IMG/VR virus record: IMGVR_UViG_3300033066_001054
From: a virus
Taxonomy: Duplodnaviria; Caudoviricetes
Reading direction: 5' to 3' (one strand)
DNA: 64,000 nt
A program made the translations under genes and the position numbers. The notes beneath the pieces are model-generated. The model did no database searches, had not been told where the DNA came from, and was given only the letters and a program-made list of their open reading frames with translations. Below are positions 1 through 64,000 of the stretch, piece after piece (the first letter of the stretch is position 1; each line of letters opens with the position of its first letter).

Positions 1-2
1 TA

Positions 3-2078
3 GTTGACGACGCACGCTGTGGATGCCCCGACGAACATATTGAAGAGAGACTCAAGGGTCGACATGGTCGCAATGACAAGGTGGAAACACGCAAACTCGC
101 AAGCAATATCGCTACCGAACTCGGTCGCGCCGCTTATGCTGCTCGCGTAACACCAGAAGAGATTATCGAAGTCTCTACAAAGATTGCACAACGAGAAGAC
201 CTTGAGGAACTAATCGCATTAGCATCTCTGGGTACAGATACTCGAGAGCGAACTGCTCAACGACACGCATTCTTTAACAACTCATCTGTAATGCTGGGTG
301 CAGAGAACGCTATCTATCACGGTCTCGGCAAGATTGTCAGTGATGACATCAAAGCCGGCGACGTTGTCGATGGTCTTCGTGCAGTGATTAGTGAGCGAGA
401 ACTCGCTGGCAAATTGATTACTCGAATTGCCAAAACAATGGTTGAAAACTCACCAACAACTTATGCCGATGTTGTGGTCAAAGCATCTCGTGAAGAACAA
501 CTGCGAACTGCTTTGAATTCTCTTGCAGATGGCGAGACTGAAACTAGTCGAGGTCATCTCAAGGCCGTGCTTTGCGCTCTAGCAGGAGCTGCAGACGAGT
601 GCCAAGCCGCACCTGAAGAAGTTATCAATGTGATTGCATCACGCAATCCTGGTGAAATCTTCGAAACACTCGGCATGTACAACAGCGCAAGTGCCCGAGA
701 GGCACGCAAGACCCTTCGACAAAGAGAAGAGTTCTACGGCAAGCGAATGGCATCAAAGAAAGATGTCGAGAACACAGTGTTCGGCTGGATGTCAGATTTT
801 GTCCACGATGGTCGAATCGACAGCTACGCACTTGCTGAAGCCGCAAGCCTTCTTGGAGCACGACCTGTTGCTGCAACCAATTTGCTTGGTCGACTACTCG
901 AGCGACAAGCAGCTATTTCGGTTACGGATGAAAAATGCACAACCAAGAGGCTTACAGCCACTGTGAGTGACTTCGAAGACCTAGACCCCAAGTCAAGCGA
1001 CTTCGACCAGCAGTTCAGAATGCGTGCAATGGACATCTTCCGACAAGCTGGTTATGATGTTGACGATGGCACATTCAATCTTACGAGTTTGAGCGTTGAC
1101 CAGTCTGGAAACATTCAAGCCGAGGTTTCTGCACGACTCACCAAGACATTCTGTGTCGAGGGAAGCACAGCAGGCGCAGGCATGGGCGTAGTAGACGACT
1201 TGCCAGTTGAGGCCACTATTGCAGAAAATGCACCAATGGAAGACGAATCTGGCAATCTCTATACTGTTTCAGCCATGGATGTGCTTGGAATGGAGCGAAC
1301 TGCTCAAGCCGCACCAGGAATGGGCGGTGCAATGGGCGGCGGAATGGGAATGCCACCAGCAGCACCAGCAGGCGGTGGTGTTGACCCATTAGCCGGCGCT
1401 GCTGACCCAATGGGTGGAGGTTTTGCCTCAATGACAGTGCCTAGCGAATCTGGGGCACCAGGAACCGAGGCTGTTGATAACCCTGCAAATGCAGACGATA
1501 TGTCAGAGCCAGGCACCAAACAACCATGGGGAACCGTGTGTCCTGTTTGTGGTTCGAAGAATGTCAGCATTGCTAACGGCGAAGGCGAATGCCAGAGCTG
1601 TGGCACACAACTGAAGTTCAAGCTGATGGTCGAAGCCGCACCAAGCACAGATGATGCTGGTGGTGATGGTGAAGGCGCAGATGCTGGAATGGGCGATATG
1701 GGTGCAGATGCTGGAATGGGTGATATGGGCGCAATGCCTGGTGGCGATATGGGCGCAGCACCTCCAATGCCTGCAGGTGGAGCACCAACCGACCCAATGA
1801 TGATGCAAGCAAGTTGGACAAGTTCGCCATTGGTATGGCAACGATTTGCCTCGGCTGGACAAGGCGTTTCTGAAAAAGAAGCAGCTAAGGCCAGACAAGC
1901 AATGAAACAATTGCCAGTTGGCCATGTTTGCCCAGGTTGTGGCGACCGCGAACAAATCGAAAAGATTCGAAACAAGACCATTTGTACTGCTTGCGGTACG
2001 GTGGCTGTTTCCAAGGTCGCAGCAGTAGAAGGACAACCAAATCTGCTGTCCAACACCATCTACTGGATACTCGAATAA
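3..2078 (+). CDS. Large putative head-associated protein with two C-terminal Zn-ribbon modules; 5'-truncated by the window edge
   Basis: Frame is open from nt 3 (the ORF track starts at GTG 81). CPVC..CQSC and CPGC..CTAC pairs, Gly/Met/Pro-rich linkers, first gene of the head cluster. Confidence 0.55.
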   Translation, partial: VDDARCGCPDEHIEERLKGRHGRNDKVETRKLASNIATELGRAAYAARVTPEEIIEVSTKIAQREDLEELIALASLGTDTRERTAQRHAFFNNSSVMLGAENAIYHGLGKIVSDDIKAGDVVDGLRAVISERELAGKLITRIAKTMVENSPTTYADVVVKASREEQLRTALNSLADGETETSRGHLKAVLCALAGAADECQAAPEEVINVIASRNPGEIFETLGMYNSASAREARKTLRQREEFYGKRMASKKDVENTVFGWMSDFVHDGRIDSYALAEAASLLGARPVAATNLLGRLLERQAAISVTDEKCTTKRLTATVSDFEDLDPKSSDFDQQFRMRAMDIFRQAGYDVDDGTFNLTSLSVDQSGNIQAEVSARLTKTFCVEGSTAGAGMGVVDDLPVEATIAENAPMEDESGNLYTVSAMDVLGMERTAQAAPGMGGAMGGGMGMPPAAPAGGGVDPLAGAADPMGGGFASMTVPSESGAPGTEAVDNPANADDMSEPGTKQPWGTVCPVCGSKNVSIANGEGECQSCGTQLKFKLMVEAAPSTDDAGGDGEGADAGMGDMGADAGMGDMGAMPGGDMGAAPPMPAGGAPTDPMMMQASWTSSPLVWQRFASAGQGVSEKEAAKARQAMKQLPVGHVCPGCGDREQIEKIRNKTICTACGTVAVSKVAAVEGQPNLLSNTIYWILE

Positions 2079-2131
2079 GGTTTGCCGCGAACCTATCGCG
2101 GCAAATTATTCCCTCTCGAGGGGACTTTTTT

Positions 2132-2172
2132 AAGAATCTCGCTCACTTTCGTAGGTGAGCGAGATTCTTTTT
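2132..2172 (+). terminator. Intrinsic terminator-like hairpin
   Basis: AAGAATCTCGCTCAC-tttcgtag-GTGAGCGAGATTCTT followed by a T run; two smaller hairpins lie at 2081-2105 and 2111-2123. Confidence 0.65.
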
Positions 2173-2250
2173 CATAAGAAGCCAGATAGACGAAGTGTTG
2201 GCAAGCGCCGATACCCCACCCAAATCATAAATTAGGGAGCAAATCTGACT

Positions 2251-4167
2251 ATGGCTACAACAAAACAAGAAGGAGGACTGGACGCACGCACCAAAGCGGT
2301 TCGCTTGGCAATGCTACAGGAATCCGACGCGGACGATTTTCGACAATGCGTTCGCGAAGTGCAAGCCAGTACAGGACTTTCCGAAGCGGAAGCTCGGATT
2401 GTTGCTGGAGCACTTAGAAGTGAAATGCTTCCCAAGGTCGCTCAATCTCTCGGACTAGAGGAGGATGACATTGCAGACTTTGCAAACAAACTCCCAGGTG
2501 ACGAAGATGATGCAGACGGGGAGCAACCGACCACAGATTTCGCTGACGACAAGGTTGAAGACGAAGATGACTTCGTTGAAGAACCACAAGATGATACAGC
2601 CGCCATTCGAGGGGATGCTCTCGATATGGGTGGTGAAGACGCCATCGAAGACGACATGAGCGATGTAGACGACTTGGGTACAGAACAGACCCTTGAGATT
2701 CAAGTGCCTGCGGGCAAAGTAGACGAGGTTCAAGAAGCGATTCGTTCGATTCTTGGAACCGATGCTTTTGGCCTTGGCGGAGATTCTGAATTCAATTTCA
2801 AAGACGACGAAGAAGGAGATTTTGGAGATGAAAATTTCGAAGATATGCCTTTGGAAGACGATGACGAAGATTTGAATTTCGAAGATGAAAACATTGGGGA
2901 AGACGCCCCGAACACAGGAAAACAGGTGATTAGCATGTCCAACAAGCAAAAGGCTGGCCGTGAAGTCAGGGCTGCTGATGAGCAGGTGAAACCAAAAGAC
3001 CGAGGTCTTGGAAGTGACACTAGCCACGGAGGCAAACCTTTCCAATATGCGGCAGATGCCCAATATCAGGGTGAAGACAAACGACCTGGCATGACCCTTG
3101 AGGACAGTGCAGGCAATTCACTCCGCGACCAAAACCCGACTTTCGCAGACGCGACAGTCCCCGCCAAAAACCCCGAGAAACTTCAGTTGAAGAACTCGTA
3201 CAAGACCTTCAAATACGAAGGTGCCGATGGTGACATCGAGTACGACATGAGCAGCGAAGTTTTCGAAGTCCCCTCTGCCGGTGAAAAGGCCGGAGGCGAA
3301 TTTGAAGTTCCAACTCAAATGACCAGTACTCTTGACCGCAAGACTACTGTGGCCACTTTGAATAGTAACGTCGAAAGAGTCGCTGGGGAAAAAGCAACCG
3401 ACGACAGTGATTATGTCACTGCAAACAACGAAGAGCTTTATGTTACTTCTGACAATCGCACCGTAGGTCGCGATGAGTTCGAAGAGCATGTCATTGACAC
3501 CTTGGTGGCAAGCGGCATGACAGAGAAGGAAGTACTTGCGATGTCATTCGCAGAAGGGCTCGAGCTATACGGCAATATTGTCGAACAGCGCACTGCTGCA
3601 AGCAATGCAATGGGCGACATTACCCGCGCACATGCTGAAAGGCAGGCTCGCATCAATAAACTGGCAGCCGACATTAAGGTCGAGATTGCTGGTGGAACTG
3701 AAGAGCCAGATGGCACAGACGAGACAATTGAGGAAGCCCTTAAGGAATCTCGAGAAGCCATGAGAGACACATTCATCCGCGAGGCTGAATTGTTCAAAAA
3801 GCGCGTTAAGGCCGCTTATGGCGTAACTACTCGACTCGTAATCGCTGGAATTATCAACGATAACGAAGTTGACAATCACGTAGACACTTGGCTCAAGGAT
3901 AACCTGAGCGTGGGTGCCATGCTTAAGCAAGGCAACTTCATGCTTCGGGCTGCGTCCAAGACGACCGACCGCACCGTACAAGCCGGCAACAACAGTGGCA
4001 ACACTCGAACTGCTGGAGTATCGGTAAACCCTGCCCTTGTAACACCGAATCTCGGTAGCACACAGGAGGTTAAGGACCGTCTCGCCAATCTTTTCACTGT
4101 TGGTGGAATCCCACGTAACGCATTTGATGCTTACAAAGATAACGACAACAACAGCAGGGACTTTTAA
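2251..4167 (+). CDS. Highly acidic putative capsid scaffold/core protein
   Basis: 638 aa, D/E-rich N-half and helical C-half, AGGGAG RBS, two genes upstream of the MCP. Function inferred from position. Confidence 0.5.
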   Translation: MATTKQEGGLDARTKAVRLAMLQESDADDFRQCVREVQASTGLSEAEARIVAGALRSEMLPKVAQSLGLEEDDIADFANKLPGDEDDADGEQPTTDFADDKVEDEDDFVEEPQDDTAAIRGDALDMGGEDAIEDDMSDVDDLGTEQTLEIQVPAGKVDEVQEAIRSILGTDAFGLGGDSEFNFKDDEEGDFGDENFEDMPLEDDDEDLNFEDENIGEDAPNTGKQVISMSNKQKAGREVRAADEQVKPKDRGLGSDTSHGGKPFQYAADAQYQGEDKRPGMTLEDSAGNSLRDQNPTFADATVPAKNPEKLQLKNSYKTFKYEGADGDIEYDMSSEVFEVPSAGEKAGGEFEVPTQMTSTLDRKTTVATLNSNVERVAGEKATDDSDYVTANNEELYVTSDNRTVGRDEFEEHVIDTLVASGMTEKEVLAMSFAEGLELYGNIVEQRTAASNAMGDITRAHAERQARINKLAADIKVEIAGGTEEPDGTDETIEEALKESREAMRDTFIREAELFKKRVKAAYGVTTRLVIAGIINDNEVDNHVDTWLKDNLSVGAMLKQGNFMLRAASKTTDRTVQAGNNSGNTRTAGVSVNPALVTPNLGSTQEVKDRLANLFTVGGIPRNAFDAYKDNDNNSRDF

Positions 4168-4188
4168 GGAAACACAGGAGAAATAGCA

Positions 4189-4935
4189 ATGGCAATTCGC
4201 GAGCTTCAAAGCGTAGTCCACCTTCAATACGAAAGCAAGGCCGATTCAAACGTCCAGAACCTCTGGCACGCAGGTCAGGTTCTCGCTATGGAATGGCAGG
4301 CAAGCGCTAACAATACAACACAAGGTTTGGTCCGCCTCGCAAACCGTGGTGACAGTTGGACGACAACTTCGTCTGGTGTCCTCGACAACCCCGGTACAGA
4401 GGTACGAGCAAACATCGTAGGTCTTTCTGCCGACGACACGGCGCGAACTGGCAACACCGGCATTTATGTCGACCCAGTCGGTTCCACCTATGTTGGCACA
4501 GGTGTAGGTTCTTCCGCATCGTTTACCGACAACACAAATGGTTTCTATTCAGCGACCAAGCGTGCTCTCGGTGACTATCAGGATGAGCGCATCACCAACG
4601 TCACAAACTTGACTGATTCGAACTCCGGTTACGCCGGTCCTCGACGCTCAGTCGCCGTTTATGCAACACCATCTGCGCAGTTCCTCGTGGACAGCACAGC
4701 ATTCGTGTCAGCACAGACAGCCACAACTAACGGTACGTATCTGGACCAATCTCTTGGTACAGCGTTCGCCCCTGGCGACATTCTTACTGTTGGTGCAGGT
4801 GTGTTTGCGAGCGCAAACAACTTCGGTTGCTTGGTTCGACGCACAGCGGCTGCCGATGGTACTGCTATCGCCCGATTGGACGAGTACAACAGCACCAGCG
4901 GCCTTATGAAAATTACACTCTTGATGAGTCTGTAA
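4189..4935 (+). CDS. Putative head decoration/cement protein
   Basis: 248 aa, T/S/G-rich beta-type sequence immediately before the MCP, CAGGAG RBS. Confidence 0.5.
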   Translation: MAIRELQSVVHLQYESKADSNVQNLWHAGQVLAMEWQASANNTTQGLVRLANRGDSWTTTSSGVLDNPGTEVRANIVGLSADDTARTGNTGIYVDPVGSTYVGTGVGSSASFTDNTNGFYSATKRALGDYQDERITNVTNLTDSNSGYAGPRRSVAVYATPSAQFLVDSTAFVSAQTATTNGTYLDQSLGTAFAPGDILTVGAGVFASANNFGCLVRRTAAADGTAIARLDEYNSTSGLMKITLLMSL

Positions 4936-4959
4936 GCAGGGGTATAGGAGATAACTAAC

Positions 4960-5820
4960 ATGAGCAACATCCGAAACGTATATGGCATTGACGAGCAAAA
5001 CGAAGAGTTTCTCGCCGCCGCTATGGACACCCCCGAAGGTCGCGTCGCATTAGCGCAAGCTATGGTTGAACCCATTAAGACATCTTTGATGTACCAAGGT
5101 GTAGGCCGCAAGCTGCTGATGGTTGACGAACTGCCGCAGGGTGCCCTTCCTCGCTACGAGCGAGACATCGCAGTTAAGTCTTACGTAATGAGTAAGCGTG
5201 GTTCAGTTCCAACGTCTATCGTTGAAGCTGAAGAGTTGATGGTTCCGGTTCTTGAAATCGCTTGTAACCCAACCGTCAAGCTCAACGAAATCCGTGCCCG
5301 ACGATTCTATATTGTCGACCGCGCACAGGTGAGGGCCAAGGACTCATTGCAGCGACAAGAGGACGCCGAAGTCTTCCGCGTTATCAACGCGGCTGTACCT
5401 TCAGCACACAACATCACGGTTACTGGTTCACTCCAGCCCGAGAACATCAACCTCGCTCTGTCTCTCATTGAAGAGCACGAGTTGATTGGTGCCAAAATTG
5501 TTGTGCATCCTCAGCGCTACAAAGACATCCGAACATGGGGCAAGGAGTTCTATGATGAAGCGACAACTCGCGACATCTTGATGACCGGACTTTTCGGTCA
5601 CTTGTACTCCGCTGACATTCACGTCAGCACCATCGTTCCAAAGAACGCTGTCTACGTATTGGCACCGGCCGCCTTCGTTGGCGCCATGCCAGTCCGCCAG
5701 GACATCACCGTTCTTCCGAGCGACGACCCTCGACGACTCCGCCTCGGCTGGGTCATCTTCGAGGAACTTGGCTTCGCCGTTATCAACGACTACGCCACCG
5801 CTCGAATCATCGTTAGCTAA
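4960..5820 (+). CDS. Major capsid protein (HK97-like fold)
   Basis: 286 aa, AGGAG RBS, codon use biased to C-ending codons, strong terminator after it. Motifs ..IVVHPQRYKDI.., ..GHLYSADIHVS..VPKN..YVL.. and ..GWVIFEELGFAVIN..A.. fit HK97-type capsid proteins of large phages. Confidence 0.85.
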   Translation: MSNIRNVYGIDEQNEEFLAAAMDTPEGRVALAQAMVEPIKTSLMYQGVGRKLLMVDELPQGALPRYERDIAVKSYVMSKRGSVPTSIVEAEELMVPVLEIACNPTVKLNEIRARRFYIVDRAQVRAKDSLQRQEDAEVFRVINAAVPSAHNITVTGSLQPENINLALSLIEEHELIGAKIVVHPQRYKDIRTWGKEFYDEATTRDILMTGLFGHLYSADIHVSTIVPKNAVYVLAPAAFVGAMPVRQDITVLPSDDPRRLRLGWVIFEELGFAVINDYATARIIVS

Positions 5821-5838
5821 CGCTACGGTGAACGACTT

Positions 5839-5872
5839 ACAGGCCCCGCCATAGGCGGGGCCTGTTTTGTTT
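5839..5872 (+). terminator. Rho-independent terminator of the MCP gene
   Basis: ACAGGCCCCGCC/GGCGGGGCCTGT stem followed by TTTGTTT. Confidence 0.85.
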
Positions 5873-5885
5873 GTATAAGGCTGAA

Positions 5886-6110
5886 GTGGTCGAAAAACAA
5901 CATAATACAGAGTTGAATAATGGATTCTATGACGCAGCGACACAGCGCGATATATTGAAGACAGGTTACTACGGTCATTTGTATTCAGCAAGTATACATG
6001 TTAGCACAATGGTTCCTAGAAACACTGTGGAAACTATGGATAGGGTGTTGCAATCAGAAGAACAGCGTAAGCAACTTTCTGATTACATGCGGTCGTGGTT
6101 GAAGAAATGA
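5886..6110 (+). CDS. MCP-fragment mini-protein 1 (MCP aa ~197-231) plus shared C-terminal tag
   Basis: FYDAATQRDILKTGYYGHLYSASIHVSTMVPRNTV vs MCP FYDEATTRDILMTGLFGHLYSADIHVSTIVPKNAV; ends QLSDYMRSWLKK. GTG 5886 start is inferred (track uses 5871). Confidence 0.8.
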   Translation: MVEKQHNTELNNGFYDAATQRDILKTGYYGHLYSASIHVSTMVPRNTVETMDRVLQSEEQRKQLSDYMRSWLKK

Positions 6111-6352
6111 GCAACGGCGAAATTATACTACCAGGTGCCTTCGATGGCGCATTGCCGATGAGAGAAGACATAACGATTTTGCCAGCCACACCTGTGCCAC
6201 GAGATAAACAGGGACTTGGCTGGGTGGTTTTTGAAGAAGTTGGTGAAGCAATAATCAACAACTATGCTATTGATAGAATAGTGGTCAGTAATCAAACTCA
6301 AGAAGATATCAAACGAGCGCTGGAAGAATACATGAGGAAATATGCAAGGTAG
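6107..6352 (+). CDS. MCP-fragment mini-protein 2 (MCP aa ~236-286) plus tag
   Basis: GAFDGALPMREDITILP..LGWVVFEEVGEAIINNYAIDRIVVS vs the MCP C-terminus; ends ALEEYMRKYAR; ATGA overlap with the previous stop. Confidence 0.8.
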   Translation: MSNGEIILPGAFDGALPMREDITILPATPVPRDKQGLGWVVFEEVGEAIINNYAIDRIVVSNQTQEDIKRALEEYMRKYAR

Positions 6353-6563
6353 CAGTGAATCAAAACCATATAAGGCGTTTGGGCGCAAGCTGTTAATGGT
6401 TGACGAATTACCTCAGGGTGCATTAGCAAAATACGAGCGTGACGTACAAGTGAAATCGTATGTCATACCACGTCGTGGTGGTGTGCCCGGAGCTGTTTCA
6501 GAACCTTATGCACCAATTGACACACTCAAGGAATATATTAGGAAGTGGATGAGTAGTGGCTAA
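6342..6563 (+). CDS. MCP-fragment mini-protein 3 (MCP aa 49-84) plus tag
   Basis: GRKLLMVDELPQGALAKYERDVQVKSYVIPRRGGVP, 28/36 identical to the MCP by hand alignment; ends TLKEYIRKWMSSG. Confidence 0.8.
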   Translation: MQGSSESKPYKAFGRKLLMVDELPQGALAKYERDVQVKSYVIPRRGGVPGAVSEPYAPIDTLKEYIRKWMSSG

Positions 6564-6789
6564 AAACACAAATCAACAAAGAGAGGACCAAATAACAGCG
6601 GCGCTTAGCACCCCAGAAGGCAAGGCAGCACTTCGTGCCGCGATGTCCGCGCCAATACAGACTTCGATAATGTATCAGAACATCGGCGCGAAACTGCTAA
6701 TGGTAGATTCATTGCCAGACCCTTATGACGAATATCCGAATGCCCGTGACGCTGTTAGCGATTACATGAAAAAATGGGTGCAAAAATGA
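6556..6789 (+). CDS. MCP-fragment mini-protein 4 (MCP aa ~15-59) plus tag
   Basis: AALSTPEGKAALRAAMSAPIQTSIMYQNIGAKLLMVDSLP vs MCP AAMDTPEGRVALAQAMVEPIKTSLMYQGVGRKLLMVDELP; ends AVSDYMKKWVQK. Confidence 0.8.
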   Translation: MAKNTNQQREDQITAALSTPEGKAALRAAMSAPIQTSIMYQNIGAKLLMVDSLPDPYDEYPNARDAVSDYMKKWVQK

Positions 6790-6980
6790 CCGCGAACCCA
6801 CTGGCTAACATCAATGCAGCTCTCGAGGCATTGGAACAACACGAATTGGCCGGCGCAAAAATCATCATTCATCCGAGCAGGTATGCCGATATTGAGCGAT
6901 GGAGAAGAGAAGATGACGCCACAATACGCGAGCAGTTTAGCAAGTACATGCGAGGATATTTGGGTCAAGACATCAAGTAA
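6786..6980 (+). CDS. MCP-fragment mini-protein 5 (MCP aa ~162-193) plus tag
   Basis: NINAALEALEQHELAGAKIIIHPSRYADIERW vs MCP NINLALSLIEEHELIGAKIVVHPQRYKDIRTW; ends QFSKYMRGYLGQDIK; ATGA overlap. Confidence 0.8.
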   Translation: MTANPLANINAALEALEQHELAGAKIIIHPSRYADIERWRREDDATIREQFSKYMRGYLGQDIK

Positions 6981-7522
6981 TATTCAGAGACATCTTGACC
7001 CATGGCTGCTTCACATTTGTCAACAATTTTGACAATGTAGTCTGATATTCCTTTATGTTGCAATGAACTGAGTTTCGACATTTCACTGAGTGTGTATGTC
7101 ATTTCTTTGAATGATTCCATACGTCGCTCATCTTGTGCCAACATTTGTTGACCAATCAAAACACCGAACATCTGCGGGTCTTGGACCCCAAAATCCTTGC
7201 TGTGGTATTTGATTGTGTGAATAGACCTGATTGCGTGTTCTGCATGCTCGAATTCTGTTAAACAACGAATTAAAGAGGTGTACAGTGCTGCCAATTCTCC
7301 AGTCATCTGCACTTCGCCAGACACCAACACTGGCAATAGACTGTATTGGATTGTTCGAATACAGGCACTCATTTCAGCGTTGGGCTCGAATGCCATGTTC
7401 GATGGCATTTCGTCCGGGGACTCATTGAGTTGTTGCTGAATGGTCGACGTGTTATTGTCGATTCTCTCTTGCTCAATTCCCTGGATGTCGTCTGGAATAC
7501 TTGCCTTTCTAAATCGTTTCAT
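6965..7522 (-). CDS. Hypothetical protein
   Basis: 185-aa ORF coupled to the upstream Dps-like gene and convergent on the mini-gene array. Confidence 0.6.
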   Translation of the reverse strand: MKRFRKASIPDDIQGIEQERIDNNTSTIQQQLNESPDEMPSNMAFEPNAEMSACIRTIQYSLLPVLVSGEVQMTGELAALYTSLIRCLTEFEHAEHAIRSIHTIKYHSKDFGVQDPQMFGVLIGQQMLAQDERRMESFKEMTYTLSEMSKLSSLQHKGISDYIVKIVDKCEAAMGQDVSEYYLMS

Positions 7523-7875
7523 TGTAGCGTCAATAGATACTTGAGTTTGTTCATTGCAGCAAGCATCTCATCCCTGAGATTAAGTAAGTCCGAATCTGAT
7601 TGTTCAAACACATTGTTAAACTCTATCAGATATTCAATGCAGTGACCGATGAACTCAATAGGTTCAACATTTACAGAAAGCGATATGCTCAATTTATCTT
7701 CGCGGATTCTGCTTTGGGATTTGCCCAAGTACACTTCGACAAATTCATCAACAAGTCCATCAAGTGCTTCGTAGGTTTTTCCAAACGCCTCGTGTTGCGC
7801 GAAACTTTTGGTCTGCCAGTGGAACACACGAATTTGTTGTTGAATCGTGATGAGGTTTCCAATTAGCTGACTCAT
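7519..7875 (-). CDS. Small Dps/ferritin-like four-helix protein (DUF5856-like)
   Basis: FHWQTKSFAQHEAFGKTYEALDGLVDEFVE matches the Dps HW..H..D..E pattern; C-terminal KLKYLLTL. Confidence 0.75.
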   Translation of the reverse strand: MSQLIGNLITIQQQIRVFHWQTKSFAQHEAFGKTYEALDGLVDEFVEVYLGKSQSRIREDKLSISLSVNVEPIEFIGHCIEYLIEFNNVFEQSDSDLLNLRDEMLAAMNKLKYLLTLQ

Positions 7876-7910
7876 AGTGTATTATTCGCCATGAATCAAA
7901 CACCGCCCTT

Positions 7911-8828
7911 TCAGACCATCGCAAGTTCTTTTGAATTCGGCAACGGCGTGTTCAAGGCTGATACGATTTCATCAGCGAAATTCTCTTTCGGTCTACACCA
8001 AGATGTGTGCTCGTAGTTGACCTTATTTGCGCTTGATTCGTATTTCTTTGGATTGTGCCTGAGCAAAAGTTTCTGTGCTAATAGTGTATCTGCTATTGGG
8101 ATATTGGTTCCCATGTGTCCGCAAAATGCTTGTTCAACCTTATTCTTATCACCGAGGCGCAAAACGTTGCCATGAAGTGTATACAAAAGCCGGTATTTGA
8201 TGCCGCATTTTGATACAACATCAAACCATCCTTGCTTCTTCAGTGAACGCTTTTGCACTGGCGACAAGTGTTCCCAAAGCAAATGAATTGCTCGGTGAGT
8301 AGCCTTGGCCCGGAGCATTGCATTTCGCTCAATCTCTGCTTCACGTGCCCGACGTTGCTCTTCGAGTAATTCTCTCTCTTCCTCAGTGAGTTCTCGAGAT
8401 GTAATCCCACCCAGCATTGCGCCGAAATAGTTCGATGTATCACTTGATGCAATGTACTGAAGCACCTGGCCCGAAGCAGTACACCCCTCAGCGGTACTGA
8501 GTATCAGATTTTGCAGTTCGGTATTTGAACTGCCTGGCGTCATTGCCAGCCTCACTGACCAATATGGATAAGACCCTTCAGTGGCGGTGGCGGTTATGTT
8601 TTGAACTACATAATTGCAATTTGAACCAGTGATAACTCTTGTGTTAGCCAAAAGTTCAATTGCCGCAGTGTCGTCTACTTCAAATTCATATACAGCACTT
8701 AGGGTTGTATCGGTTCGATACGCGGTAATTGCCGTGTTGCTCATAGTCGAAAGATGCACGCTATGGCTGGTTCCAGAAGTAGCGCAACCTGACCAATACA
8801 ACCCAAGAGAGTTGTTTGTCGAGGGCAT
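7911..8828 (-). CDS. Hypothetical protein
   Basis: 305-aa ORF coupled to the upstream gene. Confidence 0.55.
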   Translation of the reverse strand: MPSTNNSLGLYWSGCATSGTSHSVHLSTMSNTAITAYRTDTTLSAVYEFEVDDTAAIELLANTRVITGSNCNYVVQNITATATEGSYPYWSVRLAMTPGSSNTELQNLILSTAEGCTASGQVLQYIASSDTSNYFGAMLGGITSRELTEEERELLEEQRRAREAEIERNAMLRAKATHRAIHLLWEHLSPVQKRSLKKQGWFDVVSKCGIKYRLLYTLHGNVLRLGDKNKVEQAFCGHMGTNIPIADTLLAQKLLLRHNPKKYESSANKVNYEHTSWCRPKENFADEIVSALNTPLPNSKELAMV

Positions 8829-9103
8829 TATCCTTCTGGCGGACTTGGATACCCGGCCTTTACTGGCGGAGCAAAGATGATTTTCCCAGCATGGGGGTCA
8901 AACTCTGACATCTCGCCTTCTTCTATGCCAAACGGGTCTACGTAATATGCCATGAATCCTTCGGTTAGCTTTTTCTCGAAGAGCTGTTTGGCTCGGTCTA
9001 CGTCATATTCATCATTAACGTTGAACTCAAAAGGCGTGTCTCCAGTCTCGTTCAATTCATGCATGATTAGCCTGCCGGCTGCTTGTGTAGCTTGCATACT
9101 CAT
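8828..9103 (-). CDS. Small hypothetical protein (EFDP..KII..PP..G type)
   Basis: ORF track 8828..9115; TGCTATAAT lies just upstream of ATG 9103; exact start uncertain. Confidence 0.55.
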   Translation of the reverse strand: MSMQATQAAGRLIMHELNETGDTPFEFNVNDEYDVDRAKQLFEKKLTEGFMAYYVDPFGIEEGEMSEFDPHAGKIIFAPPVKAGYPSPPEG

Positions 9104-9104
9104 A

Positions 9105-9665
9105 TTATAGCACAAGTTTGCGCCAATCTGATGTTAGCATTGCACCAAGCAAGCCGGCTGTGTTCCATGCGTCCCAATCCGCACTGTGCTCCTGACCTTC
9201 CCACGTGAGTCCAAATGCCTCAACAGCACGGCGCAATCCAACGTTTTTGTAGCTATTGAATGCCAATTTTGTTAATGTGGCAACATCAATACACTCGTCA
9301 GACAAGAACATGTCGCAATTGGCGAATTCACACTCTTTTTTCACGCAATCCCAGTCGTCACCATAGACAGCAGTAGCGTACTGCTTCATCCCCATGTTGG
9401 TCATTCGTGCGCTAGTAATAGCCAGAGATTGGCCTCGACGCACATCCGCAGGCGTAATTCCTGTTAGGTCTGTACAGTATGTGCTGATTGTCGAGTTTTC
9501 TGGCTTGACATACAGCATGTCACGACCAGAGCGTTCGCCTGTTTTTGGGTTCAGAAAACACCAACCAATTTGAATGATTTCAGGAAACATTCCGTCTGGA
9601 GGTGTTCCGTCCCAGCAGGTGAGCTCGAGGTCGAAGACCAATATCTTATCAGCGCGACGAATCAT
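9105..9665 (-). CDS. DEDDh 3'-5' exonuclease (ERI-1/KapD-like)
   Basis: VFDLELTCW, EIIQIG and HSADWDA motifs; start moved to MIRRADK (9665). Confidence 0.85.
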   Translation of the reverse strand: MIRRADKILVFDLELTCWDGTPPDGMFPEIIQIGWCFLNPKTGERSGRDMLYVKPENSTISTYCTDLTGITPADVRRGQSLAITSARMTNMGMKQYATAVYGDDWDCVKKECEFANCDMFLSDECIDVATLTKLAFNSYKNVGLRRAVEAFGLTWEGQEHSADWDAWNTAGLLGAMLTSDWRKLVL

Positions 9666-9743
9666 TTTCTTATGATACCCGTAGGTAAGCGCACAATACA
9701 ACCCTAAATGAAAATATAGGGCTTGCGCTCGAGGCAATACAAT

Positions 9744-10139
9744 ATGGCAAACACATTATACGACAAAGGGAGAGAGGCATTCTTAGCTGGTGACGCTGAT
9801 TGGGACGCAAACACCATTAAGGTAAGTCTGCTTAGTGCATCTTACACTTTTTCACAAACACATGACTTTTTCAACGACATCACAGGCGTTGTGGCTACGT
9901 CATCTGCTCTTGGAAGCAAAACGGTCACCGATGGTGTTGCTGATGCCGCTGATGTAACTTTCTCTGCTGTAAGTGGTTCGCAGGTAACACAGTTTATCAT
10001 TTGGGCAGATACGGGTGTGGCTGGAACCAGCCGATTGTTGGTTTACTTTGACTCAGCAACAAACTTGCCGGTGACGCCAAACGGTGGTGACATCACTATT
10101 CAGTGGTCAAACGGTTCAGACAAAATATTCAAACTTTAA
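9744..10139 (+). CDS. Small virion structural/minor tail protein
   Basis: MANTLYDKGRE..TIKVSLL..DAADVTF..LPVTPNGGDITIQW resembles a common phage structural family. Confidence 0.7.
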   Translation: MANTLYDKGREAFLAGDADWDANTIKVSLLSASYTFSQTHDFFNDITGVVATSSALGSKTVTDGVADAADVTFSAVSGSQVTQFIIWADTGVAGTSRLLVYFDSATNLPVTPNGGDITIQWSNGSDKIFKL

Positions 10140-10148
10140 GGTGTAAAA

Positions 10149-10424
10149 ATGGCAGATTATAGCAATTGGACAATGGAACAAATTCTCGAGCTAAAGCGCA
10201 GCAAAGAGGTCGAATGGCAATCATTGCGAGAAGAAATTCGCGCACTGGCAAGGGCAGAAGAGCGACTGGTAAGATTTGACGAACTTAAGCGACGCATGGG
10301 TGACAGTGTAACCATTGAAGACCTTGAGATGCTTTCGGATATTCTTAACACTCCGTCTGGACAAAGCGTAAGCGTCGATGGTATTGATGCTTCTGGAAAT
10401 GTCGGTGAGCCGGGCAAAGACTAA
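10149..10424 (+). CDS. Hypothetical coiled-coil protein
   Basis: 91-aa ORF within the operon. Confidence 0.55.
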   Translation: MADYSNWTMEQILELKRSKEVEWQSLREEIRALARAEERLVRFDELKRRMGDSVTIEDLEMLSDILNTPSGQSVSVDGIDASGNVGEPGKD

Positions 10425-10426
10425 AC

Positions 10427-10621
10427 ATGTTGACAATTGAGGCAGAAACATTGGTTGAGACTGGTGGTGTTCGGTATCGAACTATCACCGGAGGAGATTA
10501 TGAAGAGTCAGGATTGGTAGAAGTCTACCGAGAAGGTGACGAACAGAAAAACTCAATTGGTGCCTTTCAGGCACATTACATTGTCCACGGATATCATGTT
10601 GGAGAACCACCTCCAAACTAA
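10427..10621 (+). CDS. Hypothetical protein
   Basis: 64-aa ORF filling the operon gap. Confidence 0.5.
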   Translation: MLTIEAETLVETGGVRYRTITGGDYEESGLVEVYREGDEQKNSIGAFQAHYIVHGYHVGEPPPN

Positions 10622-10633
10622 AGAGAGAACAAT

Positions 10634-13081
10634 ATGGCAAGAGTTTCAGTAGAACACAGATTCACCGGAACAACAGGCCCAATTGATAGTCTTTCAGCAC
10701 CTACAGTTAGCGTTACAAACATCGGTGCCACCGGTGCCACGACATATGGATATCGAGTATCGGCTATCAACAGTGTTGGGGAAACATTGGCCTCGAGTAC
10801 GGTAACCACCGCGACGGGCAACTCGTCATTGACAGGGTCTAACTACAACAGAATTAGCTGGACTAGGGTAATTGGCGCGACAGGATACAAGGTTTACGGA
10901 CGAACTTCTGGTTCCGAGTTGCTTATGGCAACCGTTACAACAGCAAATCATTATGATGACACAGGCGCGGTAACGCCATCTGGGGCATTGCCAAGTACAA
11001 ACACCACAGGGTATTCGTCGTCTAGAACATCTATTGGCACCCTGATGCGACAACAAACTGGCACTGCCGATATTGATAAATGGGTTGGCCCATTCCCTGT
11101 TGGAATCAGTCGACCCATGGAAGGCAGCACTCAGATTCCAGGCATTATGCCGCATGTTATTAGGTGGAGTGGTGATATTGATTGGATTTTCTTGGCCGAT
11201 AACGCCACCGCAACGACAAGTCGTAGAATAGTATTCTACACATACACTCGGTCAACTAATACACTTGCATGGGAGGGCTTTGTCACAATTACCCATCCAA
11301 GCGGCACCAACGCCACTATACGTGGATTTAGAATGGTGTACGACACCTACACTACTGGAACAGTGAGCGTGACCGGAACATCGGTAACCGGAAGTGGTTC
11401 AGCTTGGTCAACAAACAGAATTGCTGTTGGTAGTCGGATTGGATTTGGTTCAACAGACCCAAACTATATTACAAGATGGTATGAAATCTCGGCTATTGGT
11501 TCTGACACGGGTATAACACTCGCCGTAGCGGTTGACGCAAGCGTTGCCGCAAACACACCATATGTCATAGAAGAACTTAGAGTAGTTATGGCTCAAACCA
11601 ATAACACCGCAACTTCTGGTGGTTTGTTCGTAGCAAAGGGATTAAGGCCAGAGTTGTTTATCACCTCTGGCACTGCAATTGCGGCTGCTACAACCACCGA
11701 CAATCAAAGAGCGTGTTATTGGCTTGCAGACGCCTCTACTGTTACAAATACAACCTCTCTGGGATTTGGTCTCCAGGCTAAGACCTCATATACAGCACAA
11801 AACGTATATGTTTTGGATGGAACATCTGCATGTAAGGTGTTTGTTTACAATATCAGGGCGTCATTAACTGGTTTAGCGTCTGGAAAATCAACTTCTGCTC
11901 TGTCTTTCTCAACTGGAACACAAACGCTTACTGGAACGGCCGGCCAGGTAAATAATGGAAGAATGGGCACGCTGTCTCATGGCCCGGGTTCAGGTATTGA
12001 GTGCCTATATTTCTGCACTGGTACTCGTGTGTATCGAGCCAAAATTACAGATATTGTCAGCGGTTCAACTGTATGGATTTCAGACTGTATGGTTGAGATA
12101 CCTACGGGTAGCGCAAGTACATATGCCGCAACCGGTGTGTTGAGCAGTGTGGAGGTAGCGGACTCATTAGACAGGTTAATTATTACTTCTACTGGTGCGT
12201 CCGGTGTGAGGCATTACGTTACAAAATACCAAACCAATGTAGAACAATTCGATTTGATTTGGGGAGTTGACATAAAACAAATTGACCAAACACTTGCCGA
12301 CGCCAATACACCGATTGTGCCAGGCAATATTCTCGCTACACCATTTACCGTTTGGTCTGAGGCAGGATTAACATACTTGGCCCGCGTAGGCACTGCAGCC
12401 ACAAACAATCATCTATACGTAGTTCCATTTGGGGCACATTGGGGATTTCAGTCTGCTGCGCCAACGCAGCGAGTTATCACTCCAGAAATCAGCACACCAA
12501 ATTGTTTTATGTTTCACAGGGCATGTATGTCATTTGTGAAAAAACTAGGGGCTGATAAGTTTTCCATATCACCAGAACCAATCAAAATGTTCTATCGAAC
12601 GAATGGAATTACGGACAATAGTGGTACATGGTATGAACTTGATGACTATGCAGATTTATCCGGTGTTGCGCCATCTTCCAGTATACAGTTTATGTTTGAA
12701 TTCAAAATCATAGGCAATTACTGTGTTCCAGGTAGGCTGCTGGGGTGTGAGGTTATGTACGAGATTGAAGACACATTGCCGTCACACCTTCAATGGAACC
12801 TTAACGATTCCAATAACTCTAATGGCACAGTTGGGTTTATTCAAAAATCCACTTATGGAAGTGTGCCCAATTTGGAAATCAACTACTATCGCTCAGATAA
12901 CGATGTTAACTTACTCACGCAAGACAGTACATCTAGCACATATGGAGCATTTGAGTATTGGACAGGTGCGGCATGGGCAGCAGGGCTAGGTTCTGATGCA
13001 GTTAACCAAAGAAGAAGATTTGTGCCATCATCTGGATTGCCAGCAAGCACGAACGTCTACGCTAAAATCAAGGTGATATAA
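10634..13081 (+). CDS. Tail fibre/receptor-binding-like protein, paralogue A
   Basis: 815 aa, T/S/G-rich; FN3-like TYGYRVSAINSVGET and fibre-like GTVSVTGTSVTGSG motifs. Confidence 0.65.
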   Translation: MARVSVEHRFTGTTGPIDSLSAPTVSVTNIGATGATTYGYRVSAINSVGETLASSTVTTATGNSSLTGSNYNRISWTRVIGATGYKVYGRTSGSELLMATVTTANHYDDTGAVTPSGALPSTNTTGYSSSRTSIGTLMRQQTGTADIDKWVGPFPVGISRPMEGSTQIPGIMPHVIRWSGDIDWIFLADNATATTSRRIVFYTYTRSTNTLAWEGFVTITHPSGTNATIRGFRMVYDTYTTGTVSVTGTSVTGSGSAWSTNRIAVGSRIGFGSTDPNYITRWYEISAIGSDTGITLAVAVDASVAANTPYVIEELRVVMAQTNNTATSGGLFVAKGLRPELFITSGTAIAAATTTDNQRACYWLADASTVTNTTSLGFGLQAKTSYTAQNVYVLDGTSACKVFVYNIRASLTGLASGKSTSALSFSTGTQTLTGTAGQVNNGRMGTLSHGPGSGIECLYFCTGTRVYRAKITDIVSGSTVWISDCMVEIPTGSASTYAATGVLSSVEVADSLDRLIITSTGASGVRHYVTKYQTNVEQFDLIWGVDIKQIDQTLADANTPIVPGNILATPFTVWSEAGLTYLARVGTAATNNHLYVVPFGAHWGFQSAAPTQRVITPEISTPNCFMFHRACMSFVKKLGADKFSISPEPIKMFYRTNGITDNSGTWYELDDYADLSGVAPSSSIQFMFEFKIIGNYCVPGRLLGCEVMYEIEDTLPSHLQWNLNDSNNSNGTVGFIQKSTYGSVPNLEINYYRSDNDVNLLTQDSTSSTYGAFEYWTGAAWAAGLGSDAVNQRRRFVPSSGLPASTNVYAKIKVI

Positions 13082-15525
13082 TGGGTAAGGTAGTGGTCGA
13101 ATCAGTATTTAGCACTGCCTCTTTTGCGCCAATTGATACGATAGGCACGCCAACTGGTGTCGCAGTAACAAATGTTGGCACTGCAGGTGCTACAACATAC
13201 GGATATCGAATATCTGCGGTTAATAGTGTCGGAGAAACACTTGCGTCATCAAGTACAACAACCACTACCGGAAATGCCGCCCTCAGTGCTTCTAACTTCA
13301 ATAGGATTGCCTGGAGTCGAGTGATGGATGCCGCGTCTTACAAGATTTATGGCAGGACTAATGGTTCAGAATTGTATATGGGCACCACAACTGGTCTGCA
13401 TTTCGATGACACCGGTGCTGTTACCCCATCTGGTGCTTTGCCTGGCTCAGATACGTCAAAATATGATTCAACAAAGGTGTGTATAGGTACGGCACTCGAA
13501 TACCAGTCATCGGACAAAAGCGTTGGTCCATTGCCCGTACAAATTGCTAGACCATCAGAAGGCAATATTCAAGTACCAATAAACTTTGTTACCGCAGTCA
13601 CGTGGAGCAGCAATATTGATTGGATTTTTGGTGCTGACGCTGCAAGTGCTGCGGCCACAAGACGAATTGTCATGTTTGAATACAATCGGAGTACTGGTGT
13701 GCTTACGAGTCGCGGTTTTATCACACTTACATACCCTCCTGCAACCAACCATACCATTCGAGGAATTGCTGTTGGATATGATGTGTACACCAAAGGTTCT
13801 GTGGCTGTCACTGGAACTGCTGTTACCGGCACTGGGTCTACATGGACAACAGACCGCCTGGCTGTGGGCAGTCGTATAGGATTTGGTTCTACGGACCCCT
13901 CTCAAATTACCAGATGGTATGAGATTTCTGCTGTTGGAACTGACACAAGTATTACGCTTACTGCGTCAATTGACGCCACCATTGCCGCTGGTTCAGCATA
14001 TTGTATTGAAGACCTTAGAATTTACACAACCACCACAAATGCCACATCAACCAACGGAGGACTGTTTGTGGTTAAGGGCCTAAAACCTGAAGTTTTTACC
14101 TATGCAGGAACTACAATATCAGCCGCTACGAATGCCGATAGCATCCGTGCAGTTTACTGGCTGGCAGATGCGTCTACGGTCACTAATACTGGCTCGTGTG
14201 GTGCGTGCTTAGAAACCAAGGCAAGCTGGACTTCACAATTTTTGTATGTTTTAGACAACGCATCAAATAGCAAGTTTTACAAATACAACGTGCGTGCCGC
14301 GCTTACGCCAGCATCTGGAAAAGATACAACGTCTTTGAATTTACAAACAGGAACATCTGCTGTTACAGGAGTCATACAATCATTCAACAATGGTCGACTC
14401 GTAACAACGGGGCATGGGCCAGGAAGCGGTGCATCTTGCATATATTACACGACTGCTTCAAGGGTGTATAGAGCCGCTGTATCTGGTATCACTGCAGCAA
14501 GCACTACATTCAACAACGACAACATGACCGAGGTGCCGCCCGGTGGAACCAGTACATATGCTGCGACTTCGGCTATTCAGGGAATAGACTACATATATGG
14601 AATCGACAGATTTGCTGTGTACACCACCAGCAGCGGTTCTACACGCCATTATGTTACACAATACCAAACCGGCGGAAGTCAGTTTGATAGTATTTTCTCA
14701 GTAGATAGCAAGCAAATAGACCACACACTATGCAACCCAGAGATGGCACCACCATCATTGGTTCAGAATACAAGTGTTAACGTGACGTCATTCACAAACT
14801 ATAACACTACGTATTTTACTAAAGGCGGAGGAACTGGATTGCTGTCTTGGCTGTATACTTGTAATTTTGGCAGTGATTATGCATTTACGCATATTTCAGG
14901 CAACGACCAGTCTATCATAACACCAGAAATGACATGTACTGGCAACGTGATGTTTTATCGTGTCTATGTCAATCACTTAAGAGCACATGGTTCAGACAAA
15001 TACAACCATATACCTGCTGAACCTTTCAAAATCTGGTATCGCACTAGTGGTATTAGTGACAATAGCGGCGGGTGGACTTTGGTCCCTGCCGGGGGAGTGT
15101 TAACTGGTGTAACCGCAACCAGCTCTATTCAATTCAGAATACGATTCAAAACAATTGGGGCACATTGTCTCCCAACCAAGATATATGGCGTATGTGTTGT
15201 GTATGAATCCTCGGCTGATATGCCATCACACCTAAAATGGAATTTTGCTGATACAAATAACAGTACTGGTACTGTTGGATTTGTGCAATGTTGTTATTAT
15301 GGCAGTGTCCCAAACTTACAAATTGACTACTACAGAGCAGATACAGATGCTAACGTATTGTCCCAGGCTAGTACAAGTAGTACTAATGGTGTTTTTGAAT
15401 ATTGGGATGGTTCTGCATGGACGGCTGGTCTGGGTACAGATACAATTGATATACGACGCAGGTTTAGGCCAACGGCGTCGTTACCAACCGGTGTCAATGT
15501 CTACGCAAGGGTGAAGGTAATTTAA
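13081..15525 (+). CDS. Tail fibre/receptor-binding-like protein, paralogue B
   Basis: 814 aa, colinear with A (GSRIGFGSTDP, WLADASTVTNT, FEYW.G..W..GLG.D). Confidence 0.65.
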   Translation: MGKVVVESVFSTASFAPIDTIGTPTGVAVTNVGTAGATTYGYRISAVNSVGETLASSSTTTTTGNAALSASNFNRIAWSRVMDAASYKIYGRTNGSELYMGTTTGLHFDDTGAVTPSGALPGSDTSKYDSTKVCIGTALEYQSSDKSVGPLPVQIARPSEGNIQVPINFVTAVTWSSNIDWIFGADAASAAATRRIVMFEYNRSTGVLTSRGFITLTYPPATNHTIRGIAVGYDVYTKGSVAVTGTAVTGTGSTWTTDRLAVGSRIGFGSTDPSQITRWYEISAVGTDTSITLTASIDATIAAGSAYCIEDLRIYTTTTNATSTNGGLFVVKGLKPEVFTYAGTTISAATNADSIRAVYWLADASTVTNTGSCGACLETKASWTSQFLYVLDNASNSKFYKYNVRAALTPASGKDTTSLNLQTGTSAVTGVIQSFNNGRLVTTGHGPGSGASCIYYTTASRVYRAAVSGITAASTTFNNDNMTEVPPGGTSTYAATSAIQGIDYIYGIDRFAVYTTSSGSTRHYVTQYQTGGSQFDSIFSVDSKQIDHTLCNPEMAPPSLVQNTSVNVTSFTNYNTTYFTKGGGTGLLSWLYTCNFGSDYAFTHISGNDQSIITPEMTCTGNVMFYRVYVNHLRAHGSDKYNHIPAEPFKIWYRTSGISDNSGGWTLVPAGGVLTGVTATSSIQFRIRFKTIGAHCLPTKIYGVCVVYESSADMPSHLKWNFADTNNSTGTVGFVQCCYYGSVPNLQIDYYRADTDANVLSQASTSSTNGVFEYWDGSAWTAGLGTDTIDIRRRFRPTASLPTGVNVYARVKVI

Positions 15526-17939
15526 TGGCTAAAATTGCAGTAGAACATGTTTTTGGAAGTGCCACTGTACCATTAGTGCCACTCGAGGAACCAACCAATG
15601 TGTTGGTAACAAATTTTGGCACACCTGGTGCAACAACGTATACATATTACGTATCGGCATACAATACATATGGCGAAACTCTGGCCACAACAGCGATAAC
15701 AACGACTGGTAACGGAACTCTTTCTGCATCTAATTTCAATCGAATTTCATGGGATAAAGTGTGGGGTGCAACTGGATATTACGTTTACAATAGTTCTGGC
15801 GCATTTGCCCCAACTTCAAATTTACATTTTGATGACGTTGGTACTTCCTCAACAGCAAGAAGCCAACAAGAGTCAAACACCAGTGGATATAACTCACTGT
15901 ATACATCTGCTGGCACGTTGATGTATCAATCAGGAGGGGCCATTGGTCCAATGCCAGTTAAGGTTGCAAGACCGATGGGGCAATCAACGGCATTTCAGTG
16001 CGCATTTCCTTCTGTTGTATCATGGAGTCCTACGGTTGATTGGGTGTTTTTAATTGAAGGTAGTGCGGCGGCGGCGACGAGGCGGGCGATGCTTTACGAA
16101 TTTGACCGCAGTACAGATGCGTTTACATGGAAGGGTTATGTCACATTAACATTTCCAACAGCTACAAACCATACAGTTCGCGGCTTTGCAATGACCTATG
16201 ACATATATGCCACCGGTACTGTGAGTGTATCTGGAACGGCAGTTACTGGTTCTGGCACCGCTTGGTCTACAAGTAGGCTTGCGGCAGGTTCGCGTATTGG
16301 ATTTGGCTCAACAGACCCCAATCAAATTAGTACATGGTATGAAATCTCAACCATTGGTTCCGACACAAGTATAACCTTAACAGCAACTGCTGGTACAATA
16401 TCGGCCAATAGTGTATATTGCATCGAAGACTTAAGAGCGGTTGTTTCAACCACTAACGCTACTGCGGCCAATGGCGGATTATTTGTAGCCAAGGGACTGA
16501 AGTATGAGAACTTTGTGTCGGGCGGCACCACTATTTCAGCGGGCGTGTCGACAGATAATGTGCGTGCTGTATTTTGGCTTGCTGATGCCAGTACAGTAAC
16601 AAATACCGTTGCTTGTGGCAATGCCGTATCTGACAAAACAGATTGGAATACTCAATATTGTTACAGTATAGATACAACAGCAACACCAAAAGTATACAAG
16701 TATAACTTACGTGCTTCTTTATCTGGTTTGTCCTCTGGTAAATCAACATCAGCACTTGTTTTGATAACCGGAACTCAAACAGTTACTGGCACTACCTCTC
16801 AACAAAACAATGGCGAAGTAGTTGTGGCAAATCACGGACCCGGAAAGGATATTGAGTGCCTTTATTTCGTTACTACAACACGCGCCTATAGGGCAAAAAC
16901 ATCAGAAATTGTCAACGGCTCTACGGTGTGGATTGCAGACTGCTATGTAGAAATCCCGCCAGGTGGCACCAATACATTCGCCGCCACATCTGCGCTAGGA
17001 TACATTGAACACACTGATTTTATGGATGATTTTGTGGTGTATTCAACTGGTGCGACTTCTTTTCGTAGTTATATTACAGATTATGCTTCTGCCATTTATC
17101 CTTTTGAGTCAATGCTTGGTTATGACACTAAGCAATTAGACCAATCTGGCGCAGATGCAAATTCAGCTCCGCACCCTTCAATTGGTGTTTCTCAATTGGT
17201 TTCGTGGAATGAAGAAGGGATGCACTACGTTTTAAGGCAAAACTCTTCATCCACACTAAATCAATTGTATGCAGTACCGCTTGCTGCATGTTATACTCAC
17301 GCATGGGAAAGCGGTCGTGAACAATATGTTATCACGCCAGCTCTGCCAACCCCAAATGGGGCGACTTTGTATCGAGCATATGCCAATACCCTTTTGGCGC
17401 ACGGCGGCACAGATGCGTTAATGGTTGAGGCCGAACCTGTTAAAATATGGTACAGAACCGAAGGAATATATGATAACTCTGGTGTGTGGTACTTATTATC
17501 GGATAACGGTGATTTAACTGGTGTAAAGACCGGCAAAGACATTCAATTTAGGCTTGCATTTAAGGTTATTGGCGGGCATCAACTGCCATCTAAAGCATAT
17601 TCTGTTTGTGTGGTTTACGACACTGATACAGATTTGCCATCACATTTACAATGGAATATGGGAGACACAAATTCAAGCACTGGCATTGTTGGTTTTATTC
17701 AAAAAGGAACTTACGGAAGCGTACCCAATTTGCAAATATCATACTATCGTTCAGATAACGACCAGCTTATCTTAACCCAGGCAAGTACCGGTTCTACTTA
17801 TGGTGCATTTGAGTACTGGAATGGTTCTTCGTGGGCATCTGGACTTGGTACTGACACCAACGGAATACGTCGAAGGTTCAACCCAACCATAGGTATCTTG
17901 ACAGGAATTAACGTATATTGTAAATTGAAGGTGGTGTAA
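15525..17939 (+). CDS. Tail fibre/receptor-binding-like protein, paralogue C
   Basis: 804 aa, colinear with A and B. Confidence 0.65.
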   Translation: MAKIAVEHVFGSATVPLVPLEEPTNVLVTNFGTPGATTYTYYVSAYNTYGETLATTAITTTGNGTLSASNFNRISWDKVWGATGYYVYNSSGAFAPTSNLHFDDVGTSSTARSQQESNTSGYNSLYTSAGTLMYQSGGAIGPMPVKVARPMGQSTAFQCAFPSVVSWSPTVDWVFLIEGSAAAATRRAMLYEFDRSTDAFTWKGYVTLTFPTATNHTVRGFAMTYDIYATGTVSVSGTAVTGSGTAWSTSRLAAGSRIGFGSTDPNQISTWYEISTIGSDTSITLTATAGTISANSVYCIEDLRAVVSTTNATAANGGLFVAKGLKYENFVSGGTTISAGVSTDNVRAVFWLADASTVTNTVACGNAVSDKTDWNTQYCYSIDTTATPKVYKYNLRASLSGLSSGKSTSALVLITGTQTVTGTTSQQNNGEVVVANHGPGKDIECLYFVTTTRAYRAKTSEIVNGSTVWIADCYVEIPPGGTNTFAATSALGYIEHTDFMDDFVVYSTGATSFRSYITDYASAIYPFESMLGYDTKQLDQSGADANSAPHPSIGVSQLVSWNEEGMHYVLRQNSSSTLNQLYAVPLAACYTHAWESGREQYVITPALPTPNGATLYRAYANTLLAHGGTDALMVEAEPVKIWYRTEGIYDNSGVWYLLSDNGDLTGVKTGKDIQFRLAFKVIGGHQLPSKAYSVCVVYDTDTDLPSHLQWNMGDTNSSTGIVGFIQKGTYGSVPNLQISYYRSDNDQLILTQASTGSTYGAFEYWNGSSWASGLGTDTNGIRRRFNPTIGILTGINVYCKLKVV

Positions 17940-17955
17940 TTCACCGGGACAATAA

Positions 17956-20433
17956 ATGGCAGATGGAGTTCAGTTAGGCGGCGGACCACTGCTACTAGCT
18001 CCCTCAATCGCGTTGGCGTTCAATGGAACAATTGTTGGTCCATCGGGCGCAGATACAATTGTTGGAACCGGTAGCCAGTCTGGAATTTCAGGTATCTTTA
18101 CGATTCCTGAAGAGTCATTTAACATCCAAGGCGGAAGCGGAACAATAGCCTTTGCTCCGATTGTCGGGGGTGGTTCAATGGTTCTTACTGGCATTGGCAC
18201 CGCCAATCAAACCATTACCCACACCAGTATTGCTGCTGTGGATTCATATGGAACACACAGCGTGGCAGCAGGGACTATCACACTGACAACCAGTTCGATT
18301 GGAACCTCTGGTACTTACGGCACACACACAGCAGTTCCTGGCGCGGTAACAATAGTTCACACTTCATTATCTACCAGCGCATCATATGGTTCGCACACAT
18401 TAGCAAGCACAATAGCCATATTGCCATCCAGTATTGTAGCAGTAGATGCTTATGGAACACACACTATTGCTCCAGGCACGGCAACAATCACGCATACAAG
18501 TTTAGCAACAGCCGAGGCTTATGGGACACACACTATTGTTCCAGGTAGTGTAACAATAGTTCACAACAGTCTATCTACATCGGCTTCTTACGGCACGCAC
18601 ACCTTGGTCGCCGGCACGGTAACAATAGCACACACTTCACTGTCGACAAGTGCGTCTTATGGTTCACATACAATTTCAACATCTTACTTGATTACACACA
18701 GTTCTATATCGAGCAATGTTGCATATGGCACACATACATTAGTGGCCGGCGCGGTAACAATAGTACACACCTCACTGTCGACAAGTGCGTCTTATGGCAC
18801 ACATACAATTGAGTCTGGAAGTAGTACGATTATTCATACAAGTGTTGGTTCGGCAGAGTCATATGGTACTCACACGCTGTCACCCGGTGGAGTCGTTGTG
18901 ACACACACAAGCATCGGAACGGCGGCTGCATATGGCACTCATACACTGGCCAGTTCATACAACATTGTTCATAACAGCGTGTCTTCAAACAGCGCATATG
19001 GCACCCACACTGTTTTAGTGGGAGCAGTGGCAATTATTGCGACCTCAATATCAACTGCAGCGTCATATGGAACACACACATTATCTGCTGGCGGCGTAAC
19101 GATTACTCATACCTCGATTGGTGCAACCAGTACATATGGCTCTCACACAATTGCCGTTGGTGGAGTAAATATTTCACATATCAGCCTGTCGAGTAATGCG
19201 TCTTATGGCACGGCCACTATAACCCCCGGTGTCGTAAACGTCATCCATGCCAGCATAGGCACTGCAGCCTCGTATGGTGCCCACACAGCCGTTGTTGGTG
19301 GTGTATCAATAATCACGAGTGGGGTGGCAACCAGCGCGTCCTACGGGGCGCACACATTGGTTCCTGGCGGTGTTGTTGTTGTTGCAACCTCAATTAGCAC
19401 TGCGGCTGCATATGGAACACACAGTATGTCAGCAACGTACTCGATTGTGGCCGGTAGTATTGGGGCTTCTAGTTCTTACGGCACACATACGTTTACTGTC
19501 GGAGGCGTGAACATATTGGCTACAAGCCTGTCTAGTGGTGCATCATATGGAACGCACACAATGGTTCCTGGTGCAGTAACCATTGTGCCAACCTCAATTA
19601 GTACGGCGTCAAGTTATGGTAACCACACCATGGTTCCTGGCACAGTATATGTGGTTGCGACTGGATTGTCGACACAAGAGTCATACGGAGTACACGAGGT
19701 TGTATCCAGTAACGTCAATCTTTTCCTAAGTAGTATCGCCAGTTCAGAAAGCATTGGTGCCACTACATTATATGTCAACACTAACATTGTTCTATCCAAC
19801 GGCGTCTCATCAGGTTTTGTTGCCAGCACGCACGTCATGGTGGCGGGAGAAGTCCTTATTATTGTTGGTGGAATAGCCAGCGAAAGCGCAATAGGACTGA
19901 CCGCACTGCAATCAACGTATTACATACTTGCAGTCTCTATTGGAACTACAGAAAGCATTGGAACCCACGCAATGGATGTGACATACTTGATTAGTGTTGA
20001 TGGCGTTTCTAGCGTACACAGCATTGGTGCAACAACATTACATACCACATACCAAATCACAATTGGGTCTGGAGTATCTTCTACAGAATCGGTCTCAACT
20101 CCGTATATCTTGATTGGCCCTGTGTTTATAGACGCAGTATCTGTTCCTGGCGGAGATGCGTATGGAGCACCAAACCTGTATGCCATTGCTTACATTTCAC
20201 CAAATTCAATTGGTTCAATATTGTCACTTGGCGACGCAAGGTTGCAACTTCCAGCTATACCAGCACAACTAACATCCCAGTTCGTTGCCGAACCATGTGT
20301 GGCAACTAGTCGTATCGCACCGTGTGATAGTTCAACACAAGCAGTGCCTATGCTGAGGTCTACTGCAAGGTTTGTGGAAGTCAGTTGTATCATCGAAGAG
20401 ACGAATCCAAGTTCAGAGATAGCTTTCTTGTAG
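17956..20433 (+). CDS. Repeat-rich fibre-like structural protein
   Basis: About 20 imperfect 22-23-aa repeats, consensus HTSLSTSASYGTHTLVAGAVTIV. Confidence 0.65.
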   Translation: MADGVQLGGGPLLLAPSIALAFNGTIVGPSGADTIVGTGSQSGISGIFTIPEESFNIQGGSGTIAFAPIVGGGSMVLTGIGTANQTITHTSIAAVDSYGTHSVAAGTITLTTSSIGTSGTYGTHTAVPGAVTIVHTSLSTSASYGSHTLASTIAILPSSIVAVDAYGTHTIAPGTATITHTSLATAEAYGTHTIVPGSVTIVHNSLSTSASYGTHTLVAGTVTIAHTSLSTSASYGSHTISTSYLITHSSISSNVAYGTHTLVAGAVTIVHTSLSTSASYGTHTIESGSSTIIHTSVGSAESYGTHTLSPGGVVVTHTSIGTAAAYGTHTLASSYNIVHNSVSSNSAYGTHTVLVGAVAIIATSISTAASYGTHTLSAGGVTITHTSIGATSTYGSHTIAVGGVNISHISLSSNASYGTATITPGVVNVIHASIGTAASYGAHTAVVGGVSIITSGVATSASYGAHTLVPGGVVVVATSISTAAAYGTHSMSATYSIVAGSIGASSSYGTHTFTVGGVNILATSLSSGASYGTHTMVPGAVTIVPTSISTASSYGNHTMVPGTVYVVATGLSTQESYGVHEVVSSNVNLFLSSIASSESIGATTLYVNTNIVLSNGVSSGFVASTHVMVAGEVLIIVGGIASESAIGLTALQSTYYILAVSIGTTESIGTHAMDVTYLISVDGVSSVHSIGATTLHTTYQITIGSGVSSTESVSTPYILIGPVFIDAVSVPGGDAYGAPNLYAIAYISPNSIGSILSLGDARLQLPAIPAQLTSQFVAEPCVATSRIAPCDSSTQAVPMLRSTARFVEVSCIIEETNPSSEIAFL

Positions 20434-20465
20434 GCAAAACACACCAACATTCCTAAAAACACACT

Positions 20466-20756
20466 GTGCCTGAATTTGAACCAATTACACGAATACGCAT
20501 TAGAGCCACAATCAGGGGTTTTGACGGAGTATTGTCTGACCCTACAACGCTCGAGTGTACTGTTCGTGAACCAGATGGCACAGAAACTACCTATATTTGG
20601 GGCACTGATGTGGAACTAGTTCAAGCAGACACAGGTGATTTCTATGTCGACTGGGATGCAAGTCAAGCCGGCCAACACAAATATCGCTGGCAGTCGGGTG
20701 GAACCATCGTTGTTTCTTTTGGCGGTTCATTTAATATCAGGCAACCGAGGTTCTAA
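20466..20756 (+). CDS. Small beta-sandwich structural protein (BppU N-terminal-like), copy 1
   Basis: 96 aa; near-duplicate of the next gene (EPDGTET.Y.WG.D..L....G.FYVDWDA.QAGQHKYRWQ). Confidence 0.6.
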   Translation: MPEFEPITRIRIRATIRGFDGVLSDPTTLECTVREPDGTETTYIWGTDVELVQADTGDFYVDWDASQAGQHKYRWQSGGTIVVSFGGSFNIRQPRF

Positions 20757-21046
20757 TGGTAGACTATTATCCAACAACAAGAATCAGGGTAGAAGCCCAA
20801 CTGCGCAATCTAAGCAGTGTGTACACAGACCCTACACAGTTGATATTTACCATCGAAGAGCCAGATGGCACCGAGACGTCGTACACATGGGGTATTGACC
20901 CAGAACTCGAGAGAACATCAGCAGGCAGGTTCTATGTAGACTGGGACGCAGACCAGGCTGGGCAACACAAATATCGCTGGCAGGCAAACGGTGCCATTCA
21001 GGCTGCGTTCGGCGGTTCATTCAACATCAAAGAACCCAACTTCTGA
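20756..21046 (+). CDS. Small beta-sandwich structural protein, copy 2
   Basis: 96-aa paralogue of the preceding gene. Confidence 0.6.
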   Translation: MVDYYPTTRIRVEAQLRNLSSVYTDPTQLIFTIEEPDGTETSYTWGIDPELERTSAGRFYVDWDADQAGQHKYRWQANGAIQAAFGGSFNIKEPNF

Positions 21047-21421
21047 TTCTGGCTCTTCGTATTGAATTCGAGTTAGTGCCTCTCCCCTGGATGTTAATGG
21101 CATATATCGCACACTAACATTTCTAATGTACTTACCAGAATCATCTGGGATTACGCCGGCACTAGACAGTAAGTCTAAGATTGGTTTGCACGAATTGTCT
21201 GGGTCACAATGAGGACCCCAATCACGACCCTGCACAATGACAATATTGACATCTATTGGGAAATTGCGTGCAGACCGCATTTGTGACTGCACGACAGGAA
21301 GATTGGTTTCAATCCAGTTCCTGTATTTGCGTGTTTTGAACACGCCTTTGGGCGTCATTGCATACATACGATTAGCCGAAATTGGCGCCCCGATGCTACA
21401 CGCTGTGTCATGACCGAACAT
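21017..21421 (-). CDS. rusA: RusA-family Holliday junction resolvase
   Basis: PISANRMY and DPDNSCKPILDLL..AGVIPDDS catalytic motif. Confidence 0.85.
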   Translation of the reverse strand: MFGHDTACSIGAPISANRMYAMTPKGVFKTRKYRNWIETNLPVVQSQMRSARNFPIDVNIVIVQGRDWGPHCDPDNSCKPILDLLSSAGVIPDDSGKYIRNVSVRYMPLTSRGEALTRIQYEEPESEVGFFDVE

Positions 21422-21438
21422 AGTCTGACTTATACAGG

Positions 21439-22158
21439 TTACCGTTTATTCAATGGGTTAAGTTCTGGCGGTAACCAAGATTGGACCGGATTGTCTAGCT
21501 TAGGATTACTAAATGGGTTTGAAGTCGGTGCCTCTTTCTTGGGCGGTGTCAACTTATCTTGTGACCCATAATAAGCCTCTTTCTTTGGTGCGCTTGTGCT
21601 TTTTGGTACCGAAGCAGGTTTGTCAATAGGTTTTTCAGACGCTGGCTTTTCTGATTTTGTCGCAGGTGGTTCCCACTTGAGCTTCTTGCGCTTTTTCTCT
21701 TCCATGGCATCAGAGAATGGCTTGGCCTGGTTGAGCCATGAGGATTTACCAGATGCAATATCTTGTGTTCGTTTTCTGGATTCTTCTGACCATCTTGGGT
21801 CTACCATTCCTGGTGATTTTGGTTGTAACCCCTTGGTTTCTGGTAGCTTTAGTGCCTTGGCACGAGCAACAATTGCTTCAACAAATTGAGGCGGGTCGTC
21901 GCGTTTCATAATTGGAGTGCCGTCGTTCAGTGTAACAATGCGACTTTCTTGCATTCTAGCCTTCATATAGTCAATGCCCTTAGACCTGGCTAAATCTAAC
22001 AACTTGCCTACATACTCAGCCATACCGCCGCCATAGCCGGCAGTAACGATTTTGTGAGCATATCTGTCAATTTGATTGGCCTCGGCAAACCGACCCGAAG
22101 AGTCGAGTTGTGAAGCTCTTTCAAGCATATATGCAATAATGAAATCAATATCTGTCAT
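21439..22158 (-). CDS. Putative internal virion protein
   Basis: N-terminal ASQLDSSGRFAEANQID motif, K/P-rich tail; start probably MTDIDF. Confidence 0.45.
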   Translation of the reverse strand: MTDIDFIIAYMLERASQLDSSGRFAEANQIDRYAHKIVTAGYGGGMAEYVGKLLDLARSKGIDYMKARMQESRIVTLNDGTPIMKRDDPPQFVEAIVARAKALKLPETKGLQPKSPGMVDPRWSEESRKRTQDIASGKSSWLNQAKPFSDAMEEKKRKKLKWEPPATKSEKPASEKPIDKPASVPKSTSAPKKEAYYGSQDKLTPPKKEAPTSNPFSNPKLDNPVQSWLPPELNPLNKR

Positions 22159-24437
22159 CTTCGTGTATCCCAAAAATCGTCGTACTCGTTAGCCCATGTT
22201 TTAGGCTTTTCCTGTCGCGGCACCTGCTGTTGTGGAGCAGGTTGTTGCACAGGTGGAGTATATTGAGGTTGCTGAACCGGTGGTGTATACCGAGGCTCTT
22301 GTTGAACCGGTGGTGTATACTGAGGTTCTGGCTGCTGTTGCATTGGTTGCGAATATCCAGACTGAGGACTATCCACTGTTTGGATAGCTTCTCTTGCCGC
22401 GCCTGCGGGTGCCAACTGGGTTACAATTCCCCAAATAGCTGCGGCGCCGAGTCCCATACCACCCAAGAATTTAACCAGCTTTTTGAGTTTTAGGGCCCGT
22501 TCTTGAGGGCGACGAGGCACCCATGAACCAGTATCCTCTGGAACCTGGTCTTGGGATTCGTTGTCGCCTAAATCCATTTCAGGTTCGTCATACTGACCGG
22601 GCTTCGTCTCTTCGGTGCCAGGTGCGTGCTCCTCTTGGTCAAGTATGGTGTTTTCTTCACCATCGTTTGGGTTCAATCCGAGGGCGGTTACTATAATGTA
22701 TGCCGCCTTTTCTAAAAGCGCATCTAGGTTTTCCTGGGAGTCAAGCCATTGAAGAATTTCATTGTTTGGTTGCCTATCCGCTATAGGCACGCTATCTATT
22801 AGGCTATTGAGCACAATAGTAAATGCGTATTTGCGCTTTTCTCCACCGTTTACGATATCGTCCTTGAGCTCTTGAATAATTGCAAGAACTTCAGGAGTTG
22901 TGTCTGGGTTTGACTCAATGCTTTTAATCTCTTGGACTACACCCATAGCCATTCGCTCAATCTCGGCTTCTTCTGGTGTAGATTCTTGACCAGTTCCACT
23001 TGGCACTTCATCGACCGTATCTTGGTCTTCGTCAACAATTTGTTCATCTGTTGGCACAAATGACTCATCATCTGGTGTAGGTGGTTCTGAGATATCGGTG
23101 TTCTCCATGCCAACATCGGCACCAGGAACATCTTCGGGCGCCTCTATGCCAACGGGTGACTGAACAGGCTCATCAACAGGTTTTTTGCCTTTTCGCCCTT
23201 TTGGCGCCGGCGGAACCAATTCTTCCACTGGTGCTTCCACTGGTGCTTCCACTGGTTGTTTGCCCTTTCTTCCTTTTGGTTGTGGTGTGACTGGTGTGAT
23301 TGGTGCTTCCACTGGCTCTTCTAAACCGATGGTTTGTGCGTCATTCGTTTCATCTTGTGGACCGGAGGTTGCGTCAAATGGCATCTCTTCGTCTGGTGGA
23401 ATCGGTGTGTCAGACGGTTGAAGATTTGTAATTGCATACTTTGGATTTGACCGACTCAACAAGTGATTGACTTCATCTTGGTCAAACCACCTTATGCCGT
23501 CTGTCTCAGGGTCTCCTGCAGATGATTCAAAGAATCCATCGGGCAACGCAACATCGTTTGGCATTCCGACCATACGTGCTTTTTCTTCTACCAGACTCAT
23601 AGTTGATGTAATGTTTGGCAATGGCTCTAGAAACCAATTTATCAAAGCCGCTGCGTTCGCAGCAATGGCTTCTCTGGCCTGAGGTGTCTTGGCTTTTTGA
23701 ATCATTGGTTCCAGTTGTTTGCTTACTAACAACTCTGTAATTTGTCTGGCTTCTGGTGTTTGCAAACTCGAAAGTCCATCAAATTGAACTTGAGCAATCT
23801 GCTCTGGGTCGCGCTCCATTTCAGACACCTTTTTAGCCCTTGCTAACTCCTTGCGAATATCATTGCTCATGCCCCGAGTAGAAATGTCTTCTCTTCCACT
23901 AAGTGCTTGCATCTCCAGGTTCTTAACAAGGCTCGACCCTAGTGCATTCAATTCTTTCGGTGTGTATGCGGCGTCTGATTTACCAAACGCTTCGCGAATT
24001 CCATTCAACCAGATGTTACGGAACACTGGAGATAATACGCCCAACATTGATAACTGCTCTGGTGTTAGTTCTCCATCCATGTTCGATGCAAACCGGGCAC
24101 TAAAAGGCAGTGACTTTCGTGCTAAACGAACCTTGTGGTCTTCCTCAAGCATGAATGACCATAGCTCAATATATCGGTCAATCTCTCCAAGTACAAACGC
24201 CTTTTCGCCAGCAGTTCGTTCGTTGACCGTCTGTGACGAGACTAGTTTCTTGGCTTCGCGCAAAAACTCAAGATATTCGTGGTGCTCTTGGGTGTTGTGA
24301 AACAGTGGCTGTCCGGCATCCATTGCCATGCCAACTCTCATCAAAGCCTCAACATTATCGGCTTGTTTAGCAAGGCCAATTTTGTCTAAGGTGTTTGCTG
24401 TGCGAACATATGGTTCTATGCGTGGGTTGTTTGCCAT
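22155..24437 (-). CDS. Large low-complexity protein with a C-terminal hydrophobic segment (possible internal/ejection protein)
   Basis: 760 aa; ANTLDKIGLAKQADNVE motif, PVEA and QYTPPVQQ repeats, FLGGMGLGAAAIWGIV segment. Confidence 0.5.
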   Translation of the reverse strand: MANNPRIEPYVRTANTLDKIGLAKQADNVEALMRVGMAMDAGQPLFHNTQEHHEYLEFLREAKKLVSSQTVNERTAGEKAFVLGEIDRYIELWSFMLEEDHKVRLARKSLPFSARFASNMDGELTPEQLSMLGVLSPVFRNIWLNGIREAFGKSDAAYTPKELNALGSSLVKNLEMQALSGREDISTRGMSNDIRKELARAKKVSEMERDPEQIAQVQFDGLSSLQTPEARQITELLVSKQLEPMIQKAKTPQAREAIAANAAALINWFLEPLPNITSTMSLVEEKARMVGMPNDVALPDGFFESSAGDPETDGIRWFDQDEVNHLLSRSNPKYAITNLQPSDTPIPPDEEMPFDATSGPQDETNDAQTIGLEEPVEAPITPVTPQPKGRKGKQPVEAPVEAPVEELVPPAPKGRKGKKPVDEPVQSPVGIEAPEDVPGADVGMENTDISEPPTPDDESFVPTDEQIVDEDQDTVDEVPSGTGQESTPEEAEIERMAMGVVQEIKSIESNPDTTPEVLAIIQELKDDIVNGGEKRKYAFTIVLNSLIDSVPIADRQPNNEILQWLDSQENLDALLEKAAYIIVTALGLNPNDGEENTILDQEEHAPGTEETKPGQYDEPEMDLGDNESQDQVPEDTGSWVPRRPQERALKLKKLVKFLGGMGLGAAAIWGIVTQLAPAGAAREAIQTVDSPQSGYSQPMQQQPEPQYTPPVQQEPRYTPPVQQPQYTPPVQQPAPQQQVPRQEKPKTWANEYDDFWDTRR

Positions 24438-24551
24438 GATTCACCAATTACAAGTGTACAGTTTGAAACTTACGAACGCGGACAATTTAGACCTTTCTTT
24501 TGAAAAGCACAAGGCAAAAAATGGCGAGTTCCTAAGATAGCATTATAGTCC

Positions 24552-25604
24552 ATGTCATCAATATCACTGTGCGGTTTCTACGGCAAAAACAATTACGGCG
24601 ACGATTTAATGGCCGAATGCTTGAGCCAGCGTCTTAGCACTAGCGATAGCGAAGTAAAAGTTTACTCTGACGTATGCAAGGGTGATATTTTGAATGGTAT
24701 GAAAGACCATTCATTCTTAGACAGCGACTGGATTGTCATTGGTGGTGGCAACATCATAGGCCCAGGTTTCTGGGCATTCAAAGATGGAATGATTGACCTG
24801 TTGCCAAAAGATGGCAGGGTTGTGTTTTTGAATGTCGGCGTTACACAGGACTACCTGAGTAACAGTGATTTTAGCAAAAAACTTGAGAGTCTAAATGCAA
24901 AATGGTGGGTAAGAGATATGGAATCACAAGACATACTCTACAACCTTGATATTGAATCGAGCTTTTTGCCAGATATATCATTGACACTCCGAGAACAGTT
25001 ACACACGGAAAAAGAACCAAAAACCATTGGGGTGCTACTTAATGCGTATCCAATGAACGATTTGTTCAACAACGATAACGTATATCTTCACCAACGCGCA
25101 CACCAATTTGCTCGAGTCCTGGCACATCATTTGGACTGGATGATATCGTTTGGATGGAAAGTGAAATTCTTGCCCTGTCATGTGAGTACCCAGATTGATG
25201 ACAGGTTGATAGCTGCGGTGGTTTTTGGATACATGCAAAACAAGAAATCAGCAACATGGCAGGTTTCACATATGCCTTGGAAAGACCTGTCAGAGAGCAT
25301 CAGCAAATGTGAGTTGGTGTTTTCGATGAGATACCACGCTTCGACCACAGCAGTGGCTTCTAAAACAAGATTTGTAGACTTAATTCACCATGACAAAAAC
25401 AAACAGTTTGTCAGATACATCAAGGCTGAACAGTGTGCTGTAAACATATGGGCCGCAACACACGAAAGCCTAATAGAAGCAACGGTTGCGGCCGAGGCTA
25501 TAAATACGGATTCATGGTATCAATGCAACGTTGCACAAAGCCTGTGGAACGACTTTGATTCATCATGGAAAACTCTCATAGAGAAAAACAATGCAAGAAC
25601 ATAA
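24552..25604 (+). CDS. Polysaccharide pyruvyl transferase family protein
   Basis: GFYGKNNYGDDLM, IGGGN, WVRD..S, LPD and SMRYHA motifs. Confidence 0.85.
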   Translation: MSSISLCGFYGKNNYGDDLMAECLSQRLSTSDSEVKVYSDVCKGDILNGMKDHSFLDSDWIVIGGGNIIGPGFWAFKDGMIDLLPKDGRVVFLNVGVTQDYLSNSDFSKKLESLNAKWWVRDMESQDILYNLDIESSFLPDISLTLREQLHTEKEPKTIGVLLNAYPMNDLFNNDNVYLHQRAHQFARVLAHHLDWMISFGWKVKFLPCHVSTQIDDRLIAAVVFGYMQNKKSATWQVSHMPWKDLSESISKCELVFSMRYHASTTAVASKTRFVDLIHHDKNKQFVRYIKAEQCAVNIWAATHESLIEATVAAEAINTDSWYQCNVAQSLWNDFDSSWKTLIEKNNART

Positions 25605-27165
25605 ACCACTAGCAACAAAATCGCTTATCAAGAAAATATCATCGGGCATTCTGTGTGTAATGCTTTCGGTGTTCTTTTTCGTCGTTGGTATCCCTCTACT
25701 CGTATTGGCGTACATTGGACTGTGCTTCGGATATGCCGGAAAGACACTTGATAGGATTGGTTGTGCTATGTGTGCTTATGTAGAGTTCTTGCTCAGAAGC
25801 ATCATTGACTCATTGCACAAAGTGTGTCACATAGACCCATATGACAGCGAGTATTGCGGATGCTGGCCGCCGCATTGTGGTTGGCATCCACATTGTGGTC
25901 ATGCACCCCATTGTGGATGCCCAGCGCATGGATGCTCATGGCTTTCGATTTTAGTTATGCTTTTGAACATCATAGCAATGCCATATTTCTGGTGTACCAA
26001 AAAACCACACAAGGTCAATAAGCCCCGTGTTGGTGAAAACGAAAAACTTCGAGTGGCATATGTCAGTGTGTGGGGCACACCGTGTGGAATCGCCACATAC
26101 AACGAGGAACTTGTTCCATATCTGAGAGAGTACGCCGATGTTAAGGTATTCGCAGAGTACGCCGATACAGACAAAAACCAAGGACTCGACCGAGACCCTG
26201 AGTGGGTGTTGCGCTGCTGGAGCAGACACGAGCATCCAAAATCCAAACTTATGCACGAATTGCTCGAATATCAGCCCCATGTCGTGCATATTGGTCATGA
26301 GTATGGGTTCTTTGCAAGGGCTTACATGTACACATCTTTGGTAACCTGGCTAAAGGGTCGTAAAATTCCGGTGCTCACCACGTTCCATAGTGTTTATGAG
26401 CACCAGGATAAGGTTGTAACAGAAGTGTCTTCACCAAACATCATTGTTCACACAGAGGCCGGAAGGGACTGTCTTGTAAAGAAAGGACTTCAGCCAAGCA
26501 AAATACACACAATACCACATGGCACAGAGGTTCTTGCTGGTACACAAGATGCGCCAGAACTGTTGCCGAGTATGTGGAACACATGGCACACAAAGCACAC
26601 TATATTTCACCCAGGGTTCATGTTTGGATACAAAGGTCATGTAAGGATGCTTCATATTGTGGCCAGACTGAAAAAGAAATACCCTGATGTGCATTACATC
26701 ATTCAGGGCTCAGAAAACCCACACACAATGAAGGAACATGATGCGCTATATGCACAAATCATTGAAACCGCAGATGCACTTGGGCTTTCATCAAATGTAA
26801 CGGTAAACCGTGGGTTTGTGTCCAAAGAGGTATTGTTGTCATTTATCAGAACAACTCGTGTGTGCGTATTGCCATATCAAAGCCACCCTGACCACGAGGT
26901 GCGTGCAACATCTGGTATAGCCAGGGTGGTCGCCGGCACAGAGACACCACTCGTTGTAAGTTCTGTACACTTGTTTGATGACCTTGACGATGTTGCTACA
27001 AAGTGCATTGACGATGATGCAATGTATAACGCGATTGACAACATCTTTAAGGACAACGACGTCAAAAACTCTCAGGTATACAGCCGAGTGAGGTTCTTAA
27101 AAGCAACTAACTGGAAGCATATCGCCAAAAAGACTTTTGACGTCTACAAGCAAATCATTCGCTGA
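25591..27165 (+). CDS. GT4-family glycosyltransferase with N-terminal membrane and Cys/His-rich extension
   Basis: CGIATYNEEL, HEYG, TTFHSV, IPHG, GYKG and VLPY..SG motifs. Confidence 0.85.
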   Translation: MQEHKPLATKSLIKKISSGILCVMLSVFFFVVGIPLLVLAYIGLCFGYAGKTLDRIGCAMCAYVEFLLRSIIDSLHKVCHIDPYDSEYCGCWPPHCGWHPHCGHAPHCGCPAHGCSWLSILVMLLNIIAMPYFWCTKKPHKVNKPRVGENEKLRVAYVSVWGTPCGIATYNEELVPYLREYADVKVFAEYADTDKNQGLDRDPEWVLRCWSRHEHPKSKLMHELLEYQPHVVHIGHEYGFFARAYMYTSLVTWLKGRKIPVLTTFHSVYEHQDKVVTEVSSPNIIVHTEAGRDCLVKKGLQPSKIHTIPHGTEVLAGTQDAPELLPSMWNTWHTKHTIFHPGFMFGYKGHVRMLHIVARLKKKYPDVHYIIQGSENPHTMKEHDALYAQIIETADALGLSSNVTVNRGFVSKEVLLSFIRTTRVCVLPYQSHPDHEVRATSGIARVVAGTETPLVVSSVHLFDDLDDVATKCIDDDAMYNAIDNIFKDNDVKNSQVYSRVRFLKATNWKHIAKKTFDVYKQIIR

Positions 27166-27938
27166 TGTCTAACATTGGTATAGCTATATCAACCAGAAAT
27201 CGCCAGGCGCATTTGAAGATGTGCCTGGCGCATTTTATAGCGTATTTCCCAACCGAACATACAGTTGACATCTTGGTGTGTGATGACAACAGTGCGACTG
27301 ATTGTGCAACAGAAAACAAATTAACATGTGAACATTGGGGCATAAACTATCACTACCATCAAACAAGAATTGGCGTTGCCGCCAACAAAAACTTTGGCTT
27401 ATCAATGATGTCAAATAACGATGTTGTCTTCCTGTTTGATGACGACAGTTTTCCTAATGAGGCATTCTGGGTTGAGTCCTATATTCATACCATGAACCAC
27501 AACAATGTGCATCACCTGACTTATACTCCTTGGTTTCCGGACCAAAGGTCGGAACGAGCCGGAATGTACATTAGCGAGTGGGGTATGGGGTGCTGTATGT
27601 TTTTCAGCAAGCAACTTCTGGAGAAGATTGGTGGATTTGACGAAAAGTACCATATGTTTGGTTTTGAGCATCTGTCTTATGGAAGAAGGGCGTTTTTGTC
27701 TGGCATGAACCAGGATTACGGTGCATACTTAACCCCAATTGCCGCCATTGGGAAAATCTTCACGCTTGATTACGAATACAAAAGTCTCAAACAACAACCC
27801 TCGATTGGCATTATTGATTTTGAACATGTGCGAACATCTCATGCTGACACACCAGGCGACATCGTGAGCATAAATCGCAAGTTGTTTGACAGCAATAACG
27901 ACGACCTGTATGTAAAACTACCGCAGTATAAACTGTAG
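27165..27938 (+). CDS. GT2-family glycosyltransferase
   Basis: IAISTRNR, DDNS, GVAANKN, LFDDD, IGGFDEKY..FGFEH. Confidence 0.85.
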   Translation: MSNIGIAISTRNRQAHLKMCLAHFIAYFPTEHTVDILVCDDNSATDCATENKLTCEHWGINYHYHQTRIGVAANKNFGLSMMSNNDVVFLFDDDSFPNEAFWVESYIHTMNHNNVHHLTYTPWFPDQRSERAGMYISEWGMGCCMFFSKQLLEKIGGFDEKYHMFGFEHLSYGRRAFLSGMNQDYGAYLTPIAAIGKIFTLDYEYKSLKQQPSIGIIDFEHVRTSHADTPGDIVSINRKLFDSNNDDLYVKLPQYKL

Positions 27939-27939
27939 T

Positions 27940-28791
27940 ATGTATCGTGGCAAGCGCATAGTTGTAGTTACACCTGCTGGTCGAAGACGGTACCTCAATG
28001 TGCTTATGCCGTATGTATTGCGTGAGAAGGCAATCATTGACAAATACAGATTTTGGGTCAATACCAACAACGCAGAAGACATTAAGTACATCAAACAACA
28101 AGTCGACTCAGACCCTGATTTTTTTGAAGCAGAATACCTTGATGACCCTAAGCCTGATTGGAAAGGTAACCGAAGGGTCAGGCTAATATGCCAATTCTTC
28201 AAAAACTGCACAGAACCTGACACAGTGTATGTTAGACTCGATGATGATATTTGTTGGATGATGCCTGGGGCCTTAAAGGCGTTAATTGATTACAGAATTG
28301 ACAATCCAGAATACTTTCTGGTGTATCCGGGTATTTTCAACAATGGATACACGGCCGAAATACACTCCGCTCTTGGGCTCGTCAAATTCCCATCAAAATC
28401 GTTTAGGAAATGGCAACGTGAATCAAAGTGGGGCATTTTGCATCACGAAAAACTTCTTGAGTCAATAGAGAATAACGACGCTCACAAGTGGTTATTTGAA
28501 AGTGTGGTTATCAAAGACTATGCTCAGGCACCCATCAATTGCATCAGTTGGATTGGCGAGGAATTCGCAAAATTTGGAGGCGTGGTCGCAGATGAGAATT
28601 GTGACTATCTAGAAGAAGTTTGGTTGACCAAAATAAAACCAGGTCAAATTCACAAACACAATTGCATGTATGGGGGTAGCCTAATGGCACATTTCGCATT
28701 CAACACACAGCGCGAATACTTCGAAACACACACCAATTTACTCGAGAGCTATGAAGTACTTTCGCTATACGATGGTGCTATGGAATTCTAG
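27940..28791 (+). CDS. GT-A fold glycosyltransferase-like protein
   Basis: VTPAGRRRYL, YVRLDDDI and HFAF motifs. Confidence 0.7.
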   Translation: MYRGKRIVVVTPAGRRRYLNVLMPYVLREKAIIDKYRFWVNTNNAEDIKYIKQQVDSDPDFFEAEYLDDPKPDWKGNRRVRLICQFFKNCTEPDTVYVRLDDDICWMMPGALKALIDYRIDNPEYFLVYPGIFNNGYTAEIHSALGLVKFPSKSFRKWQRESKWGILHHEKLLESIENNDAHKWLFESVVIKDYAQAPINCISWIGEEFAKFGGVVADENCDYLEEVWLTKIKPGQIHKHNCMYGGSLMAHFAFNTQREYFETHTNLLESYEVLSLYDGAMEF

Positions 28792-29057
28792 TCTATATCC
28801 ACTGGCGGAGTGCCCAGCGGTGTTAAATCTACACATTCATCTAGTACATCGAATTGTATACCTTCGAGTTGAGGTGCAAGATTCTCTAACATCAATGCCT
28901 GGGCCACTTTGTCGTTAGCATATTGCTTGATAACCTGAAGTGTGAATAGCATCAATGACTTGTGTTCAATTGTGTCGGATTCCTCGAGTTTTTTAAGCGC
29001 AATGGTAAGAGAATGCGCTTGCATTCTTAGTGCGGCGGCGACTTGCCGTGCTGTCAT
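28788..29057 (-). CDS. Hypothetical protein
   Basis: 89 aa, coupled to the upstream gene. Confidence 0.5.
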   Translation of the reverse strand: MTARQVAAALRMQAHSLTIALKKLEESDTIEHKSLMLFTLQVIKQYANDKVAQALMLENLAPQLEGIQFDVLDECVDLTPLGTPPVDID

Positions 29058-29782
29058 CTGCGATTCATCCTTCCAAGTAACGCTCTCAGCCTTGGGTCTG
29101 ATGCCGGTGAGTTTTCTGAATCATCTGATTGTGTTGGCATGGATGATTCAGGTTCACTATATGCCATCCAGACAATCTGATACCTTTCATAATCAGACAT
29201 TTTTACCGACCGCCATTCTGTAGCATTAAACACAAACACGCGCTTGATGATTCCATCAACATCCAATATGACTGGATGCACTGGGTGTCCAAGCTCTCCA
29301 GAGAAGAATGATTTGGCAGAGGCGTATAGTGCTTGCGCTTCTCCAAACTGTACGAAGAACACTTTAGAAGCGTGCTCCCAGAGTTGAACCACGAAATCAT
29401 ATGAGAGTTGAGAGATATCTGGTTTGTGGACAGTTTTCGTTCCTATTTCTGCAATCCATATAAGTGACTTTTTAAGAAGTTCTCTGCGCTCGTATTCGCC
29501 GGCGAAATACTCTCTGCCGTCTTGTGATTTTCTGAATGCATACATTTCAATTGCCGCAGCCTCGCGCCAAGTCGGTTCTCTCAAGCAACATAAATAGGTT
29601 TCACCCTCAAACTGAATACGCAACAAGAACTCATCTTCCTGCACACTAGGTGCCCAGGTTTCTAATTCTGCAGTAGTCACAGTAACAGTCTCACTTGCTA
29701 TTTGTGCTGGGCGATTTTGACGCGCTTCGTTTAACAATTCGCGCATCTTTTTTGCAGTTTCGAGTTGATTGTCTTCTATCAT
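29054..29782 (-). CDS. Hypothetical protein (possible tail assembly chaperone)
   Basis: 242 aa, LREPTW motif, follows a tube-like gene. Confidence 0.4.
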   Translation of the reverse strand: MIEDNQLETAKKMRELLNEARQNRPAQIASETVTVTTAELETWAPSVQEDEFLLRIQFEGETYLCCLREPTWREAAAIEMYAFRKSQDGREYFAGEYERRELLKKSLIWIAEIGTKTVHKPDISQLSYDFVVQLWEHASKVFFVQFGEAQALYASAKSFFSGELGHPVHPVILDVDGIIKRVFVFNATEWRSVKMSDYERYQIVWMAYSEPESSMPTQSDDSENSPASDPRLRALLGRMNRR

Positions 29783-29784
29783 GA

Positions 29785-30981
29785 TTATTCTGTGGTTGCG
29801 TAAAACTCTGATGTTGGATATCCAGATGTAGCTGCTGTGAATCCCTTTGTGACTGCATAGTCACAAGACCGGGCGACAAATGAATATGTCACATCATATG
29901 TTTTTCCAGGGTTTAGGGAAGTAGTTGGCTTGTTCCAATCAACATTCTGCATTGGAAACAGGAACGGGCCACCAAAGTACATAGTGACCGAACCAGACGA
30001 ACCTTGTGTCATGCCTTCGAACAATGCCTCTCTGTCGCGGCCAGTGAAAGTGATTTCTCCCCTTACAACTCTATTTGATACTGAAACAAATCTTGGACCA
30101 TGTTGGTCACTCCTGCCCCTGGATGGGCACGTATATTCGAATTTGACACTTTGTTGCACACTAAGACTCATACCAACCAATGCTTCATAATCCCAGTATC
30201 GCGAGTTTGACATTGACAATGCAAGGTCTGCTGATGTCAACTGTAGTGTTGTGTCAAACCCACAATCCATTATGTTCGCCGTGCGATATTCATTGGCATA
30301 CCCTCGTGTTTCTATATCTCCGTCCCAGAACGCATTTGGTGGCATCAACGGCGAGCGCACTACTTTTCCACCTTTCCAATCAACACTGACTTGCACCGGA
30401 GATAACGAACCGGAACCAGATACACTGAATGATGCAGATGACATGAATACAGGACCGTAGGCCCGCGAAGCTGGCGTAGTGGTTCCCACAAACATCGGCA
30501 TGCCTGGGTAGATTATTGATTGCCTCAGTGCCACTTCTCCAAGGTAATTCAATGACAAATACGGGAACAGTACATCCCCGCTTGCCAATGGTATCAACGG
30601 AGATGTTTGCATCTTAGAGTCAAACACGTGTCCTGCCGCAAGACCATGCGTGAATGGAGCAACTGCAAAATGCGTTTCTAGTGGTTCAAACACTCTTGAA
30701 CCTGCGTCATCAGAATACGACCCAACCAAGAGTGGTCGCCAGTATGGTGATGTTGATGATAGAGTGTTAAATCCAGACCCGTTTCTCTCAAGTGGTAATC
30801 CGCTTGCCAATCTGTGCATATCCCATGTGTACGTGTCTTTGATGGGTTCAAGTCCGTTTTTGCGGTTGCACATTCCAATACGAGTTTGACTCTCGTCTAA
30901 CCATATGCCAGGGTTGTAGTCAGTCATAGACATTAAGTACACAGACTGTTGTCCGCTTGAGATTAACGGCGGTGTTCTCAT
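29785..30981 (-). CDS. Tail tube-like protein
   Basis: Beta-rich C-half (SLSVQQ..RVVRGEITF..VDW) similar in pattern to 33661-35022. Confidence 0.5.
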   Translation of the reverse strand: MRTPPLISSGQQSVYLMSMTDYNPGIWLDESQTRIGMCNRKNGLEPIKDTYTWDMHRLASGLPLERNGSGFNTLSSTSPYWRPLLVGSYSDDAGSRVFEPLETHFAVAPFTHGLAAGHVFDSKMQTSPLIPLASGDVLFPYLSLNYLGEVALRQSIIYPGMPMFVGTTTPASRAYGPVFMSSASFSVSGSGSLSPVQVSVDWKGGKVVRSPLMPPNAFWDGDIETRGYANEYRTANIMDCGFDTTLQLTSADLALSMSNSRYWDYEALVGMSLSVQQSVKFEYTCPSRGRSDQHGPRFVSVSNRVVRGEITFTGRDREALFEGMTQGSSGSVTMYFGGPFLFPMQNVDWNKPTTSLNPGKTYDVTYSFVARSCDYAVTKGFTAATSGYPTSEFYATTE

Positions 30982-31367
30982 CTATTTCTCCGACCAGTTT
31001 TCTTTAACCATTCTCGAGCGATTGCCCTTGGGATTTCGTCATGCATTTGGCCAACAACCTCTGGCGTAATTGGGATTTGTTTTTCTGTCTTCTCGTCTTT
31101 TAGATTCCACGCCTTGACAAAATTACAAACGATGCCACGGTATAGGTTCCTGGTTCGAACCATCGCATTTCCAGTAATGTGATTGATAATAGTCGAGTCC
31201 TCGAGAACGCGGGACATTGTGTCGAAATCGCGGCCTTTGCAAGCACAGATGATTTCATCACATTCTTCATCAGACCCAGCACCAAGAAACTCAATTCCTC
31301 CGTCTGGAATCATGCGAAACTTAAAGCGTATTTCGATTGCTGGATTTTGGTCAACAAACAAACTCAT
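30978..31367 (-). CDS. Putative tail assembly chaperone
   Basis: FVKAWNLKDE..IPITPE motif; start MSLFVDQ. Confidence 0.55.
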   Translation of the reverse strand: MSLFVDQNPAIEIRFKFRMIPDGGIEFLGAGSDEECDEIICACKGRDFDTMSRVLEDSTIINHITGNAMVRTRNLYRGIVCNFVKAWNLKDEKTEKQIPITPEVVGQMHDEIPRAIAREWLKKTGRRNR

Positions 31368-31392
31368 TCTATTCAACTTGTACAATGCTGAT

Positions 31393-32190
31393 GTGAGCAG
31401 GAAAGTCGTCATATCTACCGGTTTTGACCGTGCCTATTTCCCGAAGACCAGAGATTACATAGATTCTGTGGCCGAACACGGAGAATTTGACGACTATGTT
31501 GCCCTGTGCCTGAACTTTCTTCCAAATGAATCTGAGGTTTGTGAGCCATGGAGATATGTCTACACAAATGAACACCAGGTCATAGCCCCACACTCCAATA
31601 GATGCATGCAGCACGGTGCGTTCATTAGTTTCTTGAATTTAGACCATGATGATGTGGTTTTGTTTACTGACTCAGATATGCGAATGCAAAGGCGAATGTG
31701 GCCTGAAGAAATGGACATATTGAGAAAGCTAAAACACGGAGAAGTGTTTGTTGGAGAAAACAAAGACGCCAATGAAACCCTGTATGAAGAGGCAAAGTAT
31801 TTGAGACCGTTCGTCCCGGTGGAAAGTCTTACAGATGTGTTCAAAGATACCAATATCAAAACATCGAAATGCTACAACACCGGCGTAATGGCTGCTACGG
31901 TTTCTACATTCTCTGTGATACTCGAGGAATACGCTAGAAATATTGGGAGCACTGATTACATATTCGAGCATTACGCAAGGCAGCAATGGTTGATATCTTA
32001 CATCATTGCATATCGCGGAGACCTGAGAGTGCGTGTGATGCCAGCTACATTTCACACGCATGGTTGTCATGGCGCAAAACCGGGCACTGCATACAATGGA
32101 TTGTCATACACGTATCATGGCGTAGATGTTTTATTTGCTCACAATTTACACCCAAATATGTTTCGTCAAGAAAAATCCATTGCGTTTTGA
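31393..32190 (+). CDS. GT-A fold glycosyltransferase-like protein
   Basis: VLFTDSD (DxD), YNTGV and QQW motifs; GTG 31393 avoids overlap with the divergent gene. Confidence 0.65.
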   Translation: MSRKVVISTGFDRAYFPKTRDYIDSVAEHGEFDDYVALCLNFLPNESEVCEPWRYVYTNEHQVIAPHSNRCMQHGAFISFLNLDHDDVVLFTDSDMRMQRRMWPEEMDILRKLKHGEVFVGENKDANETLYEEAKYLRPFVPVESLTDVFKDTNIKTSKCYNTGVMAATVSTFSVILEEYARNIGSTDYIFEHYARQQWLISYIIAYRGDLRVRVMPATFHTHGCHGAKPGTAYNGLSYTYHGVDVLFAHNLHPNMFRQEKSIAF

Positions 32191-32999
32191 CCAGTAATTG
32201 GAACGTGTAGCTGACGTTCTCGTCTAGAGACCTCTTCGTTGATAATCCCATTGACCTTGCGTGCATGAATTCGATATGCTTCCCAGGGTTCTTCCACCAA
32301 GCTACTCTGAAACTCATGTGGTAAACTTTTCAGTGGTGGTGGGACTCTTCCCATTTGCCAATCAAGGTCGAAGGCGTAAATATAGTTGCTTGCGCCGACA
32401 GGCACGCAGGAGCGGCCTAGTTTGTTGGTCAGAATGGCTTCCTGGGCGCGTCTAGTGTATTCTATGTGTTCGTAGCCATAAATGCCGTAACGTTCGTCAA
32501 ATCCGCCTATAACGTCAAGACAATGCCTTGTCATAAACATCAGCACGCCGAGCTCAGCATTGTACTCTTCAACACCGAATGCTTTGCCAACAGGTGCATA
32601 GGGGCCAATGTGTGCGTTATAGAGCAGATGATGGCAGCCACTGTGCTTATAGCAGTTGACATAAAGTTCGTCCCATCCAGTCTGTTTGGGAAAGCAGTCA
32701 TCATCAAACAGGAAACAATAGTCACAATCACCAAGTCGTTCCAGGCATTGATTTTTGGCTTTGGCAATACCCATTCTTTCACTAGCGTAGACATAGCTCA
32801 TTGAAAACCCATGCTCTACACATGATTGCTCATTCATGTTGGCGATATCTTCGTCACTATTGTCATCAAGTACAAAAAACGAATAATCAAGTCCGGGTTT
32901 GAACACAGCGAAATGTCTAAGACAGACCGAGAGAACCTCTGGTCTGTTTCTGGTTGTGATTGCGATACCGATTTTCTCTGAATTCATTACATGCCCCAC
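32166..32999 (-). CDS. GT2-family glycosyltransferase
   Basis: AITTRNR, DDNS, GIAKAKN, LFDDD, GGFDERY..YGYEH; paralogue of 27165-27938. Confidence 0.85.
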   Translation of the reverse strand: MGHVMNSEKIGIAITTRNRPEVLSVCLRHFAVFKPGLDYSFFVLDDNSDEDIANMNEQSCVEHGFSMSYVYASERMGIAKAKNQCLERLGDCDYCFLFDDDCFPKQTGWDELYVNCYKHSGCHHLLYNAHIGPYAPVGKAFGVEEYNAELGVLMFMTRHCLDVIGGFDERYGIYGYEHIEYTRRAQEAILTNKLGRSCVPVGASNYIYAFDLDWQMGRVPPPLKSLPHEFQSSLVEEPWEAYRIHARKVNGIINEEVSRRERQLHVPITGQNAMDFS

Positions 33000-33661
33000 T
33001 TATCGGCAAACACTTGCCGTAATCCATATGTTTTGTTAATTTTGTCTTTTGGGTCTAGGAGTTCATGAGACTGTGACTCAAGATGTGTTACAAGTGAAGA
33101 TGTGACAAGCGCATGTTTCTTCTTGGTGCATCTAAGGTATTGAGCCAAATCGTTATCCTGAAACCAAAAACTGAACGCCTCATCAAGTGGCATGATATGC
33201 TTCAATGTGTCTTGTTTCATAACCAGACACCATCCGCAAAAATGGATACCAGATTCAAAACCGGGCAATATTCCATTATCATAAGGTCTGTGTGCTTCCC
33301 ATATTGGGCATTTTGGAGACGCGGAATCTAGATTGTGCTCTTTCATCTTGTCGACAATCTCAGAAAACCAGCCATTATGACATAAAATATCATTGTTCAT
33401 AATGATGACATATTCGCTTGTGCATTCTGGCAAAGCCATGTTCAGATACTGGTTGTAATTGAACGGCAAATTTGGTTGAATTACACGATGCACAATATCA
33501 TTGTATGTCATACCACCAAGTTCTGGTGCAGTTTCAACTAAATGCACCCTAAAACCCCAATCGTTTTCCGAAGAATGCAACGATTCTATGCAGTGGCGCG
33601 TCATTGCATAGAATCGTTCGTTTTTCGTATAGCTCAGAATAACAACATCGACTATTTTCAT
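32987..33661 (-). CDS. GT2-family glycosyltransferase
   Basis: VVILSY, FNYN..LN, MNND, FQDND, HLESQS. Confidence 0.85.
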   Translation of the reverse strand: MKIVDVVILSYTKNERFYAMTRHCIESLHSSENDWGFRVHLVETAPELGGMTYNDIVHRVIQPNLPFNYNQYLNMALPECTSEYVIIMNNDILCHNGWFSEIVDKMKEHNLDSASPKCPIWEAHRPYDNGILPGFESGIHFCGWCLVMKQDTLKHIMPLDEAFSFWFQDNDLAQYLRCTKKKHALVTSSLVTHLESQSHELLDPKDKINKTYGLRQVFADKWGM

Positions 33662-35022
33662 CAGCTTGTAATGTATGTCATGGCTGGAAGGTCTTCATAC
33701 ACATCAGTGACCATAGTCCACTGAACCTGTCTGGTTTGCGCTTCTTTAGACTGACCCGTGCCACTCGAGGGAGCCCAAACCACATGAGGCACCTCAAGTC
33801 TGAAAGTGTCTGCTGAAATCCTTAGCCCATTTTGTCCAATTCCATTTGGCCCTGATAATCGCTCAGCAAGTGCCCATGGTTCTATTGGTGCTTTGTATGT
33901 AATCGTTCCATTCACTATGCGACTTTCTACGGCAAGTGCAAACGGAAATGCGTTTAGCATCTCTCGAGTTGCCGAATTGTCGTATTCTGCTCGCTCAGGT
34001 TCGATTCCAACTGCATGCATAGAATGTATTGGTATGATATTATGTTCGATTTTGAATGTGAATTCTTGTATACTGGTTGGCAACAGGTTAATTCCAGAAA
34101 ATCCTCTAAACAGCGGGCTGTCAACAACGCCATCCATACCAAAAGACCATGAGTCAGAAGCAATTGACTCAATCACTACAGCAGTGTGACCAACCATACG
34201 TGCAGGTGGTTGAGCGGCGTAGGCCGCAACAATTGCCGCTGATTCATTTCGAATTGCCATTTGATGATATCTGTCAAGTCTGTATGCATTGATTTCGGAT
34301 GAAACCTTGATTGGCTGGCCTGGCTTAAAAGAAAGCTCTATGCTTTTTACAAGACATCCTGTCAGCAATCCCTCTCGTAGTGAGACAAGAGAGAAGGCCC
34401 GTTCGTGAAATATATCAGTTGCAGCGCGAAGTGGCGCAAATATCTGTGTCTCAGATGTCGTAGTCCTTCCAATTGCTCCAGAAAACGTGAATTTACCAAG
34501 GCGTTTGTTGACGCTTGTTACAGTTGCTGAACTCGTAATCCCATTGTCAATAATACTAACAGTGAATGGTGTTGACAATCTAACAAAATCAGCAGCGTTA
34601 TCTACTAACAACTCAGTTGCAGAGGGTGCCATGGTTTGACGACATCTGGTTAATGCAACGGTTGGAGTGCCCGCATACGAAAGCCTGGTCATGTGATACA
34701 AGTCCGCAAAAGCCGGGTCGACCCATCCCTGAATTGGACTTTGTAGTGGCATATCGAGTGTCGCAGAAATGGTCAGCGGCGGCACCATAAAGTTGCTTGG
34801 GTCTACTGATTCTCCAGCGGACTTCTCGGTGACCTTTGGTGCCTGGTCTACGTTTAATCGAAACGAACTGGCTGCGAGAATGGTGCGCGGTACGACCTCA
34901 TCTACTATGTCAATTGCATATAGCGGTTCGCTTGGTTCGTTGCGCACAATAGCCAAGAGGTCTACAAACCCCTCGTGAAACCCAAGCATTCCGAGACTAC
35001 TATAGATTGATTGAACAGACAT
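33661..35022 (-). CDS. Tail tube-like protein with an inserted domain
   Basis: GCLVKSIELSF, EFTFKIEHN and RIVNGTITY pattern; start MSVQS overlaps the upstream stop. Confidence 0.5.
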   Translation of the reverse strand: MSVQSIYSSLGMLGFHEGFVDLLAIVRNEPSEPLYAIDIVDEVVPRTILAASSFRLNVDQAPKVTEKSAGESVDPSNFMVPPLTISATLDMPLQSPIQGWVDPAFADLYHMTRLSYAGTPTVALTRCRQTMAPSATELLVDNAADFVRLSTPFTVSIIDNGITSSATVTSVNKRLGKFTFSGAIGRTTTSETQIFAPLRAATDIFHERAFSLVSLREGLLTGCLVKSIELSFKPGQPIKVSSEINAYRLDRYHQMAIRNESAAIVAAYAAQPPARMVGHTAVVIESIASDSWSFGMDGVVDSPLFRGFSGINLLPTSIQEFTFKIEHNIIPIHSMHAVGIEPERAEYDNSATREMLNAFPFALAVESRIVNGTITYKAPIEPWALAERLSGPNGIGQNGLRISADTFRLEVPHVVWAPSSGTGQSKEAQTRQVQWTMVTDVYEDLPAMTYITS

Positions 35023-37454
35023 TACGGCACCGTTTCTACTGTGACAAAATCGTATAAACTCCAAGCAATACGATAATTTGCATCCATGCTTAGGTCAGTG
35101 CCAGGTGTAATGAGAACCTCGTCAACTCTGTCAAATAAATCTGATTCAGAGCCCACGAGAAACTCAGTGCCTCGAATGGTGTTTTGCGGGACTGTCACAC
35201 TGAATGTTTGTGGCGTGCCCGTCGCTCCGAGTCGAGCGGTAACCGTGACAATCAATTCATTCTTCGTCGGACTGTTTTCTGGGTCTGACAAATCATACTC
35301 ATCATCGCCGGCGAATGCAACAACCGGGTCTCGACCGCGAATCAATGTGTTTGCTTCTACAGGCGGAACATATACGCGTAGTCTTCGCGGTTCTAGTGCA
35401 ATATCACCTGTTAGCCTGAGTCCGCGTTGTGTCACTGCTTGTCCTGCGACACCACTGTCGATATAACCGTACATTGGGTGAATGTATGCTGTTAGATTGT
35501 TGACCGTAGACCACGTCGGCGGTGTTGTGGCTGTTGCATATTTACCAGTTGCAACTGCTGACGATGCGACAAAACGAATGTTTCCGCCTGTGGGTGCCGC
35601 AGACTGTTCCATGACAAGCCAGTAGTCATTGCCATCAGTTAGATTTGCTGAGCACTTTAGCAAAATAGTTCTTGTGGTTGCTGTCAAATCACCATATGGC
35701 ACCGTGTCTGTAATTGTAGCCACGACGCTTCCTGGTACACCCGCATTGTCATTATAGATGTAAAACGTCAAGGTTTCTAATGGATTAGACAATGTGGCCG
35801 ATGTTTGAACCTGGCATCTAATACCCTGGAGCAGTGTCCCAGAAGCAGTGAATTTGATAGCTTCAAATGCCGTGGACATGGTTCTGGTGGTGTCATATGT
35901 GAGTCCTGGGAATGTGTATGAACCATAGCCTGTAACTTCGCCAACTTCAGTTAAACGATAGTCAATCTGGTCCCCAACCAAATTTGAACGACGATAGACA
36001 TGGTAGAAAAGAGCATCGGTTACTTCATCGAACTCAATATGATTAACAAAATAAGACGGGCTTGAGTAACTTGCGTTTGCAGTGGCGTATGTGACCGGTG
36101 TTTCACCATTGTTGGTTACCGCACTGACTCCATAGATATACGTGCCGCGACTCATTGAGAAAGACTCACCTGTCCAATACACATCATCTGAACGATAACT
36201 GGTTCCTGTGACATTAGTCGGGGCATCGCCCACAATTCCATATGCATAATCAAACAAGTCGCCACGGAAAATAGCAAATGTGTGCTGTACGTCAACGCCT
36301 CTGATATCGTAATACGCCCGAGCAAAATTACGAGGGAACTCAAATCTCTCGAGGCCTGCGAATGAAATACCTCGAGCGAAATAGCTAGATGGCTTAAACG
36401 AGCGAGTTGCCCAATATGTTCTGAAATCCTGGTCTGGTGCATCGGCTACCTGAGCGGTATATTCTTCCATAGCGGCCATCATGTTGGCCAAACTAGCATT
36501 GTCCCTGGCTTGCTTCAATGCAATTCTGGTTTGCTTTGCTGCTCTTGTGATAGTACTTGCATCAGCAGAGCCAAAAATTGGATTGGTTGAGTCAGGTGAC
36601 GGATAAGCCTGAACAGTTCTAAGAATCACCGGTTCGCCAGCATCTTCTGTTAGTTCTGGGTCTTCTGGCGTGCCAGCAAGCATGTCTGCGACAGGAAGCC
36701 ACGTGTCTGGCAACGGTGGAAAGTAATAGAACGTTTCTGGATTTGTGCCACCATGAAGCACTGGCAAGCCATACAACACAGACAGCCTTGGTTCGTACAC
36801 AAAATACACAGGTGAGCCAGAGGCAATTGATGATGAAATGCGGCCGTATCGAAGAGGGTCGCTGACTAGTCCAACGCCATTATCATAGCTAGGGTCTACA
36901 ACAAGTGCGGTGCCGGCTGTATTTACGCCAGAGAACCTGACAAACACATTGTTAACATGTGCTGATACAGGAAACCCAAGTGATTCGACCAGACTGATGT
37001 TATTGATTGGTAATTCAGTAGCGTTTGCAGACGTAGATGCAGAAGTCGTTGTGGAATAAGACTGAGTAGCACGTTCGGCTTCCGTAAGTGAAAAGCCAAC
37101 CCTGATACCATATAGATACCCAGCGCCATATGTGTCTGCAAATACCCTTCGGATTGCAATTTTTTGTGCTGGGATTACCAGCCTTTGTCCATTATATCCG
37201 ACTTCTCCAGAACTGAAATTCACAAAGTACTTATCGTTGACACTATCATATGAACCAGTGAATCCCGCTGGTGTTGTCTCCAAAATACCAAAAGCAGGTA
37301 GTTGATTTGAGGCCAGTTGCTCGAGTTGGTACAATTCAAAAGTCGCGCTCTTTGGAGTCGTTTCATTGCCGACACCATCTTGCACTGCTACATGCATGTC
37401 GCCTATTGCTCTGACTAATTCGTAAATGTATTCTTCAACCATATCTATGCTCAC
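35022..37454 (-). CDS. Virion structural protein (tail/baseplate region)
   Basis: 810 aa; FN3-like YIYGVSAV..GET motif and a DNAGVPG..YWLV module. Confidence 0.55.
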   Translation of the reverse strand: MSIDMVEEYIYELVRAIGDMHVAVQDGVGNETTPKSATFELYQLEQLASNQLPAFGILETTPAGFTGSYDSVNDKYFVNFSSGEVGYNGQRLVIPAQKIAIRRVFADTYGAGYLYGIRVGFSLTEAERATQSYSTTTSASTSANATELPINNISLVESLGFPVSAHVNNVFVRFSGVNTAGTALVVDPSYDNGVGLVSDPLRYGRISSSIASGSPVYFVYEPRLSVLYGLPVLHGGTNPETFYYFPPLPDTWLPVADMLAGTPEDPELTEDAGEPVILRTVQAYPSPDSTNPIFGSADASTITRAAKQTRIALKQARDNASLANMMAAMEEYTAQVADAPDQDFRTYWATRSFKPSSYFARGISFAGLERFEFPRNFARAYYDIRGVDVQHTFAIFRGDLFDYAYGIVGDAPTNVTGTSYRSDDVYWTGESFSMSRGTYIYGVSAVTNNGETPVTYATANASYSSPSYFVNHIEFDEVTDALFYHVYRRSNLVGDQIDYRLTEVGEVTGYGSYTFPGLTYDTTRTMSTAFEAIKFTASGTLLQGIRCQVQTSATLSNPLETLTFYIYNDNAGVPGSVVATITDTVPYGDLTATTRTILLKCSANLTDGNDYWLVMEQSAAPTGGNIRFVASSAVATGKYATATTPPTWSTVNNLTAYIHPMYGYIDSGVAGQAVTQRGLRLTGDIALEPRRLRVYVPPVEANTLIRGRDPVVAFAGDDEYDLSDPENSPTKNELIVTVTARLGATGTPQTFSVTVPQNTIRGTEFLVGSESDLFDRVDEVLITPGTDLSMDANYRIAWSLYDFVTVETVP

Positions 37455-38335
37455 GGCAAAATGATGTTCAGCTCGTCCAGTAAGTATTGTTTCAGTCTCT
37501 GTGGCATATCATCACTATATGTCGTCCAATAATCCACAAAGTCTGGCGTCCACGCCGTTAAATCAACCCATGCACTAACGAAATTGTACAGCGAGAGAGC
37601 TGCTTGGTCTGCAATCTCTGCTTGAGAACGCCAGTTGCTGATTGCACTTGGATTAAAGTATGCAGCGCTGATTTCATCGGCAAAACCACCCCATGCCCTT
37701 GGTGACCTTTTGTCTGCAAAATACACCTTGGCTTCAGTCAAGCTGGTTGAGCCAGGGATATAATTGTCAACACTAATGACAAATCGCTGCAACTCTAGGT
37801 ATTCAACTTCGTCACCTGGGTCTGTAATAGTGAACACAGACATATATTCACTATTCACAAGTTCAAGCGCTTCTTGAACTGAAATTGTTCTTCCTATGAG
37901 CAAAGGTGAGCCCTCGTTGGTCGCGCCGCCCTTGAATGGCAGCGCGTTGATATCCAGAAACGGAGTAGTGGACACTTTGTATGCTACAGCGTATGTGGCG
38001 CCGAAAACATAAACGTCATTGAGCGGACGAGCACCCAAGAACACATTATAATCAAACGCTACTTCATACGGTGATGAATCGTATTTTGCAGTCGGTGTTG
38101 CGTCGCCGTATTTTCGAAACAGACCAGTACCAACCACTACAGGCTTCAAGGCATTGCTTGCATCTGATGGCTCGACCCAACAAGCACCGAACGAGCACTC
38201 TAAATTCCTTGAGGACAATGCTGTACCTATGGCCATTTCTGCTGACGATAAGGCGCGGTCTTCAGCAGACAAAAACTTGTCTACTGATACCACAACTGCA
38301 TTAACTATTTCTGCGCTTAAGAATGGTTGTGACAT
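37451..38335 (-). CDS. Hypothetical structural protein
   Basis: 294 aa in a coupled operon. Confidence 0.5.
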   Translation of the reverse strand: MSQPFLSAEIVNAVVVSVDKFLSAEDRALSSAEMAIGTALSSRNLECSFGACWVEPSDASNALKPVVVGTGLFRKYGDATPTAKYDSSPYEVAFDYNVFLGARPLNDVYVFGATYAVAYKVSTTPFLDINALPFKGGATNEGSPLLIGRTISVQEALELVNSEYMSVFTITDPGDEVEYLELQRFVISVDNYIPGSTSLTEAKVYFADKRSPRAWGGFADEISAAYFNPSAISNWRSQAEIADQAALSLYNFVSAWVDLTAWTPDFVDYWTTYSDDMPQRLKQYLLDELNIILP

Positions 38336-41300
38336 CAGCTACTCCTTATTACTATGACATCACCAGGTGGGGCGCCGTCTGTATATGTTTCTAGTTCTTC
38401 TTGTGTTTTAGCCACTGCCAAATATGCAATACCGTCTGCTAGTTCCGGACCAAGAGTTACTGCCGTTGGTGCAACTGCGTATGATGTGTCTGGGCTGATA
38501 AGTTCTGGAATTGGATTGGTTGTTGAGTACCAAAACAGCTTTAGTTTTTGCGTTGTTGTATCTCTGTAATGCTCTACTACAATCGTGTATGTGTTTGATT
38601 GGTCAAGCGGGCCAGGAATAACATAACTTACTGGCACATACGAAGGCGAATCCCATGTATCTATTACAGGTGTATCCATGTCTTCAAAGTACACACGCGC
38701 ACCAGTGTTTGCCTCTAACACCAAAGTGTATACCTCATCATCGTACAGTGGTCTAAAATTGCCTTCAAATCTTGCATTCCAGCTTTGGCCTAGTTCATCA
38801 TCATCTCCTTCATAGTTTTCATAATTGATACTCTCTACAATTACATCTGTTGTAGGCTCGTCAGTGATGTCTAGGTCTTTCTCATCGCCAGAGGTCTTTG
38901 CCCAGAACTGAGCCCTCCAACCAGGAGCAGGTTCAAGGTGTATGATGTCTTTTTCAACGACGCGGCCGTCAACCCATAGTTTGACCTTTACAAATATGTC
39001 TCGACTTCTTGGTGCATATTCCCATGATGCAGTGTTAGAGTTATAGAATGCTCGAGGATAAATCGACAACTCCGATGGCTCTTCGAGTTGTCTCGAGGTG
39101 TATGACCAAAATGTGTCAACTTTGTATACGTTGCTTTTTGTGTTGACTGCGGTATATCTGCGTTGGTCGTTTGGGGGTGGTAAATGTTCTGTGATGTTTG
39201 GGGTGTCGCGATTGAATGCGCCCAGAACTGCATATGTTTGTTGATAACAGTCTAGCCAAACATCTGATGAATGTGCAACCCACGTATCATCAGGGTGTCG
39301 ATGTGCCACATACCCATTTGTGACATCGCTTGTGTCTTTGGGCACAAACACCCATCCGCCGCGTGGCGTTTCATCGAAGTAAAACTCTGCCCAGTAAGTG
39401 CCGGCAGACAATGTGTCTTCTGTTTCAAATTTGTATTCAACCAGGCTGTCTGTAATGCTGCGCATCTCTGGACCTGTGGCTGTGGTCACCTCAACACCAG
39501 ACGGAAAGTCTGCGACACTGGTAACAATGCGCATCCTGACCCTTTTACCAGTTCCATTCAGCAATGTACCATATGGATTTTCTTCCTGCAGAATAGCCGA
39601 AAGCAAAACACCGATACGGTCTGTGTCGCTTGGAACTGTTATCTTGATTGCTGTTTTGTCATAGCACAAAACCTCTTCGTAATATCCATCTTCTTGGTTA
39701 AACACAGGTGTTATTGTTTCGGTTTCTCCGTTGTATCCAGAAAGCCAAATAGTCCCAGATACCGGAGTCCAATCTGGTGTATCACGACCAGCATCGTAGT
39801 GCCATGCTGTAAGTGTAACTGGCTCTGTTTTAGATTCAACTGCAACAAATCCCCATGGCATTGCCTCTGTGGGTTCAATAACAAACCAGTAGACCCTTGC
39901 TTGTGCAAAGTTATGATTCAAGAAGAACTCTTTTTCAGTAAAATCAATGTCTGATATTGAATCAAATGTTACTGTGCCACCAGTTGCAATCAAATTTCCA
40001 GGCAATCCATCAACACTAGAGTACAGCGAAGCACGCAGCCCGGCACCTGGAGAATTAGTAAACTCACCGTCATATGATGACTTTCTAAGCCTGAGCTTAA
40101 ACCCAGATATACCACTGTCAACCGAAGTTACAATCTTGGTTGCAAAAGCCGGAAGTACAATTGCTGTTTCGTGGCCGGTATTGGATGTTTTGTCCAAGCC
40201 TGGGTCTTCTGACGCCAACACCTGATTGCCATATGACTCGAGCAAAGATGGGTCTAGTCCGCTTGGCGCGATGGTAAACGAATCTCCACGAGCGACCTCT
40301 GGTTCTACGGGTTCGTCTGGGGTTGACGAATCTGCAAAATCAAAGAAGCCGTTAAGATTGTTGACCCAATATGGAGAGTCATATGACGCAAGTTGCGACA
40401 CACAAACTCCAAGTTCGTCAAGTGAGATGAATTTGTTATCATACTGCCTTAGGTCAATAATCAAAAATTGCCCGCCGTTGTCAAGGAAATCTCTGACTGC
40501 ATCGTCTATTTGTTCTTGTGAATACCCTTGGTTCTCAAGATTCTTTCTGAATTGCTCTTCTGTAACTAGTGTTTCATCATCCGGTGACACCACACGAGTG
40601 TTGATAATACGATAGTCACGCATAGACAAGTCGGGGATTACGCCGGCGTATCCGTGTAATCGAAATTCGTTCATGTACTGCAGGGTGTCTTTTTTGAAGT
40701 AACCCAGTGTTGACAATCCCGCTGCTATTCTTGCGTCGTATTCGCTGTCGGAAAGATAGTATTTTGATGCAGTGACGTACAGGTCTTTCTCAAATTGATT
40801 TTCGTCAAAGTCTTGTAATTTAAGCCTAAGAGTGTAGTCATTTGTAAGTCTGTCAGCAGAACTATCTGATGTAATCGCGTCGCACTGGTCTGATTCATCC
40901 ATGAACACTTCAAACGTATTTGAGACGTCAAGTACTTCGCCTGTTGTGCTCAGCAAATTTGAATCAAGCCTTGCCATAACTGTTGACGGTGGACGAGTTG
41001 CAATGTCTGAAACCACCCTGCGCTCATCAGCATCAAACTCAAATGATTGATAACCGTCTTCTGGCACCAATTCACTGTTTATTGGTGTTTTTAGCGCGGC
41101 TCTGAAAGCCTTGGACGACGTGTTGTTTTCGTTTCTGAGATTCGACAGTCCAGTAAGGATGGTATTTGGTAAATAAGCACCAGGGGGTAGTAGACCATAC
41201 GCCAGGCTCGAAATTGGTGTATCAATCGAGTACAATCTTAACTCAAGCAACGACAGATACAATGCAAATAACAGTCTCTCAATTGCGTCTGGGTCTTCAA

Positions 41301-42804
41301 CAGGCGGCCGGGCAAACGAAAGTGCATCTTGTGACATCCAAGCAATGTAAAAATGGCAATTCAGTGATGATATTTCATCTGAATTAGCATCATCAACATC
41401 ACCAATGTCTGCAAGCAGTGTCCTGAATGATGCGTCTCTTTGGTCGACAATGTCATATAGCGCACCTGGTGCCCTAACAACAACAATGCGGCCGAGAGTT
41501 TCATATCCATCAATTTCTGGTGGAAAATACGGACATTCATCCCAGTTCTCTGGCCAAAACTCAGCAGTAACCTCTGGACCGACCGATAGTAACGGCTTGA
41601 CATCTGGTGATTCATAATCGCTCTTCTGTGGTCGACCCATAAGGCGTATACAACAAGCTGCGCCTTTTCTTAGGTCTCGTAAATATCCAGTGAGTGCGCC
41701 CGTGTACCCAACCGGTGTGGCGGCTTCCCAATCTTGCAAAGAATACAAACTAGGCACTGGCGGGTCACTATATTCGCCGTCATAAAACTTGAAATGCGTG
41801 CGATTTTTGGCGCGTAAAAACGAATAGGCTGCATAAATTGAATCAAGTGTCCATCCAAATTGAACACCAACGTCTTTTCTGAAAAAGTTCTTGCGAGTCC
41901 AAATGCGCACATTTGATATAGCGGTAATTGCTGGTAAACCAGGTATTCCGCTTATTGGTTCAAGCGATAGTTCTTCATGTGTGCCCCACAGTACAACTAT
42001 ATGCCAATAGCTGTTATCTACCCATGTGGTTACATTAGCCGGAACCCTAACAGTAATTCCATAAGTTGAACCTGTTTTTGAGACCTCCATGTCAAGCACG
42101 ACAGGCATGTCTCCGTATGATGGAAGTGTTGTCGCATTCCACGATGAACCGGTTTTAGTTTGCACCAATTCATCATATGCATAGACCCTAATGTCTCTTG
42201 GTACATCAGTCTCTGCATCAATCAACATGCAACCATCTAATTTGTCTGCTGAAATTGTAAATGTAACCCAAGATGAAGCCCCAATTGTGCTGCCTGTTTC
42301 ATTTAGCAACGACACCCATCTGCCGTGCTTAAAATACGGTACGTCTTGGTGCGCCGCACCATCCCATCGTTGCGGTCTGGTATATGTAAGTCTGCTGTCG
42401 TAATTGACACCCTCTGTATTGCCGGCCTGTGGTTCTACATCCCACGAACTCCATGCATTGTAATACCAGATACCCCAGCCTTCTGGAGAAGGCGGACCGT
42501 AATATCTTGGGTACCAGGTTGAAATGCCTGGGTCTTCGAACTCGGGTGCGTCATGGTCTTGCTCTTCCAATATGCCATCCATAACTCCGAAACGAACAGG
42601 GTCTTCAGTGTTGTATGCCAATAACCCTGAAGAACCATCTGAGTCATGGAATGTGGTAGCCTGGCGCAGTCGACACAGTGCTGACTCCATGCGCATTAGG
42701 GCGCCTGGGTATTTGTTTGTGTCGCCAAAGTCACCGAGCAGGCTGTTTCTTGCCATACCCAGCGCCTTATAAACTTGCTCGAATGCTACTCGGTCTAAAT
42801 TCAT
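38335..42804 (-). CDS. Large tail/baseplate protein with C-terminal PA14-like carbohydrate-binding domain
   Basis: 1489 aa; WNARFEG..YTL..GARVY..IDTW..YTIVVEHY..LKLFW fits PA14. Confidence 0.65.
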   Translation of the reverse strand: MNLDRVAFEQVYKALGMARNSLLGDFGDTNKYPGALMRMESALCRLRQATTFHDSDGSSGLLAYNTEDPVRFGVMDGILEEQDHDAPEFEDPGISTWYPRYYGPPSPEGWGIWYYNAWSSWDVEPQAGNTEGVNYDSRLTYTRPQRWDGAAHQDVPYFKHGRWVSLLNETGSTIGASSWVTFTISADKLDGCMLIDAETDVPRDIRVYAYDELVQTKTGSSWNATTLPSYGDMPVVLDMEVSKTGSTYGITVRVPANVTTWVDNSYWHIVVLWGTHEELSLEPISGIPGLPAITAISNVRIWTRKNFFRKDVGVQFGWTLDSIYAAYSFLRAKNRTHFKFYDGEYSDPPVPSLYSLQDWEAATPVGYTGALTGYLRDLRKGAACCIRLMGRPQKSDYESPDVKPLLSVGPEVTAEFWPENWDECPYFPPEIDGYETLGRIVVVRAPGALYDIVDQRDASFRTLLADIGDVDDANSDEISSLNCHFYIAWMSQDALSFARPPVEDPDAIERLLFALYLSLLELRLYSIDTPISSLAYGLLPPGAYLPNTILTGLSNLRNENNTSSKAFRAALKTPINSELVPEDGYQSFEFDADERRVVSDIATRPPSTVMARLDSNLLSTTGEVLDVSNTFEVFMDESDQCDAITSDSSADRLTNDYTLRLKLQDFDENQFEKDLYVTASKYYLSDSEYDARIAAGLSTLGYFKKDTLQYMNEFRLHGYAGVIPDLSMRDYRIINTRVVSPDDETLVTEEQFRKNLENQGYSQEQIDDAVRDFLDNGGQFLIIDLRQYDNKFISLDELGVCVSQLASYDSPYWVNNLNGFFDFADSSTPDEPVEPEVARGDSFTIAPSGLDPSLLESYGNQVLASEDPGLDKTSNTGHETAIVLPAFATKIVTSVDSGISGFKLRLRKSSYDGEFTNSPGAGLRASLYSSVDGLPGNLIATGGTVTFDSISDIDFTEKEFFLNHNFAQARVYWFVIEPTEAMPWGFVAVESKTEPVTLTAWHYDAGRDTPDWTPVSGTIWLSGYNGETETITPVFNQEDGYYEEVLCYDKTAIKITVPSDTDRIGVLLSAILQEENPYGTLLNGTGKRVRMRIVTSVADFPSGVEVTTATGPEMRSITDSLVEYKFETEDTLSAGTYWAEFYFDETPRGGWVFVPKDTSDVTNGYVAHRHPDDTWVAHSSDVWLDCYQQTYAVLGAFNRDTPNITEHLPPPNDQRRYTAVNTKSNVYKVDTFWSYTSRQLEEPSELSIYPRAFYNSNTASWEYAPRSRDIFVKVKLWVDGRVVEKDIIHLEPAPGWRAQFWAKTSGDEKDLDITDEPTTDVIVESINYENYEGDDDELGQSWNARFEGNFRPLYDDEVYTLVLEANTGARVYFEDMDTPVIDTWDSPSYVPVSYVIPGPLDQSNTYTIVVEHYRDTTTQKLKLFWYSTTNPIPELISPDTSYAVAPTAVTLGPELADGIAYLAVAKTQEELETYTDGAPPGDVIVIRSS

Positions 42805-43593
42805 TTACCGTCGTTCCCACGAATCAGTGGAGACGTTATCCGGACCATACTCGGCAACTCTAATCAGTTCTGTGGCCGACAATGAAGCAGTTGCCTTGTA
42901 TAGCAGTTGTTGCCCTTCGCCGCCGTCAGATGTCTTGATTTCGCCCATTACCACATTGTATAGAATTCGAACTGGTCTCCGCCATTTACTCTTATACGAG
43001 AGAATTCTTTGGCGTGCTTCATCTGACAGATTTGGTATGACTGGATTGGTCATATCTACCACTGAATCATACATTTCTAAAAAGGCTGTCGCGGCCAGGG
43101 CACTATCCGCCAATGTTGGCGATGTTGATGTGTGTGTGAGGTTCCAGATGTTATCAAAATCGCTCTGTGCAGATGTAACATACGTTGAAAGAATATCGTT
43201 GTGACTATCGGTAAAATGCTTTGGAGACAATGCTGACTTTCCGCAAATTGGGCATATACCAACTACCCACATTCTTCGATGGTTGCGTAGAATGTCATTG
43301 AGCAATCTGGCTGCTTCTTGCGAAAACCTTTCACTCGATTGGCGCGAGGAACCCTGAACATATACCTCTATGTCAATTTTGTGTTGATACTCTTGGGCAC
43401 CATAAACCTCATCTGATGTGGGTGTAGATGTGCCCTTGATAATTACAGCAGGTGTATCTGTACCAACCAGTGTGAACTCGCCCAGATGCCACTTTTTGAT
43501 TACTTGGTCGTAAATAGCCGGCAACGACTGGTTGTTTTTTGGCCATTCGTCAAACAGTATTCCGCGTATAGTTTCGTAGACATCTTCAATCAT
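42805..43593 (-). CDS. Tail-completion/terminator-like protein with inserted CxxC module
   Basis: PAVII..IDIEVYV pattern; CPICGK..H; follows the connector gene. Confidence 0.45.
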   Translation of the reverse strand: MIEDVYETIRGILFDEWPKNNQSLPAIYDQVIKKWHLGEFTLVGTDTPAVIIKGTSTPTSDEVYGAQEYQHKIDIEVYVQGSSRQSSERFSQEAARLLNDILRNHRRMWVVGICPICGKSALSPKHFTDSHNDILSTYVTSAQSDFDNIWNLTHTSTSPTLADSALAATAFLEMYDSVVDMTNPVIPNLSDEARQRILSYKSKWRRPVRILYNVVMGEIKTSDGGEGQQLLYKATASLSATELIRVAEYGPDNVSTDSWERR

Positions 43594-43598
43594 TTATA

Positions 43599-44087
43599 TC
43601 ACTTATTGCCTTGTGATTTACCCTCAACCGCTGGGTTCTTTGGCGCTCCTCTCAGGGTGTTTGAAATGAACCTGCTACTTCTGGTTCGCCTTTGCCCCTC
43701 GAGCACTATCTCACCATTTTGCAACCGCACCATCATGTTTTCTGCCCAGTCTTCTCTGCGCTTTTGAGGCTCACTAGCTTCACGGTCTGCACCTTGAAGT
43801 TTCTGTTCGTAAATCATTTGTGCGGCCATAATGGCACACACTGTTGGTATCGGAGAGGGAAAGTCAACCTCTCCGCCCTGATTAATCTTCTTTAGTGGCA
43901 CGTCATAAACCGCACGTATCAAAGCATTGATGCGTTGAGTTGCCTGCTCAATATAGAACTCGATGTTGTCGACCAAAAGATTCGCTGGTTCTGGGTTGTA
44001 TGGGTCTGGTGTGCTATTAGTACCTTCAACAACAATGTTGTTTGGCAAATACACAATCACGTCTTCAATGTTGCAATATGTTGTCAT
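43599..44087 (-). CDS. Head-tail connector (Mu gp36/DUF1320-like)
   Basis: YCNIEDV..IEQATQRINA.I..YDVPL..LQNGEIVL. Confidence 0.7.
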   Translation of the reverse strand: MTTYCNIEDVIVYLPNNIVVEGTNSTPDPYNPEPANLLVDNIEFYIEQATQRINALIRAVYDVPLKKINQGGEVDFPSPIPTVCAIMAAQMIYEQKLQGADREASEPQKRREDWAENMMVRLQNGEIVLEGQRRTRSSRFISNTLRGAPKNPAVEGKSQGNK

Positions 44088-44839
44088 ATGATTTCTCCTT
44101 TAGCGCCAGTTCCTGGTTGTGCCAATCCTGGTTGTGATTGTGGTACCTGTTCTTCTTGGATTTTTTCTGTTTGTGTCTTGAGGTAATCCGGTTTGAAGTC
44201 TTCTCCAAATCCTTCTGGAATAAGACCATAAGATTCTAGGTCTCTGCGATGAATTAGTGTGTAAACGTTAGTTCTCTCAACGTCATTAGCATTTCTTGAA
44301 GCAGAACTGATGAATTTAGGCAATTGTACGTCGATGTCTTGGTAATGACCAACAGCAGCATTATAGATTTCTACCGCATCTGGCGACGCCGGTGTATTAA
44401 GAACACTATTGACATCCTGGGCCTGGCCTTTGGTCAATTCAGAAATCATTACCCATCCACCAGACTTATGCGCGTGCTGGCACGCTTGTTGCATGTCAAG
44501 ATTGGGTGGCATTGGTTTTTTCATGAGATACACAATCAACCTGGTCTTGTCATTGCAAAGATATTCTTCGCCTGGTACTACCCATATATCCAAATTGTCT
44601 TTCAATGCAATTTGTTGAGCTCTCCACCCAAACTGAGGACCAAGTGGGTGTACTACGCCAACTACATCAAGACCGTTGGCAATACCAGCAGTCAGAAGTG
44701 AGCGCAAGTGTGGGTCGGCAGCCATCACCGATTGAGCATCGAGCTCGACCGGTGCATACAAACGCAAGTCCACGCGCATCATGTGTTTGCGCAAAGACTC
44801 GACTGTTCGTGATTGCGTATACCAACTGTACTTACGCAT
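44084..44839 (-). CDS. Degenerate PHP-domain protein
   Basis: RVDLRLY, GLDVVGV, VVPGEE, H..GG and DAVEIYN; the metal-binding His residues are replaced. Confidence 0.6.
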   Translation of the reverse strand: MRKYSWYTQSRTVESLRKHMMRVDLRLYAPVELDAQSVMAADPHLRSLLTAGIANGLDVVGVVHPLGPQFGWRAQQIALKDNLDIWVVPGEEYLCNDKTRLIVYLMKKPMPPNLDMQQACQHAHKSGGWVMISELTKGQAQDVNSVLNTPASPDAVEIYNAAVGHYQDIDVQLPKFISSASRNANDVERTNVYTLIHRRDLESYGLIPEGFGEDFKPDYLKTQTEKIQEEQVPQSQPGLAQPGTGAKGEII

Positions 44840-44871
44840 ACCATTCTTTTACACAAGAGCGGTAGTCGTAC

Positions 44872-45423
44872 CTATGCGTTTGGAGCGGAGTATGTGGCTC
44901 GTTTTTGGCCACAATGCGGACAGAACTTCTCGGCGTTAAACGAAAATCCGCACTCTGTGCAAAATCTCACTAATGAACGCGATGCGAACGTTCTTTTTGC
45001 CTTGGTTTCAGCTTGGCGGATTATTGGTTCTGGTTCGGGTTCTGGGTCTTCATCTGGGAATTCCCTTGCATACGCATCAATGTCTGTAACACTTGTGTGT
45101 TCATTGTTGAGCATATTGACCAATTGTTCTTTTGGTGGCTCTGGTGTTTCATCAGATGCCGATTGCTCGAGATTTTTGGCGTAGTTTTCGAAAAATCGTT
45201 TTAGAGTGGGTGAATTAACGACGCTTTGATTGTGGACGAACTCTCCAGATGGGCCGATGTGTGGTTGAAATTCTGCATCTGGCGCAATGTCATCGACTTC
45301 AATATGTTCGCCTCTCGCTTGTTCAGATTCATTGAGTACGGTTTGACCGTAAGCGTTGGTTCTCATGGCGATGGCAGCGTTCATGTTGTTTTTTGAGAAC
45401 GAATACCGTGTTTGTTTGTTCAT
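44872..45423 (-). CDS. Hypothetical protein with C-terminal zinc ribbon
   Basis: FCTECG..KFCPHCG. Confidence 0.65.
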   Translation of the reverse strand: MNKQTRYSFSKNNMNAAIAMRTNAYGQTVLNESEQARGEHIEVDDIAPDAEFQPHIGPSGEFVHNQSVVNSPTLKRFFENYAKNLEQSASDETPEPPKEQLVNMLNNEHTSVTDIDAYAREFPDEDPEPEPEPIIRQAETKAKRTFASRSLVRFCTECGFSFNAEKFCPHCGQKRATYSAPNA

Positions 45424-45424
45424 G

Positions 45425-45766
45425 TTAGTCCTTTTGCTTCTTGCTGTCGTGTACAGACCATTTGAATGATTCTACTTTGACACCTAGTGCGTCACCAATT
45501 CCTAGAATGTATTCCATAATGTCTGCCTCTGAAACACCGTGTGGTGCCGCGAATGCTACAGTTGCAGTATGCACTTGCACATTTTGGATAGGGCTGTCTT
45601 TTCTAACGAAGCTCTCAATAGCCGGCACATCTCCGGCTTCATTGAATTCGTCAGATGGCACACCGTCGATTGCCTGGGCAATGCGCATCAACCTTGTGCT
45701 GGTATGAAGATTGCCGTTTGATGCAATTACCTCGGCTAATTTTGTGATATTGTCTGTGTTTCGCAT
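45425..45766 (-). CDS. Hypothetical protein
   Basis: About 113 aa; N-terminal LAEVIASNG..LMRIAQ. Confidence 0.5.
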   Translation of the reverse strand: MRNTDNITKLAEVIASNGNLHTSTRLMRIAQAIDGVPSDEFNEAGDVPAIESFVRKDSPIQNVQVHTATVAFAAPHGVSEADIMEYILGIGDALGVKVESFKWSVHDSKKQKD

Positions 45767-45813
45767 AGTATTGCATTCCACGTCAAATGGTAAATGACCT
45801 CATTGTTGATTTA

Positions 45814-47070
45814 TTAGTCTATGACTGTCTTACCTGCAAATTCTAGTTCATACTTGCGTAATGCGCTCATAAGTTCATGGTCTGAGCTACTGTCCATCAC
45901 GTCGCTGACACTTCGGCCACTCTTAAGACCCTCAAATGCCTGCGGCCAAACGGCGTAGTATTCAGTGTCTTCAACTGGTTTGCCAGCAGCAACAGCGTTT
46001 TCATAACCCTCACTAATAAATCTTGCCAGGTAAAGAACTCGGTTCAAAACATTTCTAAGCGTCGGCGGGGCCGCCATAGCACCAACATATGAATCGGCGA
46101 CTGCGGAAATGCCAGTAACTGTTGCTGTCTCACCAGAGCCACCAGAGCCACCAGAGCCGCCAGAGCCGCCGCCACCTGTGCCAGTGTCCGTTGGGTCTGG
46201 GTCTGTGACAATGGTAAAGCCCTCAACATCTAGCATCCTGAGTTCCCTGAGTGCAGACATTTCATCATCCACAGAGTAGATACGCATGGCTTCTGAATAC
46301 CTTGGGTTTCTGATTTTAAGCCTGTTGAAGTTTTTGTCGACAACAACATATCCTTCATTTTTATGAGCGTCTGGCTGTTCTTCAATCAGTTCATAAACCT
46401 GGGCCAGCGAGCGTACTTTTTTATAGGGAGCAACCTCTCCGTGAAATTTCATGTTGAAGATGTCAATTTCTTTGAGTGTTTTTCTGTTGACGGCTGCGAC
46501 AAGATATAAATGTGATGTCGAATACAATACCACAACCCTGTTGTCTGGTGTGACTAGTTCAAAAACATAGGACACATCTGGATTGAGCTTGCTTGTGAAC
46601 TCTGCCCAGCTTGTGCCGTTGTTCATAAGTGCTTCTTCAACCAGTTGTCTCCATGTAACAGTTCTGCCAGAACCATTTGGACTTCGCACAATTGAGCTGC
46701 CATCGGCACTAAACCTAGTTGAACACCGCCATTGTCCTTTGTAATGATACATACACACTAATGCGCCGTCGATTTTGTGCATTGCTTTAGCACTAGACCA
46801 ATCAAACTGGTCTGCAATTGCCTTATATCCAGATTCACTGGGTTCAAAAAATGCGCCTATTGGTTTGCAAACAACGTCCCATGTATCGAGCTCCAAAATC
46901 AAACCACGGCACTCTCTGACAATCGGAGAAGATTTTGGACTCAGGGGTCTGTAGTTGAACACCACAACTCCCAATTCGTGATTGACGAAGTGTTGTATGT
47001 CGTATCGCTGATACAGATTTTGCAGCGTCTTGCCAGAACGCAAAAACTCAGATGTGTGTGTCGTGGTCAT
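45814..47070 (-). CDS. T4 Rnl1-family RNA ligase with (GGS)n linker and C-terminal extension
   Basis: RECRGLIL, motif I KIDG, STR, FEL..P.NRVV..Y, EGYVV and RLKI. Confidence 0.85.
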   Translation of the reverse strand: MTTTHTSEFLRSGKTLQNLYQRYDIQHFVNHELGVVVFNYRPLSPKSSPIVRECRGLILELDTWDVVCKPIGAFFEPSESGYKAIADQFDWSSAKAMHKIDGALVCMYHYKGQWRCSTRFSADGSSIVRSPNGSGRTVTWRQLVEEALMNNGTSWAEFTSKLNPDVSYVFELVTPDNRVVVLYSTSHLYLVAAVNRKTLKEIDIFNMKFHGEVAPYKKVRSLAQVYELIEEQPDAHKNEGYVVVDKNFNRLKIRNPRYSEAMRIYSVDDEMSALRELRMLDVEGFTIVTDPDPTDTGTGGGGSGGSGGSGGSGETATVTGISAVADSYVGAMAAPPTLRNVLNRVLYLARFISEGYENAVAAGKPVEDTEYYAVWPQAFEGLKSGRSVSDVMDSSSDHELMSALRKYELEFAGKTVID

Positions 47071-47958
47071 CTAATTACTTGTACCGATTTCTACATCAGG
47101 CCATATGTTCAGAAACTCCTTGGTCTCATAACACACCCTGAAGTAGCTAGAGAATTTGTTGAAGAACAAGATATTGCTCCCCTTTATGACGTGGTGAAAA
47201 TACTCAGTTGGTTCACTATTTCTTTCGGCCGCTAGAACTATCGTGCGAATACTGTTGGCTGCGCAATAGTGTGCCAATGAGTTGCTTGTGGTAATCACTC
47301 CGTCTGCCAGCGAAGCCAGGGCCCACAAATGCATTACCGTAGGTGTTTTACCAACCAATCGAGTGGCATTGCTGAGCTTAGACACAACAGAGTCATCCCA
47401 ATGAACGCCACATGTAACATAGTGTTTGGTTTGGTCATGAAGCATCCACCTAAGATACTCACTCCAATGAGGCCAGTGGTGAATGACTTGATTTGTATTG
47501 ATGCTGAATGGTTGCACCAAATAGAATGGTCTTGGTAGATATGATGCCACATCCTCTGCCCACACTTTGCAGTATTCTGGTACGTTTATTCTCGGTGCTA
47601 AAGGTATTTCTGGTGCATCATATCCAGAAAATCCATAGTTGAGATTTGTGTCTGCCACCAGCTCTGGGTCAAATATAGAGTGCGCAAGTGCTTTTTGAAT
47701 ACCCTCTCTGCGCGTGTCTGGGTTTGGACTCCACATCATTGTGTTATTTGCCCTGTAGTTTTCGTAAGAATCGGGCGACACGTAATGCGCTTTGGTAATG
47801 TACTCTTGAGAATTCAAGAAGTCTAAAACAATGGATTCTGGAGACAGGTATCCATAATAGATACACTCTTTATTGGGCATGAGTTGATAGAAATGCCCCA
47901 TAGCACATATGATATCCCCCCACGGGCCTAAACAGATTCCGTACTTGTGCTCATTCAT
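47071..47958 (-). CDS. GT9/heptosyltransferase-like glycosyltransferase
   Basis: GDII, QPFS..W, LVGKT, ADGVITTSNSLAH. Confidence 0.7.
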   Translation of the reverse strand: MNEHKYGICLGPWGDIICAMGHFYQLMPNKECIYYGYLSPESIVLDFLNSQEYITKAHYVSPDSYENYRANNTMMWSPNPDTRREGIQKALAHSIFDPELVADTNLNYGFSGYDAPEIPLAPRINVPEYCKVWAEDVASYLPRPFYLVQPFSINTNQVIHHWPHWSEYLRWMLHDQTKHYVTCGVHWDDSVVSKLSNATRLVGKTPTVMHLWALASLADGVITTSNSLAHYCAANSIRTIVLAAERNSEPTEYFHHVIKGSNILFFNKFSSYFRVCYETKEFLNIWPDVEIGTSN

Positions 47959-49879
47959 TTCTGGTCAATTTGTATAGCGCAATACTTGGATGTGAAAACA
48001 CCAACTTGTCTATCCATCCCTCTCTTCTCATTTTGTCCAAAATTACGCTTACGTCGTTGACCGGATGTTGTATGTCTAGTAACAATAATGAACCACCTGG
48101 TTCTAGGATGCTCTTCGATATGTTCAACAAGTTCATGAGCATCCTTGCATTGGATGATGTGTCGATACATATGATGTCATATAGCTTAGAGTCATCCTGG
48201 CTTTGGTTCACAAGCAGTTCAACATCACCAATTTTGATTCTGCTGCCTGCGATGTTGATAAACCATTCTGGTGGCTGTGATTTGGTAATGATTTCCACAT
48301 GTCCCATACACGATTCGGTAGCACGCATTGCAATCACTGATGTACACATTGACAACGTGTTAATGTCCAGCACACGTGGGTTTTTGTGTTCGGATATTGA
48401 TTCCCAAAGCAGATACCACAACCCTTGATAATCCCAGAATGAGTCTATGCTATGAAACGCCTTAGACGCCGTTGGACGATAGCATGCCCTGAACAATTTC
48501 GCACCAAGTACAGTGGCTTCAGATGTTCCGTTTTGCCCTGTGGTTCCAAATGGCTTTTTGATTCCGTCTCGATAGTTGTGAGTGATATTGCTGTAATGAG
48601 CGCGACCGATTACGCCATTAAAGTGTATGATAGTGGCCTGCTGATTGTCAATGATTGCAGATGGTGCCCCTTGAATAAGCTCAAATGGATGATTCGATAC
48701 AGCTAACTGGCAATTGTAAACACCGCTTAGTTCAGACCACTTGCCTGTTCTGGCAAGGCTTGCGTTCATCACACCCTGCTCGCGCCATTTGACTTTGATG
48801 CTATCTTGGTTGTAAACTTCTTGTTTTTCCCAGTATCCAGAGAATGGCATTAGGTCTCTCATTGCACTCTCGAGTCCCAAAAATGCCTCTCGCCGGCCCG
48901 CCATTACACCACCATTAAACACAGGACAATGTTGTGACATTTGAGGCGTGACCTTAAGATTGGCAAGGTCTCCTGACTTTCCAAAATATGGATGAGCATA
49001 AGTGTCAATTCCCGTTAGCAATGTGCTTTGTGACTGCCCTTCTTGTTCTTTACATATTAGAATGTGGCTGGGCGGTACCACACCAATCGAAGAAAGCAAG
49101 GGATTAAGGCTATTAGTGACAATCATGTCAACGTCCAGAACAATATAGTTGTTTGCGCGAATCATTCTGGCAACCGAATACGCAATTGACTTGATGATAT
49201 ACGTATCTTTTGGAATTCGAGTGATGTACTTAACTATCGCGTTGAATTTTGAAGCAAGGTGTTGGCACGCTGTATTATCACTGTCTGTGATAATCAAAAC
49301 CGAGGCGTCTCTGCAACAACCGTTGTCCCATAGCGAACCCAGCATGGCCTCTGCCATTGTCTCGTATCCGTCTGTGACGATAATTGCAATGCAAGTGTCA
49401 CAGTATTCTATAGATGAACCTATTGGCACGTCTATCTCGCCAAGAACGCCAGTAAAGAATGGTTTTTCTTGCCTGGTTACCAAAGGGTCAATCCACAAAG
49501 TGTGACAACCTGGCCAGTGCAGGGTATTGATGACCAAGTGTACTTTTTTAGCACCGTACAATTCGCCTTCAAGTAGTCTGGGTGCCTCGCCTGCCCTTAC
49601 TGCGTGAGTTGCTGCTATAAGCTCGTCATCTGCATAAACGAGAAAATCAGCAGTTGCGCCGGGTTCTGCCGTATCGTTCAGGGCAACATATGTAGAAAAG
49701 CCTTGCATTCCTTGAGGCAATGCAAACGTTAATTTGCTTGGTGCATGCGCACCGATGGCATTTGGGTAATGGCGATTGGCTACACTGGCGTACAAATCAG
49801 CGAATCCAATTTTGCCGCCAAGTCCTATCTCCCCATACCCAAGTGTGGCAAATTCTACATTGTGAGACGACAATCTCAT
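47951..49879 (-). CDS. NPCBM/NEW2 + GT8-like + methyltransferase-like fusion
   Basis: IGAHAPS..F..YVALND..F.V..D (NPCBM); VLDVD, FNGGV, EQG..N, YN and IIHFNG (GT8); YDIICID..LEPGG. Confidence 0.7.
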   Translation of the reverse strand: MRLSSHNVEFATLGYGEIGLGGKIGFADLYASVANRHYPNAIGAHAPSKLTFALPQGMQGFSTYVALNDTAEPGATADFLVYADDELIAATHAVRAGEAPRLLEGELYGAKKVHLVINTLHWPGCHTLWIDPLVTRQEKPFFTGVLGEIDVPIGSSIEYCDTCIAIIVTDGYETMAEAMLGSLWDNGCCRDASVLIITDSDNTACQHLASKFNAIVKYITRIPKDTYIIKSIAYSVARMIRANNYIVLDVDMIVTNSLNPLLSSIGVVPPSHILICKEQEGQSQSTLLTGIDTYAHPYFGKSGDLANLKVTPQMSQHCPVFNGGVMAGRREAFLGLESAMRDLMPFSGYWEKQEVYNQDSIKVKWREQGVMNASLARTGKWSELSGVYNCQLAVSNHPFELIQGAPSAIIDNQQATIIHFNGVIGRAHYSNITHNYRDGIKKPFGTTGQNGTSEATVLGAKLFRACYRPTASKAFHSIDSFWDYQGLWYLLWESISEHKNPRVLDINTLSMCTSVIAMRATESCMGHVEIITKSQPPEWFINIAGSRIKIGDVELLVNQSQDDSKLYDIICIDTSSNARMLMNLLNISKSILEPGGSLLLLDIQHPVNDVSVILDKMRREGWIDKLVFSHPSIALYKLTRNE

Positions 49880-49892
49880 ATGATGGCTTTAT

Positions 49893-49924
49893 ACAAGTAC
49901 GCGCCTTTTCAGGCGCGTACTTGT
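49893..49924 (-). terminator. Hairpin downstream of Ro60
   Basis: ACAAGTACGCGCCT-TTTC-AGGCGCGTACTTGT. Confidence 0.6.
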
Positions 49925-49930
49925 GATTGG

Positions 49931-51553
49931 TTAGTCTTCGAATTCTACTGGCTTTGCTTCTTTAGCTCCACCAACAAAAGCCGCGATAACCTGCGGGACA
50001 TCAGCCGAGAATCCGGCAATGTCGAGCGCAAGCGGGTCACTTGGGTCTGCGATGCTGAAGTTGCTGGCCGATGTAGCCATAACAACCTGTCGAGCATCCT
50101 TAACAAACGCCTTTCGGTAGTTTGCCAAGGCGACCTTTGGATGTACGCTTCCGAAGTATGTTTCGTTGTCGGTGATGACAATGAAGACATCGTATTCGTG
50201 CTTGCGCTCTCCAGCCCAAATCATTGGCAACGAACAGTCTGTTCGACCGAAGTTGTTCATTTGCGCCTTCTTCATTGCTTCGCTTAGGCTCATCTTTCGA
50301 GTGAACCCAAGGTCAACAAATCGGTCAGCAAATCCCATGACTTCGACTGTTGGTTCTGTTGCTGCCCAGACCATTGACATGGCTGCAGCGACTTCACAGG
50401 CAGACAGACCGCCAGGAAGACCGCTAGTCCAGCTCATTGAGCCAGAAACGTCAACGCCAACCAAGAATCGCTTACCGGTTGGTTCAACGTTTGCAAACGC
50501 CTTATAGAAGGCATCGTCAAGCGAAGACACAACCGCCGAAATTGGATTCCAAGAACCAGAACCCTTCATACCATGACCGCTTTGGTAAGTCTTCATGGCT
50601 ACAAGGACTTGGATTGGGTGAACACGAGACTTTCGAATGTATTCAGCGTCTTCCAGCTTCTTGAGCACCAACTTGGTTGCCGCATTGCCTGGCTTAAGCA
50701 ACTCTGACTTTGTCATGTTGCCCAAGTTTCGAATCAATGCATTCAACGGCATGTGCGGAAGCATTGCATCCCAGACCTCTGGCGCGTTCAAGAACTGCGT
50801 CGGAACAGCCTCTCGAGGCAACTTGTAGTCAGTAATCAGCTTGACAACTTCCTTTGCAGAAGAAGCCTGTGATGCTGCCAAATATCCCTCGACAATTGCC
50901 GGCTGGCTGACTTCTGGAGTCCACTTGTCGTCTACAATCCAGCGATACAGAGCGTTTCGCGATGCATCACCATTCGGAGAAGGGTGACCAACACGCAGAA
51001 CGTCAGCATGGCTCCAACCATTTCGGTTGCGGTACTTGACTGCCTGAAATGCAACTTGGTCAACATCTCTGGCGTCATACCAATTCTTGATTGTTCGCTT
51101 AATTGCACGACCAGTCAGCTTGCGCAATGACTTCAACTCCTCTAGGAAGTAGAAGAACGTTGACGCAGTTCGGCACACATCATTGACGGATGCCAATGCG
51201 GCTTGTCGTGTTTCAAGGTCTCCCTCTGCGGCTGCGACAGCAAGTGCGAACAGAGCGTGGTCTTGCTTTGGTGCAAGGCCTCGAATTGAAACGTCCTTGA
51301 TTCGGTTCACAACACGCAGGCCGTCTGCCTTAAGGCACGCCTTAAGTGCAGCGTAGTTCCGCTTCACGTGCTTGTCCTGGTTGCAGTAATACGTTCCACC
51401 CTCAGCACCGAGAATCAAGAATCTGTCGAGCTGACCCCAAATGCCGATGTCGTAGACGAATCCACCAGCGTCATTCTTGACCTGGCGCTCGTCCAATTGT
51501 TCTGTCTGCCGAACCTTGTTCGGTGATGGCTTAACTGTTGTTGCGTATCTCAT
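49931..51553 (-). CDS. rsr: Ro60/Rsr TROVE-domain RNA-binding protein
   Basis: NDAGGFVY..LDRFLILGAEGGTYY, KYRNRNGWSHAD, ALIRNLG, SRVHP; vWA MIDAS DVSGSM, TDCSLPM, TDNET. Confidence 0.95.
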   Translation of the reverse strand: MRYATTVKPSPNKVRQTEQLDERQVKNDAGGFVYDIGIWGQLDRFLILGAEGGTYYCNQDKHVKRNYAALKACLKADGLRVVNRIKDVSIRGLAPKQDHALFALAVAAAEGDLETRQAALASVNDVCRTASTFFYFLEELKSLRKLTGRAIKRTIKNWYDARDVDQVAFQAVKYRNRNGWSHADVLRVGHPSPNGDASRNALYRWIVDDKWTPEVSQPAIVEGYLAASQASSAKEVVKLITDYKLPREAVPTQFLNAPEVWDAMLPHMPLNALIRNLGNMTKSELLKPGNAATKLVLKKLEDAEYIRKSRVHPIQVLVAMKTYQSGHGMKGSGSWNPISAVVSSLDDAFYKAFANVEPTGKRFLVGVDVSGSMSWTSGLPGGLSACEVAAAMSMVWAATEPTVEVMGFADRFVDLGFTRKMSLSEAMKKAQMNNFGRTDCSLPMIWAGERKHEYDVFIVITDNETYFGSVHPKVALANYRKAFVKDARQVVMATSASNFSIADPSDPLALDIAGFSADVPQVIAAFVGGAKEAKPVEFED

Positions 51554-51592
51554 GTTTTTTCTCCGTACCAGTTTTCCTGGTCTATGTTAGCA

Positions 51593-51623
51593 CAAATGGC
51601 GAGTGAAATTCACTCGCCATTTG
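51593..51623. other. Perfect inverted repeat with 15-bp arms between the Y RNAs and rsr
   Basis: CAAATGGCGAGTGAA-A-TTCACTCGCCATTTG. Confidence 0.7.
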
Positions 51624-51630
51624 AGAAATC

Positions 51631-51764
51631 TATGCGGTCAAGATGTGAGAACGACGTTTAGCTGCTCTACCAACTGAGCTACAACCTCCTTGCGGAGATT
51701 GGTGGGACTCGAACCCACGACCAGCCCTTTAGCATAGGTAATCGTAACTCGTTCGTACCGCACA
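51631..51764 (-). ncRNA. yrlA: YrlA-type Y RNA (tRNA-mimic domain)
   Basis: Terminal stem TGTGCGGTACGAAC../..CTTGACCGCATA (Ro site) encloses a T arm GTGGG-TTCGAGT-CCCAC, a loop-closed acceptor-like stem CAATCTCC-GCAA-GGAGGTTG and a D arm TAGCTCAGTTGGTAGAGC; adjacent to rsr. Confidence 0.9.
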
Positions 51765-51771
51765 AAATGTC

Positions 51772-51834
51772 TCATGGGCAAGTTGTTGCAATTGGTCTTT
51801 ATTTACCAGATAAACCAACTGCTTCGTCCCACGA
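51772..51834 (-). ncRNA. Second, minimal Y RNA
   Basis: TCGTGGGACGAAG../..CTTGCCCATGA has the same bulged Ro helix as its neighbour; inner stem GCAGTTGGT/ACCAATTGC. Confidence 0.75.
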
Positions 51835-51992
51835 AAATCGTGTACTTGTCGTCAGTGCCTTGGCACCTACAAACTACTAATATAATCTGCTTGATGTCTT
51901 CCCATCAGCCATATAGCTCTTAATCCCTCATCGGCTGCGCCACGGCTATACGTGCGCACTTCTAAATCTATTGGTTATTTGCATTCCGTGTT

Positions 51993-52001
51993 ATTATAGC
52001 A
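51993..52001 (-). promoter_or_regulatory. Extended -10 promoter upstream of the Y RNAs and rsr
   Basis: TGCTATAAT on the minus strand. Confidence 0.5.
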
Positions 52002-52021
52002 CGTTTCTCAGAATTCTACAG

Positions 52022-52546
52022 CTAACATCGCCCTCCAGCCCGCCAATTTTGGAGCAGTCCTCTTTCTGTCACTTCTTTCACTGCCTTTGATACAATTTTC
52101 CATGCTTCCCATGGCATATCGCGTCTGATGTAATTACAAGACCAACAACAAGGTTGAACATTATTTTGGGTGTGCCCAATTGTATTGTCAATTCTGTCCA
52201 AACTTAGTTTTTCTTGACTCGTGCAATATGCGCAACCATTCTGAATCAATGCCTGAACAAATTCTATTGTTAAATCATTATCAAAACCCTTTTTTCTATC
52301 ACTCCCTTTTGCGTCTCGCACAATGAATTTTGCACGTGTGGTCTTGTCTTGTCGAGCGGCTTGACGTTGTTCTTTTTCGATTGCCTTTCTTCGCTCCCAT
52401 ACCTCTGGATTGTTTTCATAATACCATCGGCGCATTTTGTATCTACAACTTTCGCATGCACCCCTGTGATATATTCTGCCTTCTTTGACTATTTGTTGAA
52501 AATTCTCAATGGATTTTTCTTCTTTGCACTTAGAACATGTCTTCAT
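52022..52546 (-). CDS. His-Me finger/HNH-type endonuclease
   Basis: CSKC..CESC, CAYC..LDRIDN..GH..NNV.PCC..CN. Confidence 0.8.
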   Translation of the reverse strand: MKTCSKCKEEKSIENFQQIVKEGRIYHRGACESCRYKMRRWYYENNPEVWERRKAIEKEQRQAARQDKTTRAKFIVRDAKGSDRKKGFDNDLTIEFVQALIQNGCAYCTSQEKLSLDRIDNTIGHTQNNVQPCCWSCNYIRRDMPWEAWKIVSKAVKEVTERGLLQNWRAGGRC

Positions 52547-52606
52547 ACAGTTACATTATGCATTGGTGTATACATAACCTTTTAACTGTCAGTACACACT
52601 AATCAC

Positions 52607-52693
52607 TGGTGGGGGCCGTGGGATTCGAACCCACTCAGGCAAATGCCAACAGTTTTACAGACTGGCCCAGCTCTCCTACTCTGGCGCACCCCC
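52607..52693 (-). tRNA. tRNA-Tyr(GTA), atypical
   Basis: GGGGGTG..CAGT-CTGTAAA-ACTG, long variable arm, GTGGG-TTCGAAT-CCCAC, ACCA; G7:G66 mismatch. Confidence 0.8.
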
Positions 52694-52707
52694 AAAATCA
52701 ACAAATT

Positions 52708-52794
52708 TGGTGGGGGTGACAGGATTCGAACCTGCAATGCCTTGCGACGCCAGGGTTACAGCCTGGTAGGGCAACCAGTCGCCCCAACACCCCC
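52708..52794 (-). tRNA. tRNA-Tyr(GTA) with extended D stem
   Basis: GGGGGTG/CACCCCC-A-CCA; CCAGG-CTGTAAC-CCTGG; TTCGAAT T-loop. Confidence 0.85.
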
Positions 52795-52821
52795 GATTGT
52801 ATAGTTATAGTCACTTTCCAT
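52756..52821 (-). CDS. Tyr-codon mini-ORF (MESDYNY..., 21 aa) running into tRNA-Tyr
   Basis: AGAAAGACA ATG GAA AGT GAC TAT AAC TAT; the stop falls in the anticodon loop. Confidence 0.55.
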   Translation of the reverse strand: MESDYNYTIGGVGATGCPTRL

Positions 52822-52848
52822 TGTCTTTCTCTCTCTCTCTCTGAAATT

Positions 52849-53143
52849 TGGTATCAACGGCAGGACTCGAACCTACAGTACGCCCTCCAATGCTTGCATG
52901 CTATGGGCGCGTGTTACCTATCTATCGTCAAATTCACTACTGGGTTATGTACTCACCGAACCTTACTCACACTTCATACTCACCAACAATCCGGACCAAA
53001 CCTGTCTGGCGTTCAACCAGCTCAACGTTTCTAAAGCCTGCAAGCATGATATTTGGGCGTTCATGCTGGATTTCTTGATGTTTTCGTGTTCAACTTTCTC
53101 TAACTTTTCATTCCTCCTATTGTCAAAATTACACTACGTCGAT
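52849..53143 (-). ncRNA. tRNA-like element with ~210-nt D-loop insertion and enlarged anticodon arm
   Basis: ATCGACG/CGTTGAT-ACCA acceptor, GTGT/ACAC D stem split by the insert, CGCCC/GGGCG stem with a 19-nt loop, GTAGG-TTCGAGT-CCTGC. Confidence 0.6.
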
Positions 53144-53162
53144 ATAAACTGTCTGCGCCAGG

Positions 53163-53236
53163 GGTGACCAAAGGAACTCGAATCCTCAATCTTCTGGGCC
53201 ACAACCAGACGCTTTAACCGATTAAGCTATGGCCAC
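53163..53236 (-). tRNA. tRNA-His(GTG), no encoded G-1 or CCA
   Basis: GTGGCCA/TGGTCAC-C; TCTGG-TTGTGGC-CCAGA; TTCGAGT T-loop. Confidence 0.85.
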
Positions 53237-53371
53237 ACCTCGCGCGGTGTTCAAAACTTGGGGCGACCGAGGGGTATCGAGCCCCCTAGTGATTTGGTTC
53301 ACAGCCAAACCCCCTCGCCTTCTGGGTCCGACCGCCATGTTATTCAGTTGTGTATGATGATGGTCGTCCAT
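53222..53371 (-). CDS. His-codon mini-ORF (MDDHHH..., 49 aa) reading through tRNA-His
   Basis: AGAAAGACA ATG GAC GAC CAT CAT CAT; open across the first His tRNA and stops in the D arm of the second. Confidence 0.55.
   Translation of the reverse strand: MDDHHHTQLNNMAVGPRRRGGLAVNQITRGLDTPRSPQVLNTARGVAIA
53259..53336 (-). tRNA. tRNA-His(GTG), atypical T loop
   Basis: G-1:C73, GCGGTCG/CGGTCGC, TTTGG-CTGTGAA-CCAAA, T loop CTCGATA, CCA. Confidence 0.8.
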
Positions 53372-53396
53372 TGTCTTTCTTTCCTAACTACAAAAT

Positions 53397-53470
53397 TGGC
53401 TGGCACGGGTGGATTCGAACCACCATCCATGGAGTAACAGTCCATTATTCTACCGTTGAAATACATGCCA
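53397..53470 (-). tRNA. tRNA-Asn(GTT)
   Basis: TGGCATG/CGTGCCA-G-CCA; ATGGA-CTGTTAC-TCCAT; TTCGAAT. Confidence 0.9.
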
Positions 53471-53472
53471 GT

Positions 53473-54021
53473 TCAGTTTAGCCATTTCCTAATTGCGTTG
53501 TCTGATACCCCGTAGAGTCTTCCAACTGCTGAGACACTCATAGACCTCAATTGGTTAATCAAAATCTCTTTCGTGGGTCTTTCGCATTTTCTGCTTGCGA
53601 TTCTATAACACTCCGCACAGCAATATTTTTGTCCTTTGTTTTTTGGCTTGTATTGCTTGTTGCAAGTTTCGCAAGCCGATATCAACAATAACTTAATTTG
53701 CTTTTCTTGAGGTGACTTTTTCTTGTGCTTCTCCCATTTGTTGTCGTCTTTTGTTGCTTGCCATTTGTAATGTAGTTCTGTATGACATCTTACACACAAC
53801 AAGTCACATTTATCTGCTTCTGCTTTAAGTCTTTCATAAGACCATGATTTTCCACTAATGGTCAAGTCTTTTTGATTCGGGTCTCGATGATGAAATGCAT
53901 ATGCTGGCGGACAATCTTCTTCGTAACCACATTGGATACATTTTCCACCTTTGTACTCAATCAGCAATCTTTTTACCCTTCTTCTCCATGACACAACCTT
54001 GTGTGTTTTACTTGCACTCAT
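53473..54021 (-). CDS. HNH homing endonuclease with C-terminal HTH, between the two tRNA-Asn genes
   Basis: KGGKCIQCGY..FHHRDP..K..KCDLLCVRCH..LH; GRLYGVSDNAIRKW. Confidence 0.85.
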   Translation of the reverse strand: MSASKTHKVVSWRRRVKRLLIEYKGGKCIQCGYEEDCPPAYAFHHRDPNQKDLTISGKSWSYERLKAEADKCDLLCVRCHTELHYKWQATKDDNKWEKHKKKSPQEKQIKLLLISACETCNKQYKPKNKGQKYCCAECYRIASRKCERPTKEILINQLRSMSVSAVGRLYGVSDNAIRKWLN

Positions 54022-54074
54022 AAGTGTTTGTTAACCAAAAAAGTTAACCATACCTCTGTATGAGTTCGAAATTT

Positions 54075-54150
54075 TGGAGGCCCGCCTGGGTTCTGACCCC
54101 AGCCCTTTCCGTTTAACAGACGTCTGCAACTACCAGCTTGCTCACGAGCC
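54075..54150 (-). tRNA. tRNA-Asn(GTT), strongly atypical
   Basis: GGCTCGT/GCGGGCC-T-CCA; GCAA/TTGC D stem; CGT-CTGTTAA-ACG; T loop GTCAGAA. Confidence 0.7.
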
Positions 54151-54197
54151 TTGATGTTCGCGCTCCAGCGCGTCACATCAAGTGGCACGCCTTCGCG

Positions 54198-54221
54198 CTA
54201 ATTATTGTCGTTGTCCTCCAT
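54198..54221 (-). CDS. Asn-codon mini-ORF MEDNDNN
   Basis: GAGGAAAAGGACA ATG GAG GAC AAC GAC AAT AAT TAG, 47 nt before tRNA-Asn. Confidence 0.55.
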   Translation of the reverse strand: MEDNDNN

Positions 54222-54243
54222 TGTCCTTTTCCTCGTCAAATCT

Positions 54244-54280
54244 AAAAAAAGAAAGCCCGACCTTGTGAGCCGGGCTTTCT
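54244..54280 (-). terminator. Attenuator terminator of the tRNA operon
   Basis: AGAAAGCCCGGC-TCACAAG-GTCGGGCTTTCT followed by a T run. Confidence 0.9.
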
Positions 54281-54302
54281 TGGGGATTGGTCAATCTTAC
54301 GA

Positions 54303-54416
54303 TTAAGCCTGGTACCCCCAGTTAGCCCGAACCATATTGGGATAATTATGCACGGCGGTATTGGCCTGATAGGCCAACCGTGTGCTTCCATTATGGTTAT
54401 TCAAGCTAAATCGCAT
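54303..54416 (-). CDS. Asn/His/Tyr-rich leader peptide (37 aa)
   Basis: MRFSLNNHNGSTRLAYQANTAVHNYPNMVRANWGYQA; AAGGA RBS 6 nt upstream; lies between promoter and terminator. Confidence 0.8.
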   Translation of the reverse strand: MRFSLNNHNGSTRLAYQANTAVHNYPNMVRANWGYQA

Positions 54417-54455
54417 GTTCATTCCTTTCGCGATGTTTTCATCGCTCACCTTCAT

Positions 54456-54484
54456 ATTATACAACAGACTTCGTTTTTTGTCAA
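54456..54484 (-). promoter_or_regulatory. Consensus sigma70 promoter
   Basis: TTGACA (54479-84), 17 nt, TATAAT (54456-61). Confidence 0.9.
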
Positions 54485-54530
54485 GAGGTTCCGAGAAAAA
54501 TCCGAAAAAAGTCGTGTTTGAACCCGAAAA

Positions 54531-55007
54531 TCACGTCTTAACTTGGGTCTTGGCTGCTTTTTCTGCGCTTTCCCTGGCCTCTTCGTATGACATTCCAGAT
54601 GCATACAGTTCGCAGATGTGTGGAAAAATGGCTTCGTAATCCTTCCTGTGGTCTAGAAACTCTTTCGCTTTATCTTGAGTTCCTTCTGGCCATTCTGAGT
54701 CAATCTTTTTCTTTGTGCAACCCATCTCGGAGTATACATAGTATTGCCCCCAAAAATTTCCGTGGTCACGATTTTCACGACCGCAACCAGAGCAATCCAG
54801 CATATGAGACCAGAAATATGCATCCACAATATCTTGATACACACGGAGCGCCATTATGACAGGCGACTCAAATCTTGAATTCGTCTTGCCAGTGATTTTG
54901 TTGGCAAAACTTGCATCGAGGTCGCACGAGATAGATTCAAATGAACCAGTAATGGCTTGAACCAGGTCGCAAACCTCTTGGTGCGTTGGTCTTTGCAGAA
55001 TTTCCAT
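54531..55007 (-). CDS. Hypothetical protein
   Basis: 158-aa ORF. Confidence 0.55.
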   Translation of the reverse strand: MEILQRPTHQEVCDLVQAITGSFESISCDLDASFANKITGKTNSRFESPVIMALRVYQDIVDAYFWSHMLDCSGCGRENRDHGNFWGQYYVYSEMGCTKKKIDSEWPEGTQDKAKEFLDHRKDYEAIFPHICELYASGMSYEEARESAEKAAKTQVKT

Positions 55008-55016
55008 GCATGCAGT

Positions 55017-55352
55017 TTACCACAACTTGGCTATCTTACAGATGTCTTCGTATTCAAAATCTGGTTCGTAGTTCTCTTTAGACGTAAGACTCTCGTTCAC
55101 GTGACCAACCAGTATGAACTTGCCTGTCTTCAAAAACAGCACCGTGCCAGGTGTGATTGATTCCATACACTGGCGCCATTTTACGCGCTGTAACCGATAG
55201 GCTTCCAGCTTAGCTTGATTTTCAGGGGTGATTTTAGCTTGCGGTGACACGCCATGCGGTAGCTCTGGCTGCTGGACAAATTCGTAGTCCTGCCAATCTA
55301 GCCGCTTGAGGAAATCCCCCAGATTTTCTATTGCTTGAGATTCGTCTTTCAT
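55017..55352 (-). CDS. Hypothetical protein
   Basis: 111-aa ORF coupled to the upstream gene. Confidence 0.55.
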   Translation of the reverse strand: MKDESQAIENLGDFLKRLDWQDYEFVQQPELPHGVSPQAKITPENQAKLEAYRLQRVKWRQCMESITPGTVLFLKTGKFILVGHVNESLTSKENYEPDFEYEDICKIAKLW

Positions 55353-56977
55353 TTTTTGTTGGTCTCATATTGTTGCTGGTTACTCTTGGTTTTTGGTATC
55401 AAATCTGAAGATTGCACAATGTTTTCTGACAACAGCCTCTGTGTGCGTTCTTGAATAATGTGATACGCTTGATATTTGTACAAGTCACATCCATCAAGAT
55501 ATAGAATCTGCCTTTGAATGCCGTCCTGGTACACCTCTCTACTCCCGGCATATATCTTTGGACTCACTTCGTTGTAATAGTCTCTAGTCTCTGCCATACG
55601 CCAATACATTTGCTCTGTGAGAATAGCTTGCATCTTAGAACAGTTTTTGAGATTTAGAATGTAGTTTGTGTTCTTTTCAATGAACGAGCGGGACATCAAT
55701 CCCATGTTTAGCCAGCCATACTCGAGAACTGCGATATGTTCGCAATCGAGTCCTTTTTCCAGAATTCGTTCGATAAACCTTGGGCCGACCTCGGACGTGG
55801 CGTGCATCACGAACCACCACCACCCAGGGACATTATTTTCAACTACGTCAATTAACGCAGTGTGGTCATACGAGTTGTGTGTGACGCAATGAACTTTTAC
55901 GCGGTTGATTTCAAGTGTTTGTTGACTTTCAAATCCGCCTGCGACGATATGAATTTGCTCTGGTTTGACCCCATTCCTAAACAGGCTGTTTGTAATCACA
56001 GGCACGGAGCGATGCATGTCGCTTATGTGTGTTGATATGCAAAACCTTAAATCTTCAGCACTTGGGCTCTTGGCGCATTCACCAACCATAGAGTTTAACA
56101 AGCTGGACTCCGAACCATATTGAATCTCGTCTTCGACAACTTTGGCCACCGCGTCAGATGATTGCTGAATGTGTGAGAGATATTGAGTCCATATATCTGT
56201 CCGGTCCATGTGTTTAACATGCTCGGGATATGCGTAATACGCAGTCCAGGCGCGACCACAAATTTCAGTCTTTGTGATGTGTCGCATCAATGCAACCTTG
56301 GCACTTCGGTCTGAAGGCTTGAATAGTTCGTGCCTTTTCCTGTTGTCAAAAGCAAAACAGCACTCTACCGGAATGTCTTTTTCCTCAAGTCGAATCACTC
56401 CAAATTGTTGCAACGACTCTCGACCCTGGTTTAATTCGGAAAGCCACGCACGATGACACGCCTCTTGCAAATTGGGGTGCTCTTTGCGTATGTCTAGGTA
56501 GTCTATGTATAGACCATCCCACATCTTGAAGCACCATGGCGGCAAGAAACCCATCGCTTGTTGCATATATGTGGTTCGCTCAGTGCCGACACATGCCGGA
56601 TACGCGAATGACAATTCTTTTCTGCTGGCTATATGTGAAACAAGATTACATATAGCGTCTGGATGAATATAACACAGGTCTTCAGAGCACCATACAATGA
56701 TTTCTGCATTTTCAAGTTCTGGAATGCCGAAAATGGCAGGAATGTACATTTTACTGGCGTGGTCGCTGAATGCAACTACCCTTGCATCACATGATGCATC
56801 TAATAGCAGTCCCCAAACTACGCCGGTCAGTATTTTATCGGCTTTCGGCACCACAATAATCAGTTCATCAACTAAACCATTGCAGGCCGCTACAAGAACT
56901 GGTAATGATTTGGATGCAGACTCTTCGCTGGTGACCTGACTCACCACAGTTACGCGACTGTTGGCAATCACGAACAA
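55349..56977 (-). CDS. Two-domain glycosyltransferase-like protein
   Basis: N-half resembles a degenerate version of 27940-28791 (EDLCYI.P.AI..L); C-half has HNSYDHTALID, WFVMHAT and YKY motifs. Confidence 0.5.
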   Translation of the reverse strand: MFVIANSRVTVVSQVTSEESASKSLPVLVAACNGLVDELIIVVPKADKILTGVVWGLLLDASCDARVVAFSDHASKMYIPAIFGIPELENAEIIVWCSEDLCYIHPDAICNLVSHIASRKELSFAYPACVGTERTTYMQQAMGFLPPWCFKMWDGLYIDYLDIRKEHPNLQEACHRAWLSELNQGRESLQQFGVIRLEEKDIPVECCFAFDNRKRHELFKPSDRSAKVALMRHITKTEICGRAWTAYYAYPEHVKHMDRTDIWTQYLSHIQQSSDAVAKVVEDEIQYGSESSLLNSMVGECAKSPSAEDLRFCISTHISDMHRSVPVITNSLFRNGVKPEQIHIVAGGFESQQTLEINRVKVHCVTHNSYDHTALIDVVENNVPGWWWFVMHATSEVGPRFIERILEKGLDCEHIAVLEYGWLNMGLMSRSFIEKNTNYILNLKNCSKMQAILTEQMYWRMAETRDYYNEVSPKIYAGSREVYQDGIQRQILYLDGCDLYKYQAYHIIQERTQRLLSENIVQSSDLIPKTKSNQQQYETNKK

Positions 56978-57027
56978 TCACCATAATATTGTAGGTTTTG
57001 CGCCACCTTTCCAAGAAGGCATGAATT

Positions 57028-58023
57028 ATGAAAGTTAATAAGAGCAACTATTGGTCGTATCACGAGGCTCAAAAATGGGTGGTTGACCACAAAATCAAAT
57101 CCAAAAGACAACTGAGCACATATATGAAAGCGCATGGTCGTCCAGGGCAATTTCCTGCTAGACCAGATACATTTTATAATGAATGGGATTCCTGGGGCGA
57201 GTTTCTGCAGACACATACAATTTCTTCTCATAGTTATACAAACTATGAAGAATGCAGGTTATTTGCGCAAACACTGAATATGAAATCCAAAATTGACTGG
57301 GAGAGATTTGTGAAGTCGGGTCAAAAACCAAAAAACATTCCAAGTGAACCGAGGTTGGCATATCTTGGCAAAGGGTGGGTGTCTTGGTCTGATTTCTTAG
57401 GGTATAGAAGAGGTGCTTCTTATGGCGAAGTGATTATATCTAGAATTTTAAGCGATTCAAAGATAGAACACAGGCATCAGTTTTCAATAAGTGAATGTGT
57501 AGATAAGGCGGTACTCAAATTTGACTTTGCAATTATTCAAAATGATTTTGTCTTGGGGTTAATAGAGTTTCACGGGCAGCAACATTATTTTCCAGTAGAA
57601 CATTGGGGTGGTTTGGCATACTTACTAGAGACACAGAAGAAAGATTTGATAAAGTATGAATATTGTCAAAAAATGAACATTCCGCTATTGATTATCAAAT
57701 ACGATGAAATACAAAACGCAGATAAAGCACTCGTGCTCTTCTTTGAAAACAACATACCCGATATCAATATTGTAGTCAAAGATGACTACTGCCTAAATGT
57801 CAAGGCTTATGAACCATGGATTTCCTATGATGAATGTAAAAAAATAGCGCAGTCATTAAGTATCAAAAGCGGTCTAGCATGGAGAAAGTGGTGCTCGAAC
57901 AATCCAGATGTTAATGCACCTAAATATCCAGACCAAACATATTCTAATGTGGGATGGAAAAATTGGTTTGATTTCTTGGGCAAATCACGCATTTCCCTTC
58001 CAAACGTATCTGAAGAATCTTGA
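57028..58023 (+). CDS. Homing-type endonuclease (W-rich repeats plus Vsr/DUF559-like PD-(D/E)XK domain)
   Basis: SYGE..I, FDF, IEFHGQQHY, D..K..YC...IPLL.I; three P..P..Y..W..W..FL repeats; AT-rich and opposite strand to its neighbours. Confidence 0.75.
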   Translation: MKVNKSNYWSYHEAQKWVVDHKIKSKRQLSTYMKAHGRPGQFPARPDTFYNEWDSWGEFLQTHTISSHSYTNYEECRLFAQTLNMKSKIDWERFVKSGQKPKNIPSEPRLAYLGKGWVSWSDFLGYRRGASYGEVIISRILSDSKIEHRHQFSISECVDKAVLKFDFAIIQNDFVLGLIEFHGQQHYFPVEHWGGLAYLLETQKKDLIKYEYCQKMNIPLLIIKYDEIQNADKALVLFFENNIPDINIVVKDDYCLNVKAYEPWISYDECKKIAQSLSIKSGLAWRKWCSNNPDVNAPKYPDQTYSNVGWKNWFDFLGKSRISLPNVSEES

Positions 58024-59043
58024 GCGACCACCTGGAAGGTAGTACTCTGGTGTAACGACTGTTCGTAGGCTTGGGTATCTGGCTTTAGGCAGCGTCTTCA
58101 AGATTGAATCCCAGTCGGTTTTGTACATATCTGCAATCGTTTTAAGATTGTCAAACCATGGGTCGTCTGCTCCAGGTTCATGCACTAGTAACCTGGTTTC
58201 TCTGTTGGTTAGCCTTAGCATCAACGAGCGTATCAGCCAATATGTTGCGCCAATAACAAGCGCGGCATCGTACCAATATGGAGCACCACCAACTGATGAG
58301 TATGCAGTGACACCAGGCAGTGCGTTGATTTGTTGAAGTGCCATATACAGCGCGTCATTCATTTCTCGACCAGAGAACATTCTGACGTAATATGTTGCGA
58401 GCACTGTGTCTGCGTAATCGACAGCTAGAGGTTCGTCATTGCCATCAATGAAATAGATGCGACCTTGGTAATCCAGTTTGTATTTCAGACCGCTTGGATA
58501 ATTGTCTGTGGTTCCAAATGTACGCAAGATACCCTCGTCTTCGCTCATAATCTCCATTGGGTCTCTTGCGCCGTCATTAGACAGGCTAGAAATTCGAATC
58601 ATAGGTCTGGGAGAGTAATTCCAGTTCGGGAATGATGAAAATGCAACTGTGCGATTTCGATTGAATGGCACTTCTTCATCTAAAACGCGCACACGAAGCA
58701 AGTCCCTGACCTGGTATGCCAATGATGCTTTGACGAGCAGCTCATCTCCGATAATTGGCTGACTTGTTCTCAATGTGAATCCGTCACCGTCAAGCTCTAC
58801 TATGCGATAGTAATATTCTGGTCGACCTGTTTCATCAATGTATTCATTGACTGGATAGTCGACTGTATCTACTATCTCAAACGGTCCATAGAAATTGGTC
58901 GCTCTTTCGATTTGATAGGTGGCGATAGATGCAGATGGTGCTGGGTATCTATCCCAGTTGAGATAAACGCCAGGACTATCTTGTGAACCATAGTAAACAA
59001 GAGGAACATCCTCGCTAAATGCATTCATATCATATCCAGGCAT
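57985..59043 (-). CDS. Putative neck/head-completion protein
   Basis: 352 aa; FN3-like N-terminus and a FS..E...AL..IN..P adaptor-like C-terminus. Confidence 0.5.
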   Translation of the reverse strand: MPGYDMNAFSEDVPLVYYGSQDSPGVYLNWDRYPAPSASIATYQIERATNFYGPFEIVDTVDYPVNEYIDETGRPEYYYRIVELDGDGFTLRTSQPIIGDELLVKASLAYQVRDLLRVRVLDEEVPFNRNRTVAFSSFPNWNYSPRPMIRISSLSNDGARDPMEIMSEDEGILRTFGTTDNYPSGLKYKLDYQGRIYFIDGNDEPLAVDYADTVLATYYVRMFSGREMNDALYMALQQINALPGVTAYSSVGGAPYWYDAALVIGATYWLIRSLMLRLTNRETRLLVHEPGADDPWFDNLKTIADMYKTDWDSILKTLPKARYPSLRTVVTPEYYLPGGRSRFFRYVWKGNA

Positions 59044-59058
59044 AACTTCTTTATACGA

Positions 59059-59085
59059 GAAAGGCCGGGGGTTTCCCGGCCTTTC
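59059..59085 (-). terminator. Terminator-like hairpin
   Basis: GAAAGGCCGGG/CCCGGCCTTTC. Confidence 0.6.
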
Positions 59086-59115
59086 AATTGGTTTTGTTGA
59101 ATTTTGTGCTAGTGG

Positions 59116-59967
59116 TTAGTCGCCGTCCAGCATCAAGTCAATTTCTTCGGCGTCTGGCAACAAGTCAATGTTGTCGTCGCCGGCTGGAATTTCGTAGTCA
59201 AAGCTATTGCTTCGAGTGTTTTGTCCGCCAGCAACATATTGGTCGCGCTGGAAATTGCTCATGTTGACCTGTGCGGTTCCACCAAAGCCTGTGCTTTCTG
59301 GAACGGTGGCAACTGTAGCCCTGCCACGACCGGTTACACCCGAAGTCTGTCCGAGTGCCTCTGGCACAAATCCAATCTGGTCAAGTAATCCCTGAAGGAA
59401 CCTTGGATTTTTTTCAATTTGAGCATTAAAGTCACGCGCATTGGCCTCTTGTCCACTAGCAGCGCACATTCGCGTATAGACCTGGAGTGCCATTGCATAT
59501 GTTTTGGGGTCATTGGCATCGCCGGCCAAGCTCATTGGTGCTCGATTGTTTGGACTTTCAGCATTGACGTTGATTGCCTCGGCGGCGACTCTTCGTCCAT
59601 TGGCATCAACACCCACCATGCGATTGCCGTGCATTTTCTGCGCGAGCTCCATTTGTTCAATCTGCTGCTCTTGTTGAAGAATGGCTTCATACTGAGACTG
59701 GCTGATACGAATTAACGAACCGCTGTTAAGTGCTTTGGCAAGGTCGTAGCTTTGTTTGACCAATTCAGACTTTTCCCAAAGAAGGTTCTTAGCCTCAAAT
59801 GGACCAAACGAAAGGTCGATGTCGGAAATGTGGTGAATGCCAGGGTACGGATTTTGGACATAAAATGTCTCTTGAACCTGCTCCGCTGCTTCAGCCTGAG
59901 GTGTTGTGCGAGCTGCTCGCGTATTGCTAGGCGACTTGGCCCGTGGGGTTGTGTTTTTGTTACTCAT
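59116..59967 (-). CDS. Hypothetical protein
   Basis: AAGGAG RBS before MSNKNTT (59967). Confidence 0.6.
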   Translation of the reverse strand: MSNKNTTPRAKSPSNTRAARTTPQAEAAEQVQETFYVQNPYPGIHHISDIDLSFGPFEAKNLLWEKSELVKQSYDLAKALNSGSLIRISQSQYEAILQQEQQIEQMELAQKMHGNRMVGVDANGRRVAAEAINVNAESPNNRAPMSLAGDANDPKTYAMALQVYTRMCAASGQEANARDFNAQIEKNPRFLQGLLDQIGFVPEALGQTSGVTGRGRATVATVPESTGFGGTAQVNMSNFQRDQYVAGGQNTRSNSFDYEIPAGDDNIDLLPDAEEIDLMLDGD

Positions 59968-60025
59968 TGTCTGCTCCTTTTTGTTTTTGTAGCATGCGCA
60001 TGTGCGCAATTTGTCTATTAGGAAA

Positions 60026-60382
60026 TCAAGCCTTGTTCACCTTTGGTTCGGCGGACAAAACATTCTTGAAAGATTCGTTTCCAGTCCAGAGTTCATTTGA
60101 AATGGCGTCCCTGGTGCCTGGTTCCGAATTCTTTTTGCGCTCATATCGCTGTTCGCGAGCATAGTGCGAGAATTCCTTTCGATACTTGGTTGTGCCAGAA
60201 GTTTTCTCTTTTGCAGTCATGCCATGATGCATAGGTGGAGCTGTCCAAACACGCGAAGCTGGATATTGTCCACAAGGACTTTTCATCTCAGCAACTAAAT
60301 CTTGCCTGTCAGCTTCAACCCATTGCTCAAAGTAATGAGTCTGGCCATCGTTGTCGACATATTCGAACTCGTAGTTCGGCAT
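60026..60382 (-). CDS. FmdB-like small protein (degenerate Zn ribbon)
   Basis: MPNYEFE..FE..PCG pattern. Confidence 0.55.
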   Translation of the reverse strand: MPNYEFEYVDNDGQTHYFEQWVEADRQDLVAEMKSPCGQYPASRVWTAPPMHHGMTAKEKTSGTTKYRKEFSHYAREQRYERKKNSEPGTRDAISNELWTGNESFKNVLSAEPKVNKA

Positions 60383-60419
60383 GCTTTACTTGTACAACAA
60401 ACATATCAAGGAGACACCA

Positions 60420-60632
60420 ATGCCAACAGTACAATCTTACAAGACAAACCCTTCGCACACCGAAAAGATGTTTTGCGTCAAATGCAGAACCACGGTCATC
60501 ATCACAGCACCAGAATTGGTTAAGCTGAAAAACAATCGCTACGCCCTTAGGGGTACGTGCCCGCATGCCGGAACAGTATGCTATAAGGTCATTTCTGAAG
60601 CAAGAGCAAAGCAATTAGTTCCCAGCATTTAG
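60420..60632 (+). CDS. DUF5679-like Zn-finger protein
   Basis: FCVKCR..KNNR.ALRGTCP; AAGGAG RBS. Confidence 0.7.
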   Translation: MPTVQSYKTNPSHTEKMFCVKCRTTVIITAPELVKLKNNRYALRGTCPHAGTVCYKVISEARAKQLVPSI

Positions 60633-60668
60633 TAGGGACAAGCCATTGCATCCAGTAAAGTAACCATA

Positions 60669-62981
60669 GTGAGCAATAATCCCAATATGCGGCAGAGAAG
60701 ATTTGCGCAAATAAGTCCAACAAATCTACCTAGCACCGCTATACAAGGTGCTAGTATGATTTTGGGCAATAACCCAGCATTAAATGCGGCAGGAACCGCA
60801 GTTAATGTTGCAAATGACGCACTTCAACCCGGTGATATGGGAGCACCAAAGACACTAGCTGGTGCTCGAGCAATGGGACCAATGTATTTGAACCTACAGT
60901 CTATGTACGCACTCGGTGCGCAATATGGCATGGGTGAAGAAGAAGTCAAAGCATTTAGCGACACGCTTTTGCACAATGGATTACAAATCCCAGAGCAATC
61001 TGAGCTTTTTAGCAAATTGCAAGATATGGTTCCGCAACTTGGTGGCAATTTCAGGGATGTTCTGTCAATCGTGATGCGCGTTGCGATTCAATCACGCGCC
61101 GCAGCGCCAGCAGATAAGGTTAATAGAATCTTGCAAGTTCTCAAAGAACTATCGCATGAATATCAACAAAACCCCAACTTCAATATTGTCAAAATGTTTG
61201 CAGATGCATCTCGAGGTGATATTCAAGCATTGCCAATTTTAAGCTGGATTGGTGCGTTCACCGCCGCAATGAAGCACGGAAGAAGCCTTAATGAATACTA
61301 CACAAAGATGAATGGTATTGTTACAGAGGTATTCTCGCCAGCACACAAGCGACTAACCATCGAAAACAAAAAAGCCGCGATGTTTGAGAAATGGCAAAGA
61401 ATGAAGTTCACCTTTGATGAGGCTGCTGCAAAACTTGCATGGGAAAAGGTATATGAACCTAATTTTGAGATGCTGAGCGAGATATACAACAGTTGGGCAA
61501 AAAACCCAGAAGAGGCATTTACATTCTTGGGACTTGATGGAATGGCCGCTGTTCAAATGTTAAGCAAAAACATTCTAATCTTTGGTGCAAAAATTTCAGT
61601 CTTCAACGATATGTTTGGCCTAAGCCGTTCAAGCCCAGACCTTCGACCGCAGGCAAGCACATACGTAAACCGTGAGGTTCTCGCACAAACACGACAAGAG
61701 GTTCGCAAAGAAGAAAACAAGTTTGAAGACTATAACGAGAATTCCAAGAAGGCGTTTGAAGGAGCAGGCGCTGCAGGTTCTGCTGCTGGTAACCAATATA
61801 TCAAACCAGGAACCACGCAAGAACAGGCTCAAAAAGACTCTTTTGGTGTTCAAAACAACGCTTTTCAAACCATGGTGCAGCTCAACGGCGGATTAGCAAT
61901 GCAGTTGCAACGCATGAACGAACTGGAGGCAAATCTTGGTCTTATGCAGAATCCTCCTGGCGGATGGATGTACAGAATCATTGAAAGCAATATGAAACCA
62001 TTGCAGGCCGCAATGGCCACCGAGAGTGGTATGAAAGTTGGCGGCGGTACAGGTGAATTAAGCCAAATCAATAATGTCACACTATTAACACCTCAGGTGA
62101 TTACGCAAACCGTTGCAAAATGCGGTGCGTTAATAGAGAGAACATTTGATGAAATTCAGGAATACGGGCGTATTCTTTCGTTGTTCGTTGACGAGTCTAA
62201 TAGATTACTGAACCCATCAACACACCAACAAGAAAAGGCTCAGCTCAGTTTAGCCATAAGACATTTTGATGCCAACTCAAAACTGCTTCAAACCGAGTTA
62301 GAGAAGTCAAAACAACAACTGGTGGACTACGCCACTGTTCTACCAACACTTGTTAGGGTTACTAGGCTCGAAGAGCAGATTTCGATGTTCGAAAATCTTG
62401 GTGCTCAAATTAAAGCCAACACAGGAAATGACTTTGTTGGCCAATTTGGCATGACTACATATCGCACAATGACCCAAGACGGACAATACAAAAACGTTGT
62501 TGGTCCTGCGCCTAGTCAGGCACTGATTGTGCTTTACATGCGCGTAGTCATGGAGTTCAGAAATGCTATTGCTAAAATCCAGAGCGTTCTTGGCACGGGT
62601 CAAATGGACAAATCAATCTCTAATGCACTGATTCAAAGACGCAAGCAGTTAGTATCTAAAATTGAGGGCGTTAAGGCTAAGTACACTCAGATTATAGCAG
62701 CTACGATGGGTAGTGTGGCTGGTGGTGCGCCAGCAAGCCTAGAGAAACAAGTAAGATTAACTGGTCGTATGGTAAACGAGCGGATAGCCAACGTTGAAGA
62801 ACAAGAGGCTGATAGAATTGCAGACGAAATCATCAGAAAGTACTTTGATGATTTGCTACCAGGATATGGCACAGTGCTTGAACATCCAGACAAACATAGA
62901 CATGAGACTGTAAAAGAAGTAGAGGAGCACACTCGAAAACACAAACACAAGTCTCATCGACATGAACCAAAAGACGACTAG
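60669..62981 (+). CDS. Large helical hypothetical protein (possible internal virion protein)
   Basis: 770 aa, His-rich C-terminus. Confidence 0.55.
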   Translation: MSNNPNMRQRRFAQISPTNLPSTAIQGASMILGNNPALNAAGTAVNVANDALQPGDMGAPKTLAGARAMGPMYLNLQSMYALGAQYGMGEEEVKAFSDTLLHNGLQIPEQSELFSKLQDMVPQLGGNFRDVLSIVMRVAIQSRAAAPADKVNRILQVLKELSHEYQQNPNFNIVKMFADASRGDIQALPILSWIGAFTAAMKHGRSLNEYYTKMNGIVTEVFSPAHKRLTIENKKAAMFEKWQRMKFTFDEAAAKLAWEKVYEPNFEMLSEIYNSWAKNPEEAFTFLGLDGMAAVQMLSKNILIFGAKISVFNDMFGLSRSSPDLRPQASTYVNREVLAQTRQEVRKEENKFEDYNENSKKAFEGAGAAGSAAGNQYIKPGTTQEQAQKDSFGVQNNAFQTMVQLNGGLAMQLQRMNELEANLGLMQNPPGGWMYRIIESNMKPLQAAMATESGMKVGGGTGELSQINNVTLLTPQVITQTVAKCGALIERTFDEIQEYGRILSLFVDESNRLLNPSTHQQEKAQLSLAIRHFDANSKLLQTELEKSKQQLVDYATVLPTLVRVTRLEEQISMFENLGAQIKANTGNDFVGQFGMTTYRTMTQDGQYKNVVGPAPSQALIVLYMRVVMEFRNAIAKIQSVLGTGQMDKSISNALIQRRKQLVSKIEGVKAKYTQIIAATMGSVAGGAPASLEKQVRLTGRMVNERIANVEEQEADRIADEIIRKYFDDLLPGYGTVLEHPDKHRHETVKEVEEHTRKHKHKSHRHEPKDD

Positions 62982-64000
62982 ATTCAACCAAGACGCATTT
63001 GTTGCGCACGATGCATTGCCTGGCGATGTCAGCCCTGCGTTATCAAACGACATCATTAGTCACGGTGTGCGTACTGATGCGCTTCATATTACGTCATATA
63101 CCGCAGGTGATACTTCTGGAAAACCCGATTCTGGATTACCCGAGGTCGCAGAGGCCAATACACCAAAACGGATTTCAAGAAAGTATATCCCTATTCAGTC
63201 TAATGGCGGCAAGGGTCAAGATGCTGTTTTCCCACAAAACAGTGACGAATCAGAATTCACTTGGAAACCCACCGGATTCCAGAATGACAATTTTATGTCT
63301 GTGAAGGATGCCAAGCCTGTAAATGCAGTCGCACCAGAAAAAGGCGGGCCGAGCAGGGATGTTATGGGCTTGCTAAAGCAGTTAGGACACTCTGACGCCG
63401 GCGATGTTGCTCCGCCAACACAGAATGTCACAAATCAAATCATTCAAGAAAAAGCCATTGTGGTCAATCTGTCGCCAACAAGTTTGACTAATGTTGAATT
63501 CAACAACCATATTTCAACCATTACCAATGACAATCAAACACACAATCATAACACCTACAGTATTAAATCTGATGTAGTTGTTTCGCCGGGCTCTATACTC
63601 ACCAATCGTACAAACAGGAACACAGAGCAGTCATCTTACACCAAGGTCAACACAGATAATTCGATAGATGCGAAAGGCTTGGATTCCAAACATACAGAAC
63701 CTCAGTCTTACACCAGAGATGGCAGTTCGATAGATGCGAAAGGCTTGGATTCCAAACATACAGAACCTCAGTCTTACACCAGAGATGGCAGTTCGATAGA
63801 TGCGAAAGGCTTGGATTCCAAACATACAGAACCTCAGTCTTACACCAGAGATGGCAGTTCGATAGATGCGAAAGGCTTGGATTCCAAACATACAGAACCT
63901 CAGTCTTACACCAGAGATGGCAGTTCGATAGATGCGAAAGGCTTGGATTCCAAACATACAGAACCTCAGTCTTACACCAGAGATGGCAGTTCGATAGATG
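62962..64000 (+). CDS. Partial low-complexity protein with 22-aa tandem repeats, open at the window end
   Basis: ATG 62962 (MNQKTTRF..) with no in-frame stop to 64000; absent from the ORF track. Confidence 0.7.
   Translation, partial: MNQKTTRFNQDAFVAHDALPGDVSPALSNDIISHGVRTDALHITSYTAGDTSGKPDSGLPEVAEANTPKRISRKYIPIQSNGGKGQDAVFPQNSDESEFTWKPTGFQNDNFMSVKDAKPVNAVAPEKGGPSRDVMGLLKQLGHSDAGDVAPPTQNVTNQIIQEKAIVVNLSPTSLTNVEFNNHISTITNDNQTHNHNTYSIKSDVVVSPGSILTNRTNRNTEQSSYTKVNTDNSIDAKGLDSKHTEPQSYTRDGSSIDAKGLDSKHTEPQSYTRDGSSIDAKGLDSKHTEPQSYTRDGSSIDAKGLDSKHTEPQSYTRDGSSIDAKGLDSKHTEPQSYTRDGSSID
63661..64000 (+). repeat. Perfect 66-bp tandem repeat, 5 full copies plus a partial copy
   Basis: Units start at 63661, 63727, 63793, 63859, 63925 and 63991; each encodes SIDAKGLDSKHTEPQSYTRDGS. 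Confidence 0.95.

Follow-up and report, generated by a model that had tools for sequence, protein, structure and literature searches.

The upstream region of the phage tRNA operon described here, which lies with all its parts on the minus strand of the 64-kb stretch of viral DNA under analysis (the window), is best read as a ribosome-mediated (leader-peptide) transcription attenuator. We put the probability that it heads the operon of Asn, His and Tyr tRNAs and tRNA-like RNAs in this role at roughly 60%. This giant uncultured phage probably makes these three tRNAs only when ribosomes decode the matching codons slowly. A first-pass annotation had drawn attention to a promoter, a short ORF, a terminator, an alternative complementarity and downstream tRNAs, and all of them are present on this strand (Table 1). 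The sequence-level hallmarks of the attenuator family can be recognized: a promoter, a leader ORF rich in cognate codons, a 1:2 stem spanning the ORF and an antiterminator competing with the terminator. In its predicted structures the element fits a ribosome-mediated attenuator of the trp/ilv type. The attenuator reading of the annotation is partly supported, by these features, which are conserved with covariation; its emphasis on U-ending codons and the enrichment of Tyr across lineages are not. We found no published case of leader-peptide attenuation controlling tRNA genes.

Table 1. Features of the leader and of the genes behind it, in window coordinates.
Feature	Position	Strand	Remarks
T-rich UP-element-like stretch	54490..54520	-	TTTTTT 54510..54505, TTTTT 54500..54496; read from sequence
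Sigma-70 promoter, TTGACA-17 nt-TATAAT	54456..54484	-	12/12 consensus match
Putative transcription start	54449	-	G 7 nt past -10 box; placed by promoter spacing
5' hairpin, GCGAUG-AAAA-CAUCGC	54430..54445	-	predicted fold
Shine-Dalgarno, AAGGA	54423..54427	-	6 nt before AUG
37-codon leader ORF, MRFSLNNHNGSTRLAYQANTAVHNYPNMVRANWGYQA	54303..54416	-	ATG 54416, TAA 54305-54303
Region 1, 5' strand of long stem P1	54388..54409	-	codons 3-10; holds Asn6 Asn7 His8 Asn9
Central hairpin P2	54350..54385	-	codons 11-23
Region 2, 3' strand of P1	54322..54340	-	codons 26-32
Hairpin P3, UGGGGGU ... AUCCCCA	54281..54320	-	contains the ORF stop codon
Region 3, terminator 5' arm, AGAAAGCCCGGCU	54268..54280	-	AGCCCGG 54276..54270 pairs with region 2
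Region 4, terminator 3' arm, GGUCGGGCUUUCU, and U7 tract	54243..54262	-	predicted fold
Intrinsic terminator	about 54281..54243	-	13-14 bp GC-rich stem and U7
Mini-ORF MEDNDNN*	54198..54221	-	GAGGA Shine-Dalgarno; 21 nt past terminator; outside the switch
Putatively controlled genes	52607..54150	-	tRNA-like Asn, inserted HNH gene, tRNA-Asn, tRNA-like His, tRNA-His, two tRNA-Tyr

The promoter, which the annotation had called perfect, scores 12/12 and is the sole exact match to TTGACA-17-TATAAT in the window, where chance alone predicts 0.08. Neither hexamer varies among eight close relatives, and near-perfect promoters occupy the same position in L024, L025 and L026. The T-rich stretch upstream of the -35 box is kept in all relatives and, judging by its sequence, may function as an UP element. 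Within the transcript, the 5' hairpin shows a compensatory A-U to G-C change in L002/L018, and its helix is retained with a different sequence in L024-L026. The Shine-Dalgarno sequence and the AUG are both unpaired in the predicted fold. They are conserved in eight close and three distant sequences, with a variable spacer between them; L024, L025 and L026 carry AAGGA or AGGAG, and in L011 the motif is weakened to AAAGA.

These signals suggest that the leader ORF is translated. Its composition is as annotated, with 7 Asn, 2 His, 3 Tyr and no Asp codons, and 9 of the 12 cognate codons end in T. The share of Asn+His+Tyr (12/37 against a background of 11%; binomial P = 4e-4) is the highest among the 336 small ATG-initiated ORFs of the window. 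Over four lineages the three residues reach 36/151 (P = 7e-6), with His (3.1-fold) and Asn (2.9-fold) ahead of all other residues in enrichment. The strongest depletion is that of Asp, the fourth GUN amino acid, for which the cluster has no tRNA (0 where 8.5 would be expected over four lineages; P = 1.5e-4). The claim that the leader senses Asn, His and Tyr codons finds support in the enrichment of Asn and His; Tyr is enriched only 1.25-fold across lineages, which is not significant, Tyr25 being invariant nonetheless. Cognate codons are sparse in L025 (7/36) and L026 (6/38). The stress that the annotation placed on T-ending codons is not supported: 9/12 against a background of 51% for U-ending codons is not significant (P = 0.086).

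The ORF is 36-40 codons long in all lineages and free of indels, compared with seven events in the flanks. Nucleotide identity in the leader is 88-98% versus 70-75% in the flanking genes, and conservation extends to all codon positions. The coding test on substitutions is marginal (12 of 28 events synonymous; P = 0.064), positions 1, 2 and 3 varying 5, 9 and 12 times. Between lineages the peptide is only 34-43% identical. Its invariant residues are M1, N7, H23, Y25 and A31, that is, leaving aside Met1 and Ala31 (the latter within region 2), a single residue each of Asn, His and Tyr. Two putative stall zones are conserved, Asn6-Asn9 inside region 1 and His23-Tyr25 directly before region 2. Three alternative ORFs were rejected: a 50-aa in-frame ORF from ATG 54455 begins upstream of the inferred transcription start, a 39-aa in-frame ORF from ATG 54422 abuts the Shine-Dalgarno sequence and has an ATG that is not conserved, and an overlapping 49-aa frame (54391..54242) is without a ribosome-binding site and is broken by indels in relatives.

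The leader RNA is predicted to fold at -82.3 kcal/mol (z = -6.6). At full length, all nine sequences folded form the ORF-spanning 1:2 stem and the terminator, which in the window is a 13-14 bp stem followed by U7 and agrees with the strong terminator of the annotation; with the terminator 3' arm omitted, all nine fold as 2:3. Folding the two alternative structures, a check the annotation had proposed, thus describes an RNA that is bistable by prediction. For the window RNA without the 3' arm, the 2:3 form is at -70.9 and the 1:2 form at -60.7 kcal/mol. The core of region 2, UCGGGCU (54330..54324; codons ~29-31), then pairs with the terminator 5' arm, and the annotated complementarity of codons 29-34 (UCGGGCU-AAC-UGGGG) to CCCCA-AGAA-AGCCCGG is the minimum-energy fold. 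P3 is predicted to stack beneath the 2:3 helix, giving an antiterminator domain of -27.9 kcal/mol. In all four lineages the stop codon lies 11-26 nt past region 2, inside the domain closed by 2:3, and in the predicted geometry a ribosome at the stop codon would melt P3, not cover region 2 itself. When a ribosome is masked during folding, an A site at codons 4-25 keeps 2:3; from codon 27 onwards 2:3 is lost, or left without P3. A further pairing seen in folds of shortened RNA, that of GUGAGC at the 5' end with the terminator loop GCUCAC, was set aside, as the changes in L008 only weaken it.

The equilibrium probability of the terminator is ~1 for every modelled ribosome position, so that a switch could work only kinetically, presumably through a competition between the alternative folds as the RNA is made. 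The default state is uncertain, because 2:3 is favoured in the absence of a ribosome before the 3' arm has been made. With this in mind, the attenuator might operate as follows. Host RNA polymerase would start at the very strong sigma-70 promoter, and the nascent leader would expose the Shine-Dalgarno sequence and AUG of a 37-codon ORF embedded in the long 1:2 stem. If there were no translation, stem 1:2 would sequester region 2, and the 3:4 terminator would end transcription at 54243-54249. Unhindered translation would carry the ribosome across region 2 to the stop codon within P3, where it would melt P3 and block the antiterminator, again leading to termination. Were cognate charged tRNAs scarce or damaged, the ribosome would stall at Asn6-Asn9 or His23-Tyr25, leaving region 2 free and P3 intact; the emerging region 3 would zip onto region 2, stacked on P3, and prevent the terminator. 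Polymerase would then read through into the tRNA genes, and the resulting Asn, His and Tyr tRNA would relieve the stall, a negative feedback.

Comparison among relatives, also suggested in the annotation, finds the leader element in another seven metagenomic lineages; identity of the flanking 541-aa protein is as low as 48-65% in three of them. The promoter, Shine-Dalgarno sequence, an ORF of 36-40 codons and the terminator are common to all lineages. The trp/his-type geometry that had been proposed is borne out to the extent that 1:2, 2:3 and 3:4 helices are all predicted, with covariation where flanking proteins are only ~50% identical. The terminated fold is 88% paired and has 25 compensatory pairs; none of 500 shuffles matches it, and slid controls reach 33-44%. 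Region 1 shows covariation across lineages, helices 2-4 being 87-90% paired, and P2 has several compensatory pairs (for example G-C to A-U in L008 and C-G to U-A in L011). The terminator is found in every lineage whose contig reaches it, its helix being 94% paired with 6 compensatory pairs in 8 sequences. L011 has two broken pairs in stem 1:2 and a P3 shifted in register with the helix retained. In the distant lineages a different domain stands in P3's place, the P3 region not being conserved in L024-L026.

The antiterminator helix has 4 compensatory pairs and is 80% paired, compared with 16-58% when slid. Tested against shuffles, the duplex of region 2 with the terminator arm gives P = 0.005 in L025, 0.024 in L026, 0.10 in L024 and 0.30 in the window, values that combine to ~0.0015 by Fisher's method (hand calculation). 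The complementarity is extended in a lineage-specific manner in L025 (11 bp, -22.7 kcal/mol), and it is also extended in L026. The window's own duplex is no better than shuffles, and gains modestly when the complete fold is taken into account (P = 0.03). That figure of 0.30 would suit a coincidence, in which an early promoter, a chance small ORF and a short-transcript terminator have no regulatory tie to the tRNAs, as would the codon-ending bias that is not significant and the readiness of folding programs to find a partner for a GC-rich terminator arm. We nevertheless regard a coincidence as highly improbable: the whole layout, with its 25 compensatory pairs, persists where flanking proteins have diverged to ~50% identity, the combined duplex P is ~0.0015, and the four-lineage excess of Asn+His+Tyr reaches P = 7e-6.

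Within the INPHARED phage collection, no DNA or protein relative of the locus was found beyond generic tRNA and Ro60 matches. IMG/VR returned nothing with the 158-aa neighbour protein or the exact terminator as query, and a search of GTDB genomes gave no match. A degenerate motif search recovered one 479-kb contig of the L008 lineage, and a metagenome scan with the 158-aa family added one close relative only. Contigs L015, L016 and L017 are short and stop upstream of the leader or within it. Two IMG/VR loci anchored on Ro60 (L022 and L023) carry other tRNA arrays and no homologous leader.

Downstream of the leader, the Asn/His/Tyr tRNA set reported in the annotation is found as Asn, His, Tyr and Tyr, accompanied by tRNA-like partners. 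The set follows the leader in six lineages, the full number with contigs long enough to show it. A Y-RNA-like gene and Ro60 are also downstream. The genes under putative control are thus tRNAs, tRNA-like RNAs, the Y-RNA-like gene and Ro60, not genes of amino-acid biosynthesis or transport, the classical scope of the attenuator family. Each pair of tRNA-like RNA and tRNA is preceded by a conserved mini-ORF with cognate codons (MEDNDNN*, MDDHHH.., MESDYNY..), the Asn-Asn one being conserved in L011, L024, L025 and L026. Because cognate mini-ORFs precede each tRNA pair, a chance codon match is unlikely.

No other sigma-70-type promoter was recognized between the terminator and the tRNAs, either in the window or in the minimal relative L008, and the sequence suggests that the tRNAs depend on read-through of the leader terminator. 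The phage may have unrecognizable promoters of its own, in which case the tRNAs may not depend on it. The leader would then be a stand-alone, highly expressed unit making an abundant structured small RNA and/or small protein, with the tRNAs served independently by unrecognized phage-type promoters or a constant terminator leak. An ordinary monocistronic gene has the same order of promoter, ORF and terminator, the RNA is strongly structured (z = -6.6) and conserved at all codon positions, as a functional RNA would be, and the strong terminator always forms at equilibrium. Trans-acting attenuator RNAs and leader peptides are also known (rnTrpL and peTrpL; PMC6614838, PMC7298713). We consider such a unit rather unlikely, given that the peptide is 34-43% identical between lineages with one each of Asn, His and Tyr invariant, and that a plain terminator needs no lineage-by-lineage tracking of its 5' arm by region 2. 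It would leave the match of codons to tRNAs, the avoidance of Asp and the cognate mini-ORFs unexplained, and the tRNAs would be without another preceding sigma-70 promoter.

No Rfam family scores above threshold at the leader. Sub-threshold matches are Thr_leader (RF00506; 25.6 bits against a threshold of 55, E = 0.18) and the rnk_pseudo leader (RF01772; 24.4 bits against 55, E = 0.99). The first covers only 54246-54312, essentially the terminator and P3, and the second spans 54244-54334; both are largely terminator-driven. The T-box riboswitch (RF00230) has no match at E <= 1 in the window region or at E <= 0.1 in four relatives. A preQ1 riboswitch was dropped as a candidate with no Rfam match, and the phage motif CGGYCCCGGA is absent near the leader locus. 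Pfam gave no confirmation of an Rnl1 ligase in the neighbourhood.

These searches bear on whether the RNA switches without a ribosome, with the ORF incidental and a ligand (a protein, the Ro60/Y-RNA machinery or, as in a T-box, an uncharged or damaged tRNA) setting terminator or antiterminator. Conservation of both alternative folds, coding evidence that is only marginal and the tRNA-handling genes downstream are compatible with such a switch. As a lead only, the leader sequence CUGGGGGUACCAGG loosely resembles the T-box motif GGGUGGNACC. The proposal is nonetheless quite improbable. Rfam recognizes neither a T-box nor another riboswitch here or in the relatives, the Tyr-codon apical loop is not conserved (TAT to TCT in L018), and L024-L026 do not conserve the P3 region in which the T-box-like string lies. 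Moreover, the Shine-Dalgarno sequence, AUG, ORF length and a stop within the antiterminator domain are kept in every lineage.

As a ribosome-mediated attenuator, the phage leader most resembles the thr (Thr/Ile) and ilvGMEDA (Leu/Val/Ile) leaders. These also have a promoter-proximal short ORF with several kinds of regulatory codon, 1:2, 2:3 and 3:4 helices, and an intrinsic terminator before the controlled genes, with ribosome position picking the fold. The phage element differs in being phage-borne, in its longer leader (36-40 codons) with cognate codons dispersed in two zones, and in a stop codon inside the extra hairpin P3, which would nucleate the antiterminator. It has no sequence relationship to the thr leader (Rfam Thr_leader, 25.6 bits; threshold 55). 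It would also control tRNAs instead of biosynthetic enzymes, so that what it senses and corrects would be the supply of tRNA, not of amino acids. With trpL and hisL it shares the logic that a stall in region 1 frees region 2 and that an untranslated leader terminates; unlike the phage leader, those two sense one amino acid via tandem codons. In trpL, a ribosome at the stop codon covers region 2 directly, whereas in the phage leader it would cover P3, next to region 2. T-box riboswitches likewise link a terminator/antiterminator switch to tRNA status, but they bind uncharged tRNA directly, without translation, and their targets, mostly in Firmicutes, are aminoacyl-tRNA synthetase and amino-acid genes.

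The reason for phage-borne tRNA genes has been under debate for decades, and to our knowledge essentially nothing is known of how these genes are regulated. Recent work links phage tRNAs to escape from tRNA-cutting host nucleases (PMC11555353, PMC10264068). The tRNA-Tyr of phage T5, driven by a strong promoter, counters retron-Eco7 PtuAB (PMC11555353), and anticodon-loop variants of phage tRNAs act as counter-defence (PMC10264068). Counter-defence tRNAs of the T5 type replace host tRNAs destroyed by defence nucleases, and T5 tRNA-Tyr resembles the phage locus in its strong promoter. Such tRNAs are described as highly or constitutively expressed, and no demand-sensing leader has been reported for them (PMC11555353, PMC10264068). 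If the attenuator reading is true, a phage monitors the decoding capacity of its host and responds, and the textbook amino-acid sensor becomes a sensor of tRNA function with built-in feedback.

The trigger could conceivably be host GUN tRNAs that have been cleaved, are uncharged or lack queuosine. As a tentative extension, the leader may be the top layer of a two-layer sensor of decoding capacity, in which the operon attenuator (Asn, His and Tyr, with Asp avoided) is joined by mini-ORFs for each tRNA pair. Together they might gauge, separately for each codon family, whether host GUN-anticodon tRNAs are still functional, for instance when a colicin-E5-like or retron-type anticodon nuclease has struck, with replacement tRNAs, the Ro60/Y-RNA module and possible decoy tRNAs made on demand only. 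The presence of three of the four queuosine-family tRNAs, together with the avoidance of Asp codons in the sensor, yields a concrete hypothesis on the stress that is sensed. By analogy a colicin E5-like nuclease, of which none is known for the phage's host, might be involved. Colicin E5 targets the Tyr, His, Asn and Asp tRNAs with QUN anticodons (PMC1669751, PMC1635277), and the phage cluster comprises three of these four target species and no others.

The first-pass annotation had proposed from the sequence alone that a ribosome-mediated attenuator sensing Asn, His and Tyr decoding controls the tRNA genes of this phage, and the elements it described are present, all of them on the minus strand. 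The promoter it called perfect is the single exact consensus site in the window (chance expectation 0.08) and has T-tracts upstream; no further sigma-70-type promoter was found between the terminator and the tRNAs in the window. The leader ORF encodes MRFSLNNHNGSTRLAYQANTAVHNYPNMVRANWGYQA, whose 7 Asn, 2 His, 3 Tyr and 0 Asp agree with the earlier count, and the strong terminator claimed to follow it is likewise found. The leader RNA of about 200 nt has a folding energy of -82.3 kcal/mol (z = -6.6 vs shuffles).

Positions of features at the leader and tRNA locus
Feature	Sequence	Position	Strand	Remark
Promoter TTGACA-N17-TATAAT	window	54484..54456	-	exact
RNA start	window	~54449	-	inferred, 7 bases past -10 box
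5' hairpin	window	54445..54430	-	predicted fold
Shine-Dalgarno AAGGA	window	54427..54423	-	unpaired in predicted fold
Leader ORF, 37 codons	window	AUG 54416, TAA 54305-54303	-	predicted coding
Hairpin P3	window	54320..54281	-	predicted fold
Terminator	window	54280..54243	-	predicted intrinsic; 13-bp GC-rich stem, U7 tail
Mini-ORFs	window	54221..54198, 53371.., 52821..	-	
Mini-ORFs	L008	6786, 7034, 7291		
Mini-ORF	L024	7458		
Mini-ORFs	L025	8801, 9153		
Mini-ORFs	L026	8198, 8449		
First Asn tRNA, 76-nt allele	window; also L008, L002	54150..54072 (window)		odd T-loop GUCAGAA, uncalled by ARAGORN
First Asn tRNA, 87-nt allele	L001	6857-6943		long variable arm
First Asn tRNA, 87-nt allele	L011	6844-6930		long variable arm
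HNH endonuclease gene	window	54021..53473	-	
Endonuclease-VII/DUF5679-like gene	window	52546..52022	-	
YrlA-like Y RNA	window	51755..51645	-	
IS605 OrfB/TnpB-type gene	L003	10583-11752		

Downstream, on the minus strand, the mini-ORF MEDNDNN* comes first. A tRNA-like Asn and tRNA-Asn follow, separated by an inserted HNH endonuclease gene, then a tRNA-like His with tRNA-His, two genes for tRNA-Tyr, one that is endonuclease-VII-like, a YrlA-like RNA and the Ro60 gene, so the tRNAs are indeed those for Asn, His and Tyr, as had been claimed. Every tRNA pair has a conserved mini-ORF ahead of it, with cognate codons and a purine-rich ribosome-binding site: MEDNDNN*, MEESDNN*, MEDGNNILR*, MEEGNNI* or MEDDNNNN* before the Asn pair, MDDHHH.. 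or MEDHHH.. before the His pair, and MESDYNY.. or MESDYTY.. before the Tyr pair. With such codons ahead of each pair, it is very unlikely that the leader's codons match the tRNAs by chance. Every mini-ORF also has Asp or Glu codons near its start.

Asn, His and Tyr make up 12/37 codons of the leader ORF, vs 11% in the large ORFs of the window (P = 4e-4), and by this share it ranks first among 336 small ATG-ORFs in the window. The U-ending cognate codons pointed out earlier are correctly counted (9/12), but the bias is not significant (P = 0.086). Over four lineages His (3.1-fold) and Asn (2.9-fold) are the most enriched residues, enrichment of Tyr is not significant (1.25-fold), and Asp is the most depleted (0 vs 8.5 expected, P = 1.5e-4). 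The GUN-anticodon amino acids are these three and Asp, and tRNA-Asp is absent from the cluster; the close variant L016 has Ala37Asp, though Asp codons are absent from the ORF in the four lineages.

No close relatives of the locus were found among deposited phage genomes. Searches with the neighbouring 158-aa and 541-aa proteins turned up metagenomic contigs of as much as 479 kb from giant phages of this kind, which comprise close lineages (L001/L014, L008, L002, L011, L016, L018) and distant ones, L024, L025 and L026 (65%, 54% and 48% identity of the 541-aa protein). Among the close lineages nucleotide identity is 88-98% in the leader vs 70-75% in the adjoining genes, so the constraint acts on the RNA sequence itself. 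Both promoter hexamers, the AUG, the TAA and the 37-codon length are kept, as is the Shine-Dalgarno site (weak in L011 only); the spacer from this site to the AUG is variable, an upstream in-frame ATG is lost, and all seven indel events (7/7) fall outside the ORF. Conservation in related phages, proposed earlier as a check, extends to the distant lineages, where a perfect or near-perfect sigma-70 promoter is followed by a 5' hairpin, Shine-Dalgarno site, ORF (40, 36 and 38 codons in L024, L025 and L026, respectively), intrinsic terminator and Asn-Asn mini-ORF. Between leader and Ro60, L025 and L026 carry tRNAs for Asn, His and Tyr only; the L024 contig stops short of its tRNAs.

Synonymous substitutions account for 12/28 events in the ORF (P = 0.064), a pattern that favours coding only marginally. 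Met1, Asn7, His23, Tyr25 and Ala31 are invariant among eight sequences; Ala31 belongs to a structural GGGC(U/C) element, and Asn7, His23 and Tyr25 are one residue each of the amino acids served by the downstream tRNAs. A His-(Asn/Ser)-Tyr-(Pro/Leu)-(Asn/Tyr) motif is preserved despite nucleotide differences. Outside the conserved residues peptide identity is only 34-43%, a better match to a leader peptide than to a functional small protein.

Folding of the two alternative structures, suggested earlier as a further check, yields both. In the full-length fold a central hairpin is enclosed by the pairing of codons 3-10 (region 1) with codons 26-32 (region 2); next come P3, which holds the stop codon, and the terminator (regions 3:4). 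When the terminator 3' arm is omitted, the minimum-energy fold pairs UCGGGCU of region 2 with AGCCCGG in the 5' arm of the terminator, a helix (2:3) stacked on P3 in a domain of -27.9 kcal/mol vs -22.1 for the terminator hairpin; in the truncated RNA this antiterminator form is predicted to be more stable than the 1:2 form by 5-10 kcal/mol. Both folds are predicted in 6/6 full-length close and 3/3 distant sequences, and covariation supports both. The terminated fold has 88% of cells paired (slid controls, 33-44%) and 25 pairs with compensatory changes, reached by 0/500 shuffles, figures somewhat inflated because the structure was drawn from the same alignment. The antiterminator helix is 80% paired (slid controls, 16-58%), and its four compensatory pairs include a U-A to C-G change adjoining the GGGC core. 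The claimed antiterminator pairing in the window is modestly better than shuffles in its folding context (P = 0.03), but the duplex alone is not (P = 0.30). In L025 and L026 the complementarity reaches 10-11 bp (P = 0.005 and 0.024 vs shuffles), using terminator bases that are particular to each lineage. The 5'-end GUGAGC (54449..54444) is complementary to GCUCAC in the terminator top and loop (54269..54264) and pairs with it in truncated-RNA folds; this pairing has no covariation support, as the changes in L008 keep it via G-U wobbles only.

We modelled the ribosome as a 28-nt footprint masked at each codon in turn. An A site anywhere in codons 4-25 gives a predicted antiterminator, and from codon 27 onwards the footprint covers region 2 or P3. 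The conserved cognate codons sit exactly in the permissive zone, Asn6-Asn9 within region 1 and His23-Tyr25 immediately upstream of region 2. The stop codon lies 11-26 nt past region 2, within the antiterminator-closed domain (4/4 lineages), so that a ribosome completing the ORF would disrupt this domain, for which P3 may serve as an added nucleation clamp. Equilibrium folding gives the terminator at every ribosome position modelled; the choice must therefore be kinetic, and energies alone do not fix the fold of the ribosome-free leader. Anatomy and comparative evidence support a ribosome-mediated attenuator well, and we give this functionally unproven reading a probability of about 0.6.

The phage leader has all the sequence-level hallmarks of a leader-peptide attenuator. 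The trp, his, thr and ilv leaders share its logic and also rely on a kinetic choice, as it must; the P3 clamp would be a phage addition, and the classical family differs in the genes controlled. No sequence relation to Rfam leader families was found, and a T-box identity was rejected for want of an Rfam T-box match. In agreement with the first-pass annotation, which knew of no such attenuator for phage tRNA genes, our full-text literature search found no description of tRNA genes controlled by attenuation or by a leader peptide; the leader would be a known mechanism applied to tRNA genes, and of high interest. The trigger proposed there, host GUN tRNAs that are cleaved, uncharged or lack queuosine, is speculative but a reasonable inference, since the phage set comprises three of the four tRNAs targeted by colicin E5 (PMC1669751, PMC1635277) and phage tRNAs counter tRNA-cutting defences (PMC11555353, PMC10264068).

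Two unrelated alleles exist for the first tRNA of the Asn pair; each has the anticodon GUU and encodes its CCA end. The HNH gene occupies precisely the interval between the Asn tRNA genes and is missing in L008, L001 and L011, and the endonuclease-VII/DUF5679-like gene after the Tyr tRNAs is missing in L008; both resemble free-standing homing endonucleases invading the tRNA array. The YrlA-like RNA immediately upstream of Ro60 scores 39.5-42 bits in the window (41 bits) and four relatives vs an Rfam threshold of 69, and is probably a divergent Y RNA. In L003, a variant of the L002 lineage, a TnpB-type gene is inserted directly after Ro60. Elsewhere in the window, Pfam returned no match for the ORF at 45814..47070 or those beside it, giving no support for an Rnl1-type RNA ligase there. 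L025 (GCA_018268375.1, JAFDWS010000002.1, 86526-100175), which is distantly related across the entire locus, lies on a contig of 1.36 Mb that carries an Armatimonadetes MAG label; this may hint at the host, reflect a very large integrated element or stem from a binning error.
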